A program made the translations under genes and the position numbers. A stretch of 64,000 bases of DNA from Calcarisporiella thermophila CBS 279.70 (lineage: Eukaryota; Fungi; Calcarisporiellomycota), in contig NW_027192225.1 in assembly GCF_041956535.1 (NCBI RefSeq), positions 64,890 to 128,889 of the forward strand. The letters are read 5' to 3'. Position 1 is the stretch's first letter; each line of letters starts with the position of its first letter. The notes under the pieces were generated by a model. It did not search any database, was not told where the DNA came from, and saw only the letters and a list, made by a program, of their open reading frames with translations. Below, piece by piece: positions 1-64,000 of the stretch.

Positions 1-329
1 ATACGATGGGTTCTCGGCGGACGTCTGGTCGCTGGGGGTCATTCTCTACACGCTGATTGTCGGCAGCTACCCTTTCTGCCCGGACGGGTATGAGGATTTG
101 CTGACCAACATTCAGCAGGGGCGGTTCCCGGAGCCGGATAGAGTGTCGCTGCAGGTCAGAGACCTAATACGCAACGGGCTGCTGGTGGTGGACGTGGAGC
201 AGCGTTTCACGGTAAGTGCTTTTGGCGCCACGCGGCTTTCCCTGTGCACGGGACTAACCTTGGTCTGAAACACGCTAGCTGGACAAGATTAAAAGGCACG
301 TGTGGTATAGAATGCCCCCCGCTGTTTGA
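1..329 (+). CDS. Ser/Thr protein kinase (CAMK-like), 3' end only
   Basis: Frame 2 reads YDGFSADVWSLGVILYTLIVGSYPF...DVEQRFT (subdomains IX-XI). GT-AG intron 212-278 with a CTAAC branch point, last exon LDKIKRHVWYRMPPAV* ending at 329. Confidence 0.85.
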
Positions 330-1011
330 GGCCAAAGGCATCTCCCCCCAACTTCATGCTACCCATCTCATCTCCTCTATTTATGCCATCCATAATCATG
401 TTGAAACACTGCGCCTTCTATTTATTGCTATCATTTTTGGTTGTTATATTTGGCTGCTCTTGCCACGTTGTATTCTTATCTTTTTGTATCATATACCGCG
501 TAATCAGACGGGTGAAATAGGGGCGAAAGACATCCTATTTGAGCCCTCTCAATAAGACTCATGTCGAAGCTAGTTGCGAGTGTGGGTTTCGTAACGCAAA
601 CGTGATAAATGGGTGACAAACGAGAATAGACCTTTTAACTGTCTATTCTCGTTCATAAGAATATCTAGGACTCACCATTAGTGCGTCCTAGATTAATTAG
701 CTTAGCATATTGAACAAGTGAGAGAAATCTGGGGATGAAAATTTAATAAATTAATATACTGTAGGTTTGGCATTTCCCAAATAAGCCAAAAGCATTTTTC
801 GATAGTGGAATTTTAAAAGTAATAGATTATTAGGTGAATTTTTCTCGAGGGGGTAGCAGTTATCACGACCACTCGCTAGCTTTTCATCTAAAGAATATGA
901 AAATTTCACAATCACAACCTGACACTGCTCTAGGATGATTGGGGATCCAATTGACGAAGAGTCTTGCGCCAGAAAAGGGCAAAATGGGGAAGCTGGGCTA
1001 CACACGCTATA

Positions 1012-3640
1012 TCACCAAACGTTGCATTTCCGCTTTGGATTCATGTTCGATCCTAGTGGGCAATTCCAAGCACGCGCAAATTCGACCGAGTTCATGGCCA
1101 CCCCATTGACTCGGAACACGGCGGGCGAATGCTCATTCGTAAGTACCTCTTGCAGCTGCCTTGCCGGGGTTGAGAATCCGCAGGCATTTCCTGCCCACGT
1201 AATGAAGAAAAGCTGCTCGGGGGTGAAGTGCTCTAACCCAGGCAATAACGGGTCATGCCGAGCATGCTTGAGGGCTCTTTTCCACGCATAGTATGCTTGC
1301 AGCGTTCCCCCATTATCCGCGATGTTCTCGCCCAGTGTGTTTCGGCCATCTACAGCCACTGCTCTTCCATCGGGGGTACTAATGGTAAAGTTGGAGTATT
1401 GATCGACAAAACACTGCGCCTTTTTCTCAAATTGGCGCGAGGACGCTTCACTCCACCAATCATGCACCGCACCTTGTTGGTCGAATAGGCGACCTTGGTC
1501 GTCAAACTCATGCTATTGCAATCGTAGAAGTTAGATCACCTTTCACCGTGAAACATTGGTAATTGCCGCATTTCTGCACCGTCCGTTAATTCATGCCCAA
1601 CTATGGACCCAAGTGCACCATAGTTTAAATATGCTGGTAGCTCACTGTGGAAATAAGGCGGTTGAGCGATGCCTGAAGGAATGGCTATATGCACCAACCC
1701 AAGATGCTACGATCGATACCATCATAGAGAAGATAGAAATTAAAAAGGTGAATAATCGAAGAAGCACCCTATTTGGATTTTCTCACCGTGTATGCATTTA
1801 CTGCGTATGAGGCCATCTCCCAACTAAAGCGATCAGGAGCATTGCCGAGTCGTTGAATGAATTTAGTAAATTTAAACGTCCTTCCTGCAACACCTGTTCC
1901 CAGAAAGTCATCTTTTGGTACATTGAATTTAGCGTAGTATCTTTGTAAATCACTTGGACACATGAGGTCGGGAGACTTTGACGGATATCCGGCCATAAAT
2001 ACCAGCTTCTGTGCTATCTTAAGAGCATTGGCGCGCGTTCTGTCATCGAGCCAATTGTGATACGGGAGTTTAAAGATAAACTCTTGGCGAATGTTTTCAA
2101 GCATCTCTGCGAGACCGTGCCTGCTGTCCGGGTCGAAGCGGCGCAGTGCAAAATGTCGAGCTGGTACATGCCATATATACTGGCTCACTTCGTCAATACA
2201 TGTGCGCCAGCGTGGCCAGGTGGACCCGTGTTTTGTGCCTGAGATTTGGTCTTTCAGGTTGCGGAGGGGTTGACTATACTGCTCGGGAAGATACTCCACA
2301 TATTCGCGGATGGTTCTCCAAAGTAAAAATGCTTGCAGAGTGGAAGCCCGGGTGTTTTCCACTATGGTAGAGAGATTGCCTATATATTCTGGTCCACTCA
2401 CAAAAACATCTACATTTAGGGGGGCTACCGCCACCTTGGAATAAAGCTGCTTAAAATGATCGCGCCAATCAAGTATGGGGGACAGATGTTGAAGCATAGT
2501 GATGCTCATGGGATTCTTGAAATGGTCCACTCTGTCTATTTGCTGCCTAGTGGAAAGAAGGAAGATAATTTGTAAAAAGTATTCGCTTGATGACAAAACT
2601 CCTTGAGGCAACGATTCCACTTACGGTGGCAGTATATGTTCTATCAGCTGCTTTTCAAAATCAATGATTTCTTCCGAAACAAGCTTCCATATGCTCGGAT
2701 CGAGAGGATGCGCCTCTGGCCATACCGCTACATCATTCACAATTTTCGTAAATGATTCTGAAATTGCGACACTATATGCATTGACGATGGTTTCATTTCG
2801 ATAGTAGTCGATGACAGGTAATCCAAGTACCGGCTGGGTGAGCCATAACCTGGTCACATTCACATCGGGCCAAGAGTCGTATTGGAAAAGTCCATTAACT
2901 CCATAGTTGGCCAGCAAGCCAAGCACGGCTCCCAGTGATTTTTTTACATCCTTGTCTTCGTCCACCGCTCTTTTGTCTAATTCACCGCTGTAGTAGTCAG
3001 GTAACGGGTGCGGAAGAGGGAACCCTTCCAATACAAGCTTCAACAGAGACATGAGTTTTTCCACTTTCCCAGCCTAGTCAGAAGCACGCATGCACACATC
3101 GTAGACCATTTTTGCTTTTTCAAATACTTCTCTATCACTACGCGCTTCTTCTTTCGTCAAATTACCCACGCTCCCACCGTCATAACCACTCTCCAAAATA
3201 TCTCGAATGGCCAAGAGATTCTCCTCCTGTGTTTCGTCTGATATTCGCCATTTGGGTGCGTTGGGTGGGATATGGTGGTACTCTTTGAACCTTCCACATA
3301 CGAATTCATAAAAGTTATCACATGGAGAGACAGACACATTGATTTTTCCAAGAATGCTCGCAGCGGTTTCGAGGCAGACAGGCTCCGTACAGTATTTCTT
3401 ATGATTTATAGATTCATATATGAGCTCTTACGCTACTTTTCCCAATATTCATACTAATAATAAAACCTTCGAAGTACGCGCTTGAGATGGAAGCCTGAAA
3501 TAAAAATAGCCAATAATCCTAATCGTCATCCATGCCAGCACGATCACATGGAGCCTTTTCCGATGGCTTTGTAGCGATTCCCGAATATGATTAACAACGT
3601 GGATATTCGTATTTTTTTCGGTTATCGCCACTATGGACAT
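1012..3640 (-). pseudogene. Neprilysin/endothelin-converting enzyme family M13 zinc metallopeptidase, apparently disrupted
   Basis: Hydrophobic N-terminal anchor, then CTEPVC..SPCDNFYEFVCG, RWRTC, VNAY, PAYLNYGALGSIVGHELT|HEFDDQG (HExxH), TLGENIADNGG, HSPAVFRVNG, CPLGSNMNPKRKCNVW. In-frame TAG at 3074-3076 and a non-GT donor at 1583. The family call is strong; pseudogene status is inferred. Confidence 0.75.
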
Positions 3641-4673
3641 CTCGAGGAGAAGATAGGGAGGAATCGCTTTCCACTCCCCAATGCTACACTCTCTCTAGGG
3701 AATCTTTGCGCTGTGACAGGAAACTTTATTGAGCTAAGCCAATGAATTTATTTCGGTGCAATAAGGAAATCCAGGATATTACTTTAGTTTGTGGCTGACC
3801 GAAACTGAGGAAATAGTAGTTCCCGATATCCTCCTTACCACCAGCAGCTTGCCGTCCTTCAAGGGAGCAAAAAAAGTGAGGATAAAAAAAACCGTTCTAT
3901 GTAATTCTAAGACGATTGGGCTTTAGATTTGTTAATAACTAATCACGTACTGCTCAGGTAGCCGAACGGATATCCGTATTGCCTACCGCACAAGGTGGAG
4001 TTCAGTCACCATTCCTTTTCTTTCTATTAATTTGCAGTTTTCTATTACAATGTATAAATACGATCCACGACTGAGGGGGGAGGACAGTCGAATAAGCAAA
4101 AGGCTTTAACTCCCAGTCTATAAACAACGCGAGCAATAATGTGAAAACCAGATGATTATTTCTTCAAAATCCTATATCATATTTTTGCTTATTCTTAAGT
4201 ATCCCCTACTTCATAGTGCTCAAAGCCGTTGTGGATTTTCTCAAGGAATCACCTTGGATTGCAGCAAATCGGGTGCTAGAAAGAGAGAGGGGAAGGGAGA
4301 CAGAATAGGAGGCTGACAAAGAGAATGATGCTGCGGTATATGAACAATACAAAAATGATCATAAATTTTAAAATTTCTCGTCGTGACTTTAAAAACCTCT
4401 AAATCAAGATTTTATTTTCTTATTCCTAAAATCTTTAAGAAAGCTTCTAGGAAAACCGATATGTGCAAGAGACGTGTCTAAGGGAAGAAGAGCCTCTATA
4501 GTTAGCGACGTCTCCAGATAATTGCTCGGGATGCCTTCATCTTATGTGTATAATCCCGAGATTTAATAATGAGAAGTCACAAATGAGGCACAGCAAATAA
4601 TATCCATACCATTTGTAATTGCCTAGAAATATATGGTATACTTGTGTTATTTGTTATTCAAGCATAAAGCAGA

Positions 4674-5407
4674 ATGGCAACCGCCGCCACCGAGGACGAA
4701 GAATACAGCTCACAGGATATTGCTTCAAAACTAGCACGGTATGAAGACTTGGTCAACAACCGAATCAAGCGGGATTTGGAAGAGGCGGAGGAGCAGCGGC
4801 AACGGATCCTCGAGGAGATCTCAGAGTAGTGCGTTTCTCATTCTCAGACCTTTTTTTTTTCGTGCAGCATGACTTGCCACAGAAAGCTAATCTATGTTAT
4901 GTGATAGTCGTCGGCTGCTGAGCAACTTGGAATTCTTCCAAGAGCACAACTTGAAATCCTTCAATACCATGGTCGACCTAGGATTCAACTTCCAGATGCA
5001 GGCCAAAGTGTAATGCTCGAGCTGCTTTGCTGCCCGACTCCTTATCGGTGCCCCTAACTGTTTTTTTTTCTTGCTTCTTCTCTGTGTATTTTCCAGGCCA
5101 AGTACTCAGCATGTCTACGTCCATGTGGGACAGCAATTCTATCCACAACTTACGCTCGACGAGGCTAAGGAATTCATCGGGAAGAAGCTGGTGCTTCTAG
5201 ACAAGAGCGCCGCACGGAGCACGCAGAGGGTCTCCGAGATCAAAGCCTATTACACCCTGGTAAATCGCCTTTTTAATTTGCTCGAGATGGGTGTTGGTTG
5301 TGTTTTTCACTTGGGAGCTGACCATGTTATTTTCATGTTCACTTTGATAGATTCTCAATGCAATGGCAGAAATCATCCACCTTCGAAGCCATTCAGAGGC
5401 ATCATGA
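4674..5407 (+). CDS. UXT: Prefoldin alpha-like protein UXT
   Basis: Spliced ORF (3 introns): MATAATEDEEY..KLARYEDLVNNRIKRDLEEAEEQRQRILEEISE..FNTMVDLGFNFQMQAKV|PSTQHVYVHVGQQFYPQLTLDEAKEFI, the prefoldin-alpha beta-hairpin pattern. Confidence 0.8.
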
Positions 5408-5562
5408 CTCGTTTGTAAATAGTAAACCGAACTTTACCCACACTAATCTAGCAAACACTTTCATTTCTAAAGAAGAGAAACAAAATATCCTTGTTCTTAA
5501 AATATATATATATATACACGATGGTTTATTGGAAAGAAAAAGCAAAAAATAGAGTCTCCACT

Positions 5563-6503
5563 TTAGTCTTGGCGCATCTTGAGCGTGCGAGTGATAACCT
5601 TATCCGGCGTACTATGGATAACAAAATGACATGGGTGAGCGGAGGAATGGTAAAGGGAGAAGAAACACGCGAAGCTCCAACTTACATCACATGGACTACT
5701 GCACCCCAACCTGAATAGCAATCACGATCCACCGCATTCACAAGGGCCTGAGAAATCGTCTCGAATAAATCCTCCGGAGCCTATCAGTGCCGAGAGACAC
5801 AGATGCAAAAAGGAAGGAGAGCATAAGCGCCAGGAAATAAAAAAAATTGAGCAAGCATCAAAACGGATAAACTCACAAGATCCGGCTCCCACAGCGCCTC
5901 GCAAACACCATAGAGATTTTCTGATGCTGTTCCGCTTACTACAAAGTCCTTTGCGAAATTGATGCAGCCAATCAAGTCCATATTGCAAATGAATGGCTCG
6001 CCCTTCTTGTCGAGACCTGCGATCACCGGCTCCACGAAGTAAGGTCCGAATCTAAAGCCGAACGAACATCCAGATTCAGCAAAAAAGAAATAGGAAAATG
6101 CAGAGATTAGGATTAGCCAAGCTGACCTTCGTTCATAGAGGCTGGAAGAGACTAGATGCGCAAAGGTCTTTGGCTCGATGGTGCGCTCTTCACGCAACTT
6201 GTAGAGGTTTGTTTTGAATCTAAAGCTCTCATGCCTGCAAACCAAGACAAATATAGAAGACAGAGTCAATCAGTCCGCCGAAAGCATGGGGCCAGAACAC
6301 ACTCCAGGAGCTTACAGAGTTTGCACATCCGTGGCCAGCCCAGCAAGGCCAATATATGTCTTGTCCGTCACCGGGAAGATCTTTTGGAACTCGTTCGACA
6401 CCGTCATGGCTTGCTGTCCAAGACGCTTATCCGCCGCGATGGCCACGCAGTTCTTGCCCACCATGGCCACGATGGCGGCTCCATTATATTCCATAATCGA
6501 CAT
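5563..6503 (-). CDS. PUP3: 20S proteasome subunit beta type-3
   Basis: [93 protein letters not shown], ending LKMRQD*. Multi-exon. Confidence 0.96.
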
Positions 6504-6853
6504 CTTGGAAATTCAGGTTTGGTGTATTAATGGGGGATAGATTAACCAAGGAAGAGCAGATTGCAGAGAGGGTTACGAAACGAAGGAAAAATGGACGCGT
6601 CTTCGTTGAGATTGCGTAAGGTGCAACGTCACTCGCCTCCGTCACCCATCCCCTTGATTCCCCAAATCGGTTGAGGCCAGAGGTCTGTACGCGCAATCTT
6701 ACCATTGCTTTCTTTTTTCACACTTCACTTCTTCTCCGGTAGATTGCTGCCATCTTTTCTACTCATTATCCCTTTCACTTCTTTGGCCATAGGTGGAGGA
6801 GAAAGTGTTCTATTAATCATTCATCGAGTCTAGGCAATTCGAAGATCAAGACC

Positions 6854-7887
6854 ATGGCTGCCTCATTTTTCCAGTCTATGCCGCGACGTCAGCGCAATCT
6901 CATCGAGTTCAAAGCGGGGAAGCTGTTCAGAGAAGGGAACACAAATCTGGTAAAGCCAGATTTGCGGAAAGGGTGAGGGGATTTGGTTCTCTTTTGCCAT
7001 GCCCATTCGGAAGAAAGGCATCTCATGGTTCTTTTTTTTTCCTATATTTCTTTTCGCTCGAATTTTGTCGTGACTACGTGTCGATCAGACTTGTGTATAT
7101 GAATGTGGTATGTAGTAATGCACATTCTCGTGTGCATATCTTTTTTGTCCCTCTAATCATTATCCTTTCGTTTCTCTTTTATTCGGCCCCGTAGACCGAG
7201 GATCAATTACTCCACTTTTGCTGGAAGGATCGGCGCACGAATCAGGTTGAGGAGGTATGTGAATATCCGCGCCTCGAACGCGGGTCGCGCTATGTAATCT
7301 CTGCCTGAACCCACTAAACAAAACCTCCATGGGCCCCGCTTGTTCCCTAGGATTTGATCATTTTCCCGGAGGAGGCCGAGTTCGTCAAGGTGGAGCAGGC
7401 CTCCAATGGCCGCGTGTATCTTCTCCGATTCAAGTCTTCGTCCCAGAAGCATTTCTTCTGGATGCAGGATGCGAAAGCAGACAAGGACGAGGACATCTCT
7501 CAGAGAGTGAACCGCCTCATCAACGATCCAAATGCGGGGGCCGCTGCGGAAAGAAGCGCCGCCGCCAGCGGAGCCGGAGGAGAGCTGGCAGAGGGCTTCG
7601 GAATGGATCAGGACCAGCTGCTTCAACTGCTGCAGGGCTCTGCCGGATTCGGCGGCTTTCCGCTGTCCGAGGGCCAGGGCGGGCAAGGAAGACGCCGTCA
7701 GGAGGAGCAGCCGCAGCCAAGTTCCACATCAGACAACTCGCAGCACGGGGAGCAGGAGGGCAGGGAGGCACAGCCGAGCTCGTCCGAGCAAGGAAACCAG
7801 CGGGAGGGGCCGGAGGGTGAGGAAGGGGCCCAGGGGCGAGAGCGCAAAGATAGAAAAGATGATGACGAGATGGATACAGATTTGTAA
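6854..7887 (+). CDS. RPN13: Proteasome ubiquitin receptor Rpn13/ADRM1 (Pru domain)
   Basis: LIEFKAGKL..VKPDLRKG|LVYMNV|TEDQLLHFCWKDR..DLIIFPEEAEF..GRVYLLRFKSSSQKHFFWMQD. Three introns flank exons including a 19-nt micro-exon at 7089-7107. Confidence 0.93.
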
Positions 7888-9152
7888 AAAGCAAAAATTA
7901 TAAATCGGCGATGAGCTCTATGCGTCCTTTGTATTGTGAATTTTTCTCCACCCTTATCTTCCTTGCTTTTTTGGAAGGATATGTTTTTTTTTTTTTCATT
8001 AGCTTAGATTGCTTTGTACGTGTTTTCTATTTTGTCTAATAAAACACAATTGAATATATTCGCCGTCCCTGCTCTTGGACAGGTATACTAGGGAACTTTG
8101 TGGACAACCGCAGGGTTGAGGCAAGTCGTTTCCGAGGGGAATAAAAAACAAAGAGTAGAAACACCGAGGGTGGCGTTACTAGAGAGCGGCTCCTGCCTAT
8201 CATTAACATGAAAGATTGATTTGGTGACATGGGAAAATGAATAAAGTATGGAACTAAAACAGCCTCCTTTCTCAACACGACTATCGATGAATCACAAAGG
8301 ATCCCGATGTCGAGGATTTGCATAGGCATGCACACGAGCGCTTTCCAGGAGATTGGCGATGGTCCAATGCAACCAGGTCCAGCTACATGTCATTGCATAA
8401 CTTTCAGCCAATTGTGGAGGCAAGACGAGGGCAAATGGCCAGGACATTCGTCTCTATTTGTCCATGTATATTGCTCCAAGGGATTGCGTCACGAAGCCAG
8501 GAAGAGAGGCCTCGAACTACACAAATCTCCATCACTCTCGAAGGCAAAACCTAAGCATCCGCCTCTGTGAATATGAGAGTCCAGCATGAAATATTGTGTG
8601 GCGATGGCTCTGCTATACAGATTGCTGCATACAAGTTTTTTCTCTTGGCTTTGATGGCGTTCCAACTCGATTAGATAGCCGGTTTAATGTTGAAACTTAA
8701 TGATAATGATCGTGGGAAAGGTTTGTACATTCATACACAGTTGCCTTCCCAGTCTTGGTTTAGGCGAAGGCTAGGAAAGGTGAGTCAAGAGTAGGGTCAG
8801 CCATATTCAAAGAAGCAGACTAGCCTATTGAAAGGCTTTTGTAGTATTCCCTCTTGGGCTGAGCTTTACTCTGGCTTGCTGAACCGCATCCAGCATTATA
8901 TGGGCACAAACGGATTGCCTATACTTAATCCACGACTTCATAATCTAGCACTGAAATTCACTCGCACTAGAAGATGAAAATTTCGATTTTATGCCACGTG
9001 GGCTTCTTGGATGGATAGCATGAAGGTCACCAACCCTTTGTTTGCAGAGAGAGAAGGGGAAATTACTAGCTGCCATCGAGCTTTATGGCGACCTAAGGCA
9101 TGTCTTTGCAAAAGTGGATGAGAGGAAAGTCTGGGGTTCCAAGCCGACGGAA

Positions 9153-9257
9153 CGCGAAAACTCACCTCGGCAGATCTTACCGTGTTTTTCTTCGTGTTCC
9201 ATTTTCGCGCGACTGTCAACCTGATTGGTTGACTTGGCTGAGACGCGAAACGCGAAA
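9153..9257. promoter_or_regulatory. Cluster of four CGCGAAA (SBF/MBF/E2F-like G1/S) elements
   Basis: CGCGAAA at 9153, 9244 and 9251 plus the reverse complement TTTCGCG at 9203, 130-235 bp upstream of the RPA-interacting protein ATG. Confidence 0.55.
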
Positions 9258-9387
9258 AAAGTGTGACTGTCGCATTTCGCTCTATTTGGAATATAAATTA
9301 TTCCCTGAATTCGTCGGGTGTTTTCTTCGTTCATCGCTCTGCAGTATAAACGTTATATATCAAAGATACCAAGGACATCCATCCATC

Positions 9388-9982
9388 ATGCTTGAACTCA
9401 TCACCCCCGCTCACCACTTCCAATCTACCTCTATCAATGCTCCGCAGCCGCATCGTCGTCCTCTTACTTGTACTCGCGGAAACAATGTCGCATGGCGGAA
9501 TCGCTTCAAGCAGCAGTGTCGCGAGCGGATACAGCGCTCGCGGCAAGAAGCATTCGATAAGCGAAGAGGAATGAGTGAAGAGAGTGTAGGTATCCATAGT
9601 GGTTCATTTCCCCAAATCGTTTCTGATTAACAGCTTTTTCCTTGCTATTCTTTAGTGGATTCATAAACTCGTTGTGCAAGAATGGCAGCAATTTCAACAA
9701 GCGCACGAACGGTCCTTCCTCTTGGAGGTTGGCGAGCCGCAGCTCATCGAAGAGGATTTACTCGATGAAATTTGTCGAGGTAAGCTGGGTTCATCCGCCC
9801 CTCTTGTCCCTGGTCTATGGTTGCCTTTATACTAATATTTTTTTTTTCCCTTTTGCTCTGTAGAATCAAACACAGAATACGACCCCATGCTAGACGAGAT
9901 TCTCGCGCAGGAAGAGGCTGAGCTCGCATCCGCCATCGAAGCATACCAATACGGGCAAGACCTGGACATCGAGATGGTATAG
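9388..9982 (+). CDS. RPA-interacting protein-like (RPAIN N-terminal/middle region)
   Basis: WRNRFKQQCRERIQRSRQEAFDKRR resembles the RPA_interact_N motif. It is followed by ..VVQEWQQF and an acidic helical region. Two GT-AG introns. Confidence 0.65.
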
Positions 9983-10454
9983 GCTGCTTTAGCCCTTCAG
10001 GATAGATCAGAGCCGCTTCTCCTCCTCCTCCTCTCCCTTCATTCCCTCTCATCGCATTTTGTAGGAACTTTCTTGTATCATGTGTAAATTTATTCCCATC
10101 ATATTTGGCCTATTTCAGATAATAAAAAAGGGGCATCATTAACTAATGTCTGAAAGTCAAAAGTATATGGGGGGGGTCTTCAAAAGCAGAATGGTAAAAT
10201 AGTAAAAAAGAGAAAAAAAATGGCAAGTGTTCATTATAAAAAGAAAAATCAATACAATAGACTTAACATAGAGGGAAATATGAAGGGAGAAGGGGAGATC
10301 AACCTTCATGATGGATGGTATAACAAATAAAAAAAAATACCAAAAAAAAACATATATGGGGGGAGGAGGAGAGGAGAACATGGATGAAAGACAATAGGAT
10401 GCCAGCAAAGATTGCATTGAAATGAACCCAGCCCGAAGAAAACCCGTTCACCAT

Positions 10455-11730
10455 CTAACAAACCCATTTCGCGTCCACTTTATTCGGTTCCAGCGAGTTG
10501 TCCAGCACCGCGACCACGTCCTCGACATGGGAGGTGGAGAGATCCTGCAGGAACGGCAGCATGTCCAACAGTTCGGTATCGTGGGGGTCCGAGAACCAAG
10601 AGGACACGGGGACCGCATTCATGGGGTGGAAAATATACGAGACGGGGGAGTTGTCTATGATGACGACGTTGCGTAAATCACGCCCTAGCTGCGACAGATC
10701 CTTGACGTAGTTTCCCTTGTGCTGGTAGCAAGACTCTCGGAAGAGGCGATGCTTCACCACCTTATGGATGTCAAGGAGATCCAGCACCGGGTCGGCGTAC
10801 TAGAAGCGGCATGAGGCGAGTGAGAAAGGGAGAAATAAAATAAAACATAGCGGGAGCATGGAATCACCTTGGCAAGACTAGCGGTAAAGACGACCACTTC
10901 GAAAAACTCCCCCACTCGCTTTAAGAACTCGTCTACTCCTGGCCGTTTCATCACGTACACATTATGTATCTGGTTCTCAATCTCCACCGGCACTACAAAA
11001 TCGGCCTTTTGGACCACCTATGATAGCGTTGAGGGGAGGAGGATAAAAAAAAAAGCACGTCAGCACGCAGAGCTCCAACCATGCGTCCATCGCTATGGCT
11101 AACCTTGAATGAGCTGTGGACTAGCGTTTCATCCAAATCGAGCACCAAGCATTTTCGCCCGCTATCCTCCGGAGCCAGCGGAGCTAAAAGCCAACATGGC
11201 TCTTCCTTCCCCTGATGCCCAAGATGCTCTTCTTCTACTATGGCGTCTTCCTGAGGTACTTTTCTCTCCTCCTCGTGGGGGGGATCGGCCGCTGGGCTTG
11301 TGGCGGCGACGGGGGCCTGTTTGGCTAGATTGAGGAAGCGGGGAGAGTCGAGATCCAGAAAAGCGCGTGAAGTGCAGCAGAGAAGGAGAGACAGGAATCC
11401 GCGGGGCTGTTTTTGGGTATGCGAGGGTGAGGTGGGTGATTTAACGAGAAGGCCAGGATCTGGCGTTGACTTTGAATTGATGTTGGATGGTCGCACGTCA
11501 ACCACTGCATTGGAATCATAGTTAAAGGCTCAGAATTGCGTCCGAGTGCATAATGGATATCATATCCTGGTAGAATGCACGCGTTGAGAAGGGAAAAAAA
11601 AAGGCTCACCTTTATTGGATGGATTGGCATTGGTTTTTCCATTCGCGGAAGCCTGCGTAATGACGTTGGCGAGAACGGACGACGGAGATCCATCTGGTAA
11701 GACTTGTGTTATAAGCGATTCAGTTGTCAT
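10455..11730 (-). CDS. PSR1: CTD small phosphatase (FCP/SCP, NIF domain), Psr1/Psr2-like
   Basis: [16 protein letters not shown] (DxDx(T/V)), [49 protein letters not shown]-terminal ESLITQV and an internal GFLSLLLCC acylation-type motif. Confidence 0.93.
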
Positions 11731-13184
11731 GCTTAGAAAGAAAAATGAAAAAAAAGTGGTGAACACGGTTGATTGGATGAATACGGGACAATGGTGTAAT
11801 AGATTAGATTATGATTTAGAGAGGATAAATAAAGGGAAATAACAAGGAGGAGAGGGTGGGAGGTGGCGGGAGGGGGATTATTGGAAAAAATGGGAGGAAA
11901 AAAAAAAAAGAAAAATGGAGAGGCAAGGAACTTGTTTGTTCGCTCAGCTGTATATGTATGCTATCTTGTCTATTAGATTCTCATAAAAGATCAATCTCTG
12001 GCAGCAAGAAGAGAAAGGAAGAGAGTAAAAAGGGGAGGTTGGAAGGAACTAGTGTGCGACATTCCTCTGCTGATACATTTCGTCACAAAAATATTGATAT
12101 CAGATTTCTGATGGCTCATTTCTACGCGTAACGAATTTCACCACCCGCCTGACACTGCATCTTCACTTGGAGGAGGATGAGACCGCCAAATACAGCCTGC
12201 ATTTCAGCCGCCTCCTACCCACAACCCTCGCGAGAGAGGCTGTGCTCACCCGCAAATACAAGCCATGGGCTATTCAACTGCACGTCAGAGCCATACCTAT
12301 GGAATACGCAAGGCCAAAAATCTTAGTGGCCCTATTTTTTCTTGAAGCTTGGCAAGATGATTTTCATTAAAGGCGGTGGGTTTTAACTGGCCATGTGTGC
12401 CGACGTGTATGGCGAACGACTACTAAGTGATGTAAACGTGAAAAGAAATAAAAGCATAGATTGCGATGGCCTGGTTTCATAGAGCTTTTGAAGAAATAGG
12501 ATGGCTTAGGGGGATACACAAAGGAGGTGCCTTTGTCCCTATTTTCACACAGCAACGAAGATACTACAACCCCATTGGGACCGACTACTGCTCAATGAGG
12601 TAGATACATAGATACTTTTAATAAGGCATATGGGATGAGGTTGCAATGAGCGTGTGTGAGAAGCGAAGAACTCTTCATAAAGATCCGTTGCAAAGAAAAA
12701 TAAAATCGACGATTAGCTTAATTCAAAGTTACAACTCCCTAAAATCTTGTAGAAATCTCAACCCTTGAATGTGGCGTGTTGGTGTACATAGAGTTTCGAA
12801 AAGCTTAAACCTGTGGGACAGCCCAATCCTCAGGTTGCTGATCCTCATCAAGATTCAAATTCAAAACCCCTCAGGGCCTAGTTGGGTCGCAAGGGGTGTG
12901 TAGAGATGGCAAGCGTAGTTTGAGACCGCTCGCTTTGAGTTGCAGATTTCTTGACTCAATCGAGGAGAGGTGGCAGTAAAAAGGATATTGTGGAAGTCTA
13001 AGGGTTGTGAAGCTTTTATTCTAATAAGATAAATCTGCCCCGGATAGCATTTGGTGATTCTGCAAAAGAAGCGGGCAAAATACACATGAAAACATAAGAT
13101 GTGTACGAGAGAACGCCAGAAAGAACAGACTGCACTATCCACAAGGGAGAAAATGGAGCTTCTTATTTTTTGGCACTGTGTTCT

Positions 13185-14185
13185 CTAGAGATACGGGTCA
13201 AAGGACTCGGGAACCACGGCCACCTCCTTTAAAAACTCCTTGACGATTGTTTTTTGGTCAGACAGGAAATCGAACCTAGAAAGGGAGAGAGATGGCGTGA
13301 GTCTTCTGCGCGCCCAGAGCCTGCGCACGCTCTGCTCACCTGGCGACAAATTTGCGCGACTGCAACAACCAGGGCAGCCACAGCTTGTCGTCGGGCCACA
13401 TTTGCTCGTAGGGAATCTGGTCTATGGGGAACCACTGCGGGGTCATTTCCTCGGTCCTATAAGGGTGCAGCGTGTGAGCATTCCATGGCCAAGGCTTCAT
13501 CGCCTGCTTATGGCTTCCTTACTCCTCCGGCACTCCAAAGTAGCTGACCGCACGAAAGACGTGGACCTCAAGGCCAACGTCATCGCCTTCAAACGTAAAC
13601 CACAAGAGCCCCATTCGCTCCAGCGCGGAGGCGGTGATGCACGCCTCTTCCTTGAGAGAACAGCAAAGGGGGCGTCAAAAAGGAGAACATCCAATTAGAG
13701 GGGGGGGGTCTCGGCAATCTACCTGTAGCTCTCTCATCGCGGCCTTTTCAATGGTCTCTCCCTGCTCAACTACCAGTAAAGAGGAGTGAGAACATGCCGA
13801 AAATGCCGGAGCAGCGGCGATCGCTGATGCTCACCTTTTCCCCCGAATCCATTGTACTTGCCCTGGCCAAAACCTCGTCGCTTCATCCCAAGGAGCACCT
13901 GTTTGCAAGGGAAGCTACTTAGCAGGGCGGCGGGGAGCTGAGGCGGGGAGGGCTTACCTTGTCTCCATCCTGCACAAACAGCAGGGTGAGGATCTTCTTC
14001 TTGTTGGCGATCGTCATGGCTTGCGGGTCCAGCGGTCTTGCACAAGGGCCTCGGATATTGAGCGGCGCTTCGGGAGCAGGGCTCACTGGTGACTTCGGAG
14101 CATAAACGGTGGCTTGGAGGCGGCCAAACCAGCTTTTAAGGTTTTTTTTAGATTTTGCTTGTGCTTCGGCTTGGAAGGCTTCCAT
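13185..14185 (-). CDS. NUDT1: Nudix hydrolase, 8-oxo-dGTPase MTH1/NUDT1-like (start at 14185 or 14017)
   Basis: KILTLLFV..VLLGMKRRGFGQGKYNGFGGK|VEQGETIEKAAMRELQ|EEACI (Nudix box), TEEMTPQWFPIDQIPYEQMWPDDKLWLP. Multi-exon. Confidence 0.9.
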
Positions 14186-14482
14186 ATACGAAAATTAAAC
14201 ATGGTGCCGGTGTCGAGTGGTCGCGAGCTCACTCCTCCCGATTGTCGTGCCGTCGTACTAATAGTACACGCATGCAAATGTAGAACAACCTTCTTTGTTC
14301 CAAAAGAAAAACAAGCCAACCTTCTTCCCGCTCCCCTTCTCTCTCTCTCCTCCCATCTCCCTGCTGATTCTCCCCCGACATCTCGCACCAATCCCTTCCC
14401 CATCATCCCCTAATTGCCATCCATTCCTATCATTCCTCCCGACTCCCCTCCTTGATATATCCCCCCCTCCCCTTCATATATA

Positions 14483-17450
14483 ATGACGAGGTCAAATGTA
14501 TGGCCGTTCTTACTCCTCTGCTTATACCCTCTAGCCGCAAATGCCCAGCAGATGCCGCCATGCGTGGTGGCCATTAACAATGCCCAGCTCTGGTCATTGC
14601 AGTCGCGCGCCTCCACGGTACAGGTTCCATTTAGCACGGCCGAGGTCCAATGGAAATCCATGGGCGATCTGCCCCAGGCTATCTCGAATTCCTACTGCGT
14701 TGACGCGGGCGACGGAAAGGTATTCATTCTTGGGGGAAGCTATGGCTCGTCGATTGTACTGGATGATCTGAAGTGTAGAGCAGGTAAGTCCCCATCCTAG
14801 TGTGCTTTGAAGAAGCCACAATCCGCAACCGCCATTCCTGACCCGCCTTTTCACTCTAATCCCAGTAGCTTCGGCTTCAAGTTCTTCGGACACAACCTCT
14901 TCCTCCTCTTTTGTCCTCTCGGCTGTGTCCAGCAGCACCGAGAGCTCCTCGACCTGGTCCTCCACCACCACCACCACCACCGAAGAGGAGTCGACCGAAA
15001 CCCAAGCCACAGAGACGACCAAGGAAACCAAGCCCTGGACCCCACCGCCCACCTCCCAGCCTTCCACTCCTCCTAAGCCGACAGACACTCCAAAGCCATC
15101 CCCGAAACCCTCTAACGGCGAGACTACTAAATCGCAAGACAAACCCAACACGTCGAACGAGGAAAAGCCCACGTCGCCCAATGGCGAAAAACCCCCGAGC
15201 CCTTCCCCTAGTGCCCCCAAGGGGAATGATGGAGGCCAAGGCCAAGGTCAAGGTACCGGGAACGAGAAACCTAATGGAGTTAACCTCAATCTCAAGCTGC
15301 GCAAGCGATCGCACCGCCACCCGCTCGTAAAGCGCCAATCTCAAGTGTCTCTATTCTACTACGACACCACAAAGAACAACCTGTGCCAATCACCCCCCAT
15401 CACTGGAGAGGGAGTAGCCACCCTTTTCCCGGCAACCGCAGCGGTCGCGACCATGATCGATGCAAAGAACATGTTCATTGTTGCCGGGTACGACGGCTCC
15501 CTCAAAACCCAGACGCTAGACCTGGCCACCTGGAAGCTCAGCTCTATCCAAGAGTCTGGCCAGAAGCCGGACAAGCTGGCGCCGGGCACCGCGATCGGCG
15601 TGTATGACAAGAAGATCTACCTCTTTGGGGCGTCGGCCTATAGCGACTCCGCCAGCGATAAGTTCTTCTACGTGTATAAATTTGACTTGGATTTGCATGT
15701 TTGGACCAAGCTGGCGGTTCCCGCCAATGGCGTCGACATGACCAAGGTGGTCGGCGCGATGGGCGCAGACAAGAAGATGTATCTTGCCCCGACCCAGGGC
15801 AATTCCAGCGCCATCTATGTCTTTGATCCGGCGGCGGAGAACCTGACCCCCCTGACCGTGTCCTCGGCCGGGGCAAACTCCTCCCCGGGCGGGGCGGGGC
15901 TGTCGAATGCTCGTGCCGTGGCACTGAACAGGCAGGTGGCCTTTGTCAAGGGCTCGGGCAGCGGCGGAAACCCCGCGGTGTATGCTTTCGATACGGTGAA
16001 GGGAGAGTGGACGGCGCAGCTCAACCCCGGGGACGCATCGGCCCCGCCCAGCAATGGCGCTGGCAATGGCGGCAAGAATGTGGGCGCCATTGCCGGCGGG
16101 GTCGTCGGGAGCTTGGTCGTCATTGGAGTGGCCGTGGGGCTGGTTATCTTTTTCAAGCGCCGCCGGCAGAATTCCGACATCGTGTCGATGGTGCTGCAGG
16201 AAAAGACGCCGTTTGGACGCGTGTCGCTCCAAGGCACCAACAAGAGCAACCAGGGCAGCACCGTGGGCGATCTCCCGATGATGCTTGAGGAGCGGCCGGA
16301 GCACTACGCCATGAATCTCAGCTCGGGCGGCATGAACCCGCACATGCAGCACCCCGACCCGCTGCAGTACCACTACGCCCAGATCGAGGCCCTGGCCTCC
16401 TCCCACCCCTATCAGCCCCCACCGCAGCAGCAGAGCAACACGCACTTTGACCAGCGCACGGAGCGCAGCAGCAGCGATTCGCGCCGGGGGCGAGTGCTCG
16501 CGTCCAGCGAGGAGCTGTGGGAGAACTACCTGTTCGTGAACACGGTGGACATCGCCGACCAGGCGGCTGCCGCAGCCCTCGACCCCCACGCGCCCTCCGG
16601 CACCCTCGCCCTCCACGACTACACCCTGGCCGAGCCCGACGAGCCGCTCTGCACCGCCGACGCCTCCCTCCTGCGCAGAGCCCTCTTCCATCGCACCAAC
16701 GACACCATGTCGCTGCGCTTCTACCTGCACGAGGAGGCCTTCAGCCGCGAGGTCGCGTTCACCAACTACCTGCGGTCCTCCTTCGTCCTGGGGTCGCGCA
16801 ATGCCTACCAGGTCCGCTCGCCCTTCCACATCGACTACCCCTACGTGATGATCACGGAGCAGACGCAGTACCGGCTCGACCACATGATCCGCTCGCGCCC
16901 CAGCTTCGACGACGCCATGTACTGCCGCCTGGTGGCGCGCGACCTCGCCCAAGTGCTGGCCTTCATGCACGGCAAGGGCGTGGTGCACCTGAGCGTGGAG
17001 CCGGCCGCCTTCCTCAGCGAGGGCTCGGACATGACCAGCTGGAAGATCGGCGGGTTCCAGCGCGCTCGCTTTGTCGGCGAGCCGGTGCCGGACGCGATTG
17101 GCGCGGGCTCGTTCGTCGGCGCGTACTCGGCCCCCGAGCTCTTCCTCTCCACGCCCCAGCAGGCACACCCCAGCATGGACATGTGGGGCCTGGGCGCGCT
17201 TCTGTACGAGCTGTGTGCCCGCCAGCCCCTCTTCGCCTCGGTGGAGGAGGCTCGGGGTGCGCTGCTGCTCGTCGAGGACGACGGCACCGAGGCGCTGAAT
17301 CGGCACTGGGAGCTCCCCATGGATCTGGCCAGCGAGTGCGACGAGATGATGCGCGAGGCCATTCTGGGCCTGCTGCGGGTCGATCCTCAGGAGCGGTTCG
17401 ACGGGGCCAGGGTGCTGCGGGCCATCGGAAGTGGGTCCCAATGGGATTAG
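14483..17450 (+). CDS. Single-pass receptor-like pseudokinase (signal peptide, Kelch/mucin ectodomain, TM, kinase fold), ~961 aa
   Basis: Exon 1 (14483-14783) has the signal peptide MTRSNVWPFLLLCLYPLAANA and a Kelch unit (GKVFILGG). Intron 14784-14865/14868 (NAGNAG) joins it in frame to ORF 14925-17450. Further Kelch-like units: MFIVAGYDG, KKIYLFG, YKFDLDLHVWTKL, YVFDP, YAFDTVKGEW. TM at ~16080-16154 followed by KRRR. Kinase-fold motifs: LAFMHGKGVVH, YSAPE, DMWGLGALLYEL, DPQERF. Confidence 0.85.
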
Positions 17451-17473
17451 ACGCGCCCCCGCTTCGTTTGTAT

Positions 17474-17494
17474 TTCTTCTTCTTCTTCTTCTTC
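17474..17494 (+). repeat. (TTC)7 microsatellite in 3' UTR
   Basis: Seven direct TTC units just after the stop at 17450. Confidence 0.8.
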
Positions 17495-18121
17495 TCTTAG
17501 GCTCATAATAATTTTTGGTTGACTATGGATTTTCCTCTCTTTTCGTTTAATACCTTTTTGTTTGCTACCCTCTTCTCTTCACGCGTCTCGCCTTCTCTCC
17601 TCTCCCCTTCCCTCCCCTCACTTATTTAAAAAAAGTATTTATCCTAATGTTACTATTCCCATTGACTGTGTGCTAGCTGTATTATTCATTTCTCTTTTGC
17701 TTTGGACCTATTAATTTCACCACCTTTCTCTCCTTTGCCCTTCGCTTATATCCCAATAAATTAAATACGAATACCATACAAGATAGATAAGAATACTAGC
17801 ATTAAAGTAGAATAAATAATAACCAGAGTAGAAGAATCGAATGGCGGTGTGGAATGGTTGAGGTGGGGGGGAGGGGGGTCATGGCAGGGGAGGATGGCCC
17901 CTCGTATTAGCGGAGATAAGTAGAGAAAGGCCCAGCCCCACTGAGAGTGTCCAAGAATAAAATGAAGTAGAGAGAGAGAACAAAAAAAAATAGGTGAGGC
18001 AGTATTAAGGAGAGGTTGAAAACTAAGGAGAGATCGATATTGCATGAATGATGTTTGCCTCAATTATCCACGGATAAACGGGGGGGGGGGGCGCTGTATG
18101 GATGTCCCCTCCTCTTCCTCA

Positions 18122-19075
18122 TTATACGAGCTGTAAATAGTTGCTGGGAGCAATGCCCACGGTTCCGTCCGCCTTTCGAGCCTGCCACCACTTCCCACTG
18201 GTGCTCGCGATCTCCAGTATCTCATCCTTGGCGAAGGAGAGCTCATTGGGGTCCTCCGGGTTGGCCTCGTAGGAGTAGAGCGCCTTAGCCTTGTGCGCGT
18301 ACTGAGCGTTCGGCGACACAATCACCGTGTTCTGGTCTACCATGGGAGGGACGTGCTCCTCCCCTGCATTGGCAAGCGGCGTAGGGTGCGAGGGGAGCAT
18401 GGTGGTCACTGAAGTGTATGTGTCGCTGGTCCGGTGATTTCCGAAGCTTTGTGAAGGAGTCTTATGCTCGGGCATTTTGGCATTCATGGGCATGCAATAG
18501 GGCGAATTAGCATAGTAAGCCACAATGGTATTTGCATCGCTACCGAACACGATCACCCAAGCGAATTGCACGAGAAGCATGAGGACGCCTCCAGCGGTAA
18601 TAGCTTGTGCGGGAGGCCAAGAGATGCGAGCAACGCCACTGACGTAGATGGTCAGGATGGAGATGCTATAGACAAGGAATGCCAGTATCTGGAGTAGCAG
18701 AACCGGGTCCACTGTGAGAGGGGGTGTTTGGAAAACTTTCACAGAACCAGAAGACTCACAGCATGGCGATGGGCTCTAAATTGATCGAATGTAATGGCCA
18801 AAAAAATCCCCAGCACCAAGATTAGTTCGAAAATAGCGGGCCACCAAGTGGAATTGCCGAGAGGGCCAGACGCGCATGTCCCTCCAAAAAAGATAATGGC
18901 GCCAATCTATATTATGGAAGCGCAGAGAATAGGAGTAAGGGGGGGGAGACCGCGAAGAGGAAGAATGGTATGGAAGCAAAGGGATGCAGAAATCATGACA
19001 ACTTACAGCGTTTATCCCGAGCGTCACGGCAAGGAATGCGTTGCCGGCAATGTGACCGAAATCGAACGTCGCCAT
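18122..19075 (-). CDS. SHO1: High-osmolarity signalling sensor/adaptor Sho1 (4 TM + SH3)
   Basis: Four N-terminal hydrophobic helices over 3 exons (..[10 protein letters not shown]..; ..[19 protein letters not shown]). C-terminal SH3: [50 protein letters not shown]. Confidence 0.92.
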
Positions 19076-19599
19076 CTGCGCAGCCTGAATGCTTTGTTTG
19101 ATGTTAAGGAATGTCGAAGGGGGGAGGAGAGGAAGAGGGGGAAAGCGAAGAAAAACGGCGAAGCCATTCTAAATTAATTAAGCTTCGGTGCTATCATTGG
19201 ATTCGAGGTCTCAGTTTGTCAGGTTTCGGGATGGCTCACCATTGGAGCGTGGGCGGAGGCCGTGGGAGGGTCCAGGCATCGAGAAGGAAGCGGAGCCTTC
19301 GGCCGAAACTTGTCTAAATAAATTAGCCTTTTATTTTGCTTGGTCTTGGAGGGGGAGAGAGATCAAGATAAAGCCGTGTTGATGTGGAAAGAAAAAGGAT
19401 AGAAGAAGCAAATAGAGCTATCAAAGTAATAATAAGAGTGTAATATATATATATAATATTTATAAACCTAAGAAAGAAGAATAAAAAAAATAGAAAGTAT
19501 CTACAAGTGATGTGGTGTTATCGTTTCAAGCAGACCTTACGCCATCATCCGAGAAGATGCGCAGCATGCAAGCTAGCGCCGATTATAGGCGGGATTAGA

Positions 19600-20856
19600 T
19601 TAGTTAGGCGGTGGACTTGGCTGGGAGCCGGCTATCACCGTTTTTGTCACCACGATCCTTTTATGTTTGGGCGAGCCCACTGGTTCGGCCGGCCCTGCTG
19701 CAGGTTCGCCAGGTGCACCTGAGCCCTCTTGGCCAGCCCCGGGAGCAGGCTGGCCCGAACCACCGGGTGCGGCTTCTTGGCCTTGGCCTTGGCCGCCGCC
19801 CATGCCCGCCGCGTCCGGGCCAGGCGCTGCGGGGTTCTGCTCAGGGCCAGGGGCCGGGGCTCCCTGTCCAGAAGCCTCAGGCGATCCCAACCCAGAGCCG
19901 GACGCTTCTGGAGGCGGAGCTCCCTGTTCCGGCGGTGGCGAGCCGGCCTGAGGGGGCTGGCCGCCTTGGCCAGCTTGTGCGGATGGGTCCGGAGCGCCTA
20001 GGCCGGGTATAATCATTCCCTGGTCAGGAGGCTGTCCCTGGCCGCCAGAGGATCCCTCCGGAGCAGCGGGCTGGGATGGGGGGCTTTGGGCAGACACGTC
20101 TGGGGGCGCCTGTTCGGGAGCTGCAGGCTCTGCGGCGGCGGGAACCATGCCTGCGTCAGGGGCTGCTTGGTCCACTTCCGACGATGAAGCCGAGGCTCCC
20201 TTGCCCGAAGTATTGCCGCAAATAATGTCAATCTGTTGTTGGATGGCAAGGATGGTGGCTTGCTTGATGGCCTCAATTCCATCCAACACGGCTTTGGCCT
20301 TGTCGCCGGCTTGTGCTTTGATGGCCTTTGCCTGAGCATCGAATCCGTCGATCATCACCTTGCGCTGGGTGTCGAGGGCCTGCGCCTGCTTATTTCCGCA
20401 CACGTTACCGCTGGGGGGGACGGGGGTGGGGATGACGGGGGGCACCGTCGTATCGGTCGGAGGGGGAGGGACGGTCGTGGGCGGGGGTGGGGGAGGCGTG
20501 GGAGGCGTGGGAGGCGTGGGAGGGGGTGGGATGGTGGTCGGGGGCGGACTCGTCTGTGTTGTAGGGGTGTCCGTGGTTTTCGAGGTCTTCGAGGTCTTCG
20601 AGGTCTTCGAGGAGTCTGAGGTGACAGGGGTGCTGGAGCTTTGCGGAGGGGACGTTGGCCCGCCGCTGGTAACGGGGGAAAGCGGAGCAATGGTGCCTCC
20701 GGCTCCCGCGTCTGGCGGCTGTGGGACCGGAAACCCGCCCAGAATTTCGGTCGGCAAGGGCGCGGGGGCGGCCTCTTGGCGACGGTGGACACGGACAGGA
20801 TTGGCGAGCACCATGGGTGCGGCGACCAGCAGCCCGAGAGTTATAAGCTTCATCAT
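19600..20856 (-). CDS. Secreted Pro/Gly/Thr-rich protein of unknown function
   Basis: Intronless 418-aa ORF. Signal peptide MMKLITLGLLVAAPMVLA, RR-Q processing site, SKT and PPT repeats, a central ~60-aa helical segment bounded by two Cys, and a PAG/Q-rich tail. Confidence 0.8.
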   Translation of the reverse strand: MMKLITLGLLVAAPMVLANPVRVHRRQEAAPAPLPTEILGGFPVPQPPDAGAGGTIAPLSPVTSGGPTSPPQSSSTPVTSDSSKTSKTSKTSKTTDTPTTQTSPPPTTIPPPPTPPTPPTPPPPPPTTVPPPPTDTTVPPVIPTPVPPSGNVCGNKQAQALDTQRKVMIDGFDAQAKAIKAQAGDKAKAVLDGIEAIKQATILAIQQQIDIICGNTSGKGASASSSEVDQAAPDAGMVPAAAEPAAPEQAPPDVSAQSPPSQPAAPEGSSGGQGQPPDQGMIIPGLGAPDPSAQAGQGGQPPQAGSPPPEQGAPPPEASGSGLGSPEASGQGAPAPGPEQNPAAPGPDAAGMGGGQGQGQEAAPGGSGQPAPGAGQEGSGAPGEPAAGPAEPVGSPKHKRIVVTKTVIAGSQPSPPPN

Positions 20857-23512
20857 CGATATCGTTGCGATTATGCCTTCTATGCTTATGGATGGCTCGT
20901 CTCGTCTCTACACTCTCAACCGCAAACAAACAGAGAGAGTCTCGATGCGTAAGAAAAATGCAAAGGAAAGGGAAATTAAACACAGTGGAAGGGGGGTTAA
21001 GGCATTTATATTGCCCCCACCCCCGGCTAAATATATTTATTTTTTTTCGCAGTAAGAGCGTCAACGCCTAACCGAACCACGAACCCTGCAAACCAGAAAT
21101 TGGGCCCATGATTCAGAGCTAAGAATACGATGGCCACGAAAGAAAAATCTCTCAAGGGTTGTTTTTTTTCTCGTGCTCCAAGTGGCCTTTCCTGATTTCA
21201 TTGCGCGCACCAAGTCTCTTCCCTAATATGCAGAAAATCCATTTAATCAGCTCGCGTTGCCAGGGAATCCCTGTCCTCACCGCGATAAATGATGTCCCAT
21301 CCTCCTACCATCTCGAGCTATTTTCAGGTTACGAACTTCACGCTCCTCCACCCTCCATTGGCCTCTTTGCCCGCTCCTCTTCCTTCGAATAAAGTAAAGA
21401 GCTGCCGAGCTACAACTTTACTGTTTCTGGTTCCCAGATCATGTCCTTGTACAGTCTAAAAATAAATACGCGTGTAAAATTATCGACACTCCTAAAGAGC
21501 CATTGTAACATTCTCATAGGCTCTGTCTTTATTTCTCAGTTTTGCCCAATCTAATAACCACCCAAAGAGAAATCATTAATATGTCGGCGTTGACATTGAT
21601 ATCCGTCGGAGAATTTTTTGGGGGGAAGATCGAGGTAATGAATTTTCTAGAAGTGTCGTTTCACTTTGTCATCAAGTTTAGCAAGAGAACAGTGGGCTAA
21701 AAAAAAAAGAATAATGGTCTCATAACGCATTTGCCATCCAGTTTATTTTCGCACGCACTTTTGCACAAGGAGGGTTTTCCCTGATACAACTTTAAATATT
21801 TTGGGAGCCCTCATTGCTTGGCAATTGTTCTATTGACTAGCATGATTGTTTGACTGGCACTTCTTTTTTTACAATTAATAAAAAACGGGCCGGACATAAA
21901 GCTGGGATCTGAAGCAAACATCCTTTCACCAGTCGGGTGAACTGACTTTCTCACCATCTTGTCTATGCCTGCTAATAGTCTGGCTTGGTTCAATGCATAG
22001 CGCCGACAAAGACTAGGTCAGACTAGTCCAAAAATAAAATTAATAATATTGATACTGATGCTGTCTTGATCTTCAAGCGACTTTAGCAGTAGATTAAAAA
22101 ACACGTTCCCCAAGAATGAAACTGATCGCAGAAGACCGAGTTCATTTGTTTATGAACATGAAAGTCAAGCGTTCATTTAATTTAGAGTTAATCCCTTCTT
22201 AATGAAGGCGAATAGGATGGGGTCGTGGGTCGCGCGTCCTTTCCCGCTCCTTTAAACTCTGTCCGATCCTCTCTTCTATGCTGAGAAAAATAAGGGCCAA
22301 CTTAAGCTTACGATTCAAGGGGTTCTTATCCCCTCAATATTGAATCTTGACATTCAAAAATCGACTATCTGATCTCCAATCCCTCTCCCCTGCTTAAGCA
22401 GAATCAATATATTTACAAATTAATTGCAAACATCTAGAAATCGAGCTTTACCAGGCCAAAGCAATTGCGTCTTATATGTCATACATGGTTGCTCCTTGTT
22501 TCGCTCCACTGCCGCGTCAAAGAAGCATGTGTTTAGAGTGAAATCTAAATGCTATCCTTTTATTTTGGCTGAAATTTAGATTTTGTATTCTTTTCTTTCC
22601 GACCTCTGTATCCTCTGAATTGTTTACTGGTAAACGAGAAACATGGTCTATTATCCCGAGCACGGATGCTGTCCTATGCCCCCAAGGCATTGTATAGAGT
22701 ATAGACTCACAAAAGGTCTCAAAAGTCAATGAAAAAGGATATGGAGGCTTATTATTGCACGGCTCCTTTTGGAGTGTAGCCTTGGGATCATCTCCAGCGC
22801 TAGCCACCCGTCCACGGCAGCCTGTATTGGCCCTCCTGGTTACGGTATAGTTCGACAAGAGGAGGAGGCCATTGCTGTGCAAGCCTTTAATAAGTGCCTG
22901 CACAACCGAGTAACCGCTCGAGCCATGCTGCTTGCCTACCTATTCGGCCAATCTTTTTCTTGTATTAAATGGGCTTATGACCTGCAATTCGGCCAGGATT
23001 TCAGTCCGAGATTGGCACCTCTGCAAGCAGAGAAGTTGCGTATTGAGGGTCACTTTGGCTCACCCGTGTCCACTGTGGACACGAACGCGGTGGCACAGTG
23101 CCGCATGTCCATGGTTGGACTTTTTATTTTCCTTTACAGCCTCGAGTTTTTCGCTTTTGATTGCGCTTGTTCAAAAACAGTCAGGAATGAAAATGATTGC
23201 CCCAGTTTTATGCACCAGGACGGGCCTCCAAGTCCCGATTAGCATTATTTAGGTTTTAGGGAGGGGAGGGGAGGGAGTCTGCATACCGCCAAAAATTGGT
23301 TGAATGCAGCTGATTAAGGTCGGTGGCCGAGGCACCCTGTTTCTTGCTGTAAAATCCGAGAATTTGCCACATGCCACGTGAAAAAAGAGACGCAAACATG
23401 CAAGCGGACATTTTTCGTATTGAACAAAAAGTCAGCTCTATTGAAACATAGGGGTGAGGGGACTCCATCGTGGAGATAAGAGATAGAGAGAATCATGTAC
23501 AGGCACGTGAGT

Positions 23513-24777
23513 TTAGTCGCTCTCACGGTTCTTCCTTTGAAGGGAAGATGTGAGGGTATAGAAGGTTTCCAGATACGGCAGCTGTATCTCCGGGTCGCGC
23601 TGCTTGGCTGCCCTCAACATTTCTCCAAAAATGACCTCGGTCTCTAACGGTTTGCCACGCTCGTAATCGAGAACAATGGAGCTTTTGAAGTCATCCTTTA
23701 CAATGTTGCGGGCCAGCTCTTTGACGCGATGCATCACTTTAAGTGGGATAGGATGACCGGCGACAACGGATGCGCGGACCCCGTCCTCGACCATGCGGTC
23801 CACGAGACGGCAGAGGTCTGGCGAACTCCAAACGCTCTTGGAATCGATGCCACCGGCGAGGAGCTGCACTCCCGAAAAACTAGCGTTCCTGTTAAATGGG
23901 ATTCGTGGTTAGCTCGGAGGCAAACAAAACCCCTCGATCCCTATACTCAGGATAGCCACCAGATGGTTTTCTCCCATCGCGCCGCTTGAATATCTTCCTC
24001 GATCTGAGCATCGACCCCGCCCGCCACCAACAGCTCAACCGTTTCATGCAGCGCCGCCTTCTGCAGGGCGGAATCCATCTCCGGTTGCGGGCACACACCC
24101 ACCTTGAACTTCTCAGTACCCGTCTGCACTATCCCATTATTCTGCTGCGTCGCAGCCACGTAGAGCACAGAAGAGATGATGGGGTTCTTCGGGAAATGCT
24201 TCAGGATGGGGGTCTCGACGCCTGCCAAACGACAATATGGAGAAAGGTAAATGGGGACAGAAAAGGGGAGGAACAATACTTTGCGGGTTACCTAGCCCAT
24301 TTTGCGCTAGGACTATCCTAGTTTTCCCCTCGACCACGGCCGGTTTTATCATGGTAGGAATGCTGTAGACATCGGGGAGGGCCTTTAAAGTGACCAGGAT
24401 CAAATCGGGCTCGGTATCGAGCTCTTTGACGCTCTTCACCACTGGGGGGGGGGGTAGGAACAATGGGTGGTCTGGTAAACTTCACATGCATGCACTCATG
24501 GTCATGACAATGCCGCACTTACCATTATCGGGTGTCCATTGAGCATCTCCCCACTTTTCCGATTTGATAAGGAATCCCTCTTGCTTTACCTGCCCATAGT
24601 TCGACCGACAGACTGTAGTCACTCGGGCCCCAGCGACGGAAAGCCTCCATGCGTACAAGCCGCCCACTGCACCCGTTCCAACTTCAAAAGAGACAATAAT
24701 GTAGAATTGGCTCGTGGAATCAATGCCAATGGATCACAATGGGATGGCTTACCGACAAGAATGTTACGCTGAGTCAT
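23513..24777 (-). CDS. Ketopantoate reductase (PanE/ApbA family)
   Basis: NILV|VGTGAVGGLY (Rossmann fold), DLILVTLKALP, IVLAQNGL|GVE, RWEK, FKSSIVLDYERGKPLETEVIFG. Multi-exon. Confidence 0.9.
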
Positions 24778-26588
24778 TCTACGAGGATGTTGAGTCTTGG
24801 GGAAAGTGGAATGCAGCAGCAATAGACTTGTGTCTGCCTCTGCAATTCTCTGTTCCTCTGGAGTATTTTGTCAGTCTGAGTCAGTGGCAGAACAGGTCGA
24901 TTTTAAGAGGAGTTTCAGCCGAGGACCCCACTGTATAATTGACCGATTCGAGCTTTCCCACTGCAGTGTTTCCTCGGTCAATTCGGATTATCTAGAGATG
25001 ATCGCTATTATCAGTTCTCAGATGGAAACAGATAGCTTTGTTACTCGAGAAGCATAGCCTGCAAATTCCCCGCCGGTGTCTTCGCTAACCATGAATAAAG
25101 GACTCTCGCTTCTCGTATCTGACGCTGCCGCACTACTAAAGTTGCGCCTAAGTTGGGATCAGCCCTCTTCCCCCACCCTCACTGAGGGATTGTGGGGGTG
25201 AGGCCAAGGACAGCGCGGTTCAAAAGCGCTTTCTCAAACCCCCCTATCCTGCCAATCCATCGCAAATTGCTCCCAGGCCCATATGGTTTCCACCTGTTCC
25301 CCAAGTTTCAACTGCTTGCTGTCCTCTAGCGTGGGCGTGCCGTGCACGGTTTCATGGATATGAAAACGCTCCTTTTTCGTGGCTCGTACCAGGGCCGGTC
25401 CAAAGCGTGGATTCTGTCTTTGATTCTACACAGGGGTGTGACGCCTATATCGCGGCAGAATCAACCATGTTTTTCTTTGCTCTACTCGCCAGGACGGCCA
25501 TTTCATCGGGATGGAGGGGGGATCCATCCCCATCCTCATCCTACTTAGCCATGGCATTCGCGTTACCGCGCGGCCCTTGTCAGGCCCTATACTGCTCTCG
25601 AGCCAATAAGGGTCGAACCTTCACGTTTCACTCGGTCTCAGACTGGACATTGATCACCAGATCATGGCGTTTCAGAAAAGCATGTGTGTTAGATGAATGG
25701 GGGGACAGGATGACAAGGTGCCCGGTAGCCCAAGCGCCGGCCTGCTCACCCGAGTACTCTGCCCGCTGGCCCGCCAAAGCCTGAGGCCGACGGCCACCAC
25801 GGCCGGCAGCCCAAACACTGGAGCCGGAAATCGAGTGGCAAACTCTATTGGCATGGTTTTTTAATCATCCTACATGGGGGCGAATCAGCGCCTGTCCGTG
25901 GCTGAAATCCTGATCTGAATGGCGATATTTCGAAGGATCTCCGTAAGAAAGTTAGAAACAGCCCTCTTTTTCGTAAAGCGGCATTGGCATGCACGACTCT
26001 CGGCTTTCGTGACGGCGTGAAACAGACTAGGCCTTTTTTTCCCTCTGCCCCTTCTCCCGCCCATTGCCGCCGGCCCCCGTACAGCGGCAAAGCGAGGGCT
26101 GCTTCCAATGGTTACCTAATGATGGTTTGCTTTCGGGTTTCAAGAAAGCTACCTTGGCACGCACGCAGCTGCGGACCAAACCCGAGCAAGCCCATGCATC
26201 AGCCGCCCTTCCTCCTGGGCCAAGGCCGCCGGCGATGAGGACCGTAGGGGCCAGGGGCTAGCCCCGCCGTCGGCTGGAGAGGTGCCCGTGGCTGGCTTCA
26301 ACTCCAGGGGGGGGGTCCAAATAAGCAAACTAGAATTTCCGTAGAGCTTCCGGCTCACGGTCCCACTCTGTCAATGTTGTTCCAAGCGGGATTTATTTCA
26401 TAGATTGCGAGGCCCCCGTTATACTAGTGTGCGAAAATAGCCTAATAAAAGAAACAGGTTACACGCACTGGTGGCTTAGCCGCTGTTCGAACAACGAAGC
26501 GTGGTTTGGTTATTTTTTTTTTTCGCTTTTTCCATGTTTCCCCACTCTTAAATATCTCTCCTTTTTTTTTTCTCCTCCTTTCCCACTT

Positions 26589-28696
26589 ATGTCAAAGACA
26601 TGCATCACAACATCCACAATGCCTGTTAGCGCACCTGTTGTCTTGGTTAATGAGAAAAACATCGTCAGCGACCGCAAGAGCCAATGTCCTCTGCAGCCCT
26701 GCGATACTTGCCGTGCCCGAAAGGTAAATCTTAATATAGCTGGCCCATAGTGATCTCCGGCACCAATATGTCTCCTGGACTTCGCCTTAGGTCTGGTGTA
26801 GCCTGGACTGGCCGTCATGCACCCGATGCAAGCGCCTCAAACTGGAGTGCGTCTACAAGACGGACATGGAGTCGGAGGACTTTCTCCGGGTCCTGTTCCA
26901 GCGGATCAACCAGGCCGCAAGTCGAGTGCGCCAGCTGGAGCAGGAGCTGGAGCAGAAGAAGGAATCAGGCACGCTGCGATCTCATGAGGAGAAAATCGGC
27001 GACAATCATCCCGCCAATCAAATTATTCAGCTGCCAATGGGATGGCAGGTAGTGAACACCCCCTCAGGGCTTGGGATTCAAACGAATCTGAGGAGCATCA
27101 ATGATCTGGTGCACTTCACCCAGTTCCATCTGGGCAAGCAGGGCTTGCCCAACGACTGGGGAGTCTTCTCACGCGGGGCTATGGGGCAGACCCGCCAACA
27201 TCTCCGCAGCGACATCTCGATCACCTTTATCCGGCAGTATGGACTCTACTCGGCCTCTTCTCTGCGGGCAGCCGGCCAACTCGATCCTCCCAGCGACACT
27301 CATCCACATGACCATGCGCTGGTGCCAACCACAAAGAGCTTTGATAGCCACCTTATCGACATGTTGGTACACATCGTGCGAGTTTGTCCTTTTCTCTACC
27401 GGGTCATGGATGCCCAGGAGTTTGTCGACGACTACATGCAGAACAACCTCGATCCCCTCGTGAAATGGTCCGTCCTGGCCTGGACGGCGCGCCACGCCTA
27501 TCATGGGCACCGTGTGAACTTCCGCGAGGAGTTGCCGATCTTCGCCGAGATTGCGTATGAAAAAGCCCGTGAGCTCTTGGTAAGCTTCTGCTGAGTACAC
27601 CCTCCCCCATGGTCTTCTCCCTTCCCTCTCTTACTAACGCCCTTTCCTCTCTCCCTCCCCCCATTTGGCCTGGTTGATTCGGCATTGTAGGAAGATCGGT
27701 TTGATGAGCCTTCCATCAAGACGGTGGTTGCTGCCCTTGCCCTCCATCATTACACCCTCTACTCTGTAAAGCACTTCACCTATCTAGATCTTGCGCGGCA
27801 GCATATCTCCTCACTCAGCAACAGCCAGTCCACCGTCAAACTGGACATGCGGCAGGCCGGTCGCTTCCGCCGCGCATTATGGAGCGTCCGACTCCTCGAG
27901 TACCTCATGCACATCTACGTGGACATCTCACGGCCCGTGCAGGAGGTTCCCCCTGACGGAAACGACACCACAACCACCCCCTACCATAGCCCCGAGACAG
28001 CCTTTAGCATTACCTGCGATATTCATGGGTGTCAAACCCTGTCAACCCTCTCGCAAATGCTGAAGCGTAAAGAGGAGTTCGAGTTAGAGGAGGAGTTTGC
28101 CGAGGTGATGGAGGGAGGATTGCTGGAGTGCGATCGCATTCGTCCCAACATGACGCGGATGAACCTGCGCACGCAGATGCCAACCACCGTGTTCTATTAC
28201 ATATCGGAGTACGAGCTGGCCAACCTGACCATGTTTGCCCATGTTTACCTTGGCCTCTTCATGAAATTGACCACGGGAGAAAGGGCCGGGCAGCGTAGCC
28301 GCTGGACCTCGGCCGAACGGCATGCCTATGACCTATGTCGAAGCAAGGCAAACCAAATCGTCGAGATTATACAGCGGCTGGCGGAGGTCGGGATACTCTG
28401 TCTGGTAAGCACTCTGACCCACTCCTTTGAGTGGTCCTCCACGCATATCCGACTAATACCATGGGGGTTTTTTTTTGCAATAGATTTCCGACAAAGCCGA
28501 CCCCATTAACACCGCCTTCCGGATTCACCGGCGCATATGCCAAAAATCCACCAAGTCAGCGGAGCGCGAGGAGGCCCTCCGCTACCTTCGCGTGTCTTAC
28601 GCAGTGATCCAACTCTGTGCATCCATTAAACTACGCCATTCGGCGGCAATCAAGGAGAAGATGGAGGCCTTCCTGGTGAAAGGAATCGTTATGTGA
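26589..28696 (+). CDS. Zn(II)2Cys6 fungal transcription factor
   Basis: PCDTCRARK|VWCSLDWPSCTRCKRLKLECVY across an intron, then a coiled coil (RVRQLEQELE) and a fungal TF middle-region-like segment (RFRRALWSV). Confidence 0.9.
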
Positions 28697-29472
28697 TTAT
28701 TTTTATTTAAACAACCAAAATTAATAGGCCGTACTGGCATCCCCCCCCCCCCAAGTAAAAAAAAAGAAGAGGATGGCCCCCCTCCTTCGCTTGGATTGTT
28801 ATTTGCACTTTTGTCTCAATTTATATATATATGAACATATATATATATCTGTATATTTTCAGTTTTCTATTTTTTTCCTCTTATTTTTTCATTTCCTTTA
28901 CGCAAGTTTAGTTTTAATATTTGTATTTTCTCCCGTTATTTTGTTCCCTCTCCTCCATCCTTCTTTACCCTTTGTATATTTATTCTATGTTTGTTTTTGA
29001 TTTGTTTTTCGCCCTCTTAGAACCATGGTATAGTTTCGAGTATTCAATCCAACTTGGAAATAGATATAGCCAAATTTGCGGTAGTCGCATAGGTGGTATA
29101 AGAAATGGAAGGGGGGTTGGTTGGGAGAAGAGCTCTGCCAGCCATCGCCACAATAGGTCATGCAATTTTGCATATTAATTCAAGCATGGAGCTAGTTTCA
29201 AAATAACTTGCCCTTTCCATAAGGATGGCGCTTTTATTGAGCGCCTTAGAGTTCGAGTCCAGTGCCGACTTCTATGGGAGGGAGGATGACTCTCCTATAT
29301 CAGGCAAGTTTCACAGTGTCCTTTCCTTTTGGAAGGCTCTTGCTTGCCAATATTAGCACGACCTAGAGATCGCACCGTTTCATGGGGAAAGCCGTCACAT
29401 AGTAAGTCACACGAGTAAACAAAATAATCTCCATGCTCGCTCCTCTCTAGACCCGCAAGGAGTTCATATCCC

Positions 29473-32440
29473 ATGTCCGGTAAAAAAGACCCCCACCCTA
29501 AGAAGACATCGAGTTTGACGATCGAACCGATTTCCCGCTGGCATGATGCATCGCTCCCCCCGCTCTCCGGTAGCTCGATGAAGCCGCTCTCCGATGCGGC
29601 GATCGCGGAGCGCCTCGAGAAGGCGACCGCGCTACTCGCAGAGGAAAACGCGGCCTACGAGCGAAGCGCTGAAATCTCCTCTTCGGATCGTGCCTTCCTC
29701 TCCACCGTAATGCAGTCTGGAACGCTCAATGATCGGATTTCAGCGCTGACCTTGGTGGTGCAGGAATCGCCCCTGCATGCCATGAAAACGCTGGAGACCC
29801 TCATGGGCATGGCGCGAAAGAAGAGCAGGAAGGAAGCAGTGATGGCCATTACAAGCTTGAAGGATTTATTGGTCGGGTCGGTGCTCCCTGACCGAAAGCT
29901 AAAGTAATTATTCAAACTTGGGCGCCAAGATGGCATCGATTCTAATCTCGTTCTCTTTTTAATTTTGTAATCCCCTCTCTTTGATAGGTACTTCCGAGAT
30001 CAGCCGCTGACCGATCCCAAAGTGGCACCAACCCATCTGATCATGTGGGCGTTTGAGGATTTTTTGAAAAAACAATATTTCGAATTACTCCAAATCATTG
30101 AGGTAGGTGACCATGATACCCCCCCTGACTGCATGTCGGTTTGCATTGATTCCTCTTATGTATCCTCCTCATTATACAATGTCTCAGCTCTTGTCCCATG
30201 ATCCACTTGTCCATGTCCGCCGAAGCATTGTCTCCGTGATCTACGAGCTGCTCGCTGCCAAGCCTGAGCAGGAGCAGAACTTACTCCGCCTCCTGGTCAA
30301 TAAGCTCGGCGATCAAGAGAATAAAATTGCGTCCAAGACCTCGTACCTCTTGCATGAGCTTCTGGTCGCTCACCCCGGCATGAAGCTTATTGTGGCCCGT
30401 GAGATCGAGGAGCTTGCCTGCCGGCCCAACGTGTCCGAAAAGGCGCAATACTACGGCGTCATCACCCTGAATCAGACCATTCTCTCTGCACGCGAAGTGG
30501 ACGTGGCCAATAAGTTGGTCGAAATCTATTTTGTTCTCTTCCGGCGTATCCTACACCAAAGCGAGATGAGCGAGAAGAGTGCGCGAAATGGGAACGAGGC
30601 CTCGAAGAAGCAGTCCCACGGCAAGCCAAAGCGGAAAAGCGATGGGAAGCTGAAGAAGCCGGAAGAGGAGGAGGAGGCCGTGAACTCGAAGATGGTCGCC
30701 GCGATCTTGACTGGGGTGAATCGTGCATTCCCGTTCGCCAAGGTGGAAGACTCCGTCTTTGAGGGTCATATGGACACCCTGTTCCGCATCACACACAAGG
30801 GAACTTTCAATGTGAGTGTACAGGCACTCGTTCTGATTTTCCAGGTGTCATCCATCAAACAGGTAAGTTTTCTTGGTCGAGTCGGCCTAGATTAATCATG
30901 ACCCCCCCCCCCCTTTGACTTACTTTTTCTCTCGGCTCTTCGACCCTTAGTCGGTCTCCGATCGATTCTATCGCACCCTTTACGAATCTCTACTCGATCG
31001 CCGTTTAATCACATCGTCCAAACAGGCGATGTATCTAAATCTCCTGTTTAAAGCGCTCAAAGTGGATACGGCGATGGCCCGTGTGAAAGCCTTTGTAAAG
31101 CGTATCGTCCAGGTGATTGCATACCACCAGCCTCCCTTTATCTGTGGTGCATTCTTTCTTCTATCACAGGTAGGAAAGTTGTGTGTTTCTAATTGTATGC
31201 ATGGTTATTAAACTTTCTTTTATTATTCAGCTTATGGCGGCTCACCCTGGCGTACGTGCCTTGATCGAACAGCCGGAGGAGGATGATGAGGAGGAGCATT
31301 TTGTCGACGCTCCTGACGAAGATGAGGATATTCCCGTCTCAGACAAGCCAAAGCCAACAAAAAAGGCGGAGGCGGAGGAGAAGAAGAATGAAGACAAGGA
31401 TAAATATGACGGGAGAAAGAGAGATCCCCTTTACTCTAATGCCAATAGGACATGTCTTTGGGAGCTGGTAGGTCTTTTTTTTCCCTTATTAGTTGACGTG
31501 TGTGTTGACGCATCGGCCCAATTGCTTAGATTCCTTTCACATCTCATTTCCACCCGACCGTCTCCCTCTATGCAAAACAACTTATCGAGAACGTGCCCAT
31601 CCAATCCAAGCCCGACCTGCATATCCACACCCTCGCCCACTTCCTCGATCGATTTGTATACCGTAATCCCAAGAAACCCAATACCAAGGGCGCCTCTATT
31701 ATGCAGCCCTCCGCAGGCGCTCACCATCCAGGCCGTGTTACACTGAGCCGTGGCGCACCCGGCGCGGCCGAGGTTCCAGTCAACTCGGAAGAGTTCTGGC
31801 GTCAACGCGTTGAGGATGTTCCGGTGGACCAGGTGTTCTTCCACACTTACTTCACCCAGAAAATGTCGGCCACCGATTCAAAGTCACGTCGCAAGAAGGC
31901 CGACAAGGGAGAGGGAGAGGGAGATGAGGAGGATGAGATATGGCGCGCCATGCTGAACAGTATGCCGGGCGGCTTTGGAGAGGAGGAGGATGAAGATGAC
32001 GAAGATATGGATGAGGACTTGATGGAGATGATGAGTGAGGAGGAAGGAGAGGAGGAGATGGAGGGGGAGGAGAGAGACGAGCAAGACGACGGAGAGGAGG
32101 AGGTGGAGGAATTAGAGGGAGAGGACGAAGGTTTGGATGAAGGCGAGGTGTCAGAAGATCTGGATGGCTTCGACTTTGGAGAGGAGGAGGACGATTTGAT
32201 ACCTAGTGACGAGGAGGAGGAGGAGGAGGAGGCGGACGAAGAGGAAACTACAAGTAAAGGTATGTTCACTTGCAGATCCCGGCTTCTATTTCCGGAACGC
32301 TTCTGTGCGCGCACCCGGTTATTGACGCTTTATTACCCCTCTGAATAGGCCGCTCCAAGAAGCGACGAAAGACAGCGAAAGATCTGCCTGTGTTTGCTTC
32401 GTTTGACGACTACGCCCATTTGCTTCAGGATCAAGATTGA
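29473..32440 (+). CDS. MAK21: 60S ribosome biogenesis factor Mak21/Noc1 (CBF domain)
   Basis: [72 protein letters not shown], acidic tail, [14 protein letters not shown]. Multi-exon. Confidence 0.95.
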
Positions 32441-32795
32441 TATTGATTTATTTAAACCATTTCCATCCCATCTCTTATAATAGAGTCTCCACTTTTAATA
32501 TCTTCTATCCTCGTCTTCATTATCCTGTCTTCTGGCAGCAAAGTTGGTTTTCAAATAGATAGCTTTCCAAACGGACTCTTTTCAGTAAAAAAAAAATACA
32601 CTTATTGATCCATGTATTACCACTGTGATCACACGCTGGAGAAACCTTGGGGTGGCAATATGCAAGTCATGTAGCTAAAGCTTTGAGGTCAAATTTCGCA
32701 AATGATCTTTACCCTCTCCAACAATTAAGAAATATAATATAAAAGGTTTATTTACAAATAATAAAATAGGTAAAAGGAATATCAAAAATCGAGAA

Positions 32796-34188
32796 CTAGT
32801 CATCCTCTTCTCCGAAGGTAATCTTCGTGCCTTTGAATTCGGCGATGGTCGGCCGTTGTCTCTGGGCCGTTGCAAGGACAGCACCCGGCTTCTGACGTTC
32901 ATTCTTTGTTGCCCCGCCTTTCTCTTCTTTCTCATTTTGGGGTTTCTCAGTGTGGTTTGCGGTTCCTCCTGACTCGGAATCCGCTGCTTCCAGGTCCTCC
33001 TCGTTCACCCTCCTCACCCTCTTGCCAGATCCCCGTTGTGTGGCCTCCTCGGATCCGAATTCCAGTCGAAGTTTTCGGCCATCAAGATATCTCTTTTGGG
33101 GATCTAAAAGGGCCTTAGTTGCCGCGGCCACCTCGGTGAAGTCAATGTAAGCAAACCTAGCAAACCGATACATCATGAGATTCTCGGGGGGGAAAATTCT
33201 TGAAGAACATATAAATAATTAGCCAGCGTACATACCCTTTGCATTTCCCGCTATCCTCAAATGTGGCAAGCCGGATTTTACGGATGGTCCCACAGTCCGC
33301 GAAAAGGGCTTTGATGGTATCCTTCGTCGTCTCGAAACTCAAGTTTCCAATAAAGAGGGTCGGGCTTGGCGAGTGCTTCTGGGATTTTAGCAGCCTTTCG
33401 GTCTTCTTTGGATCACGCGTCACCGCAGTGACAGCAAGGGTGTTCGCCGATTTAGGAGGAGGAGGTTTTGCGCCCTTCACCTCGTAGTCCTTGGAGTGCT
33501 TTATGAGGACGTTTCGACCATCGAGCATGGATTCGCTCAAAGCAATGGCAATTTGAGCTGCGCTAGGGGATTCAAAGTCGACATAGGCAAAGCTAGCATG
33601 GAGATGAAGAATATTTACAGATATAGAATCAATCGGAACGATCAGCCTCATCCATTAGAAGGCTTACCCCTTATTGAGCTTGCCATCCTGCGACTTTGGC
33701 AACAGCACTCGTGTAATATTCCCACAGTCCTTGAAAAACTCCTTCAGCGACTCCTCTGTTGTCCTGAAGGATAGGTTTCCGATCCAAATGCCATGCTCAC
33801 CCCGACGAAATGGATCTACTTTTGCCTTCTTTTTGGGTGCAGCGCTGTCATTCTTTTCGGGATTGCTTTCATGCTTCTCCCCCTCCTCCACTTCAGCAGA
33901 TTCTTTTTCGACGGAATTCTCCGGCGACTGATTGTCGTCTTCCGTGTCTCCCCGCTTCCTTTTCTTTAACTTCTCCTTTCTCTCCTTTCTTTTCTCCTTT
34001 CCACTCTTCTTTTCTCCCGCTATCTCACTCTCTGCTGAATCCCTCGAGCGCTTTTCCTTCTCCTTCTTCTGCTTCTTCTCCTTTTTTTGCTTGTCCTTCT
34101 TCTTCTTTTTGCTCTCCATTACCGTAGCATCTTTATGCAGTTCCATAAGGTTAAAGGGCTCGTCCATCTCGTCATTTCTGCTTGTCAT
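32796..34188 (-). CDS. NOP13: Nucleolar two-RRM protein Nop13
   Basis: Lys-rich N-terminus. GIWIGNLSFRTT..NKG|FAYVDF..LSESMLDGRNVLIK, then PTLFIGNLSFETT..CGTIRKIRLATFEDSGKCKG|FAYIDF. Confidence 0.85.
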
Positions 34189-34409
34189 GATTAGCTGAGG
34201 TTCCTCCTTGCATGCAACGGAAGGAATGAAATCCATTTTGTTTAGGTATTTCGGAGTTGCGATTGTGACTACCTCGAGCCAAGCCACCTACGTCACTAAA
34301 CGGCGTCAGCAGAGTTGTCTACTTGTTTTCTCGCTTTGCGCGATCCCATTTTATGATTCTGGAGGAACAACGTGCGGGACATTAGATTGATTACCAATAG
34401 TTCAGACGC

Positions 34410-36636
34410 ATGGATTCAATACGAAGACTCAGTGGTTTTTGGGGACGGTCCGAACGTCGCGAGCAGCGCCGCAACGTCACCCCTTACTCGCGCCCCCCAC
34501 CCAAACAAACCAAGCAGCCAACCAAGGAGCAGGAAGTAAGTATCGAACATGTATTTTCCGTGATGATCGAGGAACTCACGCTTCTATTACTGCACTCTCC
34601 TGTTCCGCTAGGGTGCAATCTGGTCTGTGATCAAATCCCTCACCCCCTTCAAACGAACACCGCAGCGCCAGCCCGAATCATCGACTAATGGTAATCTACG
34701 CATACTGCCGCCTGCGATCCTGCGAAATGAGGTGGACACCCCCACAAAGCCTAGAAACAAAGAGAAGCGCGTGCGAATCGATGAAAGCCAAAATGTAGAG
34801 TTGATTGCAGAGGCGGACACTAGCGAATTGAGCGAACGCTCAGTTGATGCTGATACCAGCGGCGAGTTCTTTGATGCAACCGAATCCTCATTTGTTCTAA
34901 AGGAGGGGGCGGCTGCAGCACAAAATAGCGCCGATGTCGACAGGTCGGATGCATCCGATTCCGAGGAAGAAAGCGACCAAATCAAGCCTGCCGCTAAAAA
35001 GAGCAGCATGCTTGATTCGGCGCCCAAACCTAATGACAGGGTGAGTGGGCAATTTTGGGGGGTACCTTTTGATTCAGATTTTGCTCATGAATGTTTGTTG
35101 AGGCAGGCGGCCAAACCAAAACCAATTGCATCCCTCGCTTCGCGCCGCAGCGACCTGAAAGAGCGCAATCTGTTAGGGGTTTCGCCGGCTTCCAAGCGCT
35201 CGATGAAAGTGGGGGATCGCTCGCGAAGTGGGTTTGGGTCCACCTCAGGGGTGGCCAGGCGGGCCCCGTCGAAGCTCGCGAAAACGGCACTGCCCGCCGA
35301 GCCCAATGGCAGTACCTTTTCACCTGCAAGCAGCATTGCCACCACCGACACTTCACGCTCTGCCGTGTCCACCTCCAAACGCCAGACCATGTCCTACCGC
35401 CGCCAGCAGGCGGCCCGCGAATCACGTGCTCGACTCATTGAAATGTGCCGTAAATTCATCAATGATCAGGAGGCACGTCCGCCTCCTATTTCGATTTTTT
35501 CCCGCCCCACCGCCGCCGCCGCCGCCGGCTCCTTGCCAAATCAAGCCCGGCGGAGCTCGGATGCATCCACAGCCTCATCCACCACCTCTATCTCACGGGA
35601 AGTGCAGAGCTCACAAGCCTCCAAGCCGTTTACAAATGCTCTCCGTAGGGAGGAGCCCGCTGCCATCCCGGTCTACTACTACGGGTCAGGATGGGGGCCA
35701 AACACGCGCCCCTATGAGCGTCGGAATAAACGCAAGCTTGGTTCACCAGAGCCGCCGCGCCGCTCACCGCCTGCCGAGCCAGAAAAGCCTGTTGAGAAAT
35801 CAGCCATCGCACCTCCGCCCGAGAAACGCGTACGGTTTGCCAAAGAGAATCAGATCAAATTCTTCTCTCCCGCCAGGGGGACTCCGGACAATTCGCTTAT
35901 TATGGACGCAGACAGCTCTCCCGTCGCACAGAAAACCGCTCCGTTCAACCTGTTCTCGAGCAGCATGCCCTCCCCCGACACTCACGCGTCCACTCAGCCC
36001 ACTTCCGTGGCTCCCCCCGTGCTCTCTTTCTCGTTCGGCCCTTCCGCTACTCCCACCGCCACCCCTGTAAAATTCAATTTTGCACCCTTCAAAACAACAC
36101 CACTCAGTGGTGTTTTCACCGCCTCATCCACCACCGACCAGCAAAAGCCCGCCGAGCCTGCTGCTACCACCCCGGCATCCTTGCCTTCAACCAGTGCTCC
36201 TCCAAGCATCCTCGCCAAATCCTCAGGCAACGCGCCCTTCACCAATCCGCCCTTTAAATTCGGCTCAATCCCGCTGTTTGGAACGCAACCGAAGCCCGCT
36301 GCTGACGCGCCTCCATTCAACCCGCCCGAATCCCAGGCTCCAGAGCGAAATTCACCCCCTCCGCCTGCAACCAGTTCCCCTTCAAAGCCCCCCTCATTCC
36401 TGGCCAAGCCTCCAATGGCCGTCCCCAATTTCTTTGCCGCGCCCTCGAAGCCACTTGCTGCAAGCAAGCCGGAGCTCAATTCAGTTACCATCATGCTCCC
36501 CGAGGTATCCGATGAAAACCCCGACTATTGCTTCCCCGCTCCGACGCGGCTCCACTATTTGGCCGAAGACGAAGTGCTCCTGAAGAAGATTTTGGCGCTC
36601 CCAGTTGAGGAGTTGCCCGTGTACACTTTCGAGTAG
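34410..36636 (+). CDS. Low-complexity protein, possibly nuclear-basket nucleoporin (Nup60-like)
   Basis: Two exons. N-terminal basic R..TPYSRP, amphipathic GAIWSVIKSLTPF, a helical segment, scattered FSFG/FNF/FKFG motifs, C-terminal LPVYTFE. Confidence 0.5.
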
Positions 36637-37152
36637 GTTGTGGGGAGAAGAAAGGCCGCCGCCACTTGGTTTTTGGGCGAAGAACTCGGGTTTCCATCGC
36701 CGACACCCTATCTTATTCGAACATTATATCATTTTATCCTTTTTTTTTATTGCTATTTCTTTCTCCCAGCTCTTCCAAATTATCCTATTTAGAGGAATTC
36801 TTTTGTTTCAACTTGTGGATGTAAATATTTACCCATTTATAAAAGCTTTTTTTTAATTTGAAACATGGCCTTCTTTATTGTATTTTTTTTTAAAAAAAGG
36901 TCATCCTCTTAAGAATTTTCGAGTTATTTATGTGAAAGTAAAGGATTGAAATATAACCTCGACACGACCTCTCAATCCGCCATTGTGGAAAAAAAAGAAA
37001 AAATCCCAAGCCACGAATTCTTGACACGGTCAGCTCTTTTCGTGCACCCAACCTCATCTTCTCTTCTCCTACATCTAATCCACCGTCTCCATTTTGCTTT
37101 GGTAGTTGACTGAACAGAGTCCTCCAAACCAGCAGCATCAACGTACATAAAC

Positions 37153-38317
37153 ATGAGCCAACCCGAAGTTCATCAGCTTGATCTGGGGCCCGTCACGGCC
37201 CATGCCTTCAACGGTGACCGCACCCAGGTCGCCGTCTCACAGAACTCCAATGTAGTTTACATCTATCGCCGCACTCCACAGGGCGGCTGGCAGCAGACCG
37301 ATGTCCTGACGGAGCACGACAAGCTCGTGACCTGCTTGGACTGGGCGCCTAACTCCAACCGCCTGGTCACCTGCTCGCAGGATCGCAATGCTTACGTGTG
37401 GAACCTGATCGATGGGAAATGGCGCCCTACTCTGGTGCTCTTGCGCATCAACCGCGCCGCCACCTACGTTAGGTGGTCGCCTCTCGAGGACAAATTCGCG
37501 GTGGCGAGCGGTAGCCGCGTGATTGCCATCTGCCATTTCGAAGAGGGCAACGACTGGTGGATCTCGAAGCATCTCAAGAAGCCCATCCGCTCCACCGTCC
37601 TCTCTCTGGACTGGCATCCAAACAACGTTTTACTGGCCGCGGGCTGCGCGGATATGAAGGCGCGCGTCTTCTCCGCATACATTCGCAATGTCGATAAAAA
37701 GTACTCACCCTCCGATCCAACTCCCTCCACACCCTCGTCTGACCACTTCTTTTATTTTTGCACCATTTAGGCCGGCCCCCACCGTGTGGGGCGACAAACT
37801 GCCCTTCAACACCGTCTGCGGCGAGTTCGCCAATGGGACCGGCGGGTGGATCCACGGGGTGGCCTTCTCTCCGGACGGCAACGCGCTCGCGTTCACGGGA
37901 CATGACTCCACCATCACCGTCGTCTATCCCTCCGGCGACGGAGCCCCCGCCCACAGCTGCACCGTCAGCACGCCTTACCTGCCCTGCGTATCCCTGACCT
38001 GGGTGTCGCCGCAGCAGATTGTTGCGGTGGGGCACGACTGCAACCCCATGCTGCTCGAGACGCGGGATGGGCGGAACTGGGAGTTTGCGCGGTTTCTGGA
38101 CGAGGCGAAGCGCAAGTCGAGCATGCTGGGCTCCACCGCGTTCAACAAGTTCCGGCAGATGGACAGCCGCGCCCAGGTGGCCAGCGCCAACACGGATCTG
38201 CACACTGTGCATCAGAACACCATCACGATGGTGCGCAAGTACGCCACCAGCGGCGACCGCGCCACCCAGATCTCGACTTCCGGAGTCGATGGGCGACTGG
38301 TGGTCTGGTCCCTGTAG
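37153..38317 (+). CDS. ARC40: Arp2/3 complex subunit ARPC1 (WD40)
   Basis: [98 protein letters not shown]. One intron. Confidence 0.96.
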
Positions 38318-38946
38318 AGGCCGTAGGGATCCCCCCTCCTCCCCGAAGGTCCCCTCGACTTACCCCGTCTCGACCGGCGGCATGGCATCAGACTTTTTCT
38401 TGGCGGAACAGTTTTTATTTTCTCCCAACGTTAAGCAATAAAACACGGAGGGGGGAATAGAATGAAGTCACCAACTAAAGGGGTCATATAGCTCATTCAA
38501 TGCCAAAGAAACCTGTCTTTGTTGTATGAAAAAAAAAAACTAAATAAACGGAGGGGGAAAAAAATACAAGTTAGAGAAAAAGCAGAAAAAAGCAGGAAAG
38601 AGCGATGCTCGAACCATCCTCGAAAACGAAGTCGTCATTGCAAAGCAAGCGAATATCAAATAAAAATAGATATAAAATAAAAATAATAATAAAACGAAAG
38701 ACGAGGGAAATAAAAAGTTCTACTCTTGCAAAATGACTTTTAAGAAGTTGGCGAAAAAAAAAATGAGAAAATTGAAATAAAGTAATGAAGAATGACGGTT
38801 AAAATAGAGATAAACAAAATTAAGGATAAAAATAGCGAAAATAAAGACTCATCGAGAATATAGCTATCATATAAGAGAATGCGCTGGCGAAAGAAAAAAG
38901 ACCATGGGAGGGTCATTTCCCCCCCATTTTTCAAGCGATTCGCGCC

Positions 38947-41900
38947 CTACACCTCATCCCCATCCAGATTGATCAGGCTGTGCAGGCTCCTTTCAAACTC
39001 CACCGGATCGAATTCCACTCCACCCATGCTCATATTGAGGCCCATGCCCATGCCTGCCAGCGCGTCTACCGTCATTTGGGCACTCTCCGGTCCACAAGCA
39101 CCCTCGGCAGAGGAGGCCGAGAGCGAGGACGGGTTCGTGGTGAATGCGTCCATAAGCTGCGCAAAATGGTCGCTTGCGTTGGGGGAGAGGGCAAACTTCT
39201 GCGCGAGGTCGTTCTGCGGTTGGGTGCATTGAGCAGGGGGCTGAGCTTCCGCGAGATGCGGGGTGGGCAAACGGCTGCTGGAGCTGAAAAAGTCAAAGCG
39301 TTAATGCGCGCCACGGGACAATACAAGGGTCGCTAAAAAAGTTACCTGTTCTCTTGATCCTCCACCAGCGAAGGGACATCGCGCTCCTGCCACGGAGTCG
39401 TCAGACCCAGGCAGTTCGCAAGCGACAGGGCGAGGTTGTCATCGAAGGGGAGTGACAAGTCAAAGCCCCCGCCTCCACCTCCGACCTGGGTCGCATTTGC
39501 ACCACTCTCGCCAGGCGCCCCACTCAATCGACTCGAGTCAGCCGAGGCCGACACGGCCGAAGTAGAAAGGGACGCGTCCTCCCCGGCGCCATCCTCCTTG
39601 ATATCCGCGTCCTCAAACTCCCACGGCATCGGCGATGAAGTCAGCATCGTGGTGCTTGCGCCTGTGTACCCGCCCGGCAGGCCTTGCTCGCTGGCAACCT
39701 CTTCCCAGTTGGCCACGAGAGTCTGATGGGGGTTGAGAAGAAATTCCTCGGCGCCCACAGCGCCGGCACCAAAACCAACCGAGTCCGAGAAGGGCTCCTC
39801 GTCGAGCATGCCGTCGAACAACCGGTCGAGACCCATAGGGGCAAACTCGCTGCCACTGCTCTCGCCGCTCTCCTCCAACTCGTTTTCCTCCACCTTTCTC
39901 GGGTAGCGCTGTGTCTGCTTGGCTTTTGTGTGCAGTTTGTGACGCAGCTGCGACTGCAGCACCTTCTCCTGCAGCTGCTGGTGCTTCCGCTTGGGCTGGC
40001 CACACGCGGCCGCGGCGGTGGAGGTCGAAAGGACGGCCAGAGTGGAATCGCCGGTGCATCTAGGGCAGTAGTAGTCTCCCCGCAGCTCCTGCTTCGTCTT
40101 GCTTACGCACTCCAGGTGCAGCCATGCCATGCAGCGGTCGCACTGGACCATGTCGCCCTCATCCTCCTGTGCGCCACAGATGCAGTCGATGACCCAGTCT
40201 CGATCGCCTCGCCTCCTTCCAGGTTGTGACTGGCGCTCGATGCGCTTCCTCTTTCTCCCGGGTCTCCCGGCACCACCCTGCGCCTCTGCGTCCCTCGCGC
40301 TCTCGCCTCGGGCTCTTCTTTCCGCGTGCACGTGGGCAATACCCTGAGTGGTGGGCTTCACAATGGGGCTGGACATCTCCACTCCGCTTCCGCTTCCGGG
40401 CCCACCGAAGAGCTCGCGCGTGGCGGTCTCCGCCTTCGCCTGAGAGAGAACGGTGCATCGCTCTTGGTGATACGCCAGCCCATTGCGGTTTTTGTACGTC
40501 TTCTTGCACCACGCACACACATAGGGCCGCTCCCCGTCCTCGCGTTTACGTTGCGGTTGCGAGGCTTTGCGTGCCAGCTGCTGCGAGGCGGAGGCCTCGC
40601 CGCTCTTGCGGTCATGGGCGAATCGTGCGATGAAAGGTTGGCCAAGGGTGGGAGGGAGGAGGGAGCCTGCCAGCGAGGCTGGGCGCTGAAGAGGGTGTCG
40701 CACTGTGGTGCTGAGGGAGGATGAGCCGCCGCCGCTGCTCAGGGTATGGCGCGGAGGCGTTGGATCCAGAAGCCTGTGGTTGACGGAGATGTGCCATTTT
40801 TGCGCAACACGCCCGGCTACCATGCCCTTATTATTTCCGATTTTACCGCCCCATCCGATGCATTTGGGGGCGCGCGGTGCCATCTTGAAGGGCCCCTCTT
40901 CCGATGCGCTCCCACTTGAAGAGCCGGCGGAGGAGGCGGAGGGAGCGGAGGAGACCGGGGTGAGGGCGGACAACGAAGCCATGCGTTCACGCATGACTTT
41001 CTCCTTTGCCTCGAGCAATCGCTGCTTCAGCAAGAGGCCGAGGGGGAGGTTGATTTTCTGCTCGTTTTTGTTGTCTTCGGCAAAGAGCTCGAGGGTGGTC
41101 TTGTCGAGCCGAAGCTTGGCGTGGGCGGGCCGACTCGAGCGATGAACAGGCGAGACCTTGGAGGGGGAGGAGGAGGAGGCGGGGAGGCCGATTCGCACGG
41201 GAGTTGGCGTGACGGTGGTGCGGAAGCGGCTGCTTGTGCTTGCGTGGCGCCGGGGGGTGAGAAAGAAGGGCTTCGGGTAGGCCTGATGGGGCTGCTGATG
41301 CTGGTGATGCTGCGGCTGTGATTGCGATTTGATGTGGAGGGGCTGCGACTGGAAGTGGAGCTGGAACTGGGGAGCGGCCGGGGGCTGCTCCAGCGAAGCA
41401 GAGGATTTTCTTGAGGTGGGGGATGGGGTTGTGGGGGAGGAGCCGCGCCCAGCGCGATGTCTGGGTGTTGAGGGTTGGTGGTGTTTCTTTCTGGATGCCC
41501 GCTGCACGTCCTCCGCCTTTTCCGCACCCGCGAACTGATCCATTTCGTCGCTCCCGGACGCGGGCCGCGTGCCCAGCCCCATGCCTTCTCGCAGTTTTGC
41601 CGATGGAATCCGCTTGTGAGGCGGTCGCAGCACCATCTTGCTTAGAGCTGCCCCATTGTCTCTGCAGTCAAACAGCGACTCGGCGGTCGGCATTGGGCCA
41701 CCGGCCATTCCCTCCTCAATGTTCTCCTTGCTTACATCGGAGCGTGTCAGCGGGGGTCTGGCGGGGGCAAGCGGCTTCAGTCGGGGCTCTCCTCCCTGAT
41801 CAGCGGCCGCCCATTTATTGCTCCGCCGCGTGTACTTGCGCTTCTTAGTGAGGGTATCTGGTGCTGCGGCTGATGTCAACATGGCCATGTCACTGGGTTT

Positions 41901-42390
41901 GCCTTCTAGCGGATCGGAAGCGGCATGGTCGTCGGCGGGGCGGCCACGCTTTTTTCGCTGCACGAGGGCCGCGGTGTTGGAAGCAGAATTGAGCCAGCTA
42001 GAATCGGAAAGGGCCCCCTGCTGCTGTGTTGGCAGCTGTTGTTGTGTTTGCTGAGATGGCATGGCTGAGTCAACCGGAGTCACGTCCACATTTAGGAGCT
42101 GTTGACGATTAGCAAAATGGCCACGCACTGGCGATGACAGGGTGCTGTGTGAGATGGATTTGGATGGGAAGGAAAGAATGTTTTGTTTAGTTTATGGCAA
42201 GGGCGCGGAGAGGATGACGATGCCACCCAAGCATAGACAAAGCAACACAGAAAATCTTGAGTTTACCTTGGACGTTCCACACGCGTTCGATTAGCTCGGG
42301 GCGATAATGGGACCGGATGTTTGGGGATGAAGAGACCGAAAGGAGTGGGTTTGCCCGGCTTTCGTGGACTGGGTGGTTTGATAAAGCCAT
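38947..42390 (-). CDS. Chromatin/transcription protein with AT-hook-like motif, Sfp1-like zinc finger and PHD finger
   Basis: RKKRGRP; RPYVCAWCKKTYKNRNGLAYHQERC; VIDCICGAQEDEGDMVQCDRCMAWLHLECV..YYCPRC. Three exons inferred. Confidence 0.8.
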
Positions 42391-44214
42391 CCATGGCCAG
42401 GCGTTGAGTAGATAAGCACGAGTAGATAGGGCTGGGGGGGGAGGGGAATAGTTTATTGTGTATTTATGTATAGCGCCAAGGGGGATTAGAGGATATTAAT
42501 TACTGGGACAGTTCTAATGGGCACCAATGAATGGCTGGCAAAAGAACGAGCAGCGCAACTAATATGCTGGCACGAAAAAAAAACGGATGGAAATGAGGAG
42601 GAAAGGTGCAGGGCAAGGAACAAGAAAAAAAAATCCGAAAATTTCTTGCTTTCAAGACGGCAGCCGCGTTTCTCTTTCTTTAGCCAGCCCAAAAAAGAGA
42701 AATTGCGGATGACGTCGACGCATGCACTCTGTTTCAAAAAAATTGCGTGTCGCGGGTGCCCAATTTCAGTCCATGCAGATCTTAAATTGTATTAAGGCCC
42801 AAATAGAAAAAGCCAACCTCGACATGAACCTTAACAGGCCCCTCAGCCGCCCAGCCGCCTCCTTCTCTCCCACAGAGGCCGTGGGCCGATCCAAGCACAT
42901 CCTCGTGCAGGCCTCCTCGCATCTCCCCTAGCCTATGCCCTCCTCCCCGCAACGCAGCTCTACACGTCTCCCTCTGCCCTCGCCCTCTCGACGGGGGGGC
43001 GCTTTCCCACCCTCGCTTTATTAGGCGTAGGCTTCTCCCCACGCCCTCGCCTGTATATTCAATAGTCGGGTTGAGGGCCGGCCAGCTCATTGGCAGAAAT
43101 CGGACCGTGCTGTGGCCCAGCTCCACCGTGTGCGCGTGGAGAGATCGGGCCGGTTCCCATGCGGCCCCCTTATAAATCGGCCCTTCCTAGAGCGGCCGTG
43201 GACGGGCCACAAGTGGCCTGAACCGAGGGGGAGGGGGGAGGAGAGGGCGTCCCCTCTCTTCCTTTTTTTGCGAGTGAATCTTCCACGGAGAGCCTAAGCT
43301 TTGCGACGTGCACATTAGAATTTCTTGTATTCAAATCCTCTTGGCCACTCACACCGGGCAGGCTGGGGATACGAATCCAAACACAATCTCATCTCTCTGC
43401 TTTGTCGGGGAGCGCAATAGAGTTCCCCTGACAAATGGCGCGAGCCACGTAGTTATTCGGGCTGTATAGCTCGTCCCGGCCTCAGCGTCTCGTTTAAACA
43501 ATCAACCCTCCTCTTCACTAACATTCGAATTCAAGAAGAGTCTGGGCCATGCCCCTCGGTACTTGAGGGCGGTCCACAGCCCTCGGGGCCACACAGGCCC
43601 GGAAACCTGCTTCCAGCAGTTAGCTGTAGAGATTAGTCAGAGGCCTCTCACACACTCTCCCCCCTCCCGCATTCTCGACCGGAATCCCGCCCTAGCGCCG
43701 GATGCTTTTTGCATATATTTCATCTTATGCCCTTATTAAGCCAAACAGAAAACAAGGGTGACGTGCACGCCAGGGAAATTTCACGGGGTTTCAGAAGCGT
43801 CGGAATGGTTTGAGAGGGGGGGATGCCAGTCGCGAGTTTCCTTTCCAGGGGGTGATCTGCGGAGTTTTTTTTTTTTGGGGGGGGGGGGTGAGTGCTGGAT
43901 TTAGTTTAATGGCCTAGAAGAGAAAATGAAAACCCAATCTATTCTAGGACCAATGTCGTGCGAGGACCCGCCAGGCCATTCCGGCTATCCGTGAATGAGG
44001 AAATATATATATTTTTTAGATATTACTATTAATTATTGACGGAGATGAAAATAGAGAAGCCATTAATAAAGGAAAGAAAAAATAGAACTCATGGTAATAG
44101 GCACGAACCCTAGTGCGGTTATACAAATGACAAAGAGAGGAAGACAAAAGAAAAAGAGAAAAAGAGGAGAGAGAAAAAAAAAGAGAGAGTCAATGGCACC
44201 AAAACAGTGTTCCT

Positions 44215-46062
44215 TCATGCTTTTTCTGGCCCATTGCACGCGCTGCGGTAGGCCTCCGTCTTGACAAACTTGGGCACGGAGTCTGTGCTTAGCAGATACT
44301 CGATATGCTCGCGCACCGTTGCATAGAGCTTGGCAATGGTGTCGATGATGGCGGGGGTGACGTGGTCGAGGGAGGTGGCGGTGGAGGCGGCGGGGGAGGA
44401 GGAGGAGTTGGTGGTGGCGGAGGAGGAGGAGGAGGAGGTGGTGGTGGTGGTAGTGGTGGTCGTGGTCGTGGTGGTCGCGGTCACGGCGGTGGTGCCCGCA
44501 CTACCGTTGGCCGAGGCTGGGGTGCTGGTGCCGCCGTTGGCGGGAGAGGGGGAGGCGGAGGAGCTCGTGGAGGCAAGCCCGACATTGGTCATGTACTGGA
44601 TCATCTCCTGTCGGAGCGCGTGGTCGATGTTGATTTCGGAGGGGGAGCCGGGGGCAAGATAGGTGGAGTAGATGGCGAACGCCAGCCCCACGGACTCCTT
44701 GTGGGACCCCGTTCCGTACGCGCGGGCAAACTCCTGGTACTCCGCCCAGAACGCCAGGTTCTCCTCGCAGAAGTTCGCCTTGAGGAACTCGCGGAAGAGG
44801 GGGAGCAGGTGTTTGTGGGACAGGATCTGCTGCAGGCGGGCCGAGTTGGACTCCTTGGAGTCGAGGTGCAAGTCGAGGAAGCTCTGGCCGCTCGACACGG
44901 TGCGCGACCGCGACCGCGACCGTGGCGTATACGAGAGCATCTCCTTCAGCCCCACCACGTCCGCCGCGGACATGGACGTGTCGGCATTCCTCGGGATTTT
45001 GGCGGAGAGCGGGCGCGGGGGCCTGTCGCGCTCCCGCCGGCCGCCCTTCTCCTCGAGGGCCCAGCCGGCGATCCGCTCGCCGTCCTCCGTCAGGCGGTAG
45101 ATCACGCCCTTGTTCGGCTGGATCTCCTTCTCCTCCCCCGTCTGCTTCTCCGTCTTGTCCACGATCTCCTCGATCAGGTTGAGCCGCATGAACTCCTGCC
45201 CGATGCGCATCGCCTCCTGCCGCGACACGACGGTGGTGAACTCGCACAGCCAGTCCAGGGCCGCGAGGCCATGAAACGTGTTGCGATACAGGGTGAAGAA
45301 GAGCTGGCGGTCCTTGACCTCGACCCCCAGCGAGCGGTTGACCTCCCCCGAGGCAATCGAGGAGGTCTCCGCGTCGTCCGACATCGCGTTGTTGGGCTTT
45401 TCCCCCGCGAACCGCTTGAACACCGACCGCGTCAGGTCGGGGGTCATCAGCAGCGTGTCGTCATCGGGGCGCCGCTCAAGCACCATCACCTTGATGGGGG
45501 TGATCAGCCCGAGCAGCGCCTGGAGATGGGCGGCGGCCAGATTGTTCTTGTTGATGAAGCGCTCCAGGAGGCTGGCGCCCTTGGCGGTCAGCCCGAAGAG
45601 CGCCTTGTCCTTGAAGGACCGGTTGCCCTTGTCGGCCGCATTCTCCATCAGATAGGCGTCCAGGAAATGCTGGCATAGGCTCCGCGCCATGTCTTTCGTC
45701 ATGCTGAACGTGGTGGTGACCGTGGTGGTGACTATGCGGGTCGGGTCCTTTGGGTCGGGCGCGCGGTTCGTCTGCGAGAAGCGTAATGACCGCAGGTTGG
45801 TGATGGCCTGTTCGGCAGTAAAGGTGTTTGAATAGGTGCGGAAATTCCGGCGATTCGTTTCCATGGGCAGCGAGACAACGAGGGTGGCGAATAAGTCATG
45901 GATGTCCTAAAGGGATGGGAAGGAGAGAGAGGAAGGAAGGGGAGGGGAGGGTGTCACAGATTATGATTCGAAGGGCAGAGAGGTGTCGGAGATGGGCCAT
46001 ACCTTGACAAAGGGGCGACCAGATTTGGTGGTCTTCATGGTTGTGCTGTTGTGAGATTGCAT
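44215..46062 (-). CDS. flbA: Regulator of G-protein signalling, DEP-DEP-RGS (FlbA/Sst2 family)
   Basis: MKTTKSGRPFVK|DIHDLFATLVVSL, FSQTNRAPDPKDPTRIVTTTVTTTFSM, DEP segment FHGLAALDWL, RGS segment FREFLKANFCEENLAFW..YLAPGSPSEINIDH..LLSTDSVPKF. Confidence 0.9.
44391..44477. repeat. Coding trinucleotide tract (GGA/GGT)n encoding poly-Thr/Ser inside the RGS domain
   Basis: The minus-strand translation is TTTTTTTTTTTTSSSSSS. Confidence 0.75.
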
Positions 46063-47667
46063 CTATGGGGTGGTAGGGGTGGAGTGGAAGGATATCCACT
46101 GTATGTTCAGCGCGGCTGTCTTGGGATAATCCCGAGAAAAAAGAAATGAGAGGGACTTGAAGGAAAATGATGGAACAGAATAGAATAAACTAAAGCAGAG
46201 ATGAAGAGAACAGCGCTCTCTAGTTGTTGCGCTCAGAGCATGTGAGAAAAGGGAGAGAGGGAGGGGGGGAGAAAGAATGGGATGGTTGAAGAGAGCGCGG
46301 AAATGCAAGGATGGAGATGCAGGGAGTATTTAGATGATGGAGGGAAGGGGAGGAGGGGGGAGCGACAAATATTATGACGGAAGCTGAGGAGAAACGAGAA
46401 CACGAAAGACTACCTGTTTCTTTTTGCAAAGGATTTAAAGTTGTCCTGTGTACGGACGTTTTTAATTATCTCTTAATTTGGCGAGGAATCTTCGTTTACA
46501 TTTTGAAAACACATCAACAAAGATCGAGGCCCCTCCTTGCAAAGAGCCGTGACAGCTTTTCCGGCCCCACCTGTCAAGCGGCAACGCTAAAATCCCCGCA
46601 AAGGGCCGCATTCCTGAGGCCCTCGCTCCCTAGCCGCACGATAGGCCGAGGCTCGAGGCGACCTGCCGACTCATGCTTCTCTTCTTGCCCCAAGAGAGAA
46701 ATGCATGAAATCTCTTGCTTAATTGCTCAGAAACCAACCAAGGCGCTAATGGCTGAATCCCTGCTGACGAAAGCGATGACCTCATTCTCGGGGGAGTCCC
46801 TGCCATGGGCAAATCCACCCCCGCTTCTATTCCCCTTTCCAGTCAGCGACGAATCCCTTCGCGTATACGTGGTCGCCGTCCGCGACCGCTGGCAAAGGGC
46901 AATGGCCGTCTAAGCAGAGCAATGCTAGTCCGCCTTCTTATTACGACAGACTCTCCTCTGAAGAGCACGGCGGGGTCTGGTGACCGCTATCTAGTTGTTG
47001 TTGTCAAGATCCGGCCGGGAGCCCCGCCCATACTATCCGGATCCCGAGTTAGGAATGCAGGCCAGGATGGCTTGTGGCGCAGCCAGTTGGGCTCATGAGA
47101 CCGAGAAGCATTGACAGTCCGCAAACCCGTTGAAATCGGAGTGGATCTTGCCAGTGCACATCCTAGATGCCGCTGTGCAAATCGGTTCATTGGTGCCACC
47201 CTGCCTACTGTTTAGAATCCATTTCCCGCTGCTTTCAAGCCAGAGCCATTAAGGTTGATTCTAGCCTGGAAAGCAATGCCGGCTGGAGCGGTGGGGGCCG
47301 TGGGCGTGGCTTTTTGCAAAGTTCGATGCCTTTTTAGGGTTTGTTAGCCAGGGCGGGCGATTTGTTAGCTGGCGTGCACAGAGAAGCCAAAGGTCAGCTC
47401 ACAACGGGTTCTCTGTTATCCGAAACTAAGCGCTCACAAAAATCTTTGTTTGTGCGTTTCAAGGCCCTTTTTCTCCCCCCGACCATTACCCGCTACGAGG
47501 AATGAACCATTGGAATCGGCCCATCTGAACTGCCGTTGTTGATCAACTCTGCCCTTGCCTTTGCTCCTTGCTCCCCTTTCCCTGCCCTCATCGCCTCTCC
47601 TCTCTTTTCTTCCTCCGCTTCTCGCGACCGTCTCCCCCCTCCCTTTCCGCTCTTTCATACTCATCTA

Positions 47668-49484
47668 ATGCATAGCTCGATACCCCAACTATCACCCAAG
47701 ACATCCCCGAGTCAGAGCGCATCCCTGCTCTGGTCTCCCGTCACCCCCTCATCTCCTTCTTGGAACCCTGCCGCCCTCTCCCCGCGCTCGCCCCTCGCAC
47801 TCCGAAGCCCCGTGCTCCCTTTGCATTCTCCCCGAGGCCATCGGCGGAAACCGTCCAATCCTCCCGAGACAGCCCCATGGCGATTAAGACGGCCAACCAT
47901 ATTCCAGTGCTTTGTCCTATTTATGTTATTCGCGGCGGGTCTCTACATCCTCAATGTCGGGCCGCTGTTTGCTACCAAGGATATAGAGCAGCTGTTCCGC
48001 ATCAAGGAGCAGAGCGTGGATTCGGAGGCTGCGCCAAATGAGGTTGACTTGCGGACCTGCGGCACATCGCCGTGCCGGTTCCTTTTCCCCATGTGGATAG
48101 GGGAGGGCGAGTCGAAGGCGCAGATCCACTTCCAACAGATTGCATTGCTTGCTGGCCAGCTCAACCGCACCATTGTTCTCCCCAATGCCTCACGTGGCCG
48201 CCTGGGAGCCTGCCAGAAGTTCCCATTCTCCCACTACTTCACCAACGAGACCCTCGTGCAGCTCAAGGAGCATTTTCGATTCATCTCGTACGAGGCGTTC
48301 GAGGCCTGGGTCCAGGAACGCGCCCCAAGTCCGACCGCCCAGTTCGTCTTCATTGAGCGCGAGAGCTCGAGCCTGTTCTCCTCCTGGTTCCCGCCCGCCA
48401 TCCCGAGCCTCGACACGCTCCTGAGCCAGTACTGTGTGAAGTCTCTTCGGCTGCGGCACAACATCTTCCGGAATTTCCGCTTCTTCGCCCCGAGCCCCAA
48501 GCAGCGGACGGAAGCCGAGATCGACGAGGTGCGCGCAAATCTGATCGACCGCCTGACGCAGCAGCGCCCCATCTTCTCGATGGCCCATCCGTTCTACCGC
48601 GCTTCCCCAGACGTCATGCTGGTGCGCTATGACTTGAGGCATCCATTGTTTGATGTTCCGGTGGCCGGCCCACCCCTCAACTATGACCACCGGTGGTTTG
48701 AAGAGGCAGCAAGTCTAGCGCGAACGTTGAGGCCCTTCATTGCAGTCCATTGGCGTATGTATCTTCTTTTGTTTCTTTAAGGACATCCCCCCCCTCCCCC
48801 CCGCCCCCTGTAGAAGAAAATTTCTCGTCCTCTCCGGGGTGGGATGCATCCCGCTTTGCCGTGGGATTGCATTCTAATTGTGTTGTGTGCAATGCATTAG
48901 GGATGGAGACGATGGACCCGTCGGTGCTTCCCACCTGTGCCCATCGCCTGGCCGCGTACCTTCGAGATCTCAAAACACGGTTTGGAATGGAAAACGTGTA
49001 TCTAGCCACAGACTATCCCCTCGAAGGCCGATATTCTCACTCGTCCACCTGGCATCTGGACCAGATGGCGCCCGACCATCACCGAGCCATTCGCGAGTTG
49101 AAGAGCGAGGTGGATCTGGTTTCGTGGATGACCATGTACGATGCAAAAACCCGGATGAAGGGCGCCGAAAAGGCGGCGGTGATCCAGGAGGCTATTCAGT
49201 CTCTGCGCAAGGCCGAGTGGCCGTTAGACGAAAGTCAAGGGCACGTCAAGAAGGGTCCGAAAAAGGATCTTACGGACGACCAGTTCGACCCCGGTCTCCT
49301 CGGCATCCTTGACAAGCTCGTGGCGACCCAGGCCGAATATTTCGTGACGGGCGCGGTGGATTGTGCAAAGGCGTCCAGCTTCACGGCGCAAATCGCAAGA
49401 GAGCGGGGGTTGAGGCTGCATTCCGAGATGGCGCTCTTGCCGGAGGAGGGCCGAGTGCTGAAGAATATCCAGGATTATTGGTAG
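47668..49484 (+). CDS. Type II membrane glycosyltransferase, O-fucosyltransferase (GT-B) family-like
   Basis: N-terminal TM (IFQCFVLFMLFAAGLYIL), IGEGESKA..LAGQLNRTIVLP, FIAVHWR|MET, VYLATD, GILDKLVATQAEYFV, SSFT. One intron. Confidence 0.75.
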
Positions 49485-49836
49485 CATGATGTAGAAGCCA
49501 TACGTTGGTTGTTGTTCTTGGTGGATTGACATGCTTTTTCATACTTGATCTTATTTGCTTATTTATTTATTTATTTTACTTTATTTTATTTACCCTTATA
49601 TTGGTGCCTCTCCCTCCCTAATTCACATCTATTCCTTGTATAAAGTCGATCCCAGAGAATGGACCCTTTTATTTTCCCATACGCCCTTGAATATGAGCTC
49701 AAACATCAGCAGGAGAAGGCGAAATGTGCTTCCATAAGTCAGGTCTTGATTTCTAGTCACCTGATAGAGAGTCTTTAAAATTGAGTGGTCACCGATTTCT
49801 ACCCGTTTCCCAACGGCTGGGAAGCTTTTCTTCACC

Positions 49837-50751
49837 ATGGAGTCCGATACGACAATAGAGCCTCTTTCGCTCACGGACAAGCTCAATCGCGAGACGCGTG
49901 CGATCCACGCACGGACCCACCATCTGATCGCCCTCAAGCTCGTGGCTGCCCTCACCGATCCGCGGATCTATCGCCAGCCCCTCCGCGACTTCTATTTTCT
50001 TTTCCGGATTATCGAGGAGGAATGGAGGACCCGAATGAAGACATGCGCTGTTCTGAAAGAGGCCTACATCGAGGACTTGATGAACAGGCGAAAGGCATTT
50101 GAGCGCGACTTGCGTGCCTATTACGGGAGGGGATGGAAGGATGTGAAGATCACCCCGAGGATGCTCGACTACACGGTGAGTTTGTAAACCCTGGAGTGGC
50201 CGTCATGAGGGGATGGAGACTAACTCGTATTTTTATGTTGCCCTTGCTTCCTTGCCCTCCGTGTCTCGCCAGAACCATGTGAGGTACATCGGCGCTTATT
50301 CTCCCGAGTTATTGCTGGCCTACGGGTAAGTACGAGCACGGGTAGTTTCTCCTGCTTGACTGAGAGTGATCCACAATCTCTGGCTGCCAATAGCTTTACC
50401 ATGTATGGTGCCCTCATTTCGGGAGGACAAACCATCCGCAGCAAGGTCCTGGCCCGCAAGCTCTTCCCCAGCAACGGAACCAACATATTTGTGTTCCAGG
50501 ATGCGCAGGGGGCGGAAATCGATACCAAAGTTCTTCGCCAACAACTGCACGACAAATTCAATCGCCTGGAGCTGAGCGAGGAAGTGAGGGAGCGCTTGGT
50601 GGAGGAGGCGAAGGAGATATTCCGAAGGAACATAGAGGTGGTGGAGGATATTAGTGGGGTGGAGTACTCGGTTGCGAGATGGGTGCTACTGGCAGTGTTG
50701 CTAGTGGTGCTGCTGAGATTGGGGTGGAAGGCGGTGGGCTATGTGTTGTAA
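49837..50751 (+). CDS. HMX1: Heme oxygenase with C-terminal membrane anchor
   Basis: LNRETRAIH (proximal His), FYFLFRIIEEE, RKAFERDLRAYYG, PELLLAY..MYGALISGGQTI, LVEEAKEIF, hydrophobic tail. Two introns. Confidence 0.88.
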
Positions 50752-50975
50752 TATGCTGCTTCTATCGTATGCTTCTCGGTTCCTCTAGGCTAACTCGCTT
50801 GTTTTTTGGATGTTTTTTTTTTCCTCTTGCCAGTCTATAAGGGTGCTCATTCTGAGCCATCTGCTTTCTCATCCTATTTCATTTGTGTTGTTTAGATAGC
50901 TCTTTTTATTTATATCCATGATCGGTATAAAGGGCGTTGCCATCCTAGCCGACTCTTTCTAATCATCCTAGAATG

Positions 50976-50996
50976 CGTGACTGCTTTGTGACGTCA
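50976..50996. promoter_or_regulatory. Homol-D-like box plus CRE (TGACGTCA) upstream of RPL32
   Basis: CGTGACTG (reverse complement CAGTCACG) at 50976-50983 and the palindrome TGACGTCA at 50989-50996. Confidence 0.45.
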
Positions 50997-51435
50997 GTCG
51001 GCCTCTCCCAAAAAAAAATTCGAGGTTGCTAAAATGTCTTTCCCTCTCCCTCCCTATTTCTTTCTATCGAAGAAAACTTCGTGTCGGTTATCCATCCATC
51101 CGGCGAGTTTATTAGTCTGAAAAAAAAAGGTATCTATTTACATCCATCCATGATGCAGTCGTAGCAACAGTGACCGTGGTGGGTGCTTTTTATTGTGGCC
51201 CAGTCCGCTTCTTGGAGAGAGGAGGGGAATGGAGGGTGAATGGGTGATTTTGGAATGGGCCCCATCAAGAGGGAGCACATTGGAATGCTGGAGTCTGGGA
51301 GAATGAGGGGAATTGGGCACTAGCTACGACTCCATGGGAGAGATGCCGACCTGTTTTCTACCGCGATGATACATCGATTTATTCCACCGATCAGCTAGAT
51401 CTAACTGTTTTTTATTTTTCATCTGACTAGAAATA

Positions 51436-51906
51436 ATGGTGTCCCCGGTTGCGAAGCATTCCATCGTCAAGAAGCGCACCAAGCCCTTCAAGCGCCACCA
51501 GTCTGACCGCTACAAGTCCGTCAAGGTAGGAGAGAATGAACTCGTTGTAACCTCCATGCATCACACTCACCGTGGTCCATTTTTGCCTTCTCGCTTTTAG
51601 GAGTCATGGCGCAAACCCAAGGGTATTGACAACCGTGTCCGTCGTCGCTTCAAGGGCCAAATCCCCATGCCCTCGATCGGTTACGGATCCAACCGCAAGA
51701 CCCGCCACATGCTCCCCAATGGATTCAAGAAGTTCGTCGTCTCCAACGTGAAGGAGCTTGACCTCTTGTTGATGCACAACCGCACCTTTGCCGCCGAGAT
51801 CGCCCACAATGTCAGCGCAAAGAACCGCGTTGCCATTGTTGAGCGCGCCAAGGAGCTTAATGTGCGCGTCACGAACGCCCATGCTCGCTTGAGGTCTCAG
51901 GAATAA
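51436..51906 (+). CDS. RPL32: 60S ribosomal protein eL32
   Basis: [43 protein letters not shown]. One coding intron plus a probable 5'UTR intron at 51130-51430. Confidence 0.97.
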
Positions 51907-52248
51907 ATTTTTTTCGTTCTGTTGCTATTTCTTTTTATGAATAAGAATAAAAAAGCTAGTCCTTATTTCCCTATGCTCGCCGGAGAGAGCGGCCTGTCTC
52001 GTGGTGAGGGCCGCTCATGGCGCTTGTTCTACGGATCAAGGGTGCCTGTCGATGAGAGCTTTCCAGGGCCATCCAACAAAAGGGAAGGTCAAGTCACGCT
52101 TGGGCCGTATAAATGGGAATTTTCAATTTTTCCACAAGTTCTCCAAAGTAGATCTGGCACCAACCCTAATCTCCTCCTCCACCTCCACCCTAGCTTCATT
52201 CTCAATTCTATTCTTATTATCTCTCCCTCCCTCCCCTTATCCTTCACG

Positions 52249-53987
52249 ATGGACCCAAGCACCAAGCGGGCCGTCAATCTTAGCGTACTTCGGCGGCATG
52301 ATAAAACCATCACGGAGATTTTGGATAGCTCGAGCCACGTTGTCATTTACAAATTCAATAGCGCACGTAAAGAATGGGTAGGCGTTCTTTCTCTATAGCC
52401 CCCATGAGGAATGACACGATCCCATTCCGAGGCGGCTCAACTTACCTGTTCTCCAATGTTTGCTGTTACTATAGGAGAAGAAAGGCGTAGAAGGAACCAT
52501 GTTTATTTTCAAGAGGTAGAATTCATGATTTTCATTTTGTTCTCGATTCTCCCCACTTGCCTTGCTGCCATCGGCTATGGAGTGGGGATGGCAGACTTTG
52601 CTTTAACTCGTGTTCCCTGATGCGTTTGCAGATCGGTAGCGCCTGTATATGGATTTTTTATTATGAATCGATTGAGCATCGAGAACTTCCACACATTTCT
52701 GACATCGGACGTGGAAATCCAGCTTTCATCGGAATTTATCATCTACCGAACAAGCGATGGTGGGTCCTCATCGATTGTAGGGGTGTCGTTGCTTCGTTAA
52801 TTTTTACGTGCATCTACATGTCTAGATAACATTCACGGCATTTGGATATATGAGCGAGACGATAAGGAACGGATCGGACAGAGATTACTTCAGTGGGTTT
52901 CTTAATGCTTCCATGAAAATGCTTTCATTAATCCCAAGCTCTAACTCCCGATCAGATGCTGCTCTCTCTCCCATTCTATAGAGCCCCCGCCCATGCCTCC
53001 GCCGCAGACTGCTTCTCCCGGTGCCGCCATAGACCCGCCTAAATTCGGAAAGCAGATCGATGTTCTCACCCTCTTCCAGCAAGCGGCTGGCAAAGAACCT
53101 ACCGATCAACCGCAGCCGCCACCGCAATCACAGACACAGCCTCCATCGCAATATCAGCAGCAGCAGCAGCAGCGACCACAATCACAGAGGCAAGATCCAG
53201 GGAATGAGCTGTTGGCAATGTTAACAAAGCGAGTAACAAGCAATGGCTCTCTCTCTCCAAAGGTAGTGTATATTTATGGGAAGGGTCTTTTGTGGATCAT
53301 GCTTACTTTGTTTTCCAATTTTTTCCCTGCCAGTCGAGGAGCGGTTCTGACCATGCGTCAAGCCAGAGTGCTAAAGCTTTGCTCTCCATGCTCCACCAGC
53401 AGGATCCCTCCCGTCAACCCCTCAATGGCACCCCTCCTCCCCCTCCCCCTTCGTATCCACAGCCACTCTTCTCTAATCAACAAGTATCGCCACCCTCTTC
53501 ATCGCACCAGCAAATGATGTATCCGTACAGCCCGTTGCAACCCCGCCCTCCCCCTACCTCTCTGCAGCAGCCCTGGACGCACTCTCCAAGCTTGGACCTT
53601 CTTAATCTGCCCGCGCCTCCTCTCCCCCCTCCGCCCCCTCCGCCTCTAGCTATGAATCAGGCGCCACACTCGCACGAACTCAACTACCACCATTCCTCTT
53701 CGCAGTCACAGCATTCGGAGCAGTTTTCGCGTGCTGCCGCAAGCGCCCTTTTACAGGTGCTTCGTGGGCCATTAACGCGGAAGGAGTTTGGAGAGAAATT
53801 CAAAGCTTTGGTACAGGTAAACGGGCTCTCTCTATTTTCAAGCATTTCTTGTCGGGAGTCGAAATGAAAAATATCCACCAAGTATTGAAAAATAACTAAT
53901 TTCTTTTTTTTTTTCCCCGTTCTCTCATGTGAATAGGATCCAATCTTTTTGGACTTGGTATATCAGCAGTATATAGCAGGGCTATGA
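52249..53987 (+). CDS. DCP1: mRNA decapping activator Dcp1 (EVH1 domain, long C-terminal extension)
   Basis: NLSVLRRHD..EILDSSSHVVIYKF..W|EKKGVEGTMF..YGFFIMNRL..IHGIWIY, a Pro/Gln-rich linker, and C-terminal LTRKEFGEKFKALVQ|DPIFLDLVYQQY. Confidence 0.9.
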
Positions 53988-54699
53988 ACAATTTTTCTTT
54001 TTTTCTTCTTCTTTTTGCTTCTCCTCTTTTCTCTTTTTTTCCCTTCTTTTCCCTTCTTTTCCATCCTTTGCCATGTTTTTCTCTTTTTTTCTTTTCCCTT
54101 CGGCTCCTGTCTCGTTTTCCCTTGCCTGTGATTTTTTTTCCACATCCTCCTCAATTGGCGCAATAAACGCTGTGTATGGAACCGAGGTGCTTTTTTTTGC
54201 GGGGTCTGATCTGGTCGGGGCAGGGAAATGAAAACGGAGCATTGGTTTAAGAGGCGCAAACTCGCCCATGTAAGGGAATCCAAATTCGAGCGGGTTTCCG
54301 TGACGGGGGGGGGAGAGAGTAAAACGCAGGGCGTAGGAATGAATCTCTTTCTGAAGGCTTCTTCCCCCCGCACTGCAAGTCAAACAGCTGAAGAAGTGCA
54401 AGGCGGCGAGGTGATGTAATCGGCCTCACCTTCAGATGAAGCGGTGGCTGTAGTTGGCCGCGTTTTGAAGCATTTCATACGAATTAGGGCCGGTGTCTCT
54501 GTTTTTCCTGTGTGACCCCAAATTAAAGTCACAGCCGTCCCCTTCCGCTCTCCTTCCGACCATCACTTGAGCGATTTTCTTTGCAGCTCGAGGCGTTTCA
54601 ACCTGAAAATAGACTTGCTTTCTCCCAACTTCCGAACGCTTCCCCGCGGATTTCCATCTCCATTCTCCTCTCCTCCTCATCCCCCAGCGCACATTAACC

Positions 54700-56124
54700 A
54701 TGGTTGCCTCCACTGCCTCGCTGAAGGCCCTTCCCCAGAATATCATACGACTGTGGGACAGTCAAGTCACTCGTGTCTCTGTAAGCATGCCCACCCGCTC
54801 TTGATGTGTTTTTTCCCACAATGCATTTAACTTGCTCTTGTCTTCTCCCCCCTCTGCCATGTTCCCTTCCCAACCACAGCTGAAGCAAATATACACCGTT
54901 GGAAAGTAAGTACATCTCCCCTGTCCCCCTGCTCCCTCCCCTGCCCCCTCATTCCCTTCCTGTCACTCTTTCCATGATTGCGGTTCCGATGTAGTCTAAT
55001 CTCTTCCCCCGCTTTCTCCCTCTCCCCGTGATGCTGCCTCGTCTTGTAGGAGCGTCCTCGCCAGCAAAGACCAGTCCACGGCCATGCTGGTCCCCACCCA
55101 GTTCCTCCATGAGGAGCTCCCCGTTCGCCTGTCTCACACTGTGCGACTCTTGAATTCGCCCGACAGCCTCCTACCACACGAGCTCGCCCAAACCCCCGCC
55201 GTGCAACACGTGACGCTCCGCTATCTCGAGGACATCACCATGCTGACCAACCTACCTCGACCCGACACCCCAAGCAAGGCCTCGGAGTTTTCCGAGATTG
55301 TGAAGAGGGTGCGAGAACGGCAGCACGAGAACGTGCTTGCGATAGGAAAGGGGCTGGAGCAGCTGGTCAAGGATGGCCGGATCGTGCCGCAGAACCCAGA
55401 GCACGAGGAGCGGGCGCAGAGCTTCTTCGACCGGTTCTACGGGATGGCGCTTGGAGTGGACCTGCTCCTGGGAGAGCACATTGCGCTGCACCACGAAGGA
55501 AGAAACCTGGTCCAGCGCCTGCGCGTGGGCGACATTGCCCGCTCGGCTGCCGAAGAGACCCGCCGGGTGCTCCACGAGCGGTTCGGCAGGGAGGCGCCGG
55601 GCGTGGAGATCGTGTGCCGGGGCGGCAACGAGTGCAACACAATGTACATCCCCGACTATCTCCGGCGCGTCATCTTCGAGATCCTGCACCCCTCGCTGCG
55701 CGCGTCCATGCTCCAACCCGAGGCGCCCCCCGTCAAGGTGGTGGTGGTGGAGGGTGAAGAGGACGTCAGCATCAAGATCAGCGACCAGGGCGGCGGCTTC
55801 CCCATCAGCGCCGCCCAGCGTATCTGGTCGTATCTCGCCAACCCTGCCGTCATCCCGGCCCCGCACGACCGGCCCTCGGCCGCCGCATACCCCCACTGGC
55901 CCCTTCCCACCTATGGGCACGGCATGCCGGTGGCAAGGCTGATTGCACGCTACTTTGGCGGCGAGCTCAGTGTGGTGTCGATGGAGGGCTACGGAACCGA
56001 CACCTACTTCGCTCTCTACCGCGACGAGACCTACCCCGAAAATCTGCCCGTGCCACAGCTAAGCCCCGGCGCCAACCTCGGCGAGATGCTGCAAGCCAAA
56101 AAGGCGGGAATTCTGAGTTCATAG
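54700..56124 (+). CDS. Pyruvate/branched-chain alpha-ketoacid dehydrogenase kinase-like protein (GHKL fold), degenerate
   Basis: TRVS|LKQIYTVG, FLHEELPVRL, FFDRFY, IKISDQGGG, YGHGMPVARLIARYFGG, SMEGYGTD. Three exons including a 26-nt micro-exon. Confidence 0.88.
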
Positions 56125-58815
56125 CGGGCACAACCGTGTGCTTCCCACGGGGGACTCCTTTAGTATCTCTTGGTTGCTATTTTTCTGTACAATAAGCTCA
56201 TTTTCTTCTTATTTATGGTCAATAGTTCAAATACAAGTTCTCACGTTGGTCTTTGCTGCTTTCTCTTCTCCTTCTCTCCCCCCCCTTTCCCTCTCTCATG
56301 TGTGTTTCTCTTTCTGTTTCTTATACTATGTATTTTTAATTCCCCCTCCCATTTTCAGCCCCACTTTCATAATAAATTATCTGAAAGCATCTCCCTCCCT
56401 GGACCAAAATAAATTCCTGCAAACTCTATCCAGGCTGAAAAGCCATCCGAATCAACCATTACCAAGTTTGGTGACGAGCGGCGCTGCGTGCCGGATGCCA
56501 GCAAGGAATGTGGCTGAAAATTGGGCGAGAATAGAATATTGGAGGAAGCAAAAAGTTCAGTGTTGAAAGTGGGTAAACAGGAAAAGCCGAGACTCAGCAC
56601 GAGGTTCTCCAAGCCTACTCAAAAGATGCAACTCTAGCTATTTGTATACTAAGCTTCCCGTTAGGCGAGCAAGAGTTTGCAAGTACGACTGCTCTGAGCC
56701 CCGACTTGGATGGCCAAAGTAGTCGGTTAAAGAGAGTCGATTTTAGATTTAGTAAGGGCGTGTTGGTTCGGCTCAGCATTTTATACCTATATTGAGTCCT
56801 CGTGTACCCTGGCTAGTTCAAATTCCTCCTTCCCACATAAAGTTCCGGTCTTGGTCCCGGTGTAGGCAACATAAACGCGACCAACCCTCTATGCATTGCT
56901 ATTATGGATAAGACATCTAAGACATCCTAAGCTATCTGCTTGAGGCTTTTCTCAAGGTGATAAGAGAGGTTGCTTCCCAACGTCTAAAGCGAGCCTTTTG
57001 GAGAGCCTCATTTCACCCTGGCGGTCGTCTATTCATAAGCTCGTAATTATCCGATCATGAACGGATGACTCCAAAGACAACCCTCTTGAAAGTCGTCCAT
57101 TCACACCAGCGCGTCGAGCTTTAGAAAGAAGTAAATTATCTTGTGGAAAGAAGGCTTGCAGCGTGAGAAAAGATGGTAATAGTTTTACACGGTGCAATGC
57201 CCTTAGGAGAGTGTTTAACAAATTCTAGGGGAGGGTGAGAAATAAAGAGCAGGCCAAGGCTGTATTCAATTATTAAAGTTATGTAGTTATGTGATTTATT
57301 TCATTTTTCCGTAATTGCTCTGACGACCAGAGTCTTGCGGAATGGGAGCATCGACCGAAAGCCGTGAGGAAAATTGCTTATCAAAACCTTGTCAACTCTA
57401 CCTATTCGAAACTGGGCACGAGACAATTGTACCTCTCCAACTCTTGGCCCATGACCTACTTAAAAACTAGCGCACTAAGTCCAATGATACTAGCGAGAGA
57501 CTTTGCTCTATATTTTCAAGCCTTGGGTTCACCGTGAAACCTGATTTATTATTCATTCATACGGTTAATTTAATGGCGAGATAACAGGATCAAGATGATT
57601 GAATTTGAAAACCCGTGAGTGGATCGGCTATCCCTATTGTTGCCAAGTACAATATTTTGACTGTATTCAACTGCTGAGAATGAGTGATGTATATTGTTTT
57701 GGGTGGTAGAGCGGTTTCCAGAGTGGGTATAGCGGTAAGAGCATCACCCGTTTTGGTGTTATCACATATTAAAAGTCCCCTTATTCTCAACACCGGTTTC
57801 AATAAGGAGCCCCCATTATATGAAGACATGCTGTTAATAAATGGGGCAGTAAACGAGAGTGTTGCTGTTTTGATTAGGATCGGTGTTAAAATTATAGTCA
57901 TATATTGTTCAAACTTTAATTGTAGCTTTGGTGTTCTAAATAAGAATCACTCAAAAGAGAACCGAGTTACCATGTATGGAACCTAGAAAATTGAGTTAGC
58001 ATAGGAAATATATAGCTACGCTATGTATCATGATCATATTTTATTTCTCAAAGTATGGATACCTAGGTCCGCTCAGTATCATTTCCATCCTTAGTCCTAA
58101 TACACGTGGCAGGGGCCAAGATCCAGGGGCCTCATGTAACCTATCCTGATATATTGATTTCTCATCTGTCGATTCTATTTTACCGGGTATTCTCCAATGA
58201 AATTTAGGTTGAATGAGCAAACCGGCGGGGTCATGAGAATGCTTGGGAGATAGATTCCGCCCTTGCGCACAACACCGCCCGGTCGAAGTTGTATGGAGCA
58301 TTCAAGCTCTCCGGTGGCGAAGCTTACCTGCAAGCATCATTGTTTGCATCACACCCTGCCGGAAACAAGCAGGCGGTCGTATGATTGTGAATGCAATAGC
58401 GGCATTTCAGCTAGCCTTTCTATAGCTTCGTTTTCGTAATAGCGGGCTGCAAGACCCTTGAAGGTAGTAGTTTGTGCAAATCGTGTGCCATTTCCCTAAA
58501 ATGTGCGCAATAGCAGCAAGCCAAGAATAATGCAAACGTTATAGGATGCCATGCCACAAATTACCTCGGTTAGTGTTTCCGTACCACCTTACCTAAAATC
58601 TGATTGGAAGCGGGTACGAATATTTCATATTACTTAGAAACCAGAAATAAAATTGCCATATGCCACTCAAATATGTGCTGTCGATGAAAAAGATGGCAGG
58701 AAGGCTATCTCTCTACCCGGAAGAGTTTTTTTCCCACCTTTTTCTTTTTATAGGTGCCAATTGCTTTCTAGTGTTGTGAATTTTTATTGTCTGTTTCTAA
58801 ATTCATCTCTACGCT

Positions 58816-60914
58816 ATGCATCGCTCCACGCTAGCTTGGCTGGTGCTCTCCCTATTGACTCTAAATGTTTGCGCCTTTCCGGTTCAGGTCACCCTACAGG
58901 ACCGATTCACTAAACGCCTTGAGGCAGAGCGGTTTGCGAATTACAGCATCACCGTGAAGGAGCCCAAAGTGAATTGCGATAATGTCACGCAGTACTCCGG
59001 CTATGTTCACACTCCCACCGATAAACACTTGTTCTTCTGGTTCTTTGAGGCCAGAAAGGACCCTGAGAATGCCCCCGTCACTCTCTGGCTCAACGGCGGC
59101 CCAGGTGATGCTCTTGGATTTTGTTCCCATTCTGCTTTTGCTCTTTCTTGCATGATATTGACCCCTTTTTGGGATTTTCAATAGGTTGCTCAAGTTTGAT
59201 AGGGCTTTTCCAAGAGCTGGGTCCATGCACTGCAGACAACACCACGGCCAAACATCGAGCCAACGCATGGAACGAAGTGTCCAATTTGCTCTTTCTAGAT
59301 CAGGTATTGTCGGTTGGCGAGAGGAGAGGGATAATTGATTTATTGATCCCAATATTCATTCACTATATCAAATATCCTTAGCCTGCCGGGGTTGGCCTCA
59401 GCTACGGTAACATCTCTGCCGATTCCACCGTCAAAAGCAGCGAAGATGTGTATACGTTCTTGCAGATTTTCTTTGGGCATTTCACTAAGTACAATAAGAA
59501 GCCGTTCTACATATTTGGAGAGAGTTATGCTGGTAAGACTTTGTGCATCCTTTCCTCCATGGCCAGAGCTGAAATTTAATGTCGGCAAACTATAGGACAT
59601 TATATTCCGGCATTTGCAAAAACAATTGTTGACAACAACGAGAAAAAGGACTCCGGTCTACTAAACATCCAATTAGCAAGTGTGGGCATTGGCAATGGTT
59701 GGACCGAGTATGTACATGTTTTGGGCCAAGTTTGGTCACAATTTACTAACTATTTCCCTTTTACTTTTTGTTTCTAGCCCCCTAACTCAATAGTAGGTTT
59801 CGCTGAGTATGCTTATGACTTCTTGTATTAATTCAATATCTTTTTCTTCTTTAGTGGCCACTACGGGACATATGCTTGTGACAACCCAGACAGTAAGTCA
59901 TTTGATTGTATGAAAAAACAAACAACTCTTCTTACTCATCTTCTGTGTTCGCATGGATACTAGTAAAACCTCTTTTTGACAAGAAGACCTGCAAGAAAAT
60001 CAAGAGAGACTATGAAACCAAGTGTAAACCCGAAGGTAAAATATTTTTGCGAGAAACTTCAGAATACACGAGGCTAAAGGGAGTGATCTACTCTCGCTTC
60101 TAGGGCAAAAATGTTATGACGACATCAGTAACGCAAAACAGTGCGGCTTTGCGGATGAGTTATGCAACAACGTTACCTATAATCCTTTCGGCAACCTCCA
60201 CCTAAACCCATACGACATTAGAGTCAATGATACTACGGATTTGAATTCCGATTACGTGAATTTCCTCAGAAGGCCAGAGGTGAAGGGAGAGCTAGGCGTA
60301 CCGGACAACATAACCTTCCAGGATTGTTCGGATAGTGTGTATGAGGCGTTCACGAAGACAGGGGATAGTATGGTCCCATTCCACAACGATGTGAAATATC
60401 GTATGTAACTCTTCCACCTTCGACACGATCCTAGGCTGGATATTTTGCTATTCTATGGCTTATTGATGATGTTGTCTACTTGATAGTGCTCGAGAAGAAT
60501 ATACCCGTGCTTTTATATGTTGGGGATCAAGGTAGGGTCGCCCAGATATTTAACCCAAACCCTGTTGCATCACTAACTCCTTGGTCCAATATATCTATCC
60601 CTTATAGACTTTATCTGCAATTGGATGGGCAACCTTGCGTGGAGCGATGCGCTAGAATGGAGTGGTCAAGCGGAATATACTGCTGCCAAACTGACCGAAT
60701 GGAGCTTGGATGGAAAACCTGCGGGCAAGCAAAAGGCCTTCAAGAATTTCGTCTTTACAACCATTTACCAGGCTGGGCATGAGGTATATTCCGCCGGAGC
60801 AATCACTTCCATTAGTAGACTCTAACGCTATTTGCCTTTTAGGTTCCTGCGTACCAGCCCGAAGTTTCGCTCCACATGTTCCGATCTTGGCTTCAGGGCA
60901 AGACCACCTTTTAA
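58816..60914 (+). CDS. Serine carboxypeptidase S10 (carboxypeptidase Y-like), secreted or vacuolar
   Basis: Signal peptide, [22 protein letters not shown]|CSS, LDQ|PAGVG, GESYAG|HY (catalytic Ser), D|FICNW, QAGHE|VP (catalytic His). About a dozen introns, including a 15-nt exon at 59778-59792. Confidence 0.95.
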
Positions 60915-61470
60915 ACAAGAATACACTTGTTGTATAATACTAATGTGATTATATATGTAATCAATGTATCTACGGTGGTGACCAAGATAAACTTTTTAAT
61001 TATGGGGATAAAATATTAGTACGTCCTTTTTTTTTGTTTTAATTTTTGAATAAGGGCCCGGATTAAATTTCTCTACTGTCTACCCATGCTTCAAAGACCG
61101 TCTTAAATCCAACGAATAAATCTTTATTAATTTATTCTCTTCTTTTTTGCACAGTGGTTTTATTTCCAGCACATTGAGCTGCGTGGGACCAAGTCTTTTT
61201 TTTTTTTTGAAATCACGAGGACTTTGAATAGATTTGGTCATGCGTGCAAATCTATCCCAGAAGTATTTTGACGGCAATAATGAGAGCATTTTGATGCGGC
61301 CCCTGTCTACTGTCTAATTCAACATTTTGGAATCATATATTCGCAGTTACTAAATCCAGTTTGACCTATATATCCTATATCCGAAGCTCTTCTAGCTATT
61401 TATTTCTGCGCCACATTTGTTGCAATCTCATATAGCGTCCTACTTAATCTAGTTAGTGCTCATTAGAACC

Positions 61471-62544
61471 ATGATTAAAACACCACTAAATCGACTATGG
61501 AGACATGGTTGTGGTATGTACTAGAATGGTGCCTCTTTTTCTAGACAATTTTATTCAAAATTCTGGTAACTGGCTGAATGATCCCAAATAGTATTGAATA
61601 ATTTACAATGTCAAGCATTACGGTCTCCGTTTCATCCAACCTCTCGCACCTATGCTAGCGTCACTCCTTCCACCTCACAGTCTTCAACAACAACTAATCC
61701 CATTTCTCAAGCACCATCCTCACCCAATCGACCCAATAAAGGAGTTTACCATTTCGATACACATAAGCTCGTTGCACAGTTAGAGTCTAGCGGATTCACA
61801 CGAGGCCAGGCAATAGCTCTTATGCGGGCAATGGATGCACTGCTGTCAGAGGGTGTGAGAGTAACTGAGAGCACGTTATTACAGAAAGCCGATCTCGAGA
61901 ATGTAACGATCTACCTGAATGTTACGTGCCGATAGCCACTTTATAATTGTACTCATTTCTCATTGGCTCTGGATAGAATTCGTATCTTTTCAAAGCAGCC
62001 CTCTCCGAGCTCCGCACCGAGATCGAGATTCTCCGTCGCAATGACACTGCTCTTTTGCGTTCTGAGCTCGCTATAATAGAGCGGGATATCTCCACCCAGG
62101 GGCAGAAACTCCGCGAGGATCTCGGGGTACTAAAGCATGACATTCAACTCGAGATGAATAATAGAAAAGCAGAATCACGGGAGGAAATCAAGAGGCAGCA
62201 GTTGCATGTGCACGAAATGAACAATAAATATAGCGTGTCCCTCGGGGATATTCGAACCGAGATCGAGACAGTGAAGTGGGAGACCACCAGGCGGGGGCTT
62301 TGTATGTTGACGCGAGATTAGACATCTTCTCTTGCTATACTTCTAAGGATTAATTGGATTGTTTTTTTTTCTCCCTATTATAGTACTGGTCTTCTCCACT
62401 GCAACTGGTATCCTCCTGGTGTCCTATCTTCTTAATCGTCTCACGCCAGTCACCCCTCCTGAAGAGGTTCCTCTTCCGTCCACAGAGGTACAACTCAATA
62501 ACTTAGGCGAGCCTGTATTCCAAGACATGGAGGATAAATTATAG
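61471..62544 (+). CDS. Mitochondrial DUF1640/CCDC90 (Fmp32/MCUR1-like) coiled-coil protein
   Basis: Presequence-like N-terminus, YHFDTHKLVAQLESSGFTRGQAIALM, YLFKAALSELRTE, a coiled coil, IRTEIETVKWETTR and a C-terminal TM. Confidence 0.85.
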
Positions 62545-62941
62545 GAGATGGGATGGTCTGTTCTGTCTAATAATAAACAAACTATTAGAATATATATGTA
62601 TTTCCAAGACAGCTTGTGAAAAAGAATTAATAGAACAAACACACTCAAGGAAGGAAAAAGTGGACCTAGGTAGATTGAGTAAACAAAAAGGAAAAATAAG
62701 TCAGGCAAAGTTGAATAATAAAGGCAATATGAAGGAGAGTCGATGATCATGTGTATAGGGAATAGATGTAGAGCAGAGTATAAGAAATGGGGGATAAATT
62801 AGGTCTGACACAAGAGAAGGGGGTAGAAGGATAGGGTGGACAAGCGAAAGTAATGGAAGAGGCTGTGGGTAAAACAAAGGCAAAGGAATAGAAGTGAATT
62901 GAGTAGAAAATGTTCTCGCACGAAATATGCATTCAATATCA

Positions 62942-64000
62942 TTAGCTTTCAACCGAAGTGGCGAGTCGCGTCCCCAGAGCCTGCTCCACTAGACTACGAA
63001 ACTCAACGCTCAGTTCAGGATTCTGTAGAATTATCTCCACCGCTTCCACCGTTTCGTCTGCAGTAGCAAGCGAGGCATTGAATGCAGACACCACTGATGA
63101 AAACAAGATGCAATTTAGAACTAGTACTACCGCAGGTGACCGGTAGAAAATGAGTCCATACCTTTGGCGAATTCGGCGAATTTCTCCACAGACAAGTTAT
63201 CTCTTATTCGCTTGTACAGCATAGTGAATGCGCTGCGTGGCACTACGCCTTCGGTACTTCTAGCCCGGGCGATACGAGAGGCAATGGAGGCCGGCATGGA
63301 ATGTCGATGAGGCTGGGAACTCAAGAACTTGTATTCCATAGGTGGGGAGGAGTTGTTGGAAGTTGGATCGTGCTCGATATTATTGCGAGAGGAACTTCGC
63401 TTAAGCCTATTGACCAGCGAAGTAGAACGGGTGTAGTGTTGGCACGGATCTTCTTGCTGGCTACTGAACTCTTTATTTGACTCAAAACTAAGTTCAGGGT
63501 GGAGAAGGAGGTGTTTTTCATCAAAGGAGGTGGCGCGCTGGTACAGATTATCGCCCCTTCGTTGTCGAGCAAGTGGGGGAATAATCGTTCGTGATGTGGG
63601 GCGTTCTAGTGAGGAAGTACGAATAATGCTTGGAGTTGTGATAGTGATGGACTTTGGTCGACGCACCCCATAACTAGAAGCGGAATCAAGTGACCTGTGA
63701 AGAGCCACAGGTTTCTTTGTGGACTCATTAGGGATATTCGATGGGGAATGGGCATTATTGGGGTTAGTTTCCTCGAGAGAAAGGTCCGTCAAGGAAAGCT
63801 TGGTATCAATAGAGGTTGTAGAATTATCGATATTAATGGGGTTCTCGCTTTGTATCATTTCAACCACTGACTATATTATGAAGAGTTGAATAGAAATAGG
63901 CATACTTATATAAGTATACCTGAATTGCATAGATGCTTGCATTATGGCCAAAAATGAAAAATAAAACCTACCTTACGAAATGAATGCAAGTGCCCCGTTT
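62942..64000 (-). CDS. Uncharacterised protein, 3' part: disordered Ser-rich region plus a small C-terminal helical domain
   Basis: The 246-aa ORF exon 63127-63867 splices to VVSAFNASLATADETVEAVEIILQNPELSVEFRSLVEQAL..*. Further splice signals lie near 63920-63970, so the gene probably starts beyond the window. Confidence 0.65.

Follow-up and report, generated by a model that had tools for sequence, protein, structure and literature searches.

The locus at window positions 14483-17450 (+ strand) of Calcarisporiella thermophila raises the question of whether a fungus can possess a single-pass receptor with a cytoplasmic kinase fold, and of how such a protein might signal when its catalytic residues are gone. 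The window is the whole stretch of DNA that was analysed, 64,000 nucleotides in length. Transmembrane kinases are very few in fungi and are mostly Ire1, according to PMC10463195, and this backs the statement of an earlier sequence-only reading of this DNA that single-pass receptor kinases are generally regarded as missing from model fungi, Ire1 excepted. The gene consists of two exons, 14483-14783 and 14866-17450, and its product is the NCBI model VTP21DRAFT_7990 (961 aa). Removal of the intron from the window reproduced the NCBI protein P0001 exactly (961 aa), as direct sequence comparison showed. A single 841-aa ORF, located at 14925-17450, spans the propeller blades, transmembrane (TM) helix, linker, and kinase without a stop; thus the domain fusion is not a gene-model artefact, as had been argued from the presence of TM and kinase in one exon. 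GC3 in the coding frame climbs to 0.93. An antisense ORF of 641 aa (15516-17441) and a +2 ORF of 327 aa were considered as genes and rejected, being without Pfam matches; both are by-products of the high GC3. The elements claimed in the sequence-only reading, i.e., a signal peptide, Kelch units, one TM helix followed by KRRR, a long juxtamembrane linker with several Tyr residues, and a full kinase fold in which the Gly-rich loop, VAIK, HRD, and DFG are lost while APE, DMWGLG, and the subdomain-XI Arg are kept, were all confirmed, and their coordinates were verified (Table 1).

Table 1. Features of the two-exon gene, with positions in the window.
Feature	Position	Strand	Remarks
Start codon and predicted signal peptide	14483..14545	+	residues 1-21; cleavage after A-N-A (ANA/QQ)
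Exon-1 portion of Kelch propeller	14546..14783	+	residues 22-100; contains Cys27 and Cys72
Intron	14784..14865	+	82 nt, phase 1; GTAAGT ... CTAAT ... CAG
Mucin-like insert within propeller	14866..15299	+	residues 101-245; 145 aa, 52% Ser+Thr+Pro
Dibasic sites, RKR and KR motifs	15303..15338	+	pairs begin at residues 247 and 256
Remaining propeller blades	15339..16028	+	residues 259-488; AF2 pLDDT mostly 80-98
Single TM helix	16080..16154	+	residues 506-530; VGAIAGG...VIFF, small-xxx-small motifs
KRRR stop-transfer (positive-inside) signal	16155..16166	+	same feature in all paralogues
Cytoplasmic juxtamembrane linker	16173..16604	+	residues 537-680; about 145 aa, five Tyr, PYQPPP stretch
Pseudokinase domain	16605..17429	+	residues 681-955; N- and C-lobes complete
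MSLR for VAIK	16707..16718	+	beta3 Lys to Arg718; aligned with VAIK/VALK column
HLSVEPAA catalytic loop for HRDLKPEN	16986..17009	+	Asp to Ser810, Lys to Glu812, Asn to Ala815; HLS at 16986-16994
GFQ for DFG	17052..17060	+	Asp to Gly830
APE, kept	17130..17138	+	nearly invariant in alignment A2
DMWGLG, kept	17178..17195	+	nearly invariant in alignment A2
Subdomain-XI Arg944, kept	17394..17396	+	alignments
Stop codon	17448..17450	+	six residues beyond end of kinase fold; no further domain

The signal peptide was called by the heuristic -3/-1 rule, on the basis of a hydrophobic core in the N-terminal leader and small residues at -3 and -1 (A-x-A). The extracytoplasmic region that follows is a Kelch propeller. 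It matches Pfam PF24681 (Kelch_KLHDC2_KLHL20_DRC7) with 52 bits against a cut-off of 50 (E 7e-14) and Kelch_2 with 29 bits against a cut-off of 21.3, and the AF2 model shows about 23 strands arranged in six blades. When this model was searched with Foldseek, it matched the Kelch domains of LZTR1, KLHDC2, and KLHL proteins at E about 1e-10, and nearly all of the best 50 matches were six-bladed and Kelch-type (E 1e-8 to 1e-10). The blade confidence is only moderate in the part encoded by exon 1, where the Kelch_4 match is weak (E 0.003) and the strands at residues 27-86 were modelled with pLDDT 62-92; Cys27 and Cys72 are family-wide, both being conserved in alignment A1. The alignment of ectodomains has little depth, with 13 sequences at 16-31% identity. 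N-glycan sequons are present at N413, N426, and N438. An ectodomain of the galactose-oxidase enzyme type was rejected since the Foldseek neighbours are protein-binding Kelch domains and not copper oxidases, and matches that would indicate NanM-like sugar binding were sub-threshold only. It is proposed that the glycosylated propeller, exposed outside the membrane, is likely to serve as a ligand-, glycan-, or wall-binding module.

The propeller is interrupted by a Ser/Thr/Pro-rich insert, and AF2 assigned pLDDT below 50 across residues 102-259. The insert, which is probably O-glycosylated, would form a disordered segment looped out of the propeller, and it is flanked by Cys98 and Cys274. The same kind of insert is found at the same place in paralogues P0005 and P0006, and common to the three proteins is also the motif KRQ[S/E]SQ, a possible Kex2-type processing site at which the chain may be cleaved. 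The gene that converges on this locus encodes a Sho1-like protein that has TM segments and carries an SH3 domain (E 5e-10) at its C-terminus. In yeast, the surface sensors and signalling mucins Wsc1, Mid2, Msb2, and Hkr1, which have short unstructured cytoplasmic tails, act together with Sho1. One can consider, then, that the protein is a wall-stress sensor or osmosensor of this yeast type. The insert would be the true sensor, perhaps set free or rearranged through Kex2-type cleavage at the conserved KR sites, the propeller would be a wall anchor, and the pseudokinase tail would recruit a MAPK module, perhaps with the Sho1-like neighbour. The composition of the insert, the dibasic sites directly after it, its recurrence together with KRQ[S/E]SQ in three paralogues, the flanking Cys pair, and the convergent neighbour all agree with this explanation. 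However, the insert is missing from Glomeromycotina, Endogonales, and two other Calcarisporiella members, which indicates that the insert was acquired late and does not belong to the family core. Moreover, no WSC or related sensor domain was found by Pfam, so that only the Ser/Thr-rich composition is in common with Wsc/Mid2/Msb2, and no Sho1-like gene lies in the 19.5 kb around the member from Paraglomus brasilianum. We regard the sensor of the yeast type as unlikely. Linkage to SHO1 as a conserved cluster was rejected, being absent around the Paraglomus brasilianum member. As a separate observation, at most one of the five C. thermophila paralogues can adjoin the SHO1-like gene of this window.

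The TM helix has a Kyte-Doolittle mean of 2.68 over 19 residues and is the only such segment apart from the signal peptide. A TM-juxtamembrane match to TM_ErbB1 (E 0.016) is below the cut-off; it recurs in four family members but never reaches the cut-off, and homology to it was rejected. At its C-terminal end, ahead of beta1, the linker carries the family-conserved motif P-[HS]-A-P-x-G-T. The order of signal peptide, extracytoplasmic domain, one TM, and cytoplasmic kinase is the layout of a receptor kinase, as assigned by sequence heuristics only. Such type-I topology would suit the ER, Golgi, or vacuolar membrane equally with the plasma membrane. On an alternative view, the propeller would face the lumen and the protein would sense endomembrane (ER/Golgi) stress in the manner of Ire1 or PERK. 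The topology is shared with Ire1, which PMC10463195 presents as the main transmembrane kinase of fungi, and an Ire1-like cluster is present among distant Atlas look-alikes at 0.87, a value that is a lead only. Nevertheless, the C-terminal KEN/RNase domain of Ire1 (PF06479) was not found by Pfam, the chain ending six residues after the kinase, and the kinase domain is not near Ire1 in either the PDB or the HMMER rankings. No ER-retention signal was noticed, and surface proteins are the more usual carriers of mucin-like inserts and N-glycan sequons. The endomembrane sensor is therefore considered improbable, and the protein would be expected in the plasma membrane.

The kinase assignment is supported by the Pfam Pkinase match (PF00069; E 7.4e-17, 62 bits against a cut-off of 31.7) at residues 724-946, by an AF2 model with pLDDT 90.9 and pTM 0.90, and by Foldseek similarity of this model to CDK and DYRK (E about 1e-14, TM about 0.7). 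The best PDB relatives are PDK1, MSK1-CTD, MAPK, GSK3, STK17B, and ULK3; NCBIfam gave generic kinase matches only, all of them sub-threshold. The score for PF07714 (PK_Tyr_Ser-Thr), 12.9 bits, is below the cut-off of 23.1, and the domain is thus not of the TK/TKL type, which makes it independent of animal RTKs and plant RLKs. The catalytic motifs were placed opposite VAIK, HRDLKPEN, and DFG by alignment to PDK1 and to 72 kinases. The beta1-beta2 loop, AEPDEPLCTADAS, is without Gly and no GxGxxG is present; the Pfam match begins only at profile position 43. As defined by sequence in PMC13519141 and PMC4718504, a pseudokinase misses at least one of the VAIK Lys, HRD Asp, and DFG Asp, and in this protein all three are absent. 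The domain, although well folded, would be unable to transfer phosphate and probably also unable to bind ATP or Mg; there is a small chance that Arg at beta3, together with the kept alphaC Glu, permits residual nucleotide binding. A homodimer prediction for the pseudokinase domain, with a score of 0.00 and no verdict, speaks neither for nor against dimerisation.

A complete and confidently modelled fold may suggest instead an atypical active kinase with displaced residues, resembling WNK or Haspin, and the dead-kinase reading would then be wrong. The alphaC Glu, the basic Arg on beta3, and the catalytic appearance of relatives from Glomeromycotina can be quoted in favour of this. However, five requirements, each independent of the others, fail together in this domain (Gly-rich loop, beta3 Lys, HRD Asp, catalytic Asn, and DFG Asp), and the replacements vary among the five paralogues, being S/A/N/N/T at the position of the catalytic-loop Asp and G/S/A/N/G at that of the DFG Asp. 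Such variation argues against a conserved alternative catalytic solution, and an active enzyme of this kind seems very improbable.

The relatives of the protein changed part of the earlier interpretation. Its account of architecture and catalytic loss stood, but the protein is not a one-off. It is one of five paralogues in a Mucoromycota-wide family that includes catalytically complete members. The four other copies in the C. thermophila genome have the same architecture, each within single long ORFs, and all five have intact frames and are catalytically degenerate. A word-index protein search returned only the query itself when the kinase region was used, no matches with the ectodomain alignment, and one relative with the whole exon, where the results were swamped by low-complexity words. 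The family was uncovered by exhaustive HMMER search, which found relatives in Glomeromycotina, Endogonales, Mortierellomycotina, Mucorales, and Piptocephalis. The layout of TM followed by kinase is present in Ambispora, Paraglomus, Jimgerdemannia, Endogone, Mortierella, Dissophora, Modicella, Actinomortierella, Chlamydoabsidia, and Piptocephalis, and Kelch ectodomains were found in Ambispora, Paraglomus, and the Calcarisporiella paralogues. The same architecture thus occurs in basal fungi, where the sequence-only reading had advised a search for it, and some of the relatives look active. In the kinase tree, the family is monophyletic (support 100/99), with clades that follow taxonomy and long terminal branches; the C. 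thermophila protein is placed in this clade with members from Ambispora, Paraglomus, Endogonales, and Mortierellomycotina, and all other kinases fall outside it (100/99). The shared traits are an HL-x catalytic loop, the motif preceding beta1, and the TM with a basic stop-transfer. At present, every member is either labelled uncharacterised or wrongly given the name of an unrelated kinase (S6 kinase, AMPK, NUAK, ULK2). In the literature searched, no description of a fungal Kelch-TM-kinase family was found, and this family of early-diverging fungi is apparently undescribed, as had been supposed.

The members from Ambispora and Paraglomus retain the full set of catalytic residues (VAIK, HLDIKPGN, DFE) along with Kelch and TM and, by sequence, look catalytically competent; an active Ser/Thr receptor kinase was therefore probably the forebear of the dead forms. 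This ancestor was probably a non-RD (HLD) kinase, a state kept in these two genera, and the catalytic residues were probably lost later in several lineages, all five Calcarisporiella copies among them. Throughout the family, APE, DxWSxG, the subdomain-XI Arg, and the catalytic-loop His are nearly invariant while the catalytic residues vary, which points to purifying selection on the fold and not on catalysis. If the loss of catalytic residues is considered together with the long terminal branches, the gene could be taken for what is left of a receptor kinase that has lost its function and is decaying. This is contradicted by an intact frame of 961 codons with canonical splice signals and GC3 of 0.93, by the intactness of all five paralogues, by structural kinase motifs conserved across more than 20 members, and by the highly confident AF2 model; we hold decay to be just as improbable as hidden catalysis.

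The protein is best explained as a type-I receptor-kinase-like member of an old Mucoromycota family of Kelch-TM-Ser/Thr kinases that works as a non-catalytic pseudokinase platform, and we give this reading a probability of about 0.6. Its mode of action is most likely non-catalytic. It is proposed that events at the propeller would alter oligomerisation or conformation across the membrane. Inside, cytoplasmic partners would find a platform for docking or allosteric control in the pseudokinase and the flexible linker, which contains Tyr and Pro; HER3, ROR, RYK, and plant receptor pseudokinases work in this manner.

A wider and more tentative proposal is that Mucoromycota own independently assembled cell-surface receptor Ser/Thr kinases, composed of Kelch propeller, TM, and non-RD kinase. 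These would be catalytic in Ambispora and Paraglomus, which are early-branching arbuscular-mycorrhizal fungi, and repeatedly turned into pseudokinases elsewhere. The Calcarisporiella subgroup with the mucin-like insert, Kex2-type sites, and flanking Cys pair would then consist of receptors processed into two chains, which may signal into a Sho1-type pathway. Fungal sensing is usually credited to GPCRs, histidine kinases, transceptors, and wall sensors that have only a tail. If the proposal is correct, the assumption that fungi have no receptor kinases beyond Ire1 would be overturned, and the receptor-kinase layout would have arisen independently a third time, besides its origins in animals and plants. 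Members that appear active occur in arbuscular-mycorrhizal lineages and dead ones elsewhere. The family would be a natural series showing how receptor kinases become pseudokinases. In mycorrhizal fungi, its members would be candidates for sensing plant or environmental cues, and they would be concrete candidates for the reception of wall, glycan, or host signals in fungi without known receptors of this kind.

Among fungal systems, Ire1 has the same type-I topology, with a sensor on the lumenal or extracytoplasmic side and a kinase fold in the cytoplasm. However, the C. thermophila kinase is dead, the sensor domains of the two proteins are unrelated, and their kinase domains have no close relationship. 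With Wsc1, Mid2, Msb2, and Hkr1, the C. thermophila protein shares an extracellular region that is rich in Ser/Thr and presumably O-glycosylated, a single TM with basic stop-transfer, the presumed setting of a fungal surface, and, at this locus, the adjoining Sho1-like gene. Those yeast proteins are without a kinase fold or propeller, and homology between them and the family was not detected.

Animal receptor pseudokinases include HER3, ROR1/2, RYK, PTK7, EphA10/B6, and STYK1, as reviewed in PMC13259870. The fungal protein shares with them the single-pass type-I arrangement of folded ectodomain, TM, juxtamembrane linker, and kinase fold with substituted catalytic residues, and, as in their case, signalling would be expected via partners and not catalysis. 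In contrast, the animal proteins belong to the tyrosine-kinase group, whereas the fungal family is of Ser/Thr type, as seen from HLDIKPGN in the active relatives and from PK_Tyr_Ser-Thr below its cut-off. Active TK/TKL members have a loop of the HRDLAARN or HRDLRAAN type. Two further differences are that the fungal ectodomain is a Kelch propeller and that, since all five copies are degenerate, the C. thermophila genome holds no active same-family co-receptor.

The plant RLK/Pelle family is similar in its receptor-like architecture, in the frequent loss of catalysis within the family, in the non-RD loop of active members, and in belonging to a walled organism. To our knowledge, Kelch is not among plant RLK ectodomains. 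Comparators are MRH1 (PMC5353636), DRIK1 (PMC7158045), non-catalytic signalling by EFR (PMC11259431), and non-RD receptor kinases (PMC8463890). Unlike plant RLKs, the fungal family is not TKL/Pelle; its nearest solved kinases are CAMK, CMGC, AGC, or ULK, and the architecture was thus assembled independently.

Outside fungi, a Kelch ectodomain on a receptor kinase is not unprecedented. A figure legend in PMC4342544 names the Kelch motif among the architectures of holozoan (ichthyosporean/corallochytrean) RTKs, and Atlas clusters from Porifera and Ciliophora pair Kelch_1 with Pkinase at a similarity of 0.89-0.91, which is a lead and not an alignment. These kinases differ in being of the TK/TKL group, with PF07714 in 100% of members, and are absent from the best 150 HMMER relatives. 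With Kelch and kinase joined in one protein, they are the closest architectural precedent for the fungal family.

P0001, the product of the gene under study (NCBI model VTP21DRAFT_7990), has a type-I layout, in which an extracytoplasmic Kelch propeller is joined by one membrane span to a cytoplasmic, well-folded kinase domain stripped of catalytic residues. Joining the two exons by script gave a translation of 961 aa, identical to the database entry [quoted passage not shown]. Most of the ectodomain, the transmembrane (TM) helix, the linker, and the kinase domain lie in a single stop-free ORF of 841 aa, found in the ORF listing. The fusion is thus real, as had been argued from the shared exon of TM and kinase.

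The kinase fold is supported by sequence and structure prediction. Pfam Pkinase matches residues 724-946 (E 7.4e-17, profile positions 43-253 of 263), and the AlphaFold2 (AF2) model, based on a 73-sequence alignment (pLDDT 90.9, pTM 0.90), contains all five N-lobe strands, alphaC, and a full C-lobe, superposing on CDK, DYRK, MAPK, and ULK structures (TM ~0.7, E ~1e-14). Alignments to PDK1 and to 72 kinases showed that the Gly-rich loop, the beta3 Lys, the HRD Asp, and the DFG Asp are lost, and re-translation placed all six motifs of the sequence-only reading (MSLR, HLS, GFQ, APE, DMWGLG, and the subdomain-XI Arg) exactly where it had put them. By the usual sequence definition (PMC13519141, PMC4718504), the domain is a pseudokinase. 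It would bind neither ATP nor Mg, because the metal-binding Asn and Asp are both lost and there is no glycine loop. Residual atypical catalysis, in a domain that keeps the alphaC Glu and has these losses, is considered highly improbable.

Features of the gene, its surroundings, and a related tandem pair (window positions unless a contig is named)
Feature	Position	Strand	Remark
Exon 1	14483-14783	+	GTAAGT donor at its end
Intron, 82 nt, phase 1	14784-14865	+	CTAAT branch-like site, CAG acceptor
ORF, 841 aa	14925-17450	+	no stop
Gly-rich loop			acidic loop without Gly
beta3 Lys	16707-16718	+	MSLR; Lys to Arg718
alphaC Glu			retained (E729)
HRDLKPEN	16986-16994 (HLS)	+	HLSVEPAA; Asp to Ser810, Lys to Glu812, Asn to Ala815
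DFG	17052-17060	+	GFQ; Asp to Gly830
APE	17130-17138	+	retained
DxWxxG	17178-17195	+	retained as DMWGLG
Subdomain-XI Arg	17394-17396	+	retained
Antisense ORF, 641 aa	15516-17441	-	stop-free; no Pfam match
T run	17470-17500		shortly past the stop codon
CTD phosphatase exons (putative)	10455-11505	-	DLDETLVHS motif
SH3 neighbour ORF	18122-18742	-	convergent, ~670 bp downstream
ORF, 418 aa	19600-20856	-	signal-peptide-like start
Paraglomus brasilianum tandem pair	CAJVPI010000183.1, 4368-8025 and 10001-12905		1026 and 767 aa, both Kelch + Pkinase

The ectodomain was also confirmed as Kelch. Pfam reports Kelch_KLHDC2_KLHL20_DRC7 (52 bits, cut-off 50) and Kelch_2 (29 bits), and the AF2 model, built from a 13-sequence family alignment, is all-beta, with pLDDT mostly 80-98 for residues 263-486 and 62-92 for the exon-1 strands (27-86). 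In Foldseek searches of the PDB it matches almost exclusively Kelch-type six-bladed propellers (LZTR1, KLHDC2, KLHL3/12/20, and designed SAKe proteins; E 1e-8 to 1e-10). Residues 1-21 resemble a signal peptide in having a hydrophobic core and, ahead of the cleavage point, A-N-A, a call that is heuristic only. Besides this leader, the only strongly hydrophobic segment is the TM at residues 506-530 (KD 2.68). It is directly followed by the expected KRRR stop-transfer, and therefore the kinase domain should be cytoplasmic; that the protein acts as an endomembrane sensor is regarded as improbable. The linker (537-680) is of low complexity and contains five Tyr and a PYQPPP stretch.

Residues 102-259 are disordered in the model and correspond to a 145-aa insert (Ser+Thr+Pro 52%), followed by dibasic RKR and KR motifs (pairs starting at residues 247 and 256). 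Of four ectodomain cysteines, Cys27 and Cys72 are kept family-wide in the alignment, and Cys98 and Cys274 flank the insert, being present only in the three insert-bearing paralogues (P0001, P0005, P0006). The mucin-like composition, conserved KR sites, and flanking Cys pair suggest, speculatively, that the insert of this subgroup may be O-glycosylated and that Kex2-type processing might split the protein into two disulfide-linked chains. A Wsc/Msb2-like wall or osmosensor, with the insert at the centre of its role, is an unlikely but more serious alternative than an endomembrane sensor.

GC3 increases sharply along the gene in the 5' to 3' direction: exon 1 and the insert stand at 0.64, the propeller at 0.77, the linker at 0.90, and the kinase at 0.93. 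This climb accounts for the 641-aa antisense ORF; the flanking DNA has 41-55% GC. Neither that ORF nor a 327-aa +2 ORF over the gene had a Pfam family match. The T run is read as a poly-Phe tail in the +2 ORF and may belong to the 3' UTR or a polyadenylation region. The SH3 neighbour is Sho1-like in combining two hydrophobic segments with an SH3 domain at its C-terminus (SH3_1, E 4.9e-10); no such gene was seen within the 19.5 kb read around one Paraglomus family member. In the 418-aa ORF, a short helical core that contains Cys is flanked by very long low-complexity arms rich in Pro, Thr, Gly, and Ala. The putative FCP1/NIF-type small CTD phosphatase is recognised by its motif in the ORF translation.

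The gene belongs to a family. A six-frame search of the C. thermophila genome, in which the window is C35:64890-128889, revealed four more loci (E 1e-25 to 1e-58; C5:913896, C9:222560-223496, C46:30562, and C5:65251), which are the NCBI models P0005, P0006, P0016, and P0018, every one "uncharacterized". All four share the layout of ectodomain, single TM, basic stop-transfer, linker, and kinase-like domain, with degenerate catalytic motifs in the last, and mostly within one ORF each; the C9 paralogue has an intron within the kinase domain. An exhaustive HMMER search with P0001 residues 655-961 against 1.84 billion representatives gave about 25 relatives matching over the full length and ranked above ordinary kinases: Glomeromycotina (Ambispora gerdemannii, Paraglomus brasilianum, P. 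occultum), Endogonales (Jimgerdemannia flammicorona, Endogone sp.), Mortierellomycotina (Mortierella, Dissophora, Modicella, Actinomortierella), Mucorales (Chlamydoabsidia padenii, short model), and Zoopagomycota (Piptocephalis tieghemiana, short model). Most complete models carry one TM 100-250 residues ahead of the kinase domain, and the Kelch ectodomain is Pfam-detectable in Ambispora (96 bits), Paraglomus, and the Calcarisporiella trio. Both Paraglomus species have tandem gene pairs; in P. occultum, P0010 and P0014 share one 18.7-kb contig. In Dissophora ornata P0002 (residues ~200-690) and Mortierella sp. P0054, ~500-700 aa lie between TM/RRRRR and the kinase domain; this spacer consists of many repeats of a unit like T-E-R-T-x-S-G-E-x-R-Y-x-I-G-G. 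Public Mortierellomycotina models, beginning at or just past the TM, are probably N-terminally truncated. The more distant P0099 (GCA_015499985.1), P0106, and P0045 have the GG-rich TM and basic stop-transfer of the family, a C-terminal kinase domain interrupted by an insert, and no Pfam match in the ectodomain; they may represent a second subfamily.

A maximum-likelihood tree (LG+C20) took every family row whose kinase domain is nearly complete, leaving out the fragmentary or divergent P0030, P0032, P0045, P0099, P0106, and P0115. The family forms a clade (100/99) against eight outgroup kinases and falls into four parts: Piptocephalis; Glomeromycotina (97/99); Mortierellomycotina (99/98); and Endogonales with two Calcarisporiella clades, P0001/5/6 and P0016/18 (94/92). 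This looks like vertical descent from a Mucoromycota ancestor or earlier, and the layout has been conserved over a very long time.

The search for active paralogues had a divided outcome: there are none among the C. thermophila copies, but orthologue-level relatives in Glomeromycotina are apparently active. Ambispora and Paraglomus have all catalytic residues in place (beta3 VAIKF/VAVKF, alphaC EREV, loop HLDIKPGNF, DFE), lacking only the canonical GxGxxG, and are non-RD kinases because the HRD Arg is Leu. Mortierellomycotina have VKW, mostly HLNIRPxSF, and NFG; Endogonales have HLE, HLDIS, or HLDIH and NFE or EFx; the five Calcarisporiella copies have R/E/V/N/E at beta3, HLS, HLA, HLN, HLN, and YLT in the loop, and GFQ, SFQ, AFH, NFS, and GFE. 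The replacements vary by lineage and paralogue, and the structural motifs are nearly invariant in the alignment. The simplest reading is that the ancestral receptor kinase was active and that selection on catalysis later relaxed while the fold stayed under selection. A functionless remnant is given very little credence. The earlier interpretation, supported wherever sequence analysis can test it, is extended to a family in which some relatives look active and conversion to a pseudokinase has recurred.

As to mechanism, the propeller would bind a ligand, whether protein, peptide, glycan, or wall polymer; a weak hint of a sugar comes from NanM-like matches below threshold. The TM helix, with its small-xxx-small motifs, could then act with the pseudokinase in oligomerisation or conformational coupling, and the Tyr/Pro-containing linker together with the pseudokinase might bring in cytoplasmic effectors. 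Such recruitment is modelled on HER3, ROR, and RYK (PMC13259870) and on plant receptor pseudokinases (PMC5353636, PMC7158045, PMC11259431).

The family does not belong to TK or TKL. PF07714 scores 12.9 bits in P0001 against a threshold of 23.1, and 49 bits in Ambispora compared to 119 for Pkinase; active members have a catalytic loop of the Ser/Thr type. The best solved relatives (PDK1, MSK1 C-terminal domain, MAPK4/6, GSK3, STK17B, ULK3, TTK, titin) spread across AGC, CAMK, CMGC, and ULK kinases with similar scores, so the family is an unaffiliated Ser/Thr lineage that arose independently of both the animal RTKs and the RLK/Pelle kinases of plants. P0001 is not Ire1, as Pfam finds no KEN/RNase domain after the kinase. 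In agreement with the earlier remark that single-pass receptor kinases other than Ire1 are generally held to be absent from model fungi, a cross-kingdom survey counted just 54 transmembrane kinases across 18 fungi; histidine kinases made up ~30%, and Ire1 was the principal Ser/Thr family (PMC10463195). Fungi are reported to lack TKs in PMC4342544, where a figure legend includes the Kelch motif in the domains listed for unicellular-holozoan TKs. In the literature searched, no description of a fungal Kelch-TM-kinase family was found. An ESM Atlas feature search placed P0001 nearest to Kelch_1 + Pkinase + PK_Tyr_Ser-Thr clusters of Ciliophora and Porifera, at scores (0.89-0.91) that serve as leads only; these combinations are regarded as convergent because they are missing from the best 150 HMMER relatives. 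Kelch with kinase is thus not unique among eukaryotes, and Kelch receptor kinases have precedents outside fungi; by its sequence, P0001 is classed as a receptor-like pseudokinase that would be new in its kinase lineage, in its kingdom, and, for fungi, in its domain combination.
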